Source: Escherichia coli (GTDB lineage: Bacteria > Pseudomonadota > Gammaproteobacteria > Enterobacterales > Enterobacteriaceae). From it: a stretch of DNA of 64,000 nucleotides. Below, one piece after another: positions 1 to 64,000 of the stretch. Position numbers and translations under genes: made by a program. Under the pieces are notes generated by a model, which did no database searches, was not told where the DNA came from, and saw only the letters and a program-made list of their open reading frames with translations. Numbering within the stretch: the first letter of the stretch is position 1; the number at the start of each line of letters is the position of its first letter. The stretch lies in assembly GCF_003334305.1 (NCBI RefSeq), contig NZ_QOWS01000015.1; one strand, given 5' to 3'.

Positions 1-15482: not shown

Positions 15483-16925
15483 TTACTCTACCGTTAAAAT
15501 ACGCGTGGTATTAGTAGAACCCACGGTACTCATCACGTCGCCCTGGGTGACAATCACCAGGTCACCAGACATCAAGTAACCTTTATCGCGCAGCAGATTA
15601 ACCGCTTCGCTGGCAGCTGCTACGCCGTCATTAGCGCTATCAAAGTGCACCGGCGTAACGCCACGATAGAGAGCAGTCAGGTTCAGCGTACGTTCATGGC
15701 GCGACATGGCGAAAATTGGTAGACCAGAGCTGATACGGGAGGTCATCAGCGCGGTACGACCCGATTCGGTCATGGTAATAATCGCCGTAACGCCTTTCAG
15801 GTGGTTAGCTGCGTACATTGCTGACATGGCAATAGCTTCTTCCACATTGTCGAACTGAACGTCCAGACGGTGTTTAGAAACGTTGATGCTCGGGATTTTT
15901 TCCGCACCCAGGCAAACGCGCGCCATGGCTGCAACAGTTTCTGACGGATACTGCCCTGCGGCAGTTTCTGCAGACAGCATCACAGCGTCAGTACCATCCA
16001 GAACGGCGTTTGCTACGTCCATGACTTCTGCACGCGTCGGCATCGGGTTAGTAATCATTGACTCCATCATCTGGGTCGCCGTGATTACCGCTCGGTTTAG
16101 CTGACGCGCACGACGGATCAACGCTTTCTGAATGCCGACCAGTTCCGGGTCGCCAATTTCCACACCGAGGTCGCCACGTGCAACCATTACCACGTCAGAG
16201 GCGAGGATGATGTCATCCATTGCATCCTGGCTGCAAACGGCTTCCGCACGTTCAACCTTGGCAACAATTTTCGCATCACATCCTGCATCGCGTGCCAGCC
16301 GACGGGCATAGTTCAGATCTTCGCCACAGCGTGGGAAGGAGACAGCCAGGTAATCTACGCCAATCAACGCCGCAGTCTTAATGTCTGCTTTGTCTTTTTC
16401 GGTCAGCGCTTCAGCCGACAAACCGCCGCCAAGTTTGTTGATACCTTTATTGTTGGAGAGGGGACCACCGACGGTGACTTCGGTGAACACTTTCATGCCC
16501 TGAACTTCCAGTACTTTTAACTGGACGCGACCATCGTCCAGCAGCAGGATGTCACCAGGCACGACGTCAGCAGGCAGGCCTTTGTAGTCGATACCGACTT
16601 TTTCTTTGTCGCCTTCACCTTTACCCAGGTTGGCGTCGAGCAGGAATTTATCCCCAATATTGAGGAAAACTTTGCCTTCTTTAAAGGTGGATACACGGAT
16701 TTTGGGCCCCTGGAGGTCACCCAGAATAGCCACATGACGCCCCAGTTTTGCGGCAATCTCACGAACTTTATCCGCGCGCATTTTGTGATCTTCAGGCGAG
16801 CCGTGAGAAAAGTTCATACGTACAACGTTGGCACCTGCCGCGATAACTTTTTCAAGGTTATTATCGCGATCTGTTGCTGGGCCTAACGTGGTAACGATTT
16901 TTGTTCTGCGAAGCCTTCTGGACAT
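15483..16925 (-). CDS. pykA: pyruvate kinase II
   Basis: 480-aa product from ATG (cat 16923-16925; [19 protein letters not shown]); the track ORF is 5'-extended. Confidence 0.95.
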
Positions 16926-17052
16926 GTAATACTCCGTTGACTGAAACAACCAGGTGTTGCTTGAACATGAAATCCGAATGAAATAACGCCGCGATGGCGA
17001 TAAATTAATCTCATTCGGATGTCGTATAAGATTAGGACAGTGACAGTCGTTT

Positions 17053-17922
17053 TTAGCGATCGTCACTTAAATTAAGTAACTGCTTATCAAAACGCGATTC
17101 CTTCAGCGCTTCCTTGACCCGCTTCAAGTTATCTCTGAATTTTGCACCGCGTCGCAAAGTAAATCCTGTCGCCAGCACATCTATCACGGTCAGCTGTGCA
17201 AGTCGAGAAACCATGGGCATATAAATGTCAGTATCTTCCGGTACGTCGAGGGTAATTGCCAGCGTTGCTTCCCGGGCGAGCGGGGTACCCGCAGAGGTGA
17301 GGGCAATCACCATGGCGTCGTTTTCGCGAGCCAGCTGCGCCAGCTCGACCAGATTTTTTGTTCTTCCAGTGTGAGAAATCAGCACCACCACGTCTCCGTC
17401 GCTACAATTCATACAACTCATGCGTTGCAGCACGATATCATCGGAGTACACCACCGGAACATTAAAACGAAAGAACTTATTCATCGCATCGTGGGCAACG
17501 GCGGCTGAAGAGCCTAATCCGAAAAAGGCGATTTTTTTTGCCTGAGTGAGCAAGTCGACGGCGCGGTTGATGGCAGATTTATCCAGTGAATGACGGACAT
17601 GATCAAGCGTTGCCATTGCGGACTCAAATATTTTCCCTGTGTATGATTCAACGCTGTCATCTTCATTGACATTGCGATTAACATAGGGAGTGCCATTCGC
17701 CAGACTCTGTGCCAGATGAAGTTTAAAATCAGGAAAACCGCGCGTGTCCATGCTGCGACAGAAACGATTCACCGTCGGTTCGCTAACATTGGCTTCCAGT
17801 GCCATAGCAGCAATACTCGAATGGATCGCGTTATCGGGCGAAGCCAGAATGACCTCGGCAACTTTGCGCTCTGATTTGCTCAAATGTTCCAGCTGAGACT
17901 GGATTTTTTCCAGCATATTCAT
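17053..17922 (-). CDS. hexR: RpiR-family transcriptional regulator HexR (HTH + SIS domain)
   Basis: 289-aa ORF; divergent from zwf. Confidence 0.9.
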
Positions 17923-18135
17923 GATGTAAAGAGACTCACGGGTAATGACGATTTCCGCACTGAAAGAAATCGAAATGCAGTTTTGTCAGATATTACGCCT
18001 GTGTGCCGTGTTAATGACAAAAGCAGATAAAAAAGTTGTTATTTTTTTTCATAACATGATCAGTGTCAGATTTTTACCCAATGGAAAACGATGATTTTTT
18101 TATCAGTTTTGCCGCACTTTGCGCGCTTTTCCCGT

Positions 18136-18160
18136 AATCGCACGGGTGGATAAGCGTTTA
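18136..18160 (+). promoter_or_regulatory. putative SoxS/MarA/Rob (mar-box) site upstream of zwf
   Basis: AATCGCACGGGTGGATAAGCGTTTA resembles the mar/sox box (GCAC..N..AAA-type); about 100 nt upstream of the zwf ATG. Confidence 0.3.
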
Positions 18161-18259
18161 CAGTTTTCGCAAGCTCGTAAAAGCAGTACAGTGCACCGTA
18201 AGAAAATTACAAGTATACCCTGGCTTAAGTACCGGGTTAGTTAACTTAAGGAGAATGAC

Positions 18260-19735
18260 ATGGCGGTAACGCAAACAGCCCAGGCCTGTGACCTGGTCAT
18301 TTTCGGCGCGAAAGGCGACCTTGCGCGTCGTAAATTGCTGCCTTCCCTGTATCAACTGGAAAAAGCCGGTCAGCTCAACCCGGACACCCGGATTATCGGC
18401 GTAGGGCGTGCTGACTGGGATAAAGCGGCTTATACCAAAGTTGTCCGCGAGGCGCTCGAAACTTTCATGAAAGAAACCATTGATGAAGGTTTATGGGACA
18501 CCCTAAGTGCACGTCTGGATTTTTGTAATCTCGATGTCAATGACACTGCTGCATTCAGCCGTCTCGGCGCGATGCTGGATCAAAAAAATCGTATCACCAT
18601 TAACTACTTTGCCATGCCGCCCAGCACTTTTGGCGCAATTTGCAAAGGGCTTGGTGAGGCAAAACTGAATGCTAAACCGGCACGCGTAGTCATGGAGAAA
18701 CCGCTGGGGACGTCGCTGGCGACCTCGCGGGAAATCAACGATCAGGTTGGCGAATACTTCGAGGAGTGCCAGGTTTACCGTATCGACCACTATCTTGGTA
18801 AAGAAACAGTGCTGAACCTGTTGGCGCTGCGTTTTGCTAACTCTCTGTTTGTGAATAACTGGGACAATCGCACCATTGATCATGTTGAGATTACCGTGGC
18901 AGAAGAAGTGGGGATCGAAGGGCGCTGGGGCTATTTTGATAAAGCCGGTCAGATGCGCGATATGATCCAAAACCACCTGCTGCAAATTCTCTGCATGATT
19001 GCGATGTCTCCGCCGTCTGACCTGAGCGCAGACAGCATCCGCGATGAAAAAGTGAAAGTACTGAAGTCTCTGCGCCGCATCGACCGCTCCAACGTACGCG
19101 AAAAAACCGTACGCGGGCAATATACTGCGGGCTTCGCCCAGGGCAAAAAAGTGCCGGGATATCTGGAAGAAGAGGGCGCGAACAAGAGCAGCAATACAGA
19201 AACCTTCGTAGCGATCCGCGTCGACATTGATAACTGGCGCTGGGCCGGTGTGCCATTCTACCTTCGTACTGGTAAACGTCTGCCGACCAAATGTTCTGAA
19301 GTCGTGGTCTATTTCAAAACACCTGAACTGAATCTGTTTAAAGAATCGTGGCAGGATCTGCCGCAGAATAAACTGACTATCCGTCTGCAACCTGATGAAG
19401 GCGTGGATATCCAGGTACTGAATAAAGTTCCTGGCCTTGACCACAAACATAACCTGCAAATCACCAAGCTGGATCTGAGCTATTCAGAAACCTTTAATCA
19501 GACGCATCTGGCGGATGCCTATGAACGTTTGCTGCTGGAAACCATGCGTGGTATTCAGGCACTGTTTGTTCGTCGCGACGAAGTGGAAGAAGCCTGGAAA
19601 TGGGTAGACTCCATTACTGAGGCGTGGGCGATGGACAATGATGCGCCGAAACCGTATCAGGCCGGAACCTGGGGACCCGTTGCCTCGGTGGCGATGATTA
19701 CCCGTGATGGTCGTTCCTGGAATGAGTTTGAGTAA
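18260..19735 (+). CDS. zwf: glucose-6-phosphate 1-dehydrogenase
   Basis: 491 aa; G6PD signature RIDHYLGKE. Confidence 0.97.
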
Positions 19736-19814
19736 TATCTGCGCTTATCCTTTATGGTTATTTTACCGGTAACATGATCTTGCACAGATTGTAGAACAAT
19801 TTTTACACTTTCAG

Positions 19815-19847
19815 GCCTCGTGCGGATTCACCCACGAGGCTTTTTTT
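19815..19847 (+). terminator. rho-independent terminator after zwf
   Basis: GCCTCGTG-cggattcaccc-CACGAGGC followed by TTTTTTT. Confidence 0.7.
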
Positions 19848-19969
19848 ATTACACTGACTGAAACGTTTTTGCCCTATGAGCTCCGGTTACAGGCGTTTCA
19901 GTCATAAATCCTCTGAATGAAACGCGTTGTGAATCATCCTGCTCTGACAACTCAATTTCAGGAGCCTTT

Positions 19970-21781
19970 ATGAATCCACAATTGTTACGCGTAACAAATC
20001 GAATCATTGAACGTTCGCGCGAGACTCGCTCTGCTTATCTCGCCCGGATAGAACAAGCGAAAACTTCGACCGTTCATCGTTCGCAGTTGGCATGCGGTAA
20101 CCTGGCACACGGTTTCGCTGCCTGCCAGCCAGAAGACAAAGCCTCTTTGAAAAGCATGTTGCGTAACAATATCGCCATCATCACCTCCTATAACGACATG
20201 CTCTCCGCGCACCAGCCTTATGAACACTATCCAGAAATCATTCGTAAAGCCCTGCATGAAGCGAATGCGGTTGGTCAGGTTGCGGGCGGTGTTCCGGCGA
20301 TGTGTGATGGTGTCACCCAGGGGCAGGATGGAATGGAATTGTCGCTGCTAAGCCGCGAAGTGATAGCGATGTCTGCGGCGGTCGGGCTGTCCCATAACAT
20401 GTTTGATGGTGCTCTGTTCCTCGGTGTGTGCGACAAGATTGTCCCGGGTCTGACGATGGCAGCCCTGTCGTTTGGTCATTTGCCTGCGGTGTTTGTGCCG
20501 TCTGGACCGATGGCAAGCGGTTTGCCAAATAAAGAAAAAGTGCGTATTCGCCAGCTTTATGCCGAAGGTAAAGTGGACCGCATGGCCTTACTGGAGTCAG
20601 AAGCCGCGTCTTACCATGCGCCGGGAACATGTACTTTCTACGGTACTGCCAACACCAACCAGATGGTGGTGGAATTTATGGGGATGCAGTTGCCAGGCTC
20701 TTCTTTTGTTCATCCGGATTCTCCGCTGCGCGATGCTTTGACCGCTGCCGCTGCGCGTCAGGTTACACGCATGACCGGTAATGGTAATGAATGGATGCCG
20801 ATCGGTAAGATGATCGATGAGAAAGTGGTGGTGAACGGTATCGTTGCACTGCTGGCGACCGGTGGTTCCACTAACCACACCATGCACCTGGTGGCGATGG
20901 CGCGCGCGGCCGGTATTCAGATTAACTGGGATGACTTCTCTGACCTTTCTGATGTTGTACCGCTGATGGCACGTCTCTACCCGAACGGTCCGGCCGATAT
21001 TAACCACTTCCAGGCGGCAGGTGGCGTACCGGTTCTGGTGCGTGAACTGCTCAAAGCAGGCCTGCTGCATGAAGATGTCAATACGGTGGCAGGCTTTGGT
21101 CTGTCTCGTTATACCCTTGAACCATGGCTGAATAATGGTGAACTGGACTGGCGGGAAGGGGCGGAAAAATCACTCGACAGCAATGTGATCGCTTCCTTCG
21201 AACAACCTTTCTCTCATCATGGTGGGACAAAAGTGTTAAGCGGTAACCTGGGCCGTGCGGTTATGAAAACCTCTGCCGTGCCGGTTGAGAACCAGGTGAT
21301 TGAAGCGCCAGCGGTTGTTTTTGAAAGCCAGCATGACGTTATGCCGGCCTTTGAAGCGGGTTTGCTGGACCGCGATTGTGTCGTTGTTGTCCGTCATCAG
21401 GGGCCAAAAGCGAACGGAATGCCAGAATTACATAAACTCATGCCGCCACTTGGTGTATTATTGGACCGGTGTTTCAAAATTGCGTTAGTTACCGATGGAC
21501 GACTCTCCGGCGCTTCAGGTAAAGTGCCGTCAGCTATCCACGTAACACCAGAAGCCTACGATGGCGGGCTGCTGGCAAAAGTGCGCGACGGGGACATCAT
21601 TCGTGTGAATGGACAGACAGGCGAACTGACGCTGCTGGTAGACGAAGCGGAACTGGCTGCTCGCGAACCGCGCATTCCTGACCTGAGCGCGTCACGCGTG
21701 GGGACAGGACGTGAATTATTCAGCGCCTTGCGTGAAAAACTGTCCGGTGCCGAACAGGGCGCAACCTGTATCACTTTTTAA
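19970..21781 (+). CDS. edd: phosphogluconate dehydratase (Entner-Doudoroff)
   Basis: 603 aa; ILVD/EDD dehydratase family, CDKIVPG motif. Confidence 0.97.
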
Positions 21782-21817
21782 GACGACAAATTTGTAATCA
21801 GGCGAGAGAAAACTCTG

Positions 21818-22459
21818 ATGAAAAACTGGAAAACAAGTGCAGAATCAATCCTGACCACCGGCCCGGTTGTACCGGTTATCGTGGTAAAAAAACTGGAACA
21901 CGCAGTGCCGATGGCAAAAGCGTTGGTTGCTGGTGGGGTGCGCGTTCTGGAAGTGACTCTGCGTACCGAGTGTGCAGTTGACGCTATCCGTGCTATCGCC
22001 AAAGAAGTGCCTGAAGCGATTGTGGGTGCCGGTACGGTGCTGAATCCACAGCAACTGGCAGAAGTCACTGAAGCGGGTGCACAGTTCGCAATTAGCCCGG
22101 GTCTGACCGAGCCGCTGCTGAAAGCTGCTACCGAAGGGACTATTCCTCTAATTCCGGGGATCAGCACTGTTTCCGAACTGATGCTGGGTATGGACTACGG
22201 TTTGAAAGAGTTCAAATTCTTCCCGGCTGAAGCTAACGGCGGCGTGAAAGCCCTGCAGGCGATCGCGGGTCCGTTCTCCCAGGTCCGTTTCTGCCCGACG
22301 GGTGGTATTTCTCCGGCTAACTACCGTGACTACCTGGCGCTGAAAAGCGTGCTGTGCATCGGTGGTTCCTGGCTGGTTCCGGCAGATGCGCTGGAAGCGG
22401 GCGATTACGACCGCATTACTAAGCTGGCGCGTGAAGCTGTAGAAGGCGCTAAGCTGTAA
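21818..22459 (+). CDS. eda: KDPG / KHG aldolase
   Basis: 213 aa; follows edd with a 36-nt gap; terminator immediately downstream. Confidence 0.97.
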
Positions 22460-22469
22460 AAGTCAAAAC

Positions 22470-22495
22470 GCCCGATCTACGATCGGGCATTTTTG
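22470..22495. terminator. bidirectional terminator between convergent eda and purT
   Basis: GCCCGATC-tac-GATCGGGC followed by ATTTTTG on plus and T-rich on minus. Confidence 0.7.
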
Positions 22496-22514
22496 TAGCG
22501 TTTTTTTGCCGGGT

Positions 22515-23693
22515 TTAACCCTGTACTTTTACCTGTCCGGCGGCGTGCTTCGCGCGTTCAATGGCGTCAACAACACTCTCAGCGGTCGCCAGCGCAACAC
22601 CCAGACGACGGCTGCCATCAATTTCCGGCTTACCAAATAAACGAATCTGCAAATCTGCGCCTACGGCATTCTGCACATTATCAAACGTGACATTCTGACT
22701 GGTCAGTTGTGGCAGAATAACGGCAGAAGCTGCAGGACCATACTGACGGATCCCGCCAACAGGAAGTCCGAGGAAGGCACGTACATGCAGGGCAAACTCT
22801 GAGAGATCTTGAGAAATTAACGTCACCATCCCGGTATCATGTGGACGAGGGGAGACCTCACTGAAAATCACCTCATCACCACAGACAAACAGCTCGACAC
22901 CAAACAGACCATAACCGCCCAGTGCCAGCACCACTTTACGGGCAATCTCCTGCGCACGTTCAAGGGCAAGCGGGCTCATTTGCTGTGGTTGCCAGGATTC
23001 ACGGTAGTCGCCATCTTCCTGGCGATGACCTACTGGTGCACAGAAATGGACGCCATCCACCGCGCTGACGGTTAGCAGGGTAATTTCGAAGTCAAACTTA
23101 ACGACGCCTTCAACAATTACGCGGCCCGCTCCGGCGCGACCGCCTTGCTGAGCGTATTCCCATGCCTGAGCAAGTTGCTCTGCAGAACGAATAAACGTCT
23201 GCCCCTTGCCGGAAGAGCTCATCACCGGTTTTACAATGCAGGGATAGCCAATGGCGGCAACCGCCTCGCGGAAAAGGCTTTCGCTATCGGCAAAACGATA
23301 AGTGGAAGTGGGCAGCTGCAGCTCTTCTGCCGCCAGGCGACGGATACCCTCGCGATTCATCGTTAATTTCGTTGCGCGAGCGCAGGGGACAACATTCAGT
23401 CCTTCCTCTTCAAGTTGGATCAGCATATCGGTGGCAATAGCTTCGATCTCCGGCACGATATAATGTGGTTTTTCCAGTTCAACCACACGGCGTAATGCAT
23501 CACCATCAAGCATATTAATGACATGGGAGCGATGCGCGACATGCATGGCTGGTGCGTCGGCATAGCGATCGACGGCAATCACCTCTACGCCGAGACGCTG
23601 ACACTCGATTGCCACTTCTTTACCCAGTTCACCGGAGCCTAATAACATCACGCGAGTTGCTGCCGGACGCAGCGCAGTGCCTAATAACGTCAT
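22515..23693 (-). CDS. purT: formate-dependent phosphoribosylglycinamide formyltransferase (ATP-grasp)
   Basis: 392 aa; ATG (cat 23691-23693); PurR box 38 nt upstream. Confidence 0.95.
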
Positions 23694-23730
23694 AACGAAT
23701 ATCCCCTGATTAATTCCGCGCGCAGTATAA

Positions 23731-23746
23731 ACGAAAACGTTTGCGT
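23731..23746. promoter_or_regulatory. PurR operator of purT
   Basis: ACGAAAACGTTTGCGT; its reverse complement ACGCAAACGTTTTCGT is a perfect match to the 16-bp PurR consensus; 38 nt upstream of the purT ATG. Confidence 0.75.
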
Positions 23747-23789
23747 GTGTCTTTATTGCTGATGTTGATTTCTCAACCGAAAAGAAATA

Positions 23790-23809
23790 TACTGTATAAA
23801 ATCACAGTT
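23790..23809 (+). promoter_or_regulatory. LexA operator (SOS box) of yebG
   Basis: TACTGTATAAAATCACAGTT (CTGT-N8-ACAG) 18 nt upstream of the yebG ATG. Confidence 0.75.
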
Positions 23810-23826
23810 ATTATGAGAGGCTGCAA

Positions 23827-24117
23827 ATGGCGGTTGAAGTTAAATACGTAGTCATTCGTGAGGGCGAAGAGAAAATGTCGTTTACCAGCAAAAAGGAAGC
23901 CGATGCTTATGATAAAATGCTTGATACGGCGGATCTGCTTGACACCTGGCTGACAAATTCTCCAGTGCAAATGGAAGACGAGCAACGTGAAGCCCTTTCG
24001 CTATGGCTGGCAGAACAAAAAGATGTGCTGAGCACCATTCTGAAAACCGGCAAATTACCGTCCCCACAGGTCGTCGGTGCTGAATCCGAAGAGGAAGATG
24101 CCTCACACGCGGCCTGA
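23827..24117 (+). CDS. yebG: SOS-inducible protein YebG
   Basis: 96-aa ORF; LexA box 18 nt upstream of the ATG. Confidence 0.85.
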   Translation: MAVEVKYVVIREGEEKMSFTSKKEADAYDKMLDTADLLDTWLTNSPVQMEDEQREALSLWLAEQKDVLSTILKTGKLPSPQVVGAESEEEDASHAA

Positions 24118-24135
24118 AGCAACTTGCGCTCCTGA

Positions 24136-24540
<405 letters not shown>

Positions 24541-24566
24541 TGGCTTCTGATAATTCGATTGACCGT

Positions 24567-24598
24567 TGGCGGATGCGGCGCGAGTGCCTTGTCCGCCC
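24567..24598. repeat. degenerate REP-like palindrome between yebF and yebE
   Basis: TGGCGGATGCGGCGCGAGTGCCTTGTCCGCC resembles the REP consensus. Confidence 0.4.
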
Positions 24599-24866
24599 CA
24601 GAACGCACCACAATCGTAGGCCTGAGAAGACGCAACAGCGTCGCATCGGGCAATCAGCATCAAACAATGCCACTCAAAACGACAAACTACTTTCACCTAA
24701 AATACCCTTATCACCTGATATACAGTAAATACCTTACCTGGCGCGAATTTCTTTGAATAACGGCCTACCGCCCCGCTTATTTGCGCATCTTTTGTCTCGA
24801 TATACATTTTCTGACATCCTCATCCGCTATGCTACAGGCACTAAAAATGGTTATTGAGGAGCAAAT

Positions 24867-25526
24867 ATGGCTAACTGGTTAAATCAACTGCAATCCCTGC
24901 TTGGGCAAAGCAGTTCTTCTACCTCCTCGTCTGCGGATCAGGGATTGGGCAAGCTGTTAGTGCCAGGCGCATTAGGCGGACTGGCTGGGCTGCTGGTCGC
25001 AAATAAATCAGCACGTAAACTTCTTACGAAATATGGCACCAACGCGTTACTGGTTGGCGGCGGAGCGGTAGCGGGTACGGTGCTGTGGAATAAATACAAA
25101 GATAAAATTCGCGCGGCGCATCAGGACGAACCGCAGTTTGGCGCGCAAAGTACGCCGCTGGATGAGCGTACAGAACGTTTGATCCTTGCGCTGGTCTTTG
25201 CCGCTAAAAGTGATGGTCATATTGATGCCAAAGAACGTGCGGCAATCGACCAGCAATTGCGTGAAGCCGGCGTGGAAGAGCAGGGGCGTGTACTCATTGA
25301 GCAGGCAATCGAACAACCGCTGGATCCACAACGCCTGGCTACCGGGGTCCGCAATGAAGAAGAGGCGCTGGAAATCTATTTCCTGAGTTGCGCGGCTATT
25401 GATATTGACCATTTTATGGAACGCAGTTACCTGAATGCACTGGGTGACGCGCTGAAAATCCCCCAGGATGTTCGTGACGGCATTGAACGCGATCTCGAAC
25501 AGCAAAAACGCACTTTGGCGGAATAA
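24867..25526 (+). CDS. yebE: DUF533-family inner membrane protein
   Basis: 219-aa ORF; N-terminal Ser-rich stretch then hydrophobic segment. Confidence 0.8.
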
Positions 25527-25707
25527 TTCCGCTCTCTGGATAGCCTGAAGTTGACTATTTCGGGCTATCCAGAATCGCACAGCCATTTGAACAGGCTGAT
25601 TTTCTCTGTCTGCATAACATTCGATATCCGCGCCATTACCTGTCATCATCTAAGCAATGACTCCCCTGTTTCGCTTGCATCCCCGGTGAGTTTTGCCACC
25701 CTTATAA

Positions 25708-28454
<2,747 letters not shown>

Positions 28455-28477
28455 GGCATGCTCCAGGCCGAAAAAGC

Positions 28478-29134
28478 CTAGCGTAATGGAATGATATCGC
28501 CTTGCCAACCCTGTGATGAACGCTGACCGACTAACAATAATGAACCACGATCGGCGCGAACGATGAGACGACCATATTCATCCCATAGTGCACTGTTACC
28601 ACGGGCATTTGCCATCAGCACGGCAATCGAGTACTGATGTGAAAAAAATTGTAAGCGACGGGCCGACGCCAGCAGGTCGGGTTCTCCCAGACATTGCCCT
28701 GTAGTAAACAGTGAACAGGTCGGGTCCATATCCATACCTTGCGGTTGTTCATCGACCACCGTGATGGTTCTGGAACGACGGCCCAGACATGCACCATGAC
28801 TCTGATGGTAGATCCCAGGCGTTTTTCGCCACGGTGCGAACACCGCAATTCCACGAATAAAGCGATCGTTATATTCAACGGGAAGGCCGGCAATGATGGT
28901 CATTCGCCAGGTCGTTGCGGCATAACAAAGCGGGTCTAACAGTGAGAGATCGGGTGGGGCAGGAAGGGCACGTCGCGAATAATCACACCCCAGTAAAGAA
29001 AGCGATGGAAAAACTAACAGCTGACATTGTTGCCTGGCGGCGGCCCTCACAAACTCCAGATGATGAGCTACCTGTTCGGTGAGTGAGGTTTTACGAGGCT
29101 CATATTGCGCTGCTGCAACTTTCCAGAACGACAT
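28478..29134 (-). CDS. yobB: carbon-nitrogen hydrolase (nitrilase superfamily) family protein
   Basis: 218-aa ORF between holE and exoX; nitrilase-like motif context LLVFPSLSLLGC. Confidence 0.8.
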   Translation of the reverse strand: MSFWKVAAAQYEPRKTSLTEQVAHHLEFVRAAARQQCQLLVFPSLSLLGCDYSRRALPAPPDLSLLDPLCYAATTWRMTIIAGLPVEYNDRFIRGIAVFAPWRKTPGIYHQSHGACLGRRSRTITVVDEQPQGMDMDPTCSLFTTGQCLGEPDLLASARRLQFFSHQYSIAVLMANARGNSALWDEYGRLIVRADRGSLLLVGQRSSQGWQGDIIPLR

Positions 29135-29235
29135 AATGACTTCCTTTTCAAAATGACTGCAAATTATGGGTGCGGTTTAGAAAATACTCATAATTTAGCA
29201 GGCGTTATGTAAGAAAGTGTAACTCTGTATAAGTT

Positions 29236-29466
29236 TTATTTAAGTTTGGGCTCGTAAGGTAAACGTGACAGATTGACCGAAGCCAAACGGTGGGCAATAA
29301 GCCGCTCGCGAAACCAGCTGCGCAAATGTTCAGGCTGTTCACGTTCAACCGCTTCAGCGATCACCGGCATATTGTAGCGTTCTTTAAATGCCACCCCGGC
29401 CGCCGCCAAATCGACATTCACTTTATCCATTTCTGTTTGATCCAGTTTAGCCAGATTCTTCAGCAT
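29236..29466 (-). CDS. holE: DNA polymerase III theta subunit
   Basis: 76-aa product from ATG (cat 29464-29466; [27 protein letters not shown]); the track ORF is 5'-extended. Confidence 0.85.
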
Positions 29467-29604
29467 TCTTAATCTCCTCATCATTCGCGGGCAAAAGTTA
29501 CTAAGAGTGAGCCAGGATGGCAAGCCGGAATTGATGATCCTCGACTCAGACATTAGACAAGGTTATGCTCTGTAAAAAAGTTATTACAAAAAGGAATAGA
29601 TAAT

Positions 29605-29979
29605 ATGGCTTCAACTGCACGCTCCCTTCGCTACGCGCTGGCAATCCTGACCACTTCGTTGGTGACACCTTCCGTCTGGGCACATGCGCATTTAACGCAT
29701 CAGTATCCTGCGGCAAACGCGCAAGTGACAGCTGCACCGCAGGCAATCACTTTAAACTTCTCGGAAGGTGTTGAAACAGGATTCAGTGGTGCAAAAATCA
29801 CGGGGCCAAAAAACGAAAATATTAAAACATTACCGGCGAAGCGAAATGAGCAGGACCAAAAGCAACTGATTGTTCCACTGGCCGATTCGCTGAAACCCGG
29901 AACCTACACCGTTGACTGGCATGTTGTTTCGGTGGACGGGCATAAAACGAAAGGACACTACACCTTTAGCGTGAAATAA
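29605..29979 (+). CDS. yobA: CopC-family periplasmic copper-binding protein
   Basis: 124 aa; signal peptide then HAHLTHQYP N-terminal His site. Confidence 0.85.
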   Translation: MASTARSLRYALAILTTSLVTPSVWAHAHLTHQYPAANAQVTAAPQAITLNFSEGVETGFSGAKITGPKNENIKTLPAKRNEQDQKQLIVPLADSLKPGTYTVDWHVVSVDGHKTKGHYTFSVK

Positions 29980-29982
29980 ATC

Positions 29983-30855
29983 ATGCTGGCGTTTACCTGG
30001 ATCGCGCTGCGATTTATCCATTTCACCTCGCTGATGCTGGTTTTTGGCTTCGCAATGTACGGTGCCTGGCTGGCCCCCTTAACGATTCGTCGCTTGCTGG
30101 CGAAGCGTTTTCTGCGTTTACATCAGCACGCTGCCGTCTGGAGTTTGATCAGTGCCACTGCAATGCTCGCCGTTCAGGGCGGGTTGATGGGAACGGGATG
30201 GGCAGATGTATTTTCGCCAAACATTTGGCAGGCTGTTTTGCAAACGCAGTTTGGTGGCGTCTGGTTATGGCAAATTGTTCTCGCCCTCGTAACGTTGATC
30301 GTCGCCCTTATGCAACCGCGGAATATGCCACGTTTGCTGTTTATGCTCACTACCGCGCAATTTATTCTGCTGGCGGGAATCGGGCATGCGACACTGAATG
30401 AAGGGGTAACGGCGAAAATCCATCAGACTAATCACGCGATTCACCTGATTTGTGCGGCGGCGTGGTTTGGGGGATTACTGCCGGTGCTCTGGTGTATGCA
30501 ACTCATCAAAGGCCGTTGGCGACACCAGGCCATTCAGGCGCTGATGCGTTTTTCCTGGTGCGGGCATTTTGCGGTGATCGGCGTACTGGCAAGCGGCGTG
30601 CTTAATGCATTGTTGATTACCGGATTTCCCCCCACGCTTACGACTTACTGGGGCCAACTCTTATTGCTCAAAGCCATCCTGGTGATGATTATGGTGGTCA
30701 TTGCGCTGGCTAATCGTTATGTTCTTGTACCGCGCATGAGGCAAGATGAAGATCGTGCGGCACCCTGGTTTGAGTGGATGACTAAACTCGAATGGGCGAT
30801 AGGTGCGGTAGTGCTGGTGATCATCAGCCTGCTTGCGACTCTCGAACCTTTTTGA
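29983..30855 (+). CDS. yebZ: CopD-family inner membrane protein
   Basis: 290-aa polytopic membrane protein, 3 nt after yobA. Confidence 0.85.
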   Translation: MLAFTWIALRFIHFTSLMLVFGFAMYGAWLAPLTIRRLLAKRFLRLHQHAAVWSLISATAMLAVQGGLMGTGWADVFSPNIWQAVLQTQFGGVWLWQIVLALVTLIVALMQPRNMPRLLFMLTTAQFILLAGIGHATLNEGVTAKIHQTNHAIHLICAAAWFGGLLPVLWCMQLIKGRWRHQAIQALMRFSWCGHFAVIGVLASGVLNALLITGFPPTLTTYWGQLLLLKAILVMIMVVIALANRYVLVPRMRQDEDRAAPWFEWMTKLEWAIGAVVLVIISLLATLEPF

Positions 30856-30867
30856 TGGATTACGAAA

Positions 30868-31209
30868 ATGATGAAAAAAAGTATTCTGACGTTTCTGTTA
30901 CTCACCAGTTCTGCAGCGGCGCTGGCTGCACCGCAGGTGATTACCGTCAGTCGTTTTGAAGTGGGTAAAGACAAATGGGCGTTTAATCGCGAAGAGGTGA
31001 TGCTGACTTGCAGACCGGGTAATGCTTTGTATGTCATTAACCCAAGTACCCTCGTGCAGTATCCTTTAAACGATATCGCACAAAAGGAAGTTGCCAGTGG
31101 GAAGACTAAAGCCCAACCCATTTCGGTGATTCAGATTGATGATCCTAACAATCCCGGCGAAAAAATGAGTCTGGCACCGTTTATAGAACGAGCTGAAAAA
31201 CTCTGTTAA
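30868..31209 (+). CDS. yebY: DUF2511-family periplasmic protein
   Basis: 113 aa with signal peptide; terminator immediately downstream. Confidence 0.8.
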
Positions 31210-31243
31210 TTACCTAAAATAGCCTTTTGATTTCCAATAAAAA

Positions 31244-31280
31244 AACCGCCTCAGTTCTTTCACCAGAACGGGCGGTTTTT
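31244..31280. terminator. terminator after yebY (A-run upstream and T-run downstream, so likely bidirectional)
   Basis: AAAAAACCGCC-tcagttctttcaccagaacg-GGCGGTTTTT. Confidence 0.6.
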
Positions 31281-31367
31281 AACATTTCAGCTGATGACCA
31301 CCACGCTTTTTATTGACCATTTTGCACGCAAACTGGAAAACCTGGCGTCGTCATCTATTCTTAAAGG

Positions 31368-31470
31368 GCAAGGCAACTAAGCCTGCATTAATGCCAACTT
31401 TTAGCGCACGGCTCTCTCCCAAGAGCCATTTCCCTGGACCGAATACAGGAATCGTGTTCGGTCTCTTTTT
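31368..31470 (+). ncRNA. sdsR: small regulatory RNA SdsR (RyeB)
   Basis: Sequence recalled as SdsR (GCAAGGCAACTAAGCC...); ends in hairpin GACCGAA-N13-TTCGGTC plus TCTTTTT; lies between yebY and pphA. Confidence 0.6.
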
Positions 31471-31604
31471 ATCTGTTAAAAGCCAGAAGCATTTCCTTCG
31501 CTGACTTTATAGTCAACCATAACACACACTCTACTGTCTGAGTCCAGCGTTTTTTAACATTCTTGTTAAGATTATGTGATCTTTAGCGCGGGAGGAAAAT
31601 ATTG

Positions 31605-32261
31605 ATGAAACAGCCTGCGCCCGTTTATCAGAGAATTGCGGGTCATCAATGGCGACATATCTGGCTTTCTGGCGATATACACGGTTGTCTTGAGCAGTTG
31701 CGCCGCAAATTATGGCATTGTCGTTTTGATCCGTGGCGAGATTTACTTATCTCAGTAGGAGACGTTATCGATCGTGGGCCGCAAAGTTTACGTTGTCTGC
31801 AGTTACTGGAACAACATTGGGTTTGTGCGGTAAGAGGCAATCATGAACAGATGGCGATGGATGCGCTGGCATCCCAGCAGATGTCTTTGTGGTTGATGAA
31901 TGGCGGCGACTGGTTTATTGCGCTGGCAGATAATCAACAGAAACAAGCGAAAACGGCGCTGGAAAAATGTCAGCATTTGCCCTTTATTCTTGAAGTACAC
32001 AGTCGTACCGGCAAACATGTTATTGCTCATGCCGATTATCCAGATGATGTTTATGAATGGCAAAAGGACGTTGATTTGCATCAGGTCTTGTGGAGCCGCT
32101 CGCGATTAGGTGAACGCCAAAAAGGGCAGGGAATTACAGGTGCTGATCATTTCTGGTTTGGTCATACACCGTTGCGACATCGCGTGGATATTGGCAACCT
32201 GCATTATATTGATACCGGTGCTGTCTTTGGGGGCGAACTGACTCTTGTGCAATTGCAATAA
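31605..32261 (+). CDS. pphA: Ser/Thr protein phosphatase 1
   Basis: 218 aa from ATG 31605, with GGAGG at 31591-31595; metallophosphatase motifs GDIHG and GNHE. Confidence 0.85.
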   Translation: MKQPAPVYQRIAGHQWRHIWLSGDIHGCLEQLRRKLWHCRFDPWRDLLISVGDVIDRGPQSLRCLQLLEQHWVCAVRGNHEQMAMDALASQQMSLWLMNGGDWFIALADNQQKQAKTALEKCQHLPFILEVHSRTGKHVIAHADYPDDVYEWQKDVDLHQVLWSRSRLGERQKGQGITGADHFWFGHTPLRHRVDIGNLHYIDTGAVFGGELTLVQLQ

Positions 32262-32453
32262 TTAAAAATCACCATACTCCTGTGCTGGTCGCCAGAAACC
32301 ATCTATAAAATCCTCAATCGGAAAACAACCGCCATGGCGGATCCGTTGATCGCTCATAGAATAAAGACACTGCTGTTCCGTGTTGTAGACATCCACAACA
32401 ATATCTTCACAACCGCCATCCAGGTAGCAAACAAAAAGTACCAGCGCGAACAT
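32262..32453 (-). CDS. yebW: small protein YebW
   Basis: 63-aa product from internal ATG (cat 32451-32453) of the 91-aa track ORF; convergent with and abutting pphA. Confidence 0.6.
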   Translation of the reverse strand: MFALVLFVCYLDGGCEDIVVDVYNTEQQCLYSMSDQRIRHGGCFPIEDFIDGFWRPAQEYGDF

Positions 32454-32557
32454 TTCATCCCCGAAGTGTGGTGCCGTACCGTTAAGTTTAGGAGAGATTT
32501 TACAACGGGGGAATAACCAGGACAAATAACCCGCCATGCCGACGGGTTCTTTTTGGA

Positions 32558-32794
32558 TCAGGCAAGACGCATAATCCAGGCATCAGATTGTTGATCGTAA
32601 CGGGTACGGTAAAGGACAGAGTGTTCGCCATTTAGCAGGGCAGGGATACTGGTTTCAGCATCCCAGGCATCCAGTTGCATACATAAATCGGGGTCAGATT
32701 TACAAGGAATGATTAACGTTCGATCACCTGGCGATTCACCGTGTAATTCGCCGTCGTCGATTTCAAAAGCGCCTATGCGCACACTGGTTTTCAT
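32558..32794 (-). CDS. yebV: small protein YebV
   Basis: 78-aa product from ATG (cat 32792-32794; MKTSVRIGAFEIDDGELHGE). Confidence 0.7.
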   Translation of the reverse strand: MKTSVRIGAFEIDDGELHGESPGDRTLIIPCKSDPDLCMQLDAWDAETSIPALLNGEHSVLYRTRYDQQSDAWIMRLA

Positions 32795-32911
32795 CTTCGT
32801 GCTCTCCATTTAGCTGCCGATTGTGGTACGACCAGTCCGATCGCACCATTTTTCAGCCTAGTTGAGGCAGCCGAATGTGCCAGTCAAAAAGTGCGCTTTT
32901 TTTGTGCGCTG

Positions 32912-34351
32912 TCAGGCGTTACCGGTAAAAAGTTTCCCATCGCGCACCAGTTCACGCGGATAGCTGTTTTTCAATCGCGAACCAATCCGTTTGGCTAAAC
33001 CAATCGGTTGATGCTGGAAAGTAACCAATACATCATCCGCCACTGGCGCGGCTTGCGGGTAAACATCGCGCCCGCGATACCACTCCTCCGCTTCCTGCGG
33101 TGTCAGCTCGAATGCATTCATATTATCGGGTGAGGCAAGAGCAATAACCGCTTCATGCTGCCAGCGATAACCTTTGTTGTGCGTCTCGGCAAGTTTAATC
33201 CCCAACCGAGAAAATCGGACTTTACCGATCAGGGCTTCAATGCCCACCGGGAACAACCACAGTTCTTTGTCACGCTGCCAGAGGCGCAGGTTTTCATCCC
33301 AGTTTAAGCCAACACCTGCAGCCGCCTGACGAATTTGTCCAGCTTCGCGATCTTTCACCGGGCTGAACGGGAAATTGCCCACTTTGTATTTGGGGGCGGG
33401 TAAGGCGGGAATCGCCTGAGTTTTACGCAGACGAGCAACGAAGAAGCCTTCGCAGTCGTAAATTTGTGGGAAAACATGCAAAAAGCCTTCTTCGGTCAGC
33501 GCTTTGTTTGCACCAGGGAAGAGATCGCCAAGTGGTAAAAACTCTACTGCGTCGGGGTAAGTCTCTTTCAGCCACAGGCAAACGGCTTCGTTTTCTTCCT
33601 GGTTTAAGGTACAGGTCGAGTAAACCAGCGTACCACCAGGACGTAATGCATGAAAGGCGCTGTCGATAAGCTCCCGTTGTGTAGCTGCGATTTCCTGATT
33701 GCTTTCTGGTGACCAGTTTTTTAGCGCATCGGGATCTTTACGCACCACGCCTTCGCCAGAGCAGGGAGCGTCCAGCAAAATGGCATCGAACATTTCTGGC
33801 ACTGCCGCACCAAACACGCGGCCATCAAAATGTGTGAGCGCAACATTACTGATGCCACAGCGGCTGATATTGGCATGTAACACTTTTACCCGACTGGCGG
33901 AAAACTCATTGGCAAGGATTGCCCCTTCGTTATTCATCCGCGCGGCAATTTGCGTCGTTTTGGAGCCTGGCGCAGCTGCGACATCCATCACCCGCTGTGG
34001 TGCATTATCGTCAGCAAACAAGGCGGCAACGGGCAACATTGAACTGGCTTCCTGAATATAAAACAGGCCGCTTAAATGCTCGGCGGTACTACCCAATGGC
34101 AATGCATCTTCATTGTCGCGTTCAATCCAGAAACCTTCTTCACACCACGGAATTGGCGTAAGCGTCCAGCCATAAGGAGCGGTTAATTGCAGGAAATCAG
34201 CAACGGAGATTTTCAGCGTATTAACGCGAATGCTGCGGCGCAACGGGCGCTGACAGGCGGCAAGAAAATCATCAAATGAGAGCGTCGAAGGCATCGCTTC
34301 GCGCATTTGTGTCAGAAAGGCGTCCGGGAAATAAACGGTGTGTTGGGCCAC
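32912..34351 (-). CDS. rsmF: 16S rRNA m5C1407 methyltransferase
   Basis: 479-aa product if the GTG at 34349-34351 is used ([13 protein letters not shown]); an in-frame ATG at 34357 would add 2 residues. Confidence 0.9.
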
Positions 34352-34430
34352 GAGCATGTACCACTGGCAAAAAAACAGGCGCGCAGTTTAGCATAAACGC
34401 TCCGGCGCAGGCACGCCGGAGCAGTGGGCA

Positions 34431-37064
34431 TTATTTGGGAAGCGCAGTTCCCCATTCACGCCACTCTTTCGGTTCACTTTCCTGCAACAGGAAGTGTTTG
34501 CCTTCCTGGGCTTTCGGTGCCAGTGGCGTACCCGGAGGCGTGGCGAAGGCGATGCCGCCACGGATAAACTGGTTAAAGGTGCCGGTTTTCACTACGCCGC
34601 CCGTCAGACCAAAGTCCAGACTGTAACCCGATGCCAACCAGAAGACGGAATTGTTACGCACCAGGTGTTGATAGCGTTTACTGATGCGCATCGCAATCAT
34701 CACGCGATCTGACAATGTCCCCAGCGTCATTCCTGTAACCGTACCGACTTCCAGACCACGGAACAGCACAGGCGTACCAATACCTAACGAACCGGCTTCC
34801 GGCGCTTCAACAATAATGCTTAAGCCATCCAGGTAACGCGAATCAGTAATGGTGGCCTCTTGTAATTCAAAGTCGCGGCGAGGATTGCCCCGGCCTGGTT
34901 CGACGTTGATATACGGCTGGAGGATAGTATCTAGATGCTCAACGCCCGCGGCTGAAATTTGCGGTGTGACCACCGAGAAGCGCGTACCGCCGCGGGCGAA
35001 GGTCTGGACATACTCCGGATAGAGCACCGCCTTTGCCTGTACTTCATTGCGCGCGGTAATCAGATCCAGCGTCTGGATTTGCCCGATATCAATACCGAGA
35101 TAGCGAATTGGCATCCCGACCGCCAGTTTTCCGGCATCGAAAGCGTGAAGCGTAATCTGCCCACCAACCGCACGGGCCGCTGTTTCGGAAGCATACAGAA
35201 TTCGTTTGTCGCCTTTACGCTGACTGGCGCTGGCACCGCTGAGGTTATCGAAGCTAATGGCTCCCTTTAATGCTCTGGAGAGCGGGGATGCCTGTACGGT
35301 CAGGCCACTACCATTCAGCTGAACTTTCGCCCCGCCTTCTGCCCAGAACACGCTATTGCTGGTCAGAAGGTTGCGATACTCCGGCTTAATATGCAGATCG
35401 ATATCAAACGCGTTAGCTCGCGGACGGACGGTAATAACTTCACCAACTTCAAATTTACGGTACAGCACTACCGATCCTGCCTGCACATCCGGCAGCGTCT
35501 CTGCACTCAAACTCACGGTTGTGGTGGGTAAATCGCTAAGGCTGTTCTCCAGCGCTTTTTCCAGATTGGCATACAGTGGATAGCTGGCTTTCATCTCGCC
35601 TTTATCGCCCGGCAGAATACGTATCCCGCCGTTAATCCATTCTGAGGCGCTGGCACCGAGAAACTCAACGCCATCCAGCCCCACCTTCACGTCGACACGG
35701 CTGTTGACGACAAATTTGCTATCGCCTTTTACCAGTTCTCGATGCTGAGGCTCGATGGCGACGGTAAAGGTGACGCCTTTGCTGGTGAGTTTACGATCGA
35801 TAACCTGGCCTACCTGCACGCCGTGAAGAATGAGCGGCTGACCAGCATCAATACCGTAACTTTCCGGCGCGGTCAGGGTCAGCGTCAGAACATCAGGTTC
35901 ATGCAGCAGTGCTTTTTCGCCTGGCACAACAACGAACTCTTTGCGTGGCTCGCCATCGCCGGGTACCAACTCGAAGGTTTTGCCAGTCAGCAGGGCGCTG
36001 AGATTGGCATCGCTAAGGGATAATTTCGGATTACGTAATTCGATGCGGGTATTTTCACGAAGCAGGGTAACGACGCTGGGATCAACTGTCATTTCCCCAG
36101 TGACTTTACCACCAGGATTTAAATCCAGTTTAGTTAGCTGTCCGACTTCCAGCCCCTGATACATTAACGGCGTCGAGTCGGCGGTCAATCCGGCCCCACT
36201 CGGCAGTTCCAGTTTTATTATTACGCCACGCTGGCTGTGGGCCAGATCTTCATACAGACCAAAGGTATCTTCCGCCTCGGCAGGTTTCGACTCTTCAGGT
36301 GAATCGAAGGCAATCGCACCGTTAACCAGTGCCGCCAGACTTTCCAGTTTCACCTTCGCGCCACTGACACTGACGTTGGCATCAACGCCGGAAACGTTCC
36401 AGAAACGGCTACCTTTTTTCACCAGATCGGTAAAACGCCGCTCGATCAGGACATCAATCACCACGCCTTGCTTGTTGGGATTGATGGCATAGTCGTAGAC
36501 TTTTCCCACCGGGATCTTGCGGAAATAGACCAATGAACCGCTGTTCAGCGAACCGAGATCGGGAGCTTGCAGGTGGATCATCAGATCGCCGTTATCCAGC
36601 CGATACTTCGGTTGGGTATCGAGTGCGACAAAGTGATCCTGCTCTTTACCTTTACCCGGCATCATGCCGATATAGTTCCCACCGACGAGGGCGTCCAGCC
36701 CGGAGACACCTGCCAACGATGCTTTTGGCGTCACCAGCCAGAATTGAGTCTCTTCGCGCAGCGCATCTTTCATATCGGACTTGATGCTGACCTTGACTTC
36801 AATCTTACGAAGATCGTCGCTGAGGCTGATATCCTGCACTGTTCCGACTTCAACGCCCTGATAACGAACAGGCGTACGGCCCGGGACAATACCATCCGCC
36901 GACATAAAGTCGATGGTGACGGTATTACCCCGGTCCTGATAACTGTCCCAAATCAGCCAACCGGCAATCATTAGCGCGATGAACGGCAGCAGCCAGAAAG
37001 GTGAGATACGGCGTTTATTTTTAATCTGCGCTTCAGTCGTCGAAGCGGGCGTTTCCTGACTCAT
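34431..37064 (-). CDS. letB: lipophilic envelope-spanning tunnel protein (seven tandem MCE domains)
   Basis: 877-aa product from ATG (cat 37062-37064; [10 protein letters not shown]); repeated MCE-like segments visible in the translation; start overlaps the letA 3' end by 32 nt. Confidence 0.9.
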
Positions 37065-38316
37065 GTGCATCCCAAAGTAAGCGGCTGTCCAGCCATTCCA
37101 CAGCAAGAATAGTCAAAATTACCGCTGCGCCGAAATAAAACGCAGCCGGTCCCATAGTAAAAGCGAGGATCTGATCGCGATTAATCAGCGACATGGTTAA
37201 AGATATGACAAACAGGTCGAGCATCGACCAGCGACCAATCCAGGTCACCATCCGCAGTAACAGAATGCGTGTGCGTAAACCTTGCTGGCATTTAAAATGA
37301 ATGCTCAACAGTAAAGTGAACATGACGATCACTTTAGTAAACGGTACCAGAATACTGGCGATAAACACGATTCCCGCAACCGCAATGTTGCTACTTGCCA
37401 GCGACATAATTCCGGAAAGAATTGTATCTTCCTGCCGTCCTCCGTTCAGATAAATGATAGAAATAGGCAACAGGTTGGCAGGTAACAACAAAACGATTGA
37501 CGCTAACAGCGCCGCCCAGCATTTTTGCAAACTATGACGGCGACGCAGGCGTAGCGGGATATGGCAACGCGGGCAGCGACCACGCTGATCAGGATAGCCG
37601 GTAAAATGGCACCCAAGACAGACACGAAGTTTCTCGTCCCTACGCGTAGCGGGGCGCTGCGGATAAAATCGCTCCCACAGCTCCTCGACATTAAGATGTG
37701 ACAACGTCACCGTCGTTAAAATCACCAACGCCACAAAAGAGAACAAGCCGACACCCGCCTGGATATGGGCATAATCCTGTACCTTTATAGAAGCAACGCC
37801 AATGCCGACCAGGTAGATATCCAGCATTACCCACTCTTTAAGTCGCTCAAGCATCAGCAGTACCGGACGTAAATTCATTCCCAGTCGGTTACCAAACCAT
37901 AAATATGCTATGGAGGACACCAGAATGAGGGGGGCACCAATAACGCAGAAAAAGACCATCGCCCCCGTTATCGTATCGCCCTGTTTGGTCATTTGCCAGA
38001 TGCCTTGCATGACGTTGGCGTCGATACGAATACCTAACAGCCAGATATGCAACAGCGGTTCGCCCCAGGCAAACGGCATCAGCAACAGCATGGTGAAAGC
38101 CATTGCCGCCAGGCGCGTTAGCGACCAGTCGCGCCCGTCGCGAATTTTTGCCTGACAGCGCGGACAATAGGCACTCTGATGAGAATTTATCTCGGGCAGG
38201 CTAAACAGCATGTCACATTGCGGGCAACGTTGGTAATCACCACGCGGCAGTTCCTCGCCGATTGCCCTCACTGTTATCTTTTTTGTCGGCGTAATTTGTG
38301 GTGTGTTAAGAGCCAT
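37033..38316 (-). CDS. letA: PqiA-like inner membrane protein LetA
   Basis: 427 aa; two Cys4 zinc-ribbon-like motifs (CPQCD..CPRCQ; CLGCH..CPRCH) plus hydrophobic segments. Confidence 0.9.
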
Positions 38317-38445
38317 GACGTGCCAAATGTAATAAGAATTAACATTAATATTAACCCATGATTGGAATGATCTTGAGCATTAACGCATTTAATGCTTATT
38401 TTAATAGGCTGGCAGTTCCAGGTAAGACAACCAAGTGATTATATA

Positions 38446-38943
38446 ATGAACAAAACAGAATTTTACGCGGATTTAAATCGCGACTTTAACGCGCTGATGG
38501 CGGGAGAAACCAGTTTTCTGGCAACGCTTGCGAACACCAGTGCGTTGTTATACGAGCGTCTCACTGACGTAAACTGGGCAGGTTTTTATTTGCTTGAGGA
38601 CGATACACTGGTACTAGGACCATTTCAGGGCAAAATTGCCTGTGTCCGGATACCCGTCGGGCGCGGGGTGTGCGGCACTGCGGTTGCCCGCAATCAAGTG
38701 CAGCGTATCGAGGATGTTCACGCGTTTGACGGGCATATTGCCTGTGATGCGGCGAGTAATTCTGAAATTGTTCTGCCGCTGGTGGTGAAAAATCAGATTA
38801 TTGGTGTTCTTGACATCGATAGTACCGTCTTCGGTCGCTTTACAGACGAGGACGAGCAAGGCTTACGTCAGCTTGTGGCACAGCTTGAAAAAGTGCTTGC
38901 AACGACGGATTACAAAAAATTCTTTGCGAGCGTCGCAGGATAA
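38446..38943 (+). CDS. msrC: free methionine-(R)-sulfoxide reductase (GAF domain)
   Basis: 165-aa product from ATG 38446 (MNKTEFYADLNRDF); the track ORF starts upstream at 38392. Confidence 0.85.
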   Translation: MNKTEFYADLNRDFNALMAGETSFLATLANTSALLYERLTDVNWAGFYLLEDDTLVLGPFQGKIACVRIPVGRGVCGTAVARNQVQRIEDVHAFDGHIACDAASNSEIVLPLVVKNQIIGVLDIDSTVFGRFTDEDEQGLRQLVAQLEKVLATTDYKKFFASVAG

Positions 38944-39039
38944 TCAACGGATAACGTAGCATTTACTGGTAGCGTCATTATAATGACGCCTGTTCATGCC
39001 TGCGCTTGTTGGCTACGTCCGTTGTAATCAGGAAATTTC

Positions 39040-39738
39040 ATGGAAAATCAACCTAAGTTGAATAGCAGTAAAGAAGTAATCGCGTTTCTGGCCGAACGTT
39101 TTCCCCACTGTTTCAGTGCGGAAGGTGAAGCGCGTCCGCTGAAAATCGGTATTTTTCAGGATTTGGTCGATCGTGTTGCCGGGGAAATGAACCTGAGCAA
39201 AACGCAATTACGATCCGCTTTACGTCTCTACACTTCGAGCTGGCGTTATCTTTACGGTGTTAAACCCGGCGCAACGCGTGTCGATCTTGACGGCAACCCA
39301 TGCGGTGAGCTGGACGAGCAACATGTAGAGCATGCTCGCAAGCAGCTTGAAGAAGCGAAAGCGCGTGTTCAGGCACAGCGTGCTGAACAGCAAGCGAAAA
39401 AACGCGAAGCTGCCGCAGCTGCTGGTGAGAAAGAAGACGCACCGCGCCGCGAACGCAAGCCACGTCCGACCACGCCACGCCGCAAAGAAGGCGCTGAACG
39501 TAAACCTCGTGCGCAAAAGCCGGTAGAGAAAGCGCCAAAAACAGTAAAAGCACCTCGCGAAGAACAGCACACCCCGGTTTCTGACATTTCAGCTCTGACT
39601 GTCGGACAAGCCCTGAAGGTGAAAGCGGGTCAAAACGCGATGGATGCCACCGTATTAGAAATCACCAAAGACGGCGTCCGCGTCCAGCTGAATTCGGGTA
39701 TGTCTTTGATTGTGCGCGCAGAACACCTGGTGTTCTGA
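39040..39738 (+). CDS. proQ: RNA chaperone ProQ
   Basis: 232 aa; FinO-like N-terminus, Lys/Arg/Ala-rich linker, C-terminal domain. Confidence 0.95.
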
Positions 39739-39757
39739 AACGGAGGCCGGGCCAGGC

Positions 39758-49825: not shown

Positions 49826-50686
49826 TTACAGTCCCAGCAGGCCGCAAGCGTAACCAGCGATACCGATGACGAAGAAGCCAACGATGATCCACAGCGGGTT
49901 AACTTTTTTGCGCAGTAGCCACATACAAGCAAAGGTCAGCAGCAGTGGTACCAGGCCTGGCATTAACTGGTCCAGAATAGTCTGGACAGTAGTAACGTGT
50001 TCTTTGCCCGTCTGGTCAGTAATGCGAGAGACAACCAGCGGGATGTTGACATGTGTCCACTTGTTAACCAATGCCCCCATGACAAACAGGCCGAGGATAG
50101 ACGCCCCTTCCGTCAGTTTTTGCAGGAAGCCACCACCCATATCTTTAACGATATCGATACCTTTGGAGTAACCATACGCTACGCCGTAGTAACGGGTTGC
50201 CAGACGCACCAGGTTAAACAGGATGAAGAACAGCAGCGGACCTAACAGGCTGCCGCTCATCGCGATACCGGCACCCAGTGCTGCAAATACCGGACGTACG
50301 GTTCCCCAGAAGATCGGGTCGCCTACACCAGCCAGCGGCCCCATCAAACCGACTTTGATACCGTTGATAGCACCGTCGTCGATCTCTGCGCCATTAGCAC
50401 GCTGTTCTTCCAGCGCCAGGGTTACGCCGAGAATCGGCGCAGCCACGAACGGCTGGGTGTTAAAGAACTCCAGGTGACGGCGAATAGCTTGTTTACGAGC
50501 TTCGTTGTTCTCAGGGTAGAGGCGACGAATTGCCGGTACCATAGAGAAGCAGAAACCCAGTGCCTGCATACGTTCGAAGTTCCATGAACCCTGGAAGAGG
50601 TTAGAACGCAGGAATACGCCACGAATATCACTTTGAGTGAGTTTTTTCTCGGTGGTAGTTTGAGTTGTATCAACCATTTCGCTCAC
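49826..50686 (-). CDS. manZ: mannose PTS EIID component
   Basis: 286-aa ORF (true start may be slightly internal); 3 nt after manY. Confidence 0.93.
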   Translation of the reverse strand: MSEMVDTTQTTTEKKLTQSDIRGVFLRSNLFQGSWNFERMQALGFCFSMVPAIRRLYPENNEARKQAIRRHLEFFNTQPFVAAPILGVTLALEEQRANGAEIDDGAINGIKVGLMGPLAGVGDPIFWGTVRPVFAALGAGIAMSGSLLGPLLFFILFNLVRLATRYYGVAYGYSKGIDIVKDMGGGFLQKLTEGASILGLFVMGALVNKWTHVNIPLVVSRITDQTGKEHVTTVQTILDQLMPGLVPLLLTFACMWLLRKKVNPLWIIVGFFVIGIAGYACGLLGL

Positions 50687-50689
50687 CTG

Positions 50690-51490
50690 TTAGTCCAGTT
50701 CGTTATCGAGATCGTTGTTACCAGCTGCCTGAGCAGGCGCACCGGCTACGCGGTTGTATTTCGGGCTAAGTTGGATGTAGAGCACTGCCATAACAGTACC
50801 AATCACACCCAGAGCAACCAGGTTAAAGTTGGTGAATGCTGCGGTTACGAAGCCGAGGTAGAAGAACGGCATCAGGTAGCCAGCACGCATCATGTTGATA
50901 ACCATCGCATAACCAACCACCACGATCATGCCACCGGCGATATTCAGACCATTGGTCACCACTTCCGGAATCGCATTCAGCATGTTCTGTACTTCGCTGG
51001 TACCAACAGACAGCGCCACGATGACGGCAGGAATTGCCACACGCATTGCTTGCAGGAACAGAGAAGAAACGTGGATCCAGGAAATCGCTGTCAGGTTGCC
51101 GTTATCAGCAGCCTTATCCGCAGCGTGCTGGAAAGCAACGGTAATAGTACGAACGATGATGGTCAGTACCTGGCCCGCAGCGGCCAGAGGGATTGCCAGT
51201 GCGATACCTGCACCAATGCTCTGATGACCTGCGATAACCAGAATGGTAGAAATGATAGAAGCCAGAGCTGCGTCAGGCGCAACTGCAGCACCGATGTTCA
51301 TCCAGCCCAGCGCGATCATTTCCAGCGTACCACCGATAATAATACCGGTTTTCATATCCCCAAGAACGATACCCACCAGGGTACACGCGATTAGCGGACG
51401 GTGAAACTGAAATTCATCGAGGATTGATCCCATACCTGCGATACAGGCTACGATAAATACCAGCACAATTTGAAGAGTGGTAATCTCCAT
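50690..51490 (-). CDS. manY: mannose PTS EIIC component
   Basis: 266-aa polytopic ORF. Confidence 0.95.
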   Translation of the reverse strand: MEITTLQIVLVFIVACIAGMGSILDEFQFHRPLIACTLVGIVLGDMKTGIIIGGTLEMIALGWMNIGAAVAPDAALASIISTILVIAGHQSIGAGIALAIPLAAAGQVLTIIVRTITVAFQHAADKAADNGNLTAISWIHVSSLFLQAMRVAIPAVIVALSVGTSEVQNMLNAIPEVVTNGLNIAGGMIVVVGYAMVINMMRAGYLMPFFYLGFVTAAFTNFNLVALGVIGTVMAVLYIQLSPKYNRVAGAPAQAAGNNDLDNELD

Positions 51491-51552
51491 TGTACTTCTC
51501 CTGTTTACGTAAGACTTAAGTGTGAAAACTGAGTGATAATCAACACAATACG

Positions 51553-52524
51553 TTACTTATCGATTTTGCTGATCAGATCCATCATTTTCAGTTTCGGATC
51601 GGTGGAAACCTTACGGACTTCCAGCTCAATACCGCGCGCATTCAGTTTCTTGAACGCCTCGATATCTTTTTCATCAACCGAAACCGCGTTATTCACCTGG
51701 GTTTTACCCTGACGGAATGCCATACCACCGACGTTAACAGAGGTGATTTTCACGCCGCCTTCAACGAGACGCTCTACATCTGTTGGGTTGGTAAATAACA
51801 GCATTACGCGTTCGCCAGCATATTTCGGGTTGTTGTAGACGCGAATCATTTTGGCAACATCAACTACGTGTGCTGTTACGCCCGGAGGTGCAACCTGGGT
51901 GAGCAGTGTCTTACGAACGGTATCCGCAGCCACTTCATCACTAACAACAATAATACGGGAGACATTGGTTTCTTTGGTCCAGCGGGTGGCGACCTGACCG
52001 TGAATCAGACGGTCGTCGATACGCGCAAGGCCAATAACCATGTAGTCGTTTGGCCCCATTGGTTTTGCCGGAGTTGGAGCCGCTTTTGGTGCTGCGGCAG
52101 CGGGTGCTGGCGCGACTTTTTCAACCGGTTTGGCTTTCAGTGCTTTCACGCCTTCACGGCCTGTTTCTACTGCCAGCGCAACCAGTTCATCAAAGCTTGG
52201 GTCATCATCACGAGCCATTAACGTTTCCACGAGCATTGGAATGTTAACGCCTGCAATGACTTCATAATGCTCTTTGTCGACGACAATGCGGCTGGCAGCA
52301 TTGAACGGGCTGCCTCCCCATGTATCAACGAGAAACAGCACGCCTTTAGTGGTGTCGAGTTTTGCCAACTGAGCGTTGTACTTTTCAATCAGCGTTTCGG
52401 CATTTTCACCTGGAACGAAATCGATCCAGCCGACGTTTTCCTGCTCGCCTAACAGCATTTCTGCCGTTTTAAGCAACTGCTCTGCAGCCCAACCATGTGT
52501 GCCTATAACAATAGCAATGGTCAC
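51553..52524 (-). CDS. manX: mannose PTS EIIAB component
   Basis: 323 aa; IIA domain (MTIAIVIGTHGWAAEQLL), Ala/Pro-rich linker, IIB domain. Confidence 0.95.
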   Translation of the reverse strand: MTIAIVIGTHGWAAEQLLKTAEMLLGEQENVGWIDFVPGENAETLIEKYNAQLAKLDTTKGVLFLVDTWGGSPFNAASRIVVDKEHYEVIAGVNIPMLVETLMARDDDPSFDELVALAVETGREGVKALKAKPVEKVAPAPAAAAPKAAPTPAKPMGPNDYMVIGLARIDDRLIHGQVATRWTKETNVSRIIVVSDEVAADTVRKTLLTQVAPPGVTAHVVDVAKMIRVYNNPKYAGERVMLLFTNPTDVERLVEGGVKITSVNVGGMAFRQGKTQVNNAVSVDEKDIEAFKKLNARGIELEVRKVSTDPKLKMMDLISKIDK

Positions 52525-52986
52525 TTGCTACCTCCTTTATTATCGTTAACACCTCAACGTGCCAGATGTATTTTTGAATCGTCGTCCACAATCGAATCGA
52601 TTCAGATAAGGGCTACAACCAAAAACCCCTGCGTTTCGCGATTTATTTTAGATATCGAAAAAATTATTTTATGTGATGAAGATCCGTAATTTAACTTTCG
52701 ATTAGCAGAAATTTCGAAAGGTAAAATATCCTTGTCACATTCGTTTGCAAAGGAAGGTAAATCTTTGCCAAATCAGAGGCGTCTCTGATATGTTTAACTC
52801 CCGTTTAACAACCATGGAGTATAGGGCAGTAGCCCGCAGTATGGATCGTCACCGACGTCATTTCAGCATCAGGCCTTTTAACGCCTACCTTTCTGGCTCT
52901 CTATGCCGCACCTTTCGTTTGCATTTTGTCGTTACGCCTGCATTATTTCTGGCGTCGAATAGCTATTCCTTAAGCAGGAGCTTGTC

Positions 52987-54543
52987 ATGGAATTCTTAAT
53001 GGACCCCTCAATTTGGGCGGGGCTACTCACGCTTGTTGTTCTCGAAATTGTGCTGGGTATCGATAACCTGGTCTTCATCGCCATTCTTGCTGACAAACTG
53101 CCGCCAAAACAACGCGATAAAGCGCGTTTGCTGGGGTTATCACTGGCGCTGATTATGCGTCTGGGGCTGCTGTCGCTGATTTCATGGATGGTCACGCTGA
53201 CCAAACCGCTATTTACCGTCATGGATTTCTCCTTCTCCGGACGCGACCTGATTATGTTGTTCGGGGGGATATTCTTGCTGTTCAAAGCAACAACCGAACT
53301 GCATGAACGGCTGGAAAACCGCGATCATGATTCCGGCCACGGTAAAGGCTACGCCAGTTTCTGGGTGGTCGTCACACAGATTGTCATCCTTGACGCCGTC
53401 TTCTCGTTGGATGCGGTAATTACTGCAGTAGGGATGGTTAACCATCTGCCGGTGATGATGGCGGCGGTAGTGATTGCGATGGCGGTTATGTTGCTGGCAT
53501 CCAAACCGCTGACGCGATTCGTTAACCAGCACCCCACGGTGGTGGTGCTCTGTCTGAGCTTCCTGTTAATGATTGGTCTGAGTCTGGTGGCAGAAGGTTT
53601 CGGTTTCCACATTCCGAAAGGTTACCTGTATGCCGCGATTGGCTTCTCGATCATCATCGAAGTGTTTAACCAGATTGCGCGTCGCAACTTTATTCGTCAC
53701 CAGTCGACTTTGCCGCTGCGAGCGCGTACTGCCGATGCCATCCTGCGTTTGATGGGCGGGAAACGTCAGGCCAATGTTCAGCACGATGCCGATAACCCGA
53801 TGCCGATGCCGATCCCGGAAGGTGCATTTGCCGAAGAAGAACGTTACATGATTAACGGCGTACTGACGCTGGCGTCGCGTTCTCTGCGCGGGATCATGAC
53901 GCCGCGCGGTGAAATAAGCTGGGTTGACGCTAATCTCGGGGTCGATGAAATCCGCGAGCAACTGCTCTCCTCACCGCACAGCCTGTTCCCGGTATGTCGC
54001 GGTGAACTGGATGAAATCATCGGAATCGTACGTGCTAAAGAACTGCTGGTGGCGCTGGAAGAGGGCGTTGATGTGGCGGCGATTGCTTCGGCGTCTCCGG
54101 CGATTATCGTCCCGGAAACCCTCGATCCGATCAACCTGCTGGGCGTGCTGCGTCGCGCTCGCGGGAGCTTTGTTATCGTGACCAACGAGTTTGGTGTGGT
54201 ACAAGGCTTGGTCACGCCGCTGGATGTGCTGGAAGCCATTGCGGGTGAATTCCCGGACGCTGACGAAACGCCGGAAATCATTACCGATGGTGACGGCTGG
54301 CTGGTAAAAGGCGGTACAGATTTGCATGCCTTGCAGCAGGCGCTTGATGTTGAGCACCTTGCCGATGACGATGATATCGCGACGGTCGCGGGCCTGGTGA
54401 TCTCGGCAAATGGTCACATTCCCCGTGTGGGCGATGTGATTGATGTAGGGCCACTGCATATCACCATCATTGAAGCCAATGATTATCGTGTTGATCTGGT
54501 TCGCATTGTTAAAGAGCAACCGGCGCACGATGAAGATGAGTAA
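52987..54543 (+). CDS. yoaE: TerC-family membrane domain fused to CBS-pair and CorC/HlyC domains
   Basis: 518-aa ORF; N-terminal TM region, C-terminal CBS/CorC segment. Confidence 0.9.
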
Positions 54544-54546
54544 GCG

Positions 54547-56145
54547 TTAACGTAACGGCATAATGGGCGTGATATGTCCATTATGCCGGGCGGGCGGCGG
54601 TTGGCTGCCCGCCAGCCATTTGGGAAAATCACGTAGCGGCATCGGCTGTGCGTACAAATACCCTTGCAAAATATGCACGCCATGACGGCGCAAATACTTC
54701 GCCTGTTCTTGCGTTTCCACGCCCTCCGCCACCAGTTCAATATTCAGTCTTTGCCCCAGCGCGATGATGATATCGGTCACCGTCGAGTTAACCGCGTCAG
54801 AACCTATAGCTGCGGTAAATGACTTATCAATTTTCAGCACGTCAGGACGTAATGTTTCAAGCCAGGAAAATGAACTGTTGCCGGTGCCGAAGTCATCAAT
54901 CGCCAGTTTGACGTTTTTACGATGTAGCTCGCGGGCAATCCGATAATCAACATCCAGTAAGGCATCGCGTTCGGTGATTTCGAGGATCAGTTGCTGAATC
55001 GGGTGAGCGCTAAACCAGTACTGATTGAGATCTTTTATCAGCACACCACGGCGAAAATGGCTGGGTGCGACGTTAATGCCAACATGAAACTGACTACTCA
55101 TCGGGAAAACATGGCGCTGACGAATGGTTTCTGCCATCACATAGCGGGTCAGTGGCACAATTAAATGATGTTCTTCCGCGATAGGAATAAACACATCCGG
55201 TGAAATCCAGCCCTGACGCGGATTATTCCAGCGCAGCAAAATCTCTACACCAATACATTGCTGGCTGCGCGCATTAAGCAAAGGCTGACAGAACAATTCG
55301 AACTCATGTTGCGCCAGGCCCAGATTGATTTCGCGGGAAAAGCTCATCCGGTAAGCGGTCGCCAGCCAGGCAATGTAGCCCACCAGTAAACTTAGCAGCA
55401 CCGCCAGCGGTAATTGTGTTGGAAGATAGTGCCATGCCAGCGCCGTAGCCCCCGGACCATTAACGTTAATGGTAAAAGGAAAGCGTTGCGAAGAAACCTG
55501 ATAGTTTTCATTGTCTTCAGGTTGCGGAAGGGAATCTACCAGCCCATTACCATAGAGCAAATGCCGTTTGTCCACCGTCAGGCTGGCGCTACTGATTTGC
55601 GGCAGTTGTGGCTCAAGGAGCATTGCCGTCAGTAAGTCGATGTTAATCATCTCCATGACCCCAGCATTGCTACTGCCCGCTGCAGGCGTCCATTGAATCA
55701 AAACCGGACTGCCTTTAATCAGGGCACGGTCGATCGTCAGGCGTAAAAGTGGTTGCGGTGCAGGAAGTTCAGCCAGAATGTCCACGACGGGCACATTGCG
55801 ATAACCAAAAATGCTGGAGCAATAGAGTGTGCCGTCTTGCACCAGGCCAATGGATCGCACAGTTTGGAGTTTTGCCGCCTGTTTACGTAATGGCAAATGG
55901 GCGACAGAGCAGGGCAGACCAATCAGCGGAAGCAAGACTTCGCTACCTGCCTGTAGGGGAAGCAGTACTTTATCTAATTCCTCTACAGCGTGATTGGCGA
56001 ATTGTACTACCCGTTGTTGATTTAAGTTACGCTGTGAAATAAATCGCACGCTCAGGGTCGAAGCGAGCGTAACGAGTGCGCAAATCGTACAAACAATCAT
56101 TCGATTACGGCGATAGGTTTTAATGATCCGTTGTGCTTTTTGCAT
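54547..56145 (-). CDS. pdeD: c-di-GMP phosphodiesterase (CSS sensor domain + EAL)
   Basis: 532-aa product from ATG (cat 56143-56145; MQKAQRIIKTYRR); EAL-type motif in LILEITERDALLD. Confidence 0.85.
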   Translation of the reverse strand: MQKAQRIIKTYRRNRMIVCTICALVTLASTLSVRFISQRNLNQQRVVQFANHAVEELDKVLLPLQAGSEVLLPLIGLPCSVAHLPLRKQAAKLQTVRSIGLVQDGTLYCSSIFGYRNVPVVDILAELPAPQPLLRLTIDRALIKGSPVLIQWTPAAGSSNAGVMEMINIDLLTAMLLEPQLPQISSASLTVDKRHLLYGNGLVDSLPQPEDNENYQVSSQRFPFTINVNGPGATALAWHYLPTQLPLAVLLSLLVGYIAWLATAYRMSFSREINLGLAQHEFELFCQPLLNARSQQCIGVEILLRWNNPRQGWISPDVFIPIAEEHHLIVPLTRYVMAETIRQRHVFPMSSQFHVGINVAPSHFRRGVLIKDLNQYWFSAHPIQQLILEITERDALLDVDYRIARELHRKNVKLAIDDFGTGNSSFSWLETLRPDVLKIDKSFTAAIGSDAVNSTVTDIIIALGQRLNIELVAEGVETQEQAKYLRRHGVHILQGYLYAQPMPLRDFPKWLAGSQPPPARHNGHITPIMPLR

Positions 56146-56275
56146 GCGGGCCACCCTGTAAGCGTATGGCGACAAACGCCTGACGCAACAGTGGAAGTGT
56201 AGTGGGGAATATTACAGCAGACGAGAAAGCGGGTATAAATTCGCCCATCCGTTGCAGATGGGCGAGTAAGAAGTA

Positions 56276-57640
56276 TTAGTCACACTGGACTTTGATTGCC
56301 AGACCACCGCGTGAGGTTTCGCGGTATTTGGCGTTCATGTCCTTACCGGTTTCGTACATCGTTTCGATGACCTTATCCAGCGAGACGCGCGGTGCACTGG
56401 TGCGGCGCAGAGCCATCCGTGCGGCGTTAATCGCCTTCACAGAGGCAATGGCATTACGCTCAATGCACGGCACCTGAACCTGCCCTGCAACCGGGTCGCA
56501 GGTTAAACCAAGGTTGTGTTCCATGCCAATTTCCGCCGCCACGCAAACCTGTTCCGGGCTACCGCCCAGCAGTTCTGCAAGACCCGCAGCAGCCATTGAA
56601 CAGGCAACACCCACTTCGCCCTGGCAACCAACTTCCGCACCGGAAATAGAGGCGTTCATTTTATACAATGCACCAATCGCGCCCGCTGCCATAAAGTAAC
56701 GGGTATAGATGTCCGGGCTGACCGATTCAATAAAGTGGTCATAGTAAGCCAGCACTGCCGGAACGATACCGCAGGCACCGTTGGTTGGCGCAGTTACCAC
56801 ACGACCACCGGCGGCGTTTTCTTCGTTAACTGCCAGCGCAAACATGTTTACCCAGTCAATGACATTCATCGGATCGTTAGACAGTTTATCGCTGGAAACT
56901 AACATCCGGCGCAGGGCAGACGCACGACGTGGCACGCGCAGCGGGCCTGGCAGTACACCTTCGGTGTTCATCCCGCGATCGATACATGCCTGCATGGTTT
57001 GCCAGACATGCGCGAAATACTCGTCGATCTCTTTCTTGCTGTGCAGCGCCAGTTCGTTCTGCATAGCGAGACCAGACAGCGAATAGCCGGTTTCATTACA
57101 GTACGCGAGCAGTTCGGTGGCAGATTTGAACGGATACGGCACGCTCACTTCGTTGGCAGCATCCTGACCAAAGTGTTCTTCATCGACGATAAAACCGCCG
57201 CCGATGGAATAATAAGTTTTGCTGTAGACGACTTCATCGCCGTTATAGGCGTGGATTTGCATACCGTTTTCATGCAGCGGCAGGTTGCCGTTATGAAAAC
57301 GCATCCCGTTGTCGCGCGGGAAATCCACTTCATGCCGTCCCTGTGCCAGCAGCAGACGTTCGCGCTCTTCTACGTCGCGAATAAAACCGGGAATACTGTC
57401 GATATCCACGGTGGCAGGTTCGTTACCTGCAAGACCCATAATAATGGCGATATCGGTGTGGTGGCCTTTACCCGTCAGCGACAGTGAACCATAAACGTCC
57501 ACGGCAACGCGAGTAACGCTATCCAGTAAGCCTTTTTCGACCAGATCATCGACGAACTGTTTACCCGCCTTCATAGGCCCTACGGTATGGGAAGATGAGG
57601 GACCAATCCCCACCTTAAACATGTCGAATAGACTAATCAC
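56276..57640 (-). CDS. sdaA: L-serine dehydratase 1
   Basis: 454-aa ORF; Fe-S L-serine dehydratase family. Confidence 0.95.
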
Positions 57641-57823
57641 GATAATACTCCTGACAAGGTGACTGGACTTCCAGTAACGAACTAATAACAGCGCATAGTG
57701 TAAGAGGGAACGCGGCGACTGGCTTAACTATTCACATGAATTAAACTAATCAAAAACCGCGATTTAACTAATATTGCGATGATTGTCTCAAGTAGTGTTT
57801 TGTAGATGTAAAGATAAGTATAG

Positions 57824-58402
57824 TCAGGGTTTCACACCAATTTGCAGCGCCAGCTCACGAATTATGCCTGCGGTCATTCCCCATACAAAATACTGTTCGT
57901 ACCAGGACAGCCATACCCGATGTGAATCGCCACGGCGGTAGATATCTAAAGGGTGATAACGACCCAGATGTAATGCCTGGGCGAGCGGCATTTCAAACAC
58001 CGCCGAGACTTCATCTTCACTGGCGCGATACGGCAGATCGGGCGGGATAATGCCGACCACTGGGGTTACCTGATAGCCAGTTACGCTATCGACGGGCGGC
58101 AGCACGCCGATAACTTCAACGGCGGAAGGCGGTATAGCGACCTCTTCTTCAGCTTCGCGCAGCGCGGCGGCGATAACTGATGCGTCCGTGTCATCGACTG
58201 CACCTCCAGGGAATGCCACTTGTCCAGCGTGTTTACGCAGATGAATTGAACGCTGAGTCAGCAACAACCCCGGTTGCGGTCGACGGACGATGGGGATTAA
58301 CACGGCAGCCTGACGATGATTTAGGGTTTCCCGGTTAATTTGCGGGCGCAAAAGTTGAAAGCGAGATAAAAAATCATCAAGCGTCAGGCTACGGTATTCC
58401 AC
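57824..58402 (-). CDS. nudL: Nudix CoA pyrophosphatase
   Basis: 192 aa; Nudix box [25 protein letters not shown]; 3 nt after the pabB stop. Confidence 0.85.
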
Positions 58403-58405
58403 GTC

Positions 58406-59767
58406 TTACTTCTCCAGTTGGCGTAATATCTTATTAACTTTATCAAAAGTTTCCTGATATTCCGCTTCTTCCTGGCTATCGGCGACAATTCCACCGCCCG
58501 CAGAGCAGTATATTTGTCCGTTAATGGCAGTCAGCGTGCGGATAGTAATGCTGGTATCCATGTTGCCGCAAAAGCTCAAATAGCCAATGCTGCCGCACCA
58601 GGCATTACGTCGCTGCGGTTCCAGTTCGTCGATAATTTCCATAGCCCGTACTTTCGGAGCCCCGGTTATTGAGCCACCAGGAAAAGCTGCGCGCAGCAGA
58701 TCGCTGGCGTGTAACTGTTCTGGTAGTCGCGCCGTTATAGTGCTGACCAGATGATGCACGGCAGGGAAGGGTTCCACCACGAACAGCTCTGGTACTTTTA
58801 CCGAACCGGCTACGGCAACACGACCGATATCATTACGCATTAAATCGACAATCATCAGATTTTCGGCACGATCTTTCGCTGAGTTCGCCAGTTTTTCTGC
58901 TTGTTTGCTATCTTCCTGAGGATCGGGCAGGCGTGGTAGCGTGCCTTTAATCGGGCGGGTCTGGATTTCACTATTATCACAAAGAATAAACCGCTCTGGC
59001 GAAAGGCTTAAAATTGCACCCTGTTCAAGACGTAAAAAAGCGCTAAATGGCGCGCGGTTGGCCTGATTAAGCTGAAGGAATGCCTGCCATTCATCGCCAG
59101 AATAGGTCGCATGAAAACGCTGGGCGAGATTCACCTGATAGCAATCACCGCTGTGCAGATATTCCTGTACCTGGCGAAATTTTTCGCCGTACTGCTCGCG
59201 GGTCATATTGGATTGCCAGTCGGAAGTGAGCGTGAAATCTTCCTGCGGCGAGAATTGCTGGCTTTCCAGCCAGGCCCGACGGGCATTGACATCATTATGA
59301 CTCAGCAAAGAAACTGTATGACGCTGGTGGTCGACAATGAGCGCCCAATCGTAGATACCCACTGCCATATCCGGCAGAACGATATCTTGTTCCGCAATTT
59401 CTGGCAGTGACTCAAAACGGCGGCCCAGATCGTAGCCAAACAACCCCAGTGCGCCGCCCTGAAATGGCAAATCTTCGTTATGCGTTGGGCGAATGTCTGC
59501 GCGATCCAGCACCTGCTGGAGCACCTGTAGCGGGTCATCAGTGGTCGTTGTGCGTTTTTCGCTTTCACTAACAACGGTTTCTTTACCGAAAGTGGTTAAA
59601 GTGCAAATCGGATCGGCGACCACAATATCAAAGCGGCTATACGGATGATCGGCATAGCCGGAGTGTAAAAGCATCGCCCACGGCAGGTGGCTTAAGCGGG
59701 AGAAATAAAATTCAGCGGCGTCCTGACGCCAGGGTAAAGTAATCACAGCGGGAGATAACGTCTTCAT
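58406..59767 (-). CDS. pabB: aminodeoxychorismate synthase component I
   Basis: 453-aa ORF; chorismate-binding enzyme family. Confidence 0.95.
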   Translation of the reverse strand: MKTLSPAVITLPWRQDAAEFYFSRLSHLPWAMLLHSGYADHPYSRFDIVVADPICTLTTFGKETVVSESEKRTTTTDDPLQVLQQVLDRADIRPTHNEDLPFQGGALGLFGYDLGRRFESLPEIAEQDIVLPDMAVGIYDWALIVDHQRHTVSLLSHNDVNARRAWLESQQFSPQEDFTLTSDWQSNMTREQYGEKFRQVQEYLHSGDCYQVNLAQRFHATYSGDEWQAFLQLNQANRAPFSAFLRLEQGAILSLSPERFILCDNSEIQTRPIKGTLPRLPDPQEDSKQAEKLANSAKDRAENLMIVDLMRNDIGRVAVAGSVKVPELFVVEPFPAVHHLVSTITARLPEQLHASDLLRAAFPGGSITGAPKVRAMEIIDELEPQRRNAWCGSIGYLSFCGNMDTSITIRTLTAINGQIYCSAGGGIVADSQEEAEYQETFDKVNKILRQLEK

Positions 59768-59840
59768 CAGTCCTGACTCTACTGGCTATGTGCCGGGTAG
59801 CATGAAATAATTAGCGCCAACAATTTAGCAGGAGTTAACA

Positions 59841-60020
59841 ATGTTTGCAGGTTTACCTTCACTCACCCATGAACAGCAGCAAAAAGCTGTCGAGCGGATC
59901 CAGGAACTGATGGCACAAGGGATGAGCAGCGGCCAGGCAATCGCGCTGGTGGCAGAAGAGCTGCGTGCCAACCACTCCGGCGAGCGAATCGTGGCGCGTT
60001 TTGAGGATGAAGACGAGTAA
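59841..60020 (+). CDS. yoaH: UPF0181 small protein YoaH
   Basis: Read from sequence: ATG 59841, [62 protein letters not shown] 60018-60020; GGAG 8 nt upstream. Confidence 0.8.
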
Positions 60021-60075
60021 CACACTAATCCGTATCGATTTCGTTATAGAATCCGATGATTATTTGATTGTGAGA

Positions 60076-60111
60076 AAAAGGACGCTTTTTATATGTGATT
60101 AAAAGCGTCCT
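60076..60111 (-). terminator. hairpin between convergent yoaH and yoaC (T-run on minus; yoaC terminator)
   Basis: AGGACGCTTTT-tatatgtgatt-AAAAGCGTCCT; A-run on the plus side. Confidence 0.5.
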
Positions 60112-60139
60112 GACCCATTTATGCTGATATAAATTAAGC

Positions 60140-60439
60140 TCAGACCAGTGCTTTTAGTTCTTCCTGCATATATGTTGAAAAGTATTCAGGATTTTTAATT
60201 ACAGTGCGTTCACCAGACTCCATTTTTTTTGCCCATCCAACCATTTTTTCCGTGAACCCAGGGTTCCAGCCTTCCTGGTCAGCTCGCGCCGTAATATCAG
60301 CGGCACTCGCGGGTACTCCCAGTTCTTTTAAATATTTAAAGATTCCCTTCGCTGTGCTTTCATTCATCGAACTTGGTGTTGGCGCTGATACATCCATGGC
60401 ACCAATGAAATCCAGGGCTTTATCTATTACAGCAGGCAT
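60140..60439 (-). CDS. yoaC: DUF1889-family protein YoaC
   Basis: 99-aa product from ATG (cat 60437-60439) preceded by AAGGA; the longer 119-aa frame starts at 60499. Confidence 0.65.
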   Translation of the reverse strand: MPAVIDKALDFIGAMDVSAPTPSSMNESTAKGIFKYLKELGVPASAADITARADQEGWNPGFTEKMVGWAKKMESGERTVIKNPEYFSTYMQEELKALV

Positions 60440-60861
60440 ATTCTTATCCTTAAAATTAACCATGTTATCGATAAGACTATATATGACCTTAATTTGCATC
60501 TAATATCAAAGGGATTATAACGATATGGCACGAGTTAACCTGTTGACATTCAGGTGTTTTAAAGGTAGCAGCTCATGGTGTGTTATCCAGTAAGATGGAG
60601 AAATTTAACGGTCAGTCCTCACGCTATAACCAGATTATTCAGCTAAGAAAGAAAACCAGAGTTGCTAGTCAGAGGGCGAACACAACGGCATGGTTATGGT
60701 TATTTATATAGTTAGTTTTATAGATAAAATTGAAATTATAAAAATAAATAATGAATTAGCAGGAGCATCAACAGGTAATATCTTAATCTCTGGTCGATTT
60801 ATGTAAAACCGACCAGTATTATCGATAAATTATCGTCTGACTTATTTTGCTTCGATAAAGC

Positions 60862-61206
60862 TTACACCGCAGCCACAATCTTAATTTCAACTTTATACTT
60901 CGGGTTCATCAAACCCGCTTGTACCGTGCAGCGCACCGGCGCATGACCCGCGACAACCCAGGCATCCCACGCTTTATTCATCGCCGCGAAGTCGTTTTTA
61001 TCGGCCAGGAAAATGGTGGCATCCAGAATGCTCGATTTATTGCTGCCCTGTTTTTCCAGCACGGCATCAATCTGCGCCAGCGTGTTGGCGGTTTGCTCAA
61101 AGGCATCGGCGTCGAGGTTTTCCGGTACACCAGTGTAGTAGAGCGTGTTGTTGTGGATTACCACATCAGACCAGCGGGCTTCAGCATCGATACGAACGAT
61201 AGTCAT
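60862..61206 (-). CDS. yoaB: RidA/YjgF-family protein
   Basis: 114-aa product from ATG (cat 61204-61206; MTIVRIDAEARW); the track ORF is 5'-extended. Confidence 0.85.
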   Translation of the reverse strand: MTIVRIDAEARWSDVVIHNNTLYYTGVPENLDADAFEQTANTLAQIDAVLEKQGSNKSSILDATIFLADKNDFAAMNKAWDAWVVAGHAPVRCTVQAGLMNPKYKVEIKIVAAV

Positions 61207-61313
61207 CATTTTGTCCTCATTATCCTTCCATTTTCGTGCTGCAAAGACTGCCACAATGTGAGGTCGCCGTCACCACTTCAACTGGCGAAAGCGCCCTCAT
61301 CCTGACATAATCC

Positions 61314-61329
61314 CTGTTCAAATCAACAG
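61314..61329 (+). promoter_or_regulatory. LexA-type operator immediately upstream of yoaA
   Basis: CTGTTCAAATCAACAG = CTGT-N8-ACAG, ending 9 nt before the yoaA GTG at 61338. Confidence 0.55.
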
Positions 61330-61337
61330 GGGGTAGT

Positions 61338-64000: not shown

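Follow-up and report, generated by a model that had tools for sequence, protein, structure and literature searches.

Organization of the purT-yebG intergenic region

The window analyzed here, a 64-kb stretch of the Escherichia coli chromosome, contains the divergently oriented genes purT and yebG, whose ATG codons at 23693 (minus strand) and 23827 enclose a spacer of 133 bp at 23694-23826 (Table 1). Both the divergent arrangement and this length had been proposed in a first-pass annotation of the sequence, and both agree with the ORF coordinates and the RefSeq annotation. A segment of 901 bp around the spacer is matched in 5426/5426 complete E. coli genomes, in which purT, yebG, and yebF are the RefSeq annotations lying under the match, and the gene order in the MG1655 record is ptrB-yebE-yebF-yebG / purT-eda-edd. 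The 133-bp spacer is 100% identical between MG1655 K-12 and the window, so that experiments performed in K-12 are directly applicable to this DNA.

Table 1. Features of the purT-yebG region. Positions refer to the window; conservation gives, per column over 79 sequences, the proportion that share the base of the window.
Feature	Position	Strand	Conservation	Description and evidence
purT CDS	22515..23693	-		Formate-dependent GAR transformylase, 392 aa; ORF list and RefSeq annotation of identical or near-identical DNA
purT Shine-Dalgarno AGGGGA	23702..23707	-		8 nt before ATG; putative, read from the sequence
purT leader			0.49	
purT -10 TATACT	23724..23729	-	0.96	Promoter scan; TATACT or TATAAT in 79/81 loci; Shimada 2014
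PurR operator ACGAAAACGTTTGCGT	23731..23746		0.98	Within the purT -35/-10 spacer; motif match, ChIP-chip, Sort-Seq
purT -35 AAGACA	23748..23753	-	0.78	18-bp spacer; promoter scan; AAGACA in 56/81 loci; Shimada 2014
Segment between the two -35 hexamers	23754..23764		0.38	11 bp, unconstrained; takes all length variation among species
yebG -35 TTGATT	23765..23770	+	0.65	17-bp spacer; promoter scan; Shimada 2014
yebG -35/-10 spacer			0.41	
yebG -10 TATACT	23788..23793	+	0.96	Overlaps the left arm of the LexA box; TATACT in 64/81 loci
LexA (SOS) box TACTGTATAAAATCACAGTT	23790..23809		0.93 (arms)	Ends 17 bp before the yebG ATG; CTGT-N8-ACAG core
yebG Shine-Dalgarno GAGAGG	23815..23820	+		Putative, read from the sequence; GAGAGGCTGCA block conserved
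yebG CDS	23827..24117	+		DNA damage-inducible protein YebG, 96 aa, PF07130; ORF list and RefSeq

A repeat search of the spacer found two palindromes, that of the PurR box and GCGCGC in the purT start region, and nothing else; comparison of the spacer with Rfam gave no match. Elsewhere in the window, Rfam matches at gathering score were found at 31330-31474, where SraC/RyeA (minus strand) overlaps the antisense sRNA SdsR/RyeB (plus strand), and at 46961-47421, a 5' region of the cspA-thermoregulator type (plus strand). Reports of a cAMP dependence of yebG prompted a scan for a CRP site; the closest candidate to TGTGA-N6-TCACA in the spacer has 3/10 mismatches, falls within the LexA box, and was rejected.

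One natural disruption of the region was observed. In E. coli MS 21-1 (NZ_CP146670.1), an ISL3-like ISEc53 transposase gene and a gene of the ClbS/DfsB family interrupt the purT-yebG spacer (positions 3111-5026 of locus L082). This insertion is present in 1/5426 E. coli genomes, and the match to the window ends at spacer position 110 (~23803), within the LexA box.

Two promoters and their geometry

A consensus promoter scan of positions 23500-24300 returned exactly two promoter-like sites, one on each strand. Shimada et al. 2014 list both hexamer pairs for the spacer as targets in SELEX with RpoD holoenzyme, and H-NS is also marked there; with RpoS holoenzyme, the strongest SELEX peak of the whole genome (390-fold) lies at the 5'-proximal region of purT (~23626), and a 63-fold peak lies in the spacer (Shimada 2017). 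In the description given by Belliveau 2018 (PMC6003448), the RNA polymerase site of yebG is placed 9 bp downstream of a computational prediction from 1997. If this shift is counted from TATACT, the -10 element of yebG would alternatively be TAAAAT at 23797-23802, within the LexA box.

From these elements we infer start sites at ~23717 for purT and at ~23800 or ~23809 for yebG, together with the exact hexamers given here. In U00096.3 coordinates, these starts correspond to ~1930857 (+) for purT and to ~1930774 or ~1930765 (-) for yebG. With these starts, the PurR box occupies -14 to -29 of purT and -54 to -69 (or -63 to -78) of yebG, its centre lying at -61.5 of yebG for a start at ~23800 or at -70.5 for a start at ~23809, while the LexA box occupies -73 to -92 of purT. 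Each operator is clear of the opposite -35 hexamer, by 18 bp in the case of the PurR box and yebG and by 36 bp in the case of the LexA box and purT. The two boxes had been described as 44 bp apart; this figure is the difference between the end of one and the start of the other, and the intervening DNA measures 43 bp (a calculated length of about 146 A of B-DNA), or 61 bp from centre to centre.

On the minus strand, the TATACT hexamer of purT is followed by the GC-rich discriminator GCGCGCG (23717-23723), and the corresponding segment is GC-rich in other genera too. This suggests a stringent- or supercoiling-sensitive promoter, a property that could explain why purT drops under many stresses.

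The PurR operator of purT

The PurR box named in the first-pass annotation was recovered at the same coordinates and with the same sequence, ACGAAAACGTTTGCGT, which reads ACGCAAACGTTTTCGT on the purT strand. Its description as perfect holds with respect to the ChIP-derived motif ACGNAAACGTTTGCNT, of which 14/14 specified positions are matched, but not with respect to the ideal palindrome ACGCAAACGTTTGCGT, from which the box differs by 1 mismatch. It is the sole match at no more than 1 mismatch in the 64-kb window, and 0/100 dinucleotide shuffles gave any such match. The box occupies the 18-bp spacer of AAGACA-18-TATACT, where bound PurR would block initiation.

Published data locate PurR at this very site. 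The ChIP-chip region assigned to purT by Cho et al. 2011 (PMC3159470) contains a motif with the sequence ACGAAAACGTTTGCGT at 1,928,852-1,928,867 (U00096.2), an interval that falls exactly on 23731-23746 when its coordinates are mapped to the window, and the log ratio at the site was 1.02 without and 2.00 with adenine. Belliveau et al. 2018 (PMC6003448; PNAS 115:E4796, Fig. 5) applied Sort-Seq to both promoters of the spacer. For purT, this revealed -35 and -10 signals and, with adenine only, a repressor site between them, whose matrix resembles that of PurR (r = 0.82). PurR was recovered on the site by affinity chromatography in the presence of hypoxanthine, the footprint vanished in a delta-purR strain, and the authors termed the promoter a "simple repression architecture" (PMC6003448). 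Binding of PurR at the purT site in vivo and in vitro, and its placement between -35 and -10, have thus been shown by others on identical DNA.

In these respects, purT differs in no matter of substance from the other PurR-regulated promoters of the pur regulon (purF, purMN, purHD, purEK, purC, and others). It carries the same 16-bp palindromic PUR box with a central CG, serves a target in purine biosynthesis, is bound in ChIP-chip, and loses its repressor footprint in delta-purR; a PUR box between -35 and -10, as in purT, is found in 14/32 PurR-regulated promoters. The gene was a late entry to the documented regulon, appearing as a new member in Cho 2011 (PMC3159470) and as "previously uncharacterized" in Belliveau 2018 (PMC6003448).

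The LexA operator of yebG

The position and sequence of the LexA box likewise stand as first annotated, namely TACTGTATAAAATCACAGTT at 23790-23809. The box has the full CTGT-N8-ACAG core and an AT-rich centre, and differs from the idealised 20-mer at 5 positions. It overlaps the TATACT hexamer (23788-23793), or fully covers the alternative TAAAAT. The core motif occurs twice in the 64-kb window, against an expectation of 0.65. Neither the LexA box nor the PurR box is a chance match.

The gene is a classic LexA-dependent SOS gene. Sort-Seq identified RNA polymerase and LexA sites at yebG and induction by mitomycin C (PMC6003448). In a 2024 study of AZT, yebG was induced 4.4-fold by AZT with a lexA dependence of 9.7-fold, and its LexA box has an HI of 6.3 according to Courcelle's values as quoted there. 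In Salmonella, yebG was induced 41-fold by nalidixic acid, and its LexA box likewise lies 17 bp from the ATG. As in the SOS boxes of the recA, sulA, umuDC, and dinI type, CTGT-N8-ACAG covers the -10 element or start site and induction depends on LexA; compared with these genes, yebG has one box of middling affinity, and the function of its product is poorly defined.

The second copy of the core in the window, CTGTTCAAATCAACAG at 61314-61329, lies 9 bp upstream of a 636-aa ORF (61338-63248), which is taken to be yoaA by size and position. In the SOS table of 2024, yoaA has a weak LexA box with an HI of 13.

Conservation of the two operators across species

A scan with a YebG alignment, using one genome per species, yielded 80 loci from as many enterobacterial species, among them members of Escherichia, Citrobacter, Salmonella, Klebsiella, Raoultella, Kosakonia, Phytobacter, Buttiauxella, Cedecea, and Franconibacter, and also Erwinia rhapontici; the counts below are given over 81 loci or sequences unless stated otherwise. 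Divergent purT lies upstream of yebG in 80/80 loci, and the spacer measures 127-144 bp in all of these but one, in which it measures 261 bp. The PurR box upstream of orthologous purT (at most 3 mismatches, mostly the identical 16-mer) and a CTG-N10-CAG LexA box are both present in 81/81 loci, while the flanking spacer DNA has diverged. At 17-bp spacing, the commonest yebG -35 hexamers are TTGATT (28 loci), TTGAGT (9), TTGCGA (7), and TTGCGG (5). The aligned sequences resolve into two promoter-operator blocks, with no conserved element between the modules (Table 1).

The operator gap is 41-44 bp in 74/81 sequences, 51-55 bp in 6, and 170 bp in 1, and gaps of 45-50 bp were not seen among the 81 sequences. 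Length varies solely in the segment between the two -35 hexamers: 74 loci have 9-12 bp there, 6 have 19-23 bp, and 1 has 138 bp. Insertions of roughly one helical turn occur in three lineages, with 8 bp in L005/L006, 11 to 13 bp in L030-L032, and 9 bp in L072, and the operators are intact in each: Escherichia whittamii and Escherichia sp. E1V33 have 8 additional bp between the modules, Superficieibacter has 11 to 13, and K. pneumoniae has 9, in what looks like a 9-bp tandem duplication. The widest spacing is found in Klebsiella spallanzanii (L074), where an imperfect palindrome of ~126 bp sits exactly between the two -35 hexamers and the operators are again intact. We take this palindrome to resemble an ERIC element.

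The spacing of the operators invites the question of whether it is itself maintained. With 41-44 bp in 74/81 loci, the operator gap varies less than the length of the purT leader (35-44 bp), a difference mostly explained by the fixed promoter elements. Conservation of helical phase was considered as evidence of coupling, since the insertions of 8, 9, 11 to 13, and 126 bp are all near whole turns; this pattern is, however, not significant, because it comprises only about four independent events and changes of 1-3 bp are tolerated too.

yebG in other neighbourhoods

Representatives at 50-60% identity to YebG were examined for a LexA box, purT, and a PurR-like box. One of them (L090) keeps the order purT-yebG-yebF-yebE with both boxes. 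L083-L085, L091, and L093 have different neighbours, with no PurT match and no PurR-like box nearby. A LexA box is nonetheless present in all of them, at 14-30 bp from the ATG and frequently within the context TATACTGTAT. The LexA box of yebG is thus found in 81/81 purT-linked loci and also in these unlinked ones. In L086-L089 and L092, neither CTG-N10-CAG nor purT was found upstream of yebG.

A separate observation concerns L088 (1490-2434) and L089 (832-1776), in which yebG is represented by a distant homologue (37% identity); two genes upstream of it, and in the same orientation, lies a Peptidase_S24 (LexA/UmuD-like) gene. No CTG-N10-CAG was found directly upstream of yebG in these two loci.

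Two independent modules or coupled promoters

We consider it very probable that the spacer is built of two simple-repression modules that stand back to back and act autonomously, and the geometry, the conservation pattern, and the published reporter data all point to their independence. The first module would be the sigma-70 promoter of purT on the minus strand, AAGACA-18-TATACT, with the -35/-10 spacer filled by the 16-bp PurR operator; PurR with bound hypoxanthine or guanine would occlude RNA polymerase and switch purT off when purines are plentiful. The second would be the yebG promoter on the plus strand, TTGATT-17-TATACT, whose -10 element and start-site region lie under the 20-bp LexA box, such that a LexA dimer would block initiation until RecA-stimulated self-cleavage in the SOS response. 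Between the -35 hexamers lie 11 bp of unconstrained DNA, which separate the modules. In this arrangement, neither repressor would reach the opposite core promoter, so that each gene would follow its own regulon. Both PurR and LexA are plain dimers, and the 43 bp of DNA between their boxes exclude direct contact between them.

The first-pass annotation had put forward the opposite idea, that either repressor, once bound, could exert a steric effect on the opposite promoter. The present data do not support this. Each operator overlaps its own core promoter only, Sort-Seq on both promoters gave only "directional regulatory features" (PMC6003448), insertions of 8-13 bp and of ~126 bp occur between the modules with the operators intact, and yebG has retained its LexA box at loci that lack purT beside it. 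A single site overlapping or affecting both promoters, by which coupled divergent promoters are recognized, was found neither in the geometry and conservation of the spacer nor by Sort-Seq or in the insertion variants. The steric idea is therefore disfavoured, short of formal refutation.

In its most explicit form, this idea would have PurR at -61.5 (or -70.5) hinder or help the docking of the alpha C-terminal domains of polymerase upstream of the yebG -35 hexamer, and LexA at -82.5 modulate purT, with the consequence that yebG output during SOS would depend on purine status. The only conceivable contact is the former, and it requires a yebG start near 23800; the PurR box would then touch the distal UP-element zone of yebG. 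PurR is, moreover, on its site even without added adenine, and the conditions described for yebG Sort-Seq were M9 glucose with or without mitomycin C only (PMC6003448). Against this stand the gaps of 18 and 36 bp, which keep every operator off every opposite core element, and the result of Sort-Seq over a region wider than the one plotted, in which regulated positions fell only in a 60-bp stretch per promoter and were "directional" (PMC6003448), so that mutation of the opposite module can be argued to have had no visible effect. Although LexA occupied its box under the conditions used to assay purT, no signal at that box was reported for the purT promoter. Between the modules, the DNA lacks conservation and varies in length, helical phase is not preserved to within 1-3 bp, the ~126-bp insertion is tolerated, and other genera have yebG with its LexA box in places without purT. 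Interference of either repressor with the opposite promoter is accordingly highly improbable.

Coupling might also act between the promoters themselves, either because polymerases compete for overlapping upstream DNA or because negative supercoils generated at one promoter stimulate the other. The predicted starts are ~83-92 bp apart, and upstream footprints reaching to about -55 would overlap over roughly 23745-23772. A GC-rich discriminator makes open-complex formation sensitive to supercoiling, and purT has such a discriminator in GCGCGCG. Both RpoD and RpoS holoenzymes bind the spacer strongly in genomic SELEX. The expression data run the other way: a multi-stress meta-analysis shows purT going down together with the pur genes and yebG going up together with the DNA-repair genes, so that the two move oppositely, in step with their respective regulons, and AZT tends to lower the purine genes as a class but raises yebG. 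Mutations in the hexamers of the opposite promoter gave no reported Sort-Seq signal (PMC6003448), and the variant with ~126 bp between the promoters exists. We regard this reading as highly improbable as well. A qualification applies to the Sort-Seq evidence, since the reporters were plasmid-borne single-direction fusions, and coupling that needs both chromosomal units to be active, for example through supercoiling, would be missed by them (PMC6003448).

With all kinds considered together, some form of coupling is unlikely. A weak chromosomal effect, exerted by PurR at ~-61.5 of yebG or by transcription-generated supercoiling, is very unlikely; it would mean that purine status tunes the size of the yebG SOS response, or that SOS induction nudges purT.

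A shared operator was also considered and rejected on geometry. The model for this is uvrA-ssb, a divergent pair sharing a single LexA box, which resembles purT-yebG in having a short divergent spacer with an SOS box. Unlike uvrA-ssb, purT-yebG has two different repressors, each with its operator on one core promoter, and neither a shared operator nor a conserved element between the -35 hexamers.

Relation to previous work and significance

The arrangement of two independent modules is not new. The region is already known in full and has been experimentally dissected on identical DNA, and with PurR ChIP-chip, Sort-Seq and affinity purification, and the LexA-dependent induction of yebG all published, the observation itself is already known. 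Fig. 5 of Belliveau 2018 (PMC6003448) presents the same two operators and promoters on identical DNA in one figure, with a summary of the whole intergenic region in panel E; in that study, Sort-Seq was performed with adenine for purT and with mitomycin C for yebG.

If coupling were nevertheless true, one SOS gene would be tied to the supply of nucleotides, and the region would provide a compact natural system for interference between back-to-back promoters. As it stands, the finding has little importance beyond correct annotation, and the purT-yebG spacer represents a clean textbook case of two simple-repression promoters in a short spacer and a test case for Sort-Seq.

Follow-up and report, generated by a model that had tools for sequence, protein, structure and literature searches.

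The closest described systems are small amidase-type members of the nitrilase superfamily, represented here by the amidase of Nesterenkonia AN1 (3hkx), PH0642 of Pyrococcus (1j31/6ypa) and mouse Nit2 (2w1v). YobB of Escherichia coli is about 30 to 45 residues shorter than these enzymes and, as judged from alignments and a predicted model, lacks the first catalytic Glu (Ser44 in its place), the Lys, the second Glu, the Cys nucleophile, helix alpha-3 and the nucleophile elbow. Like pseudokinases and pseudoproteases, it appears to have kept the fold of an enzyme and lost the catalytic residues while under purifying selection; unlike theirs, its non-catalytic role is one that we infer. The yobB gene is known and annotated; the literature searched describes neither a dead active site nor a decay series for it, and full-text queries returned nothing mentioning both 'nitrilase superfamily' and 'pseudoenzyme' and no experimental study of YobB function. 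The evidence presented here indicates that YobB is probably a pseudoenzyme of nitrilase fold in which decay in place has removed the entire Glu-Lys-Glu-Cys set, and which is kept by purifying selection and expressed with exoX from an OmpR-controlled promoter. Pseudoenzymes are common, and this reading of YobB would correct a misleading annotation in a model organism.

The analysed stretch of E. coli DNA (the window, 64,000 nt) carries the locus in the order ptrB / exoX / yobB / holE / yobA, which is a K-12-type core (Table 1). All 5,426 complete E. coli genomes matched a 2-kb query over the locus, the RefSeq gene annotation agrees, and yobB of K-12 MG1655 is 100% identical to that of the window. 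The translation of the yobB open reading frame (28478-29134, minus strand) contains QLLVFPSLSLLGC. The interval 28478-29466, which the original prediction assigned to yobB, spans both yobB and holE, and yobB itself ends at 29134. The description of holE, yobB and exoX as co-oriented and tightly spaced is correct, with gaps of 101 nt and 23 nt. At the other side of exoX, the 3' ends of ptrB and exoX overlap by 4 nt (27792-27795), and overlaps of 4 to 19 nt were seen in several other genera.

Table 1. Features of the yobB locus, in coordinates of the window
Feature	Coordinates	Strand	Remarks
ptrB	25735-27795	+	3' neighbour of exoX, convergent
exoX	27792..28454	-	Exodeoxyribonuclease X, 220 aa; NCBIfam NF005937, 463 bits
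yobB-exoX spacer	28455..28477	-	23 nt; GGAG ahead of the exoX ATG
yobB CDS	28478..29134	-	218 aa; predicted nitrilase-superfamily fold without catalytic tetrad
Cys148 codon	28691..28693	-	GQCLGE; not the nucleophile as aligned
Val127 codon	28754..28756	-	Cys equivalent in hhalign and G-INS-i; end of strand ITVV
Gln111 codon (CAG)	28802..28804	-	YHQSHG; most likely Lys equivalent, against Y-x-K-x-H-L
Lys104 codon	28823..28825	-	WRK; turn between two strands, not the catalytic Lys as aligned
Ser44 codon (TCG)	29003..29005	-	Place of the catalytic Glu in F-P-E; codon checked
holE-yobB spacer	29135..29235	-	101 nt; yobB promoter region and ribosome-binding site AAGGAAG
Sigma-70 promoter	29204..29231	-	TATACA 29231-29226, 16 nt, CATAAC 29209-29204; reported promoter placed on the window sequence here
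OmpR-type direct repeat	29207..29223	-	Putative; GTTACACTTTCTTACAT; conserved across genera
holE	29236..29466	-	DNA polymerase III theta, 76 aa; NCBIfam NF008207, 163 bits; upstream of yobB
yobA/copC and copD		+	Beyond holE

The nitrilase-fold context originally assigned to YobB was confirmed by a match to PF00795 (CN_hydrolase) and by the predicted fold. The Pfam match is significant but split (E values of 2.1e-19 and 1.2e-6): residues 5-113 correspond to model positions 1-112 and residues 116-208 to positions 149-249, with positions 113-148 (about 36) absent. Among the NCBIfam models, YobB gave only sub-threshold hits and none above cut-off. An earlier AF2 model, for which 22 close orthologs were aligned, scored poorly (pLDDT 64.9, with residues 129-180 below 50) and was superseded by a model from a 74-sequence alignment (pLDDT 93.4, pTM 0.92); this alignment includes canonical relatives and may pull the model towards the canonical fold. 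Foldseek comparison of the YobB model gave E values of about 1e-11 to D-carbamoylase, CPA, PH0642 and the Nesterenkonia amidase, these being summary scores rather than residue-by-residue superpositions. The predicted structure has the four-layer alpha-beta-beta-alpha sandwich of the nitrilase superfamily and three long helices. The one helix in the second half (residues 153-168) precedes the strand that ends in the invariant N176, indicating that it would be alpha-4 and that alpha-3 is gone. Residues 128-141 are modelled as a loop in place of the nucleophile elbow and alpha-3.

At the position of the F-P-E motif, YobB reads LLVFPSLSLLGC. The replacement of the catalytic Glu by Ser, as first proposed, was recovered in every alignment made, with Ser44 opposite the Glu in phmmer against the glutaminase domain of Acinetobacter NAD synthetase, in hmmsearch of the YobB ortholog profile against PDB nitrilases, and in hhalign and four MAFFT modes (auto, L-INS-i, E-INS-i and G-INS-i). 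E. coli YobB thus lacks the catalytic Glu that characterizes the PF00795 superfamily. Position 44 is Ser or Ala in 39 and Glu in 54 of the 93 YobB-family representatives. When counted by species loci, it is Glu (GAA/GAG) in 27, Ser (TCN) in 23 and Ala (GCC) in 3, divided by clade, and these codons would fit a path from Glu through Ala to Ser. Enterobacter-type YobB proteins conserve Glu44 at 100% although Lys and Cys are gone, a retention that is left unexplained by a simple decay picture.

PDB sequence searches with YobB or its ortholog profile reached only the N-terminal 50 to 100 residues. This is too short to place the Lys and Cys, and the comparison was therefore bridged through relatives of about 250 aa. 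Searched exhaustively, a set of 1.84 billion representative proteins yielded only 215 relatives at E <= 0.001. In 30 aligned relatives of about 250 aa, E46, K114, E121 and C146 are invariant. The profile of these relatives matches solved amidases over the full length, and its K, second E and C columns coincide with K131, E139 and C165 of the Nesterenkonia amidase 3hkx, which are taken here to be its catalytic residues. When the 22 YobB orthologs were compared with these relatives by hhalign, the probability was 100%.

In none of the five alignments against the ~250-aa relatives (hhalign and the four MAFFT modes) was a Lys or Cys of YobB paired with the catalytic Lys or Cys. The aligners disagree on the precise register of the two equivalents. 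Opposite the Lys is Gln111 (YHQSHG versus Y-H-K-I-H-L), Pro106 or a gap, and opposite the Cys is Val127, a Gln or a gap. Position 111 is Gln in 78, His in 10 and Lys in 2 of the 93 representatives, and the Salmonella protein has Lys there. Position 127 is hydrophobic in all 93, and the strand E124-127 is present in the model. Four of the five alignments leave a gap opposite the second Glu and L-INS-i puts His113 there; none of them has a Glu or Asp at this position.

The Lys of WRK and the Cys of GQCLGE, which had been put forward as catalytic candidates, align elsewhere than the catalytic residues, and neither is conserved. K104 aligns with the D-G-S beta-turn ahead of the Lys strand, and position 104 among the 22 orthologs is N, C, T, A, R or others. 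C148 aligns with the strand G-A-x-x-Y-x-x-G, which comes after helix alpha-3 in canonical enzymes, and position 148 in the 93 representatives is Ser in 35, Cys in 24 and Ala in 24. Cys116 was also considered as the nucleophile, as residue 116 corresponds to model position 149 in the split Pfam match. It was rejected: hhalign and MAFFT put residue 116 one strand earlier, and the position is Ser or Tyr in 23 of the 93 relatives. No catalytic triad was found among the 93 representatives, and the alignments revealed no relocated Glu that would complete a normal triad in YobB.

With Glu, Lys, second Glu and Cys all missing, the case for a non-catalytic protein is stronger than the original prediction made it. 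YobB would be a cytoplasmic protein in which the alpha-beta-beta-alpha sandwich is retained and the catalytic apparatus is gone, and the thioacyl-enzyme intermediate that defines the nitrilase family could not form without the tetrad. An unorthodox activity may stay conceivable, the reading of inactivity being drawn from the sequence and the model. With its catalytic machinery lost, YobB would probably not reward a search for an enzymatic function; more useful questions are what the remaining shell binds and why its conservation persists.

The order holE - CN-hydrolase gene - exoX - ptrB is common to Enterobacter, Scandinavium, Salmonella, Citrobacter, Kluyvera, other Escherichia, Atlantibacter and Pantoea sp. 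IMH. The Pantoea sp. IMH protein (WP_024968305.1, 252 aa; cluster mates from Pantoea/Erwinia), encoded in the same place, is the top-scoring full-length canonical relative of YobB. Unlike YobB, it has a contiguous PF00795 match and an intact E-K-E-C set; unlike in E. coli, a gap of 60 nt separates its gene from exoX, and the upstream spacer contains no OmpR-type box. A more distant intact relative sits in an unrelated gene neighbourhood.

The positional orthologs can be arranged in stages that begin with the intact Pantoea protein. In Atlantibacter (241 aa) and Mangrovibacter (234 aa), the Cys strand is kept and the Lys and Cys are lost; Mangrovibacter has Asp in place of the Glu and no exoX at the locus. 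Proteins of about 216 to 236 aa in Enterobacter, Kluyvera, Leclercia, Lelliottia, Pluralibacter and similar genera have deletions and retain the Glu. In Escherichia, Citrobacter, Salmonella and Intestinirhabdus (about 218 to 228 aa), position 44 is Ser or Ala. The simplest reading of these stages is the stepwise decay in place of one gene, a series that is based on positional orthology without a rooted tree and takes its intact state from one sequenced genome (Pantoea sp. IMH) and one Logan contig. An active small amidase-type gene between holE and exoX would have given rise to YobB in three steps: substitution of Lys and Cys (the Atlantibacter and Mangrovibacter stage); deletion of about 30 residues, in the Lys/second-Glu loop, the surroundings of the Cys strand and helix alpha-3 and a loop ahead of the G-x-S strand (the Enterobacter stage); and replacement of the Glu by Ala or Ser (the Escherichia-Citrobacter-Salmonella clade). 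Such orthologs would make up a natural series in which an intact enzyme loses residues, then undergoes deletions, and finally either the last catalytic residue or the gene itself is lost, and the series could be used to study enzyme death and the origin of pseudoenzymes.

Selection on yobB was estimated within Escherichia, since synonymous sites are saturated between genera (dS undefined or above 1.5), which makes inter-genus dN/dS unusable. In three divergent Escherichia-lineage pairs with unsaturated dS (0.27 to 0.97), dN/dS was 0.075-0.15 for yobB, 0.019-0.026 for exoX, 0.014-0.024 for ptrB (0.014-0.034 over all unsaturated pairs), 0.017-0.043 for holE and 0.08-0.16 for copC and copD. Two close E. 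coli strains gave a yobB dN/dS of 0.096 from 17 differences, the other genes having too few differences. These values indicate that yobB is under purifying selection, approximately 3- to 8-fold more relaxed than exoX, ptrB and holE. Absence of the catalytic residues is thus combined in YobB with purifying selection, as expected of a pseudoenzyme, and this selection suggests that the protein probably does something non-catalytic; a job such as binding or scaffolding is what we infer.

Presence of the gene was surveyed in 80 species-representative loci retrieved through ExoX. A CN-hydrolase open reading frame lies upstream of exoX in 57 of them (55 full-length and 2 truncated remnants); yobB is absent from 23 and truncated in 2, together 25 of the 80. 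The full-length gene ends 21 to 30 nt before exoX in 54 of the 55 loci, and the Intestinirhabdus reading frame overlaps exoX by 7 nt. In the loci without yobB, exoX directly follows holE, with gaps of 11 to 79 nt (78-79 nt in Klebsiella, 11 nt in Kosakonia and most Phytobacter, 23-44 nt in others). Two Escherichia genomes have remnants next to intact holE and exoX: the C-terminal 75 codons of yobB are left in E. albertii NBRC 107761 (L017), and the N-terminal ~137 codons are left in Escherichia sp. MOD1-EC7003 (L016). The gene is conserved but dispensable and has been deleted repeatedly.

Some of the sampled records are at odds with their labels. The loci of 'Chryseobacterium sp. 18061' (L048, Scandinavium/Pluralibacter-like) and 'uncultured Raoultella' (L034, Citrobacter-like) show a typical Enterobacteriaceae holE-yobB-exoX arrangement, and both records are probably mislabelled or contaminated. 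The contig of P0033 (L006), with some cluster members named E. fergusonii, shows 90% amino acid identity to E. coli in ptrB, saturated dS and 67% identity in YobB; this unexpected divergence may be explained by a wrong label or by recombination of the region.

The alternative that YobB is a functionless relic, its reading frame surviving by way of the promoter or leader of exoX or through slow decay, was weighed against this conservation. It would account for the repeated clean deletions and the two partial deletions in Escherichia species, for an amino acid divergence between genera approximately 4 to 5 times that of exoX and ptrB, for frameshifted alleles in some assemblies, and for the finding in a study of the OmpR regulon that growth was unaffected by yobB overexpression (PMC5438342). 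However, the dN/dS of yobB is far below neutrality and like that of the adjacent copC and copD, the length of 216 to 230 aa is conserved in many genera, 5,425 of the 5,426 complete E. coli genomes carry the gene, and the C-terminal motifs SALWD..G.LIVRAD and GWQGDIIPL are nearly invariant. A relic is thus unlikely. Widespread pseudogenization in E. coli, considered because of frameshifted alleles of 178 to 179 aa (P0007, P0037 and P0059), found no support: 59 of 60 evenly sampled hits in complete E. coli genomes are uninterrupted 657-nt matches, and the remaining one has an IS30 insertion.

The three frameshifted proteins share an alternative-frame tail (…DCCADGKCPW) and belong to sizeable clusters in read-archive assemblies, that of P0007 having 736 member sequences; P0007 and P0037 also carry H113Y. 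A homopolymer, A7 on the plus strand and T7 in yobB, is located at 28643-28649. These alleles, which are rare in complete genomes, may represent a lineage-specific pseudogene or assembly errors.

According to genomic SELEX, the holE-yobB spacer contains a constitutive sigma-70 promoter, TATACA-16-CATAAC, that drives 'yobB-exoX' (PMC3946193). A simple consensus promoter scan of the spacer returned nothing, the SELEX promoter included, and the promoter evidence for yobB is that of the literature and of conservation. In a 12-taxon alignment of the spacer, one element is strongly conserved, GTTACAcTTyCTTAC (29209-29223), and it closely resembles the published OmpR motif GTTACATTTTGTTACAT. This OmpR-type box has a single match in the window, where 0.06 is expected by chance. 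Of the 57 species loci with yobB, 49 contain it, and no locus lacking yobB does; its conservation extends from Escherichia to Atlantibacter and Mangrovibacter, and Pantoea has no such element. About 15 nt downstream from the second OmpR half-site, Salmonella and Citrobacter have a TATAAG-like hexamer, which reads TATGAG in E. coli. Using ChIP-exo to define the regulon, Seo et al. listed yobB among newly identified genes that OmpR binds and represses (PMC5438342), and yobB is also a member of the CpxR iModulon (PMC7657598). Regulation by OmpR and CpxR represents envelope-stress signals, not replication signals, and no SOS- or replication-linked control of yobB was found in the literature searched.

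The reported promoter (PMC3946193) and the conserved box both argue for transcription of yobB separate from holE, an outcome that the original prediction had named as counting against it. A simple scan found no terminator-like site in the 101-nt spacer, and some read-through from holE is therefore possible. In the proposed arrangement, yobB and exoX would be transcribed together from yobB's own OmpR-controlled promoter. A tempting although rather improbable reading is that YobB has taken on a new, non-catalytic task under OmpR/Cpx control, for example as a ligand sensor or as a partner of ExoX or AceF in envelope or osmotic stress. If so, it would be the first described nitrilase-superfamily pseudoenzyme with its full decay path in living relatives.

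The non-catalytic half of the role first proposed for YobB is supported by the four missing catalytic residues; the other half, a tie to replication or repair, found no support. In its specific form, YobB would assist DNA repair or replication without catalysis, for example as a partner or regulator of the co-transcribed exonuclease X. [quoted passage not shown] It is nevertheless quite improbable: exoX occurs directly after holE without yobB in 23 of the 80 species loci, Mangrovibacter has the yobB homolog and no exoX at the locus, the positional ortholog of Pantoea sp. IMH is apparently an intact enzyme, and yobB has its own promoter region and regulators, OmpR and Cpx, neither of them SOS- or replication-linked. 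The sole reported physical contact of YobB is with AceF, a cross-link that is again a weak hint. The placement of yobB beside replication and repair genes would be inherited synteny rather than a sign of shared function.

Very improbable is a hydrolase with non-canonical residues, either the YobB-specific Cys37 or Cys116 with His110/His113: at least 97% of YobB-family members have Cys37 (Val in canonical relatives), Cys116 occurs in 68 of the 93 representatives and the Enterobacter-type group retains Glu44 strictly, but Cys37 is located at the N-terminal start of strand beta-2, at the opposite end from the Glu position, Cys116 gives way to Ser or Tyr as noted above, His113 varies, no residue constellation is conserved family-wide, and the second-Glu loop and the nucleophile elbow are deleted.

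ExoX belongs to the DnaQ family of exonucleases, and theta (HolE) is a binding partner of the DnaQ-type proofreading exonuclease epsilon, which suggests that a functional holE-exoX pairing may be the real conserved feature of the locus. The two genes remain adjacent when yobB is absent (loci L042 to L094). The guilt-by-association reading would be corrected accordingly in what it pairs: holE and exoX as the conserved pair, and yobB as a passenger that can be dispensed with and has an envelope-stress promoter of its own. At the edge of the locus in Atlantibacter (L013, 1-1556) and Mangrovibacter (L014, 1-2701), a phage-type integrase gene lies just past yebY and is accompanied by Exc, ParB-like or exonuclease VIII genes, suggesting a prophage integration site.

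Follow-up and report, generated by a model that had tools for sequence, protein, structure and literature searches.

The sdsR/ryeA sense/antisense small RNA locus in the yebY-pphA spacer of an Escherichia coli strain

Results

Identity of the locus

The spacer between yebY and pphA in the window, by which we mean the whole 64,000-nucleotide stretch of E. coli DNA that was analysed, is almost certainly the canonical E. coli sdsR/ryeA locus, consisting of two convergent, fully overlapping small-RNA genes. The spacer runs from 31210 to 31604, between yebY (30868-31209, plus strand) and the ATG of pphA at 31605 on the same strand, and is thus 395 bp long, as a preceding sequence-only reading of this DNA had stated. 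It is present as an exact string in K-12 MG1655 (100% identity), and the mapping is ungapped, with the window position being equal to 1954574 minus the K-12 coordinate. In the genes that flank the spacer, 25 of 3501 positions are different from those of K-12, indicating that the source strain is other than K-12 itself. A 621-bp query around the spacer gave matches in all 5426 complete E. coli genomes (5426/5426), many of them at 100%.

The sequence-only reading had recognized the SdsR/RyeA pair in this spacer, and had proposed a covariance-model search to check it. We scanned the whole window with the Rfam models at their gathering thresholds, which yielded three matches, two of them inside the spacer. 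For SdsR_RyeB (RF00111), the match at 31371-31470 on the plus strand scored 114.4 bits (gathering score, 38), with an E-value of 1.8e-21, and covered all 100 model positions. For SraC_RyeA (RF00101), the match at 31474-31330 on the minus strand scored 175.1 bits (gathering score, 37), with an E-value of 2.9e-40, and covered all 145 model positions. Both families were therefore found at full length, far above their gathering scores and on the predicted strands, and the K-12 genes b4433 and b4432 are annotated at exactly these positions, which bears out the proposed pair. Based on the K-12 coordinates, sdsR (ryeB; b4433, 1923104-1923207) occupies 31367-31470 on the plus strand (104 nt), and ryeA (sraC; b4432, 1923066-1923337) occupies 31508-31237 on the minus strand (272 nt). 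What this analysis itself contributes is the identity with K-12, the matches to the covariance models, the motifs of promoters and terminators, and the data on conservation and covariation; the transcript ends, sigma-factor dependence, mutual degradation, interference and read-through come from experiments on the identical K-12 sequence.

Elsewhere in the window, the scan reported the cspA-thermoregulator model at 46961-47421 on the plus strand (135.7 bits, with a gathering score of 78), over yobF (46981-47124) and cspC (47137-47346). Here, the model matches the paralogue cspC including its coding sequence, and not cspA itself.

sdsR, its promoter and its terminator

The sdsR gene is located directly downstream of yebY on the same strand, in line with the synteny described for RF00111, according to which SdsR lies immediately 3' of yebY, whichever gene comes after (PMC3333887). 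Primer extension and RACE have shifted the SdsR start by 1 nt in the downstream direction relative to the previous annotation, to the equivalent of 31368, and have placed its 3' ends at +100 to +102, corresponding to 31467-31469 (Choi et al. 2019, PMC6610125). The promoter (31334-31361, plus strand) consists of a -35-like TGGAAA at 31334-31339, a 16-bp spacer and the -10 hexamer TATTCT at 31356-31361, whose identity follows from the mutagenic primer PM_SdsRR (PMC6610125). Fröhlich et al. have listed the features that confer sigma-S selectivity, being a C at -13, a G or T at -14, a C at -8, an A/T-rich discriminator and a 16-bp spacer (PMC3333887). All of these can be read from the sdsR promoter: the -10 region tCTATTCTtaa (31354-31364) shows, counted from the start at 31368, a C at -13 (31355), a T at -14 and a C at -8, and is followed by an A/T-rich discriminator. 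Sigma-S RNA polymerase transcribes SdsR in vitro, with Rho-independent termination (PMC6610125). Both the RpoS-dependent accumulation of SdsR in the stationary phase and its association with Hfq have been shown experimentally, for the identical sequence in K-12 as well as in Salmonella (PMC6610125, PMC3333887). The predicted fold of SdsR has a free energy of -32.5 kcal/mol (z = -4.0).

SdsR ends in an intrinsic terminator at 31436-31470, in which an 11-bp stem (31436-31464) with a loop of 7 nt is followed by the tail CUUUUU (31465-31470). A plus-strand terminator had been predicted before at 31443-31470; its existence and its end are confirmed, but the 5' arm starts at 31436, 7 nt ahead of the predicted position 31443. 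The built-in promoter and terminator scan reported no relevant promoter, and the SdsR terminator was the sole terminator-like site, compared to 0.7 expected, so the terminator scan is uninformative on its own. The SdsR terminator is read through into pphA (PMC6610125), and this leakiness therefore feeds the expression of pphA, the neighbouring gene for protein phosphatase 1, which lies outside both small RNAs (31605-32261, plus strand; from its reading frame and annotation). In K-12, the pphA transcript is mainly an sdsR-pphA read-through RNA (PMC6610125).

ryeA and the bidirectional terminator

Since ryeA, as mapped to 31508-31237 on the minus strand, encloses 31367-31470, RyeA covers all of SdsR as well as the sdsR promoter, and it contains the exact complement of SdsR over 104 nt. 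Three adjacent RyeA starts have been reported, the most downstream of which is the annotated 5' end at 31508, with the others 1-2 nt upstream (PMC6610125). The promoter core at 31524-31516 on the minus strand is an extended -10 element, TGtTATGGT, in which a TG precedes TATGGT; this is the -10 that was mutated in K-12 with primer PM_RyeAF, which changes the plus-strand ACCATA (31516-31521) to CTCGAG (PMC6610125). No convincing -35 hexamer was found for ryeA. The sequence CTGGAC is located at a distance of 20 bp from the -10 element, and a -35 may be dispensable for this promoter because of its extended -10. In vitro, sigma-70 RNA polymerase transcribes RyeA, and termination is Rho-independent (PMC6610125). 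As in the description of RF00101, ryeA is thus antisense to sdsR with full cover, and is served by a sigma-70 promoter and an intrinsic terminator of its own.

This terminator is a hairpin at 31241-31280, flanked by an A-run at 31239-31245, which is a U-run on the minus strand, and by a T-run at 31276-31280. Because of these two runs, we regard it as an intrinsic terminator that works in both directions, for yebY on the plus strand and for RyeA on the minus strand. The folding energy of the hairpin is -20.6 kcal/mol (z = -4.0) for the minus strand and -19.8 kcal/mol (z = -5.1) for the plus strand, and for neither strand did any of 200 shuffled sequences reach this stability. A bulge in the stem explains why the simple terminator scanner passed over the hairpin. 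A hairpin with a T-run on the minus strand at 31238-31276 had been put forward earlier as the end of the antisense transcript, and indeed it coincides with the annotated RyeA 3' end at 31237 and with the 3'-RACE ends at +261 to +270, which correspond to 31248-31239 (PMC6610125).

Coding potential

The assertion that the spacer has no protein-coding potential holds in substance. A mechanical search gives one open reading frame of 63 codons with a TTG start at 31313-31504 on the plus strand, overlapping SdsR, so that the spacer might encode a small protein instead of, or beside, the RNAs. Apart from the existence of this frame in the window, the data argue against such a product: K-12 carries no annotation for it, the start codon is a TTG, and in-frame stops break the frame in 101 of the 106 orthologous loci listed, including those of Salmonella, Citrobacter, Enterobacter and Klebsiella. 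Conservation of the SdsR body is nearly equal at codon positions 1, 2 and 3 (0.97, 0.96 and 0.94), without a marked relaxation of the third position. We therefore rejected this frame as a gene, and consider a small protein from the spacer extremely unlikely.

Conservation of the two RNAs

A search of species-representative genomes with an SdsR-core pattern gave at least 120 loci, of which 106 with full flanks were analysed. They span Escherichia, Salmonella, Citrobacter, Enterobacter, Klebsiella, Serratia, Yersinia, Hafnia, Dickeya, Rahnella, Sodalis and other genera. Among these 106 loci from the matches listed, column identity to the window was 0.90-1.00 over SdsR (31383-31472) and 0.88-0.89 over the -35 and -10 blocks of its promoter, and it was 0.23-0.38 at 31473-31512, just downstream of the SdsR terminator. 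In 35 diverse sequences the terminator helix (helix 3) was paired in 100%, with changes on both sides in 4 of its 11 pairs, and over the whole SdsR structure 12 cells were changed on both sides, compared to a mean of 2.7 in shuffled alignments, while none of 500 shuffles reached 12. The Rho-independent terminator hairpin of SdsR is therefore backed by compensatory changes. The middle helix is invariant but uninformative for covariation, since the retrieval pattern fixed its sequence, and the 5' helix (helix 1), with 75% of its cells paired, is unreliable because indels misregister the 5' alignment.

Two of the retrieved loci, from an uncultured Paraglaciecola MAG and an uncultured Erwinia MAG, share with SdsR the middle hairpin and have a 3' module that resembles a terminator, but their 5' third and upstream sequence are unrelated. 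The terminator stem of the Erwinia locus has a compensatory G-C pair, and the label Paraglaciecola refers to a genus outside the enterobacteria. These loci may be divergent SdsR relatives.

Read-through into pphA raises the question whether the spacer is essentially the promoter and leader of pphA, with the short RNAs as attenuation products of this leader. That pphA is transcribed mainly from the sdsR promoter, via terminator read-through (PMC6610125), is what this explanation would predict. However, SdsR is conserved downstream of yebY irrespective of the next gene (PMC3333887), conservation among the 106 loci from the matches listed collapses just past the SdsR terminator, and SdsR has trans targets of its own (PMC6610125). 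The leader function is therefore an added role of the locus and not an alternative to SdsR, and as a full explanation of the spacer it is very improbable.

The antisense RNA is less well conserved. The ryeA promoter region is poorly conserved beyond close relatives, with identities to the window of 0.23-0.61 among the same 106 loci from the matches listed (0.61 for the block around the -10), and the segment that belongs to RyeA only (31283-31332) scored 0.25-0.51 in this set. An antisense promoter of the TATGGT type is common to E. coli, Enterobacter, Kluyvera, Citrobacter werkmanii and Cedecea, and a differently placed TGgTATAA is found in Salmonella, E. albertii, Klebsiella oxytoca and Trabulsiella. 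The latter placement agrees with the report that the sraC promoter is located ~35 bp further upstream in Salmonella and Shigella (PMC3333887). The conservation data thus indicate strong selection on SdsR and a weaker, lineage-specific maintenance of RyeA.

These differences are the basis for the main rival explanation, in which only SdsR is functional and RyeA is tolerated antisense transcription of little physiological importance, stopped by chance by the yebY terminator. Besides the low identity of the ryeA promoter and of the RyeA-only part compared to SdsR, and the shifting position of the antisense promoter between genera, it would account for the presence of sraC in only about half of the species examined (PMC3333887) and for the mere ~1.5-fold increase in SdsR when SraC is absent, on the basis of which Fröhlich et al. 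doubted that SraC is essential for SdsR control (PMC3333887). Against this stand genetic data from K-12, where mutants in the ryeA -10 show earlier SdsR, higher pphA, and lower tolC and yhcB expression (PMC6610125). Moreover, according to work cited in PMC6610125, overexpression of SdsR in K-12 is toxic through the repression of yhcB, and this toxicity is rescued by overexpression of RyeA. Finally, an RNAfold-based search found an A-run/T-run hairpin at a matching distance upstream of sdsR, with differing stem sequences, in at least 53 of the 106 loci listed, so the bidirectional hairpin has been kept in place. We give low weight to a mere bystander role of RyeA and consider it unlikely.

The attachment site in sdsR

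The last 26 bp of sdsR (31445-31470, plus strand) form a prophage attachment site with the attB core ACAGGAATCGTGTTCGGTCTCTTTTT. This sequence occurs once in the window, and the attachment site is therefore empty here. In approximately 237 of the 5426 complete E. coli genomes (~4%) the spacer is interrupted, and two of these cases were read in detail. In E. coli 2003-3014, sdsR is separated from the ryeA promoter by a lambdoid prophage of ~46.8 kb, with ACAGGAATCGTGTTCGGTCTCTTTTT as a direct repeat at either end. Besides ralR, recET and tail genes, this prophage carries genes for an integrase and an excisionase and the effector gene nleG7. In FDAARGOS_944 (NZ_CP065613.1), the spacer contains an IS1A insertion, and the piece to the right of it starts again at window position 31377, inside the 5' end of sdsR. 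A search of a phage collection with the att core gave two weak matches only, to a Salmonella prophage fragment and to an Actinobacillus phage, which is too little to name the phages that use this site.

Some of the orthologous loci contain degenerate extra copies of the 3' arm of the SdsR terminator within ~150 bp downstream of sdsR. These copies are GTATTCGGTCTTTTT-like, sometimes with tandem AATTTCGGG repeats, and were seen in Salmonella arizonae, E. albertii, Serratia and Dickeya; the window has none of them. They probably mark earlier integration events at the att site.

As summarised in PMC7380047, the last 23 bp of ryeB are the att site of the Salmonella phage PhiW104, and lysogeny alters ryeA. 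For an effect of a prophage on the SdsR/RyeA/pphA circuit we found a description in the literature for PhiW104 in Salmonella and none for E. coli. It would be conceivable that occupation of attB by effector-carrying lambdoid prophages rewires this circuit in E. coli, or that the ~130 nt specific to RyeA (31237-31366) or the read-through leader (31471-31604) have a role of their own, but we consider this quite unlikely.

Discussion

The SdsR/RyeA locus is fully known already, as RyeA/RyeB and SraC, with detailed experiments on exactly this sequence, so its detection here carries little weight as a discovery. It does illustrate that a sense/antisense small-RNA pair and its terminators are recognisable from raw sequence alone. 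Both RNAs lack annotation in most RefSeq E. coli records, and sdsR and ryeA are still missing from most automated E. coli annotations; in NZ_AP018802.1, the yebY-pphA spacer is without any annotated feature despite its identity to the K-12 sequence. The locus is also a textbook case, combining in 300 bp the promoters of two sigma factors, mutual RNA destruction, interference, a leaky terminator and a phage att site.

In the mechanism expected from the experiments on K-12, sigma-S RNA polymerase would start at 31368 in the stationary phase and produce an SdsR of ~102-104 nt, which would associate with Hfq and would base-pair with and repress trans-encoded mRNAs, namely tolC and yhcB in E. coli and ompD in Salmonella. 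Part of this transcription would pass the SdsR terminator and give the pphA mRNA. In growing cells, sigma-70 RNA polymerase would start at ~31508 on the minus strand and generate the 272-nt RyeA, ending at the bidirectional yebY terminator. SdsR and RyeA would form a perfect duplex that leads to their mutual degradation, involving RNase III, and the transcription of ryeA itself would interfere with that of sdsR and pphA. Together, these effects would limit SdsR and pphA expression to the stationary phase. For K-12, it has been reported that SdsR and RyeA degrade each other and that ryeA transcription interferes with the transcription of sdsR and pphA (PMC6610125).

Compared to K-12 sdsR (b4433) and RF00111, the window has the same sequence, the same site downstream of yebY, the same sigma-S promoter with a C at -13, the same three-hairpin fold and the same intrinsic terminator. 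Neither the RNA nor the spacer differs, and the few strain-level substitutions are found in the flanking genes only. Likewise, ryeA is identical to K-12 b4432 and RF00101 in its sequence, its TGtTATGGT promoter, its start at 31508 and its end at the bidirectional yebY terminator, without any difference. The ryeA/sraC genes of Salmonella, Shigella and E. albertii differ in this respect, as their promoter is located ~35 bp further upstream than that of E. coli. With PhiW104 of Salmonella DT104, the locus shares the use of the last ~23-26 bp of sdsR as integration core, and in some E. coli a lambdoid prophage is present there; in this window the att site is empty.

The sequence-only reading had described the antisense RNA as a sponge. 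Antagonism by pairing is supported by the literature, but the label fits less well, since what has been documented is mutual duplex degradation, transcriptional interference and read-through into pphA. RyeA is a cis-encoded antagonist of SdsR, for which sponge is an acceptable, though loose, shorthand. A review, as summarised in another paper, treats SraC/SdsR only as a candidate cis-encoded antagonist. Like the trans-encoded sponge RNAs, RyeA pairs with a small RNA and thereby lowers its active pool. Unlike these RNAs, RyeA is cis-encoded, is a perfect complement over 104 nt, and acts by mutual destruction involving RNase III and by interference at the DNA level. In the primary literature RyeA is called an antitoxin or an antagonist and not a sponge, the term antitoxin being used because RyeA rescues the toxicity that SdsR exerts by repressing yhcB.

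Follow-up and report, generated by a model that had tools for sequence, protein, structure and literature searches.

What does the 32-nt overlap between letA and letB tell us about how these two genes are translated? LetA and LetB assemble into one complex in very unequal numbers, and the sequence-only reading of this locus took their overlap to imply tight translational coupling. Here, we address this question in a window of 64,000 nt of Escherichia coli DNA (i.e. the whole stretch that was analyzed) by combining the identity of the two proteins with a comparison of the junction across related species and more distant loci.

The letA-letB operon and its proteins

This locus is the lipid-transport operon letA-letB (yebS-yebT) of E. 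coli, encoded on the minus strand, as are all features described below. The letA gene (yebS; 37033..38316) is an open reading frame annotated in RefSeq that encodes a 427 aa inner-membrane subunit of the PqiA family. The letB gene (yebT; 34431..37064), also annotated in RefSeq, encodes a protein of 877 aa in which seven MCE domains follow an N-terminal transmembrane (TM) anchor. An E. coli genome in RefSeq that is 100% identical carries yebT at 3132-5765 and yebS at 5734-7017 with an equal 32-nt overlap, and among 5426 complete E. coli genomes, 5425 have the region. The genes are ordered letA-letB and then rsmF, with no pqiC-like (DUF330/PqiC lipoprotein) gene; a LetB-type neighborhood without DUF330/PqiC has been designated a type IV neighborhood (PMC5561183). 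The earlier identification of the pair as letA-letB is borne out by Pfam, by NCBIfam, by full-length matches to the PDB entries 9n8w and 6v0c, and by the LetAB paper (PMC13017536). Set against the published E. coli LetAB (PDB 9n8w/9n8x and 6v0c-6v0j; PMC13017536, bioRxiv 10.1101/748145), the window holds the same system in a natural E. coli strain, with nothing substantive different as judged by full-length matches.

LetA matches the PqiA family (PF04403) twice in Pfam, scores 700.9 bits against TIGR00155 (NCBIfam; cut-off 260.35), and is aligned by 9n8w_A over residues 1-427 (E = 7e-290). The two Pfam matches correspond to the transmembrane domains of module 1 (residues 66-217; 37666..38121; E = 1.2e-38) and module 2 (residues 263-418; 37063..37530; E = 8.4e-43). 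The latter includes GRWSMLDLF at residues 361-369, fitting the GRWSM-psi-D-psi-F motif described for the C-terminal LetA module (PMC13017536). By the family criterion, each transmembrane domain is preceded by a CxxC-Xn-CxxC zinc ribbon with n = 11-18 (PMC13017536). The two Cys4 motifs that had been noticed in the sequence alone are both present: C31/C34/C51/C54 in the N-terminal ribbon (38155..38226; n = 16) and C233/C236/C248/C251 in the C-terminal one (37564..37620; n = 11). Zinc-ribbon matches of LetA in Pfam are weak (best E = 0.01), while approximately two Zn per LetA were measured by ICP-MS and both motifs were shown to bind zinc (PMC13017536).

Near its N-terminus, LetB has a putative transmembrane helix at approximately residues 22-39 (36948..37001), read from the translation as a hydrophobic stretch after the basic KNKRR; such a single anchor per chain is in line with the LetAB complex, where LetB contributes six TM helices (PMC13017536). 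The proposed seven-fold repetition holds, as the suggested PF02470 (MlaD/MCE) HMM scan counts exactly seven domains (E = 4.7e-19 to 1.5e-4). Class A comprises MCE1 (residues 45-137; 36654..36932; E = 4.7e-19), MCE3 (residues 280-353; 36006..36227; E = 9.2e-10), and MCE6 (residues 636-724; 34893..35159; E = 2.3e-12). Class B comprises MCE2 (residues 163-220; 36405..36578; E = 7.1e-8), MCE4 (residues 394-455; 35700..35885; E = 4.8e-7), MCE5 (residues 514-589; 35298..35525; E = 1.5e-4), and MCE7 (residues 747-808; 34641..34826; E = 9.7e-11). The recurring core, first described as V..G..V..VG, is recovered in the sharper form [VILM]x[YFLH]x[GK][VILF]x[VI]Gx[VIL] exactly seven times in LetB, once per module, with a mean of 0.0065 in shuffled sequences. 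The modules are mutually 17-33% identical in pairwise protein comparisons, and a search for DNA-level tandem repeats in letB found none, leaving the repetition at the protein level only.

The PDB chain 9n8w_B covers LetB residues 1-877 (E = 0, 1953 bits) and 6v0c_A covers residues 46-877. In the published complex, one LetA resides in the inner membrane beneath a LetB hexamer (1 LetA : 6 LetB; PMC13017536), in which the seven MCE domains form seven stacked rings enclosing a hydrophobic phospholipid tunnel of ~225 Å across the periplasm (PMC13017536, bioRxiv 10.1101/748145). Phospholipid binding by this hexamer tunnel has been established experimentally for the E. coli protein that matches ours over its full length, and by this likeness would extend to LetB here. 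The system's substrate had been called poorly defined, which is roughly right in that specificity and transport direction are open, but phospholipid is accepted as its cargo (PMC13017536).

The paraquat-inducible PqiABC system of E. coli resembles LetAB in having a two-module PqiA-family membrane protein followed by a multi-MCE protein, and LetB modules 1 and 2 align with PqiB modules 1 and 2. However, PqiB carries three MCE domains, ends in a helical needle, and has a lipoprotein partner (PqiC), whereas LetB has seven MCE domains; the MCE count separates LetB (6-8) from PqiB (3) (PMC13017536) and places the protein described here with LetB. LetA scores 210.8 against the PqiA equivalog NF011683 (cut-off 562) and LetB scores 475.3 bits against the PqiB equivalog NF008070 (cut-off 525). 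Because both fall below the equivalog cut-offs, LetA and LetB are paralogs of PqiAB and not PqiAB itself. The junctions differ as well: a gap of 4 nt lies between pqiA and pqiB, and pqiB-pqiC share a classic 4-nt ATGA overlap, in contrast to the 32-nt overlap of letA-letB. The 32 bp overlap, the seven modules, and the two zinc motifs are thus real, but all have been published already; what the overlap means for translation is the subject of the following sections.

The overlap and the letB start codon

On the minus strand, the letA stop codon (TGA) occupies 37035-37033 and the letB ATG 37064-37062. The letB frame lies one base off the letA frame, and the LetA frame continues ten codons past the letB start region, resulting in a 32-nt dual-coding overlap (37033..37064) that specifies LetA residues 418-427 and LetB residues 1-11. 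The coordinates given earlier for this overlap are exact, agree with RefSeq, and correspond to the '32 bp' of PMC13017536. In that study, LetA residues 419-427 and LetB residues 1-13 are without cryo-EM density. As neither stretch is resolved, nearly the whole overlap codes for disordered tails, i.e. the C-terminus of LetA and the N-terminus of LetB.

The length of the overlap varies. Of 80 Enterobacteriaceae species, 76 have an overlap of 32 nt and four one of 44 nt, while more remote LetAB loci show overlaps of 56, 38, 11, and 8 nt or gaps of 25 and 55 nt, a length set by the variable, disordered tail of LetA. The LetA homolog search returned only relatives of at least 78% identity, and the distant lineages came from a search of representative proteins. 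Across these sequences, the overlap length is not what is conserved; the letB start context is. The overlap itself is probably a tolerated by-product of a disordered LetA tail of variable length.

The comparative data support the annotated letB start, as its ATG (37064) is unchanged in 80/80 Enterobacteriaceae species. An ATG 6 nt upstream (37070) was rejected as the start, being missing in 20/80 species. A TTG at 37106 was rejected likewise: the variation in the extension that it would add is radical in the letB frame (e.g. W to L/S and L to Q) and synonymous in letA.

The frame relationship also bears on whether programmed +1 frameshifting within the overlap could yield a fraction of fused LetA-LetB protein. 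Relative to letA, the letB frame is indeed +1, and it is open for ~48 nt upstream of the ATG, and both termini to be joined would be cytoplasmic (as can be gathered from PMC13017536), making a fusion topologically possible. In addition, a metagenomic representative (P0225, 747 aa) is predicted as one protein with two PqiA and two MlaD domains, but it may be an assembly or gene-calling artifact. No slippery or stall motif is recognizable; as read from the sequence, CUU-UGG comes without a stop, a rare codon, or an upstream Shine-Dalgarno (SD) stimulator. Moreover, LetA and LetB are separate chains in the published structure. Frameshifting is therefore an extremely improbable account of the overlap.

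A proposed initiation region embedded in letA

Nowhere in the two genes are synonymous sites more strongly conserved than right ahead of the letB start. Synonymous entropy was scanned in 1210 windows of 14 codons over letA and letB, with the overlap excluded, and the 15 lowest windows are all confined to codons 390-417 of letA, with a minimum of 0.28 bits against a median of 1.25. By synonymous entropy and nucleotide conservation, the most extreme segment comprises letA codons ~401-417 (37066..37116), the putative letB translation-initiation region, and conservation reaches moderately to about -77. Within this segment, UUUGGGA is invariant in 80/80 species. It contains a GGGA SD-like element (37070..37073) that lies within the codons for LetA W415-D416, at a distance of 5 nt from the letB ATG, and is marked by conservation and by predicted anti-SD pairing. 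The element is weak, with four pairs, one of them G-U; its anti-SD duplex is predicted at -4.0 kcal/mol, versus -1.5 for the region upstream of letA. The TGG-GAN-NNNN-ATG spacing is retained in three distant loci (L083, L085, and L088), and in four lineages the letB ATG lies exactly 4 nt past the W-D/K codons (W415-D416 in E. coli). Because the strongest synonymous conservation and the invariant UUUGGGA sit just upstream of its start, letB appears to have its own embedded initiation region.

By itself, conservation at synonymous sites does not tell a region of ribosome binding apart from some other function of the RNA. The ~50-80 strongly conserved nt with which letA ends might instead be a dedicated regulatory RNA element that tunes LetB, either as a site for an sRNA or RNA chaperone or as a structure opened by letA translation. 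Such an element would fit a synonymous conservation that exceeds any other in the two genes and stretches further upstream than a minimal SD requires. However, the junction folds no more stably than shuffled sequence (MFE z = -0.15), and RNAalifold found no consistent structure in the near-invariant sequence of 58 close relatives, nor after three distant sequences were added. An Rfam scan of 34200-38600 (E ≤ 1) returned no family. In length, the conserved span would also roughly correspond to a 30S initiation footprint together with a U-rich tract ahead of it, which speaks against a regulatory RNA as well. We regard this alternative as very unlikely.

The conserved element would then be a letB initiation region within the last ~17 codons of letA, consisting of a U-rich tract, UUUGGGA, 5 nt, and AUG. 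From this embedded site, letB would be translated mainly by independent initiation, which would be more frequent than that of letA and thereby provide for the 6:1 ratio of subunits. The contribution of ribosomes that reach the end of letA would at most be to keep the letB site unfolded. Taken as a whole, this explanation (a letA-letB operon, an overlap that is a by-product, an embedded initiation site, and mainly independent letB initiation) is one that we consider quite probable.

Other sequences around the junction and the operon end were inspected as well. A small GGCUG/CAGCC hairpin at 37095-37082 is missing from the distant loci. No convincing sigma-70 match for an internal letB promoter was found near the junction, and promoter-like sites in the region are no more numerous than chance predicts (3 versus 4.0 expected). 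A GC-rich stem-loop of 11 pairs (8 G-C) lies 8 nt past the letB stop (34398..34423), and related species have such a stem-loop with different stem sequences; it is probably an operon-end terminator or stabilizer.

Translation of letB relative to letA

Tight coupling by termination-reinitiation would require ribosomes at the letA TGA to back up by ~32 nt to the letB AUG and initiate anew, making LetB synthesis dependent on that of LetA and in step with it. The two genes are co-directional and overlapping, the overlap is maintained throughout the Enterobacteriaceae and recurs in several distant LetAB loci, and subunits of heteromeric complexes are enriched among overlapping gene pairs (PMC10666635). 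In being co-directional, overlapping, and destined for one heteromeric complex, letA-letB resembles the well-described coupled pairs with short overlaps (ATGA or TGATG; PMC6728339, PMC10666635). Unlike those pairs, its overlap is 32 nt instead of 4 or 1 nt, its upstream stop lies far downstream of the start, its products assemble in a 1:6 ratio, and letB has a conserved SD-like element of its own.

The step from the overlap to tight translational coupling is unsupported as stated, in view of the 1:6 complex, a functional non-overlapping refactor, the distance dependence of reinitiation, and this SD-like element. Reinitiation in a 1:1 fashion cannot supply LetB, because it yields at most one LetB per LetA, and six LetB are needed for each LetA in the complex (PMC13017536). 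In reinitiation pairs, the stop and the start overlap or are only a few nt apart (-4, -1, up to about -8), whereas the letA stop lies 32 nt beyond the letB start. Native E. coli pairs reinitiate efficiently at overlaps of 4 or 1 nt, and a separation of 14 nt costs 40-80% of reinitiation while 38 nt nearly abolishes it, as measured for starts downstream of the stop and not 32 nt upstream of it (PMC10666635). In addition, a refactored plasmid with non-overlapping letA and letB served as the functional wild-type reference in deep mutational scanning, under plasmid-borne and not chromosomal expression (PMC13017536). Finally, ortholog junctions vary between a gap of 55 nt and an overlap of 56 nt, with the start context retained. 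We therefore consider tight coupling unlikely.

The very strongly conserved ~50-80 nt that close letA might also act together with the dual-coded 32 nt, as an element dedicated to translational control that would fix or adjust the 6:1 output of LetB relative to LetA. Such an element could work via unmasking that depends on letA translation, or via a trans-acting RNA or protein. This idea strikes us as rather improbable, and mainly independent initiation at the embedded site is the reading that we prefer.

LetAB belongs to a small set of candidate pathways by which phospholipid may move in bulk from one membrane of Gram-negative bacteria to the other. To the published description of this system, our analysis adds support for the annotated letB start, the placement of almost all of the overlap in disordered tails, and a conserved feature that would be the embedded letB initiation region and not the length of the overlap. 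For a complex with a 1:6 subunit ratio, a long gene overlap should not be taken as a sign of tight coupling.

The letAB locus and its products

The window is E. coli chromosome, and several complete E. coli genomes match the 4.15-kb stretch around letAB at 100% identity. The region was found in 5425 of 5426 complete E. coli genomes, one being without it; its matching places number 5428, one of them on a plasmid record. In the annotated E. coli record (L001), rsmF, yebT (letB, "lipid-binding membrane homeostasis protein") and yebS (letA, "membrane integrity lipid transport subunit") lie on the window's minus strand, with msrC, proQ and prc on the other side of letAB, on the opposite strand. letA (38316-37033, minus strand, 427 aa) is separated from msrC (yebR) by a 129-bp AT-rich divergent intergenic region (38317-38445), and letB (37064-34431, minus strand) encodes 877 aa. 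LetA and LetB each align end to end with 9n8w, the solved LetAB complex, and these whole-length matches show that the identification as letA-letB is right. Every element listed in the sequence-only reading is already published, LetAB being known in detail, including its 32-bp overlap.

LetA scores above the cut-off of the curated PqiA/YebS family model and contains two PqiA domains (Pfam), with a GRWSMLDLF motif at residues 361-369. The two Cys4 motifs proposed from the sequence are present as CxxC-Xn-CxxC at residues 31-54 and 233-251; they are zinc ribbons, and about two Zn are bound per LetA (PMC13017536). In P0225, a metagenomic representative protein of 747 aa, two PqiA domains are followed by two MlaD/MCE domains in one predicted protein; this is either a genuine PqiA-MCE fusion or an artefact of assembly or gene calling. 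A record titled Chryseobacterium sp. 18061 (L064) carries a typical enterobacterial letAB locus (LetA identity 79%), probably owing to contamination or a mislabelled assembly.

The seven MCE modules claimed for LetB correspond to exactly seven Pfam PF02470 (MlaD/MCE) matches (E-values 4.7e-19 to 1.5e-4), at residues 45-137, 163-220, 280-353, 394-455, 514-589, 636-724 and 747-808. Each module holds one copy of the core motif [VILM]x[YFLH]x[GK][VILF]x[VI]Gx[VIL] (seven copies; 0.0065 in shuffled sequence). Pairwise identity among them is only 17-33% (published range 17-28%), and no tandem repeat was found at the DNA level in letB. MCE1-7 (34641-36932, minus strand) fall into two sequence classes in the order A-B-A-B-B-A-B: class A (modules 1, 3 and 6) has short pore-lining loops and PqiB MCE1 as its nearest PqiB module, and class B (modules 2, 4, 5 and 7) has longer loops and is nearest to PqiB MCE2. 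Six orthologues, with LetA identity as low as 34%, keep this block pattern, which suggests that LetB grew by duplicating an A-B unit. The classification was not found stated in the LetB/MCE papers whose text was searched. Ring3 and Ring6, the two LetB rings that increase detergent resistance when deleted, are both internal class A modules. Shortened LetB frames running from the conserved start occur in a few species-panel genomes, with 726 aa in Citrobacter amalonaticus AUH_CA_2023_1 and 539 and 88 aa in two further loci; such early-ending frames are possibly pseudogenes or sequencing errors.

The cargo of LetAB is phospholipid. Purified LetAB is enriched in phosphatidylethanolamine and depleted in cardiolipin, a bias that may or may not reflect substrate specificity. 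The remark that the substrate is poorly defined was a fair one. Eight nucleotides after the letB stop, between letB and rsmF and just upstream of the adjoining rsmF start region, lies a GC-rich 11-bp stem-loop (34398-34423, minus strand), with no more than a weak U-tract after it (GUUUAUGCU). The stem-loop recurs in related species (e.g. loci L012 and L081) with other stem sequences, indicating that the pairing is kept by compensatory changes, and is probably a letAB terminator or mRNA stabiliser.

A fixed letB start and a variable overlap

The letA stop TGA (37035-37033, minus strand) lies inside letB, whose ATG is at 37064-37062 (minus strand). The 32-nt overlap is exact from these coordinates and the same in RefSeq (5734-5765 of L001). 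The letB frame is shifted one base relative to that of letA; programmed frameshifting to produce a LetA-LetB fusion protein is extremely unlikely.

The letB start was compared using letAB loci fetched from 80 Enterobacteriaceae species (LetA identity 77-97%). The ATG at 37064, giving MSQET..., is invariant in all 80. An in-frame ATG 6 nt upstream (37070) is ACG or ATA in 20 of them. The letB-frame ORF remains open further upstream, and an N-terminally extended LetB was also considered; the nucleotide changes in that part leave LetA unaltered and are radical when read in the letB frame (W to L/S, L to Q, M to T), so this stretch does not encode LetB. The annotated start at 37064 stands.

Of the species in this panel, 76 have a 32-nt overlap; the other 4 have lost the TGA, which makes LetA four residues longer and the overlap 44 nt. 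More distant pairs were taken from a 50%-identity representative library and the encoding contigs; their LetB is 876-912 aa where the whole gene is on the contig. Here, the genes overlap by 56 nt (L083, LetA identity 50%), 38 nt (L085, 44%), 11 nt (L088, 37%) or 8 nt (L086, 39%), or are separated by 25 nt (L087, 38%) or 55 nt (L089, 34%). The paralogous E. coli pair pqiA-pqiB has a 4-nt gap. In E. coli, L083, L085 and L088, exactly 4 nt separate the conserved LetA Trp-Asp/Lys codons from the letB ATG (TGG GAN NNN NATG), and the LetA tail beyond them varies in length and sequence. It is thus the letB start that stays in place, and the length of the overlap measures the reach of the LetA tail. 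In E. coli, the overlap encodes LetA 418-427 and LetB 1-11, almost wholly within segments that the cryo-EM structure leaves without density (LetA 419-427 and LetB 1-13; PMC13017536), and dual coding would be tolerated because both proteins are disordered there.

A putative letB initiation region within letA

Synonymous-codon entropy was measured at amino-acid-conserved, degenerate codons in 69 distinct gap-free sequences (the window and 68 fetched species), using 14-codon windows (n=1210) with the overlap excluded. The 15 lowest values all fall in letA codons 390-417, directly 5′ of the letB ATG (minimum 0.28 bits; median 1.25; 5th percentile 0.91), and codons there such as ACT, ATT, CTT, CTG, TTA and CTT are invariant or nearly so. 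UUUGGGA ends 5 nt before the AUG and does not vary among the 80 species, and a U-rich tract lies just 5′ of it in all four lineages sharing the TGG GAN NNN NATG arrangement. The duplex predicted between UUUGGGA and the 16S anti-SD (-4.0 kcal/mol) resembles that of neighbouring proQ (-4.3) and is stronger than that of the letA upstream region. letA itself has essentially no Shine-Dalgarno match (best duplex -1.5 kcal/mol), which would be consistent with low LetA translation.

On the simplest reading of this conservation, the last ~17 letA codons would contain an ordinary but strongly conserved letB translation-initiation region. A special regulatory RNA element at the junction is a very improbable alternative, as neither a conserved RNA structure nor an unusually stable one was found there and the letAB region matches no Rfam family. 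Promoter-like signals in the region were not above chance.

Overlap and translational coupling

The overlap had been taken to imply tight translational coupling, which by itself it does not, and the published data do not support it. Strict termination-reinitiation, in which ribosomes finishing letA would go on to start letB, is unlikely on three grounds. The complex contains one LetA and six LetB (PMC13017536), a ratio that one-for-one reinitiation is unable to deliver. Deep mutational scanning used, as its functional wild type, a plasmid with the genes refactored to non-overlapping ORFs (PMC13017536). For native E. coli pairs, a distance of 14 nt lowers reinitiation by 40-80%, and at 38 nt hardly any is left (PMC10666635); the stop was moved upstream of the start in those experiments, so that for a -32 arrangement they are indicative but not conclusive. 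Common overlaps are 4, 1 and 8 nt, longer ones being reported as rare (PMC10666635). We consider it likely that most letB translation starts independently, at the site embedded in letA, with ribosomes completing letA at most holding that site unfolded.
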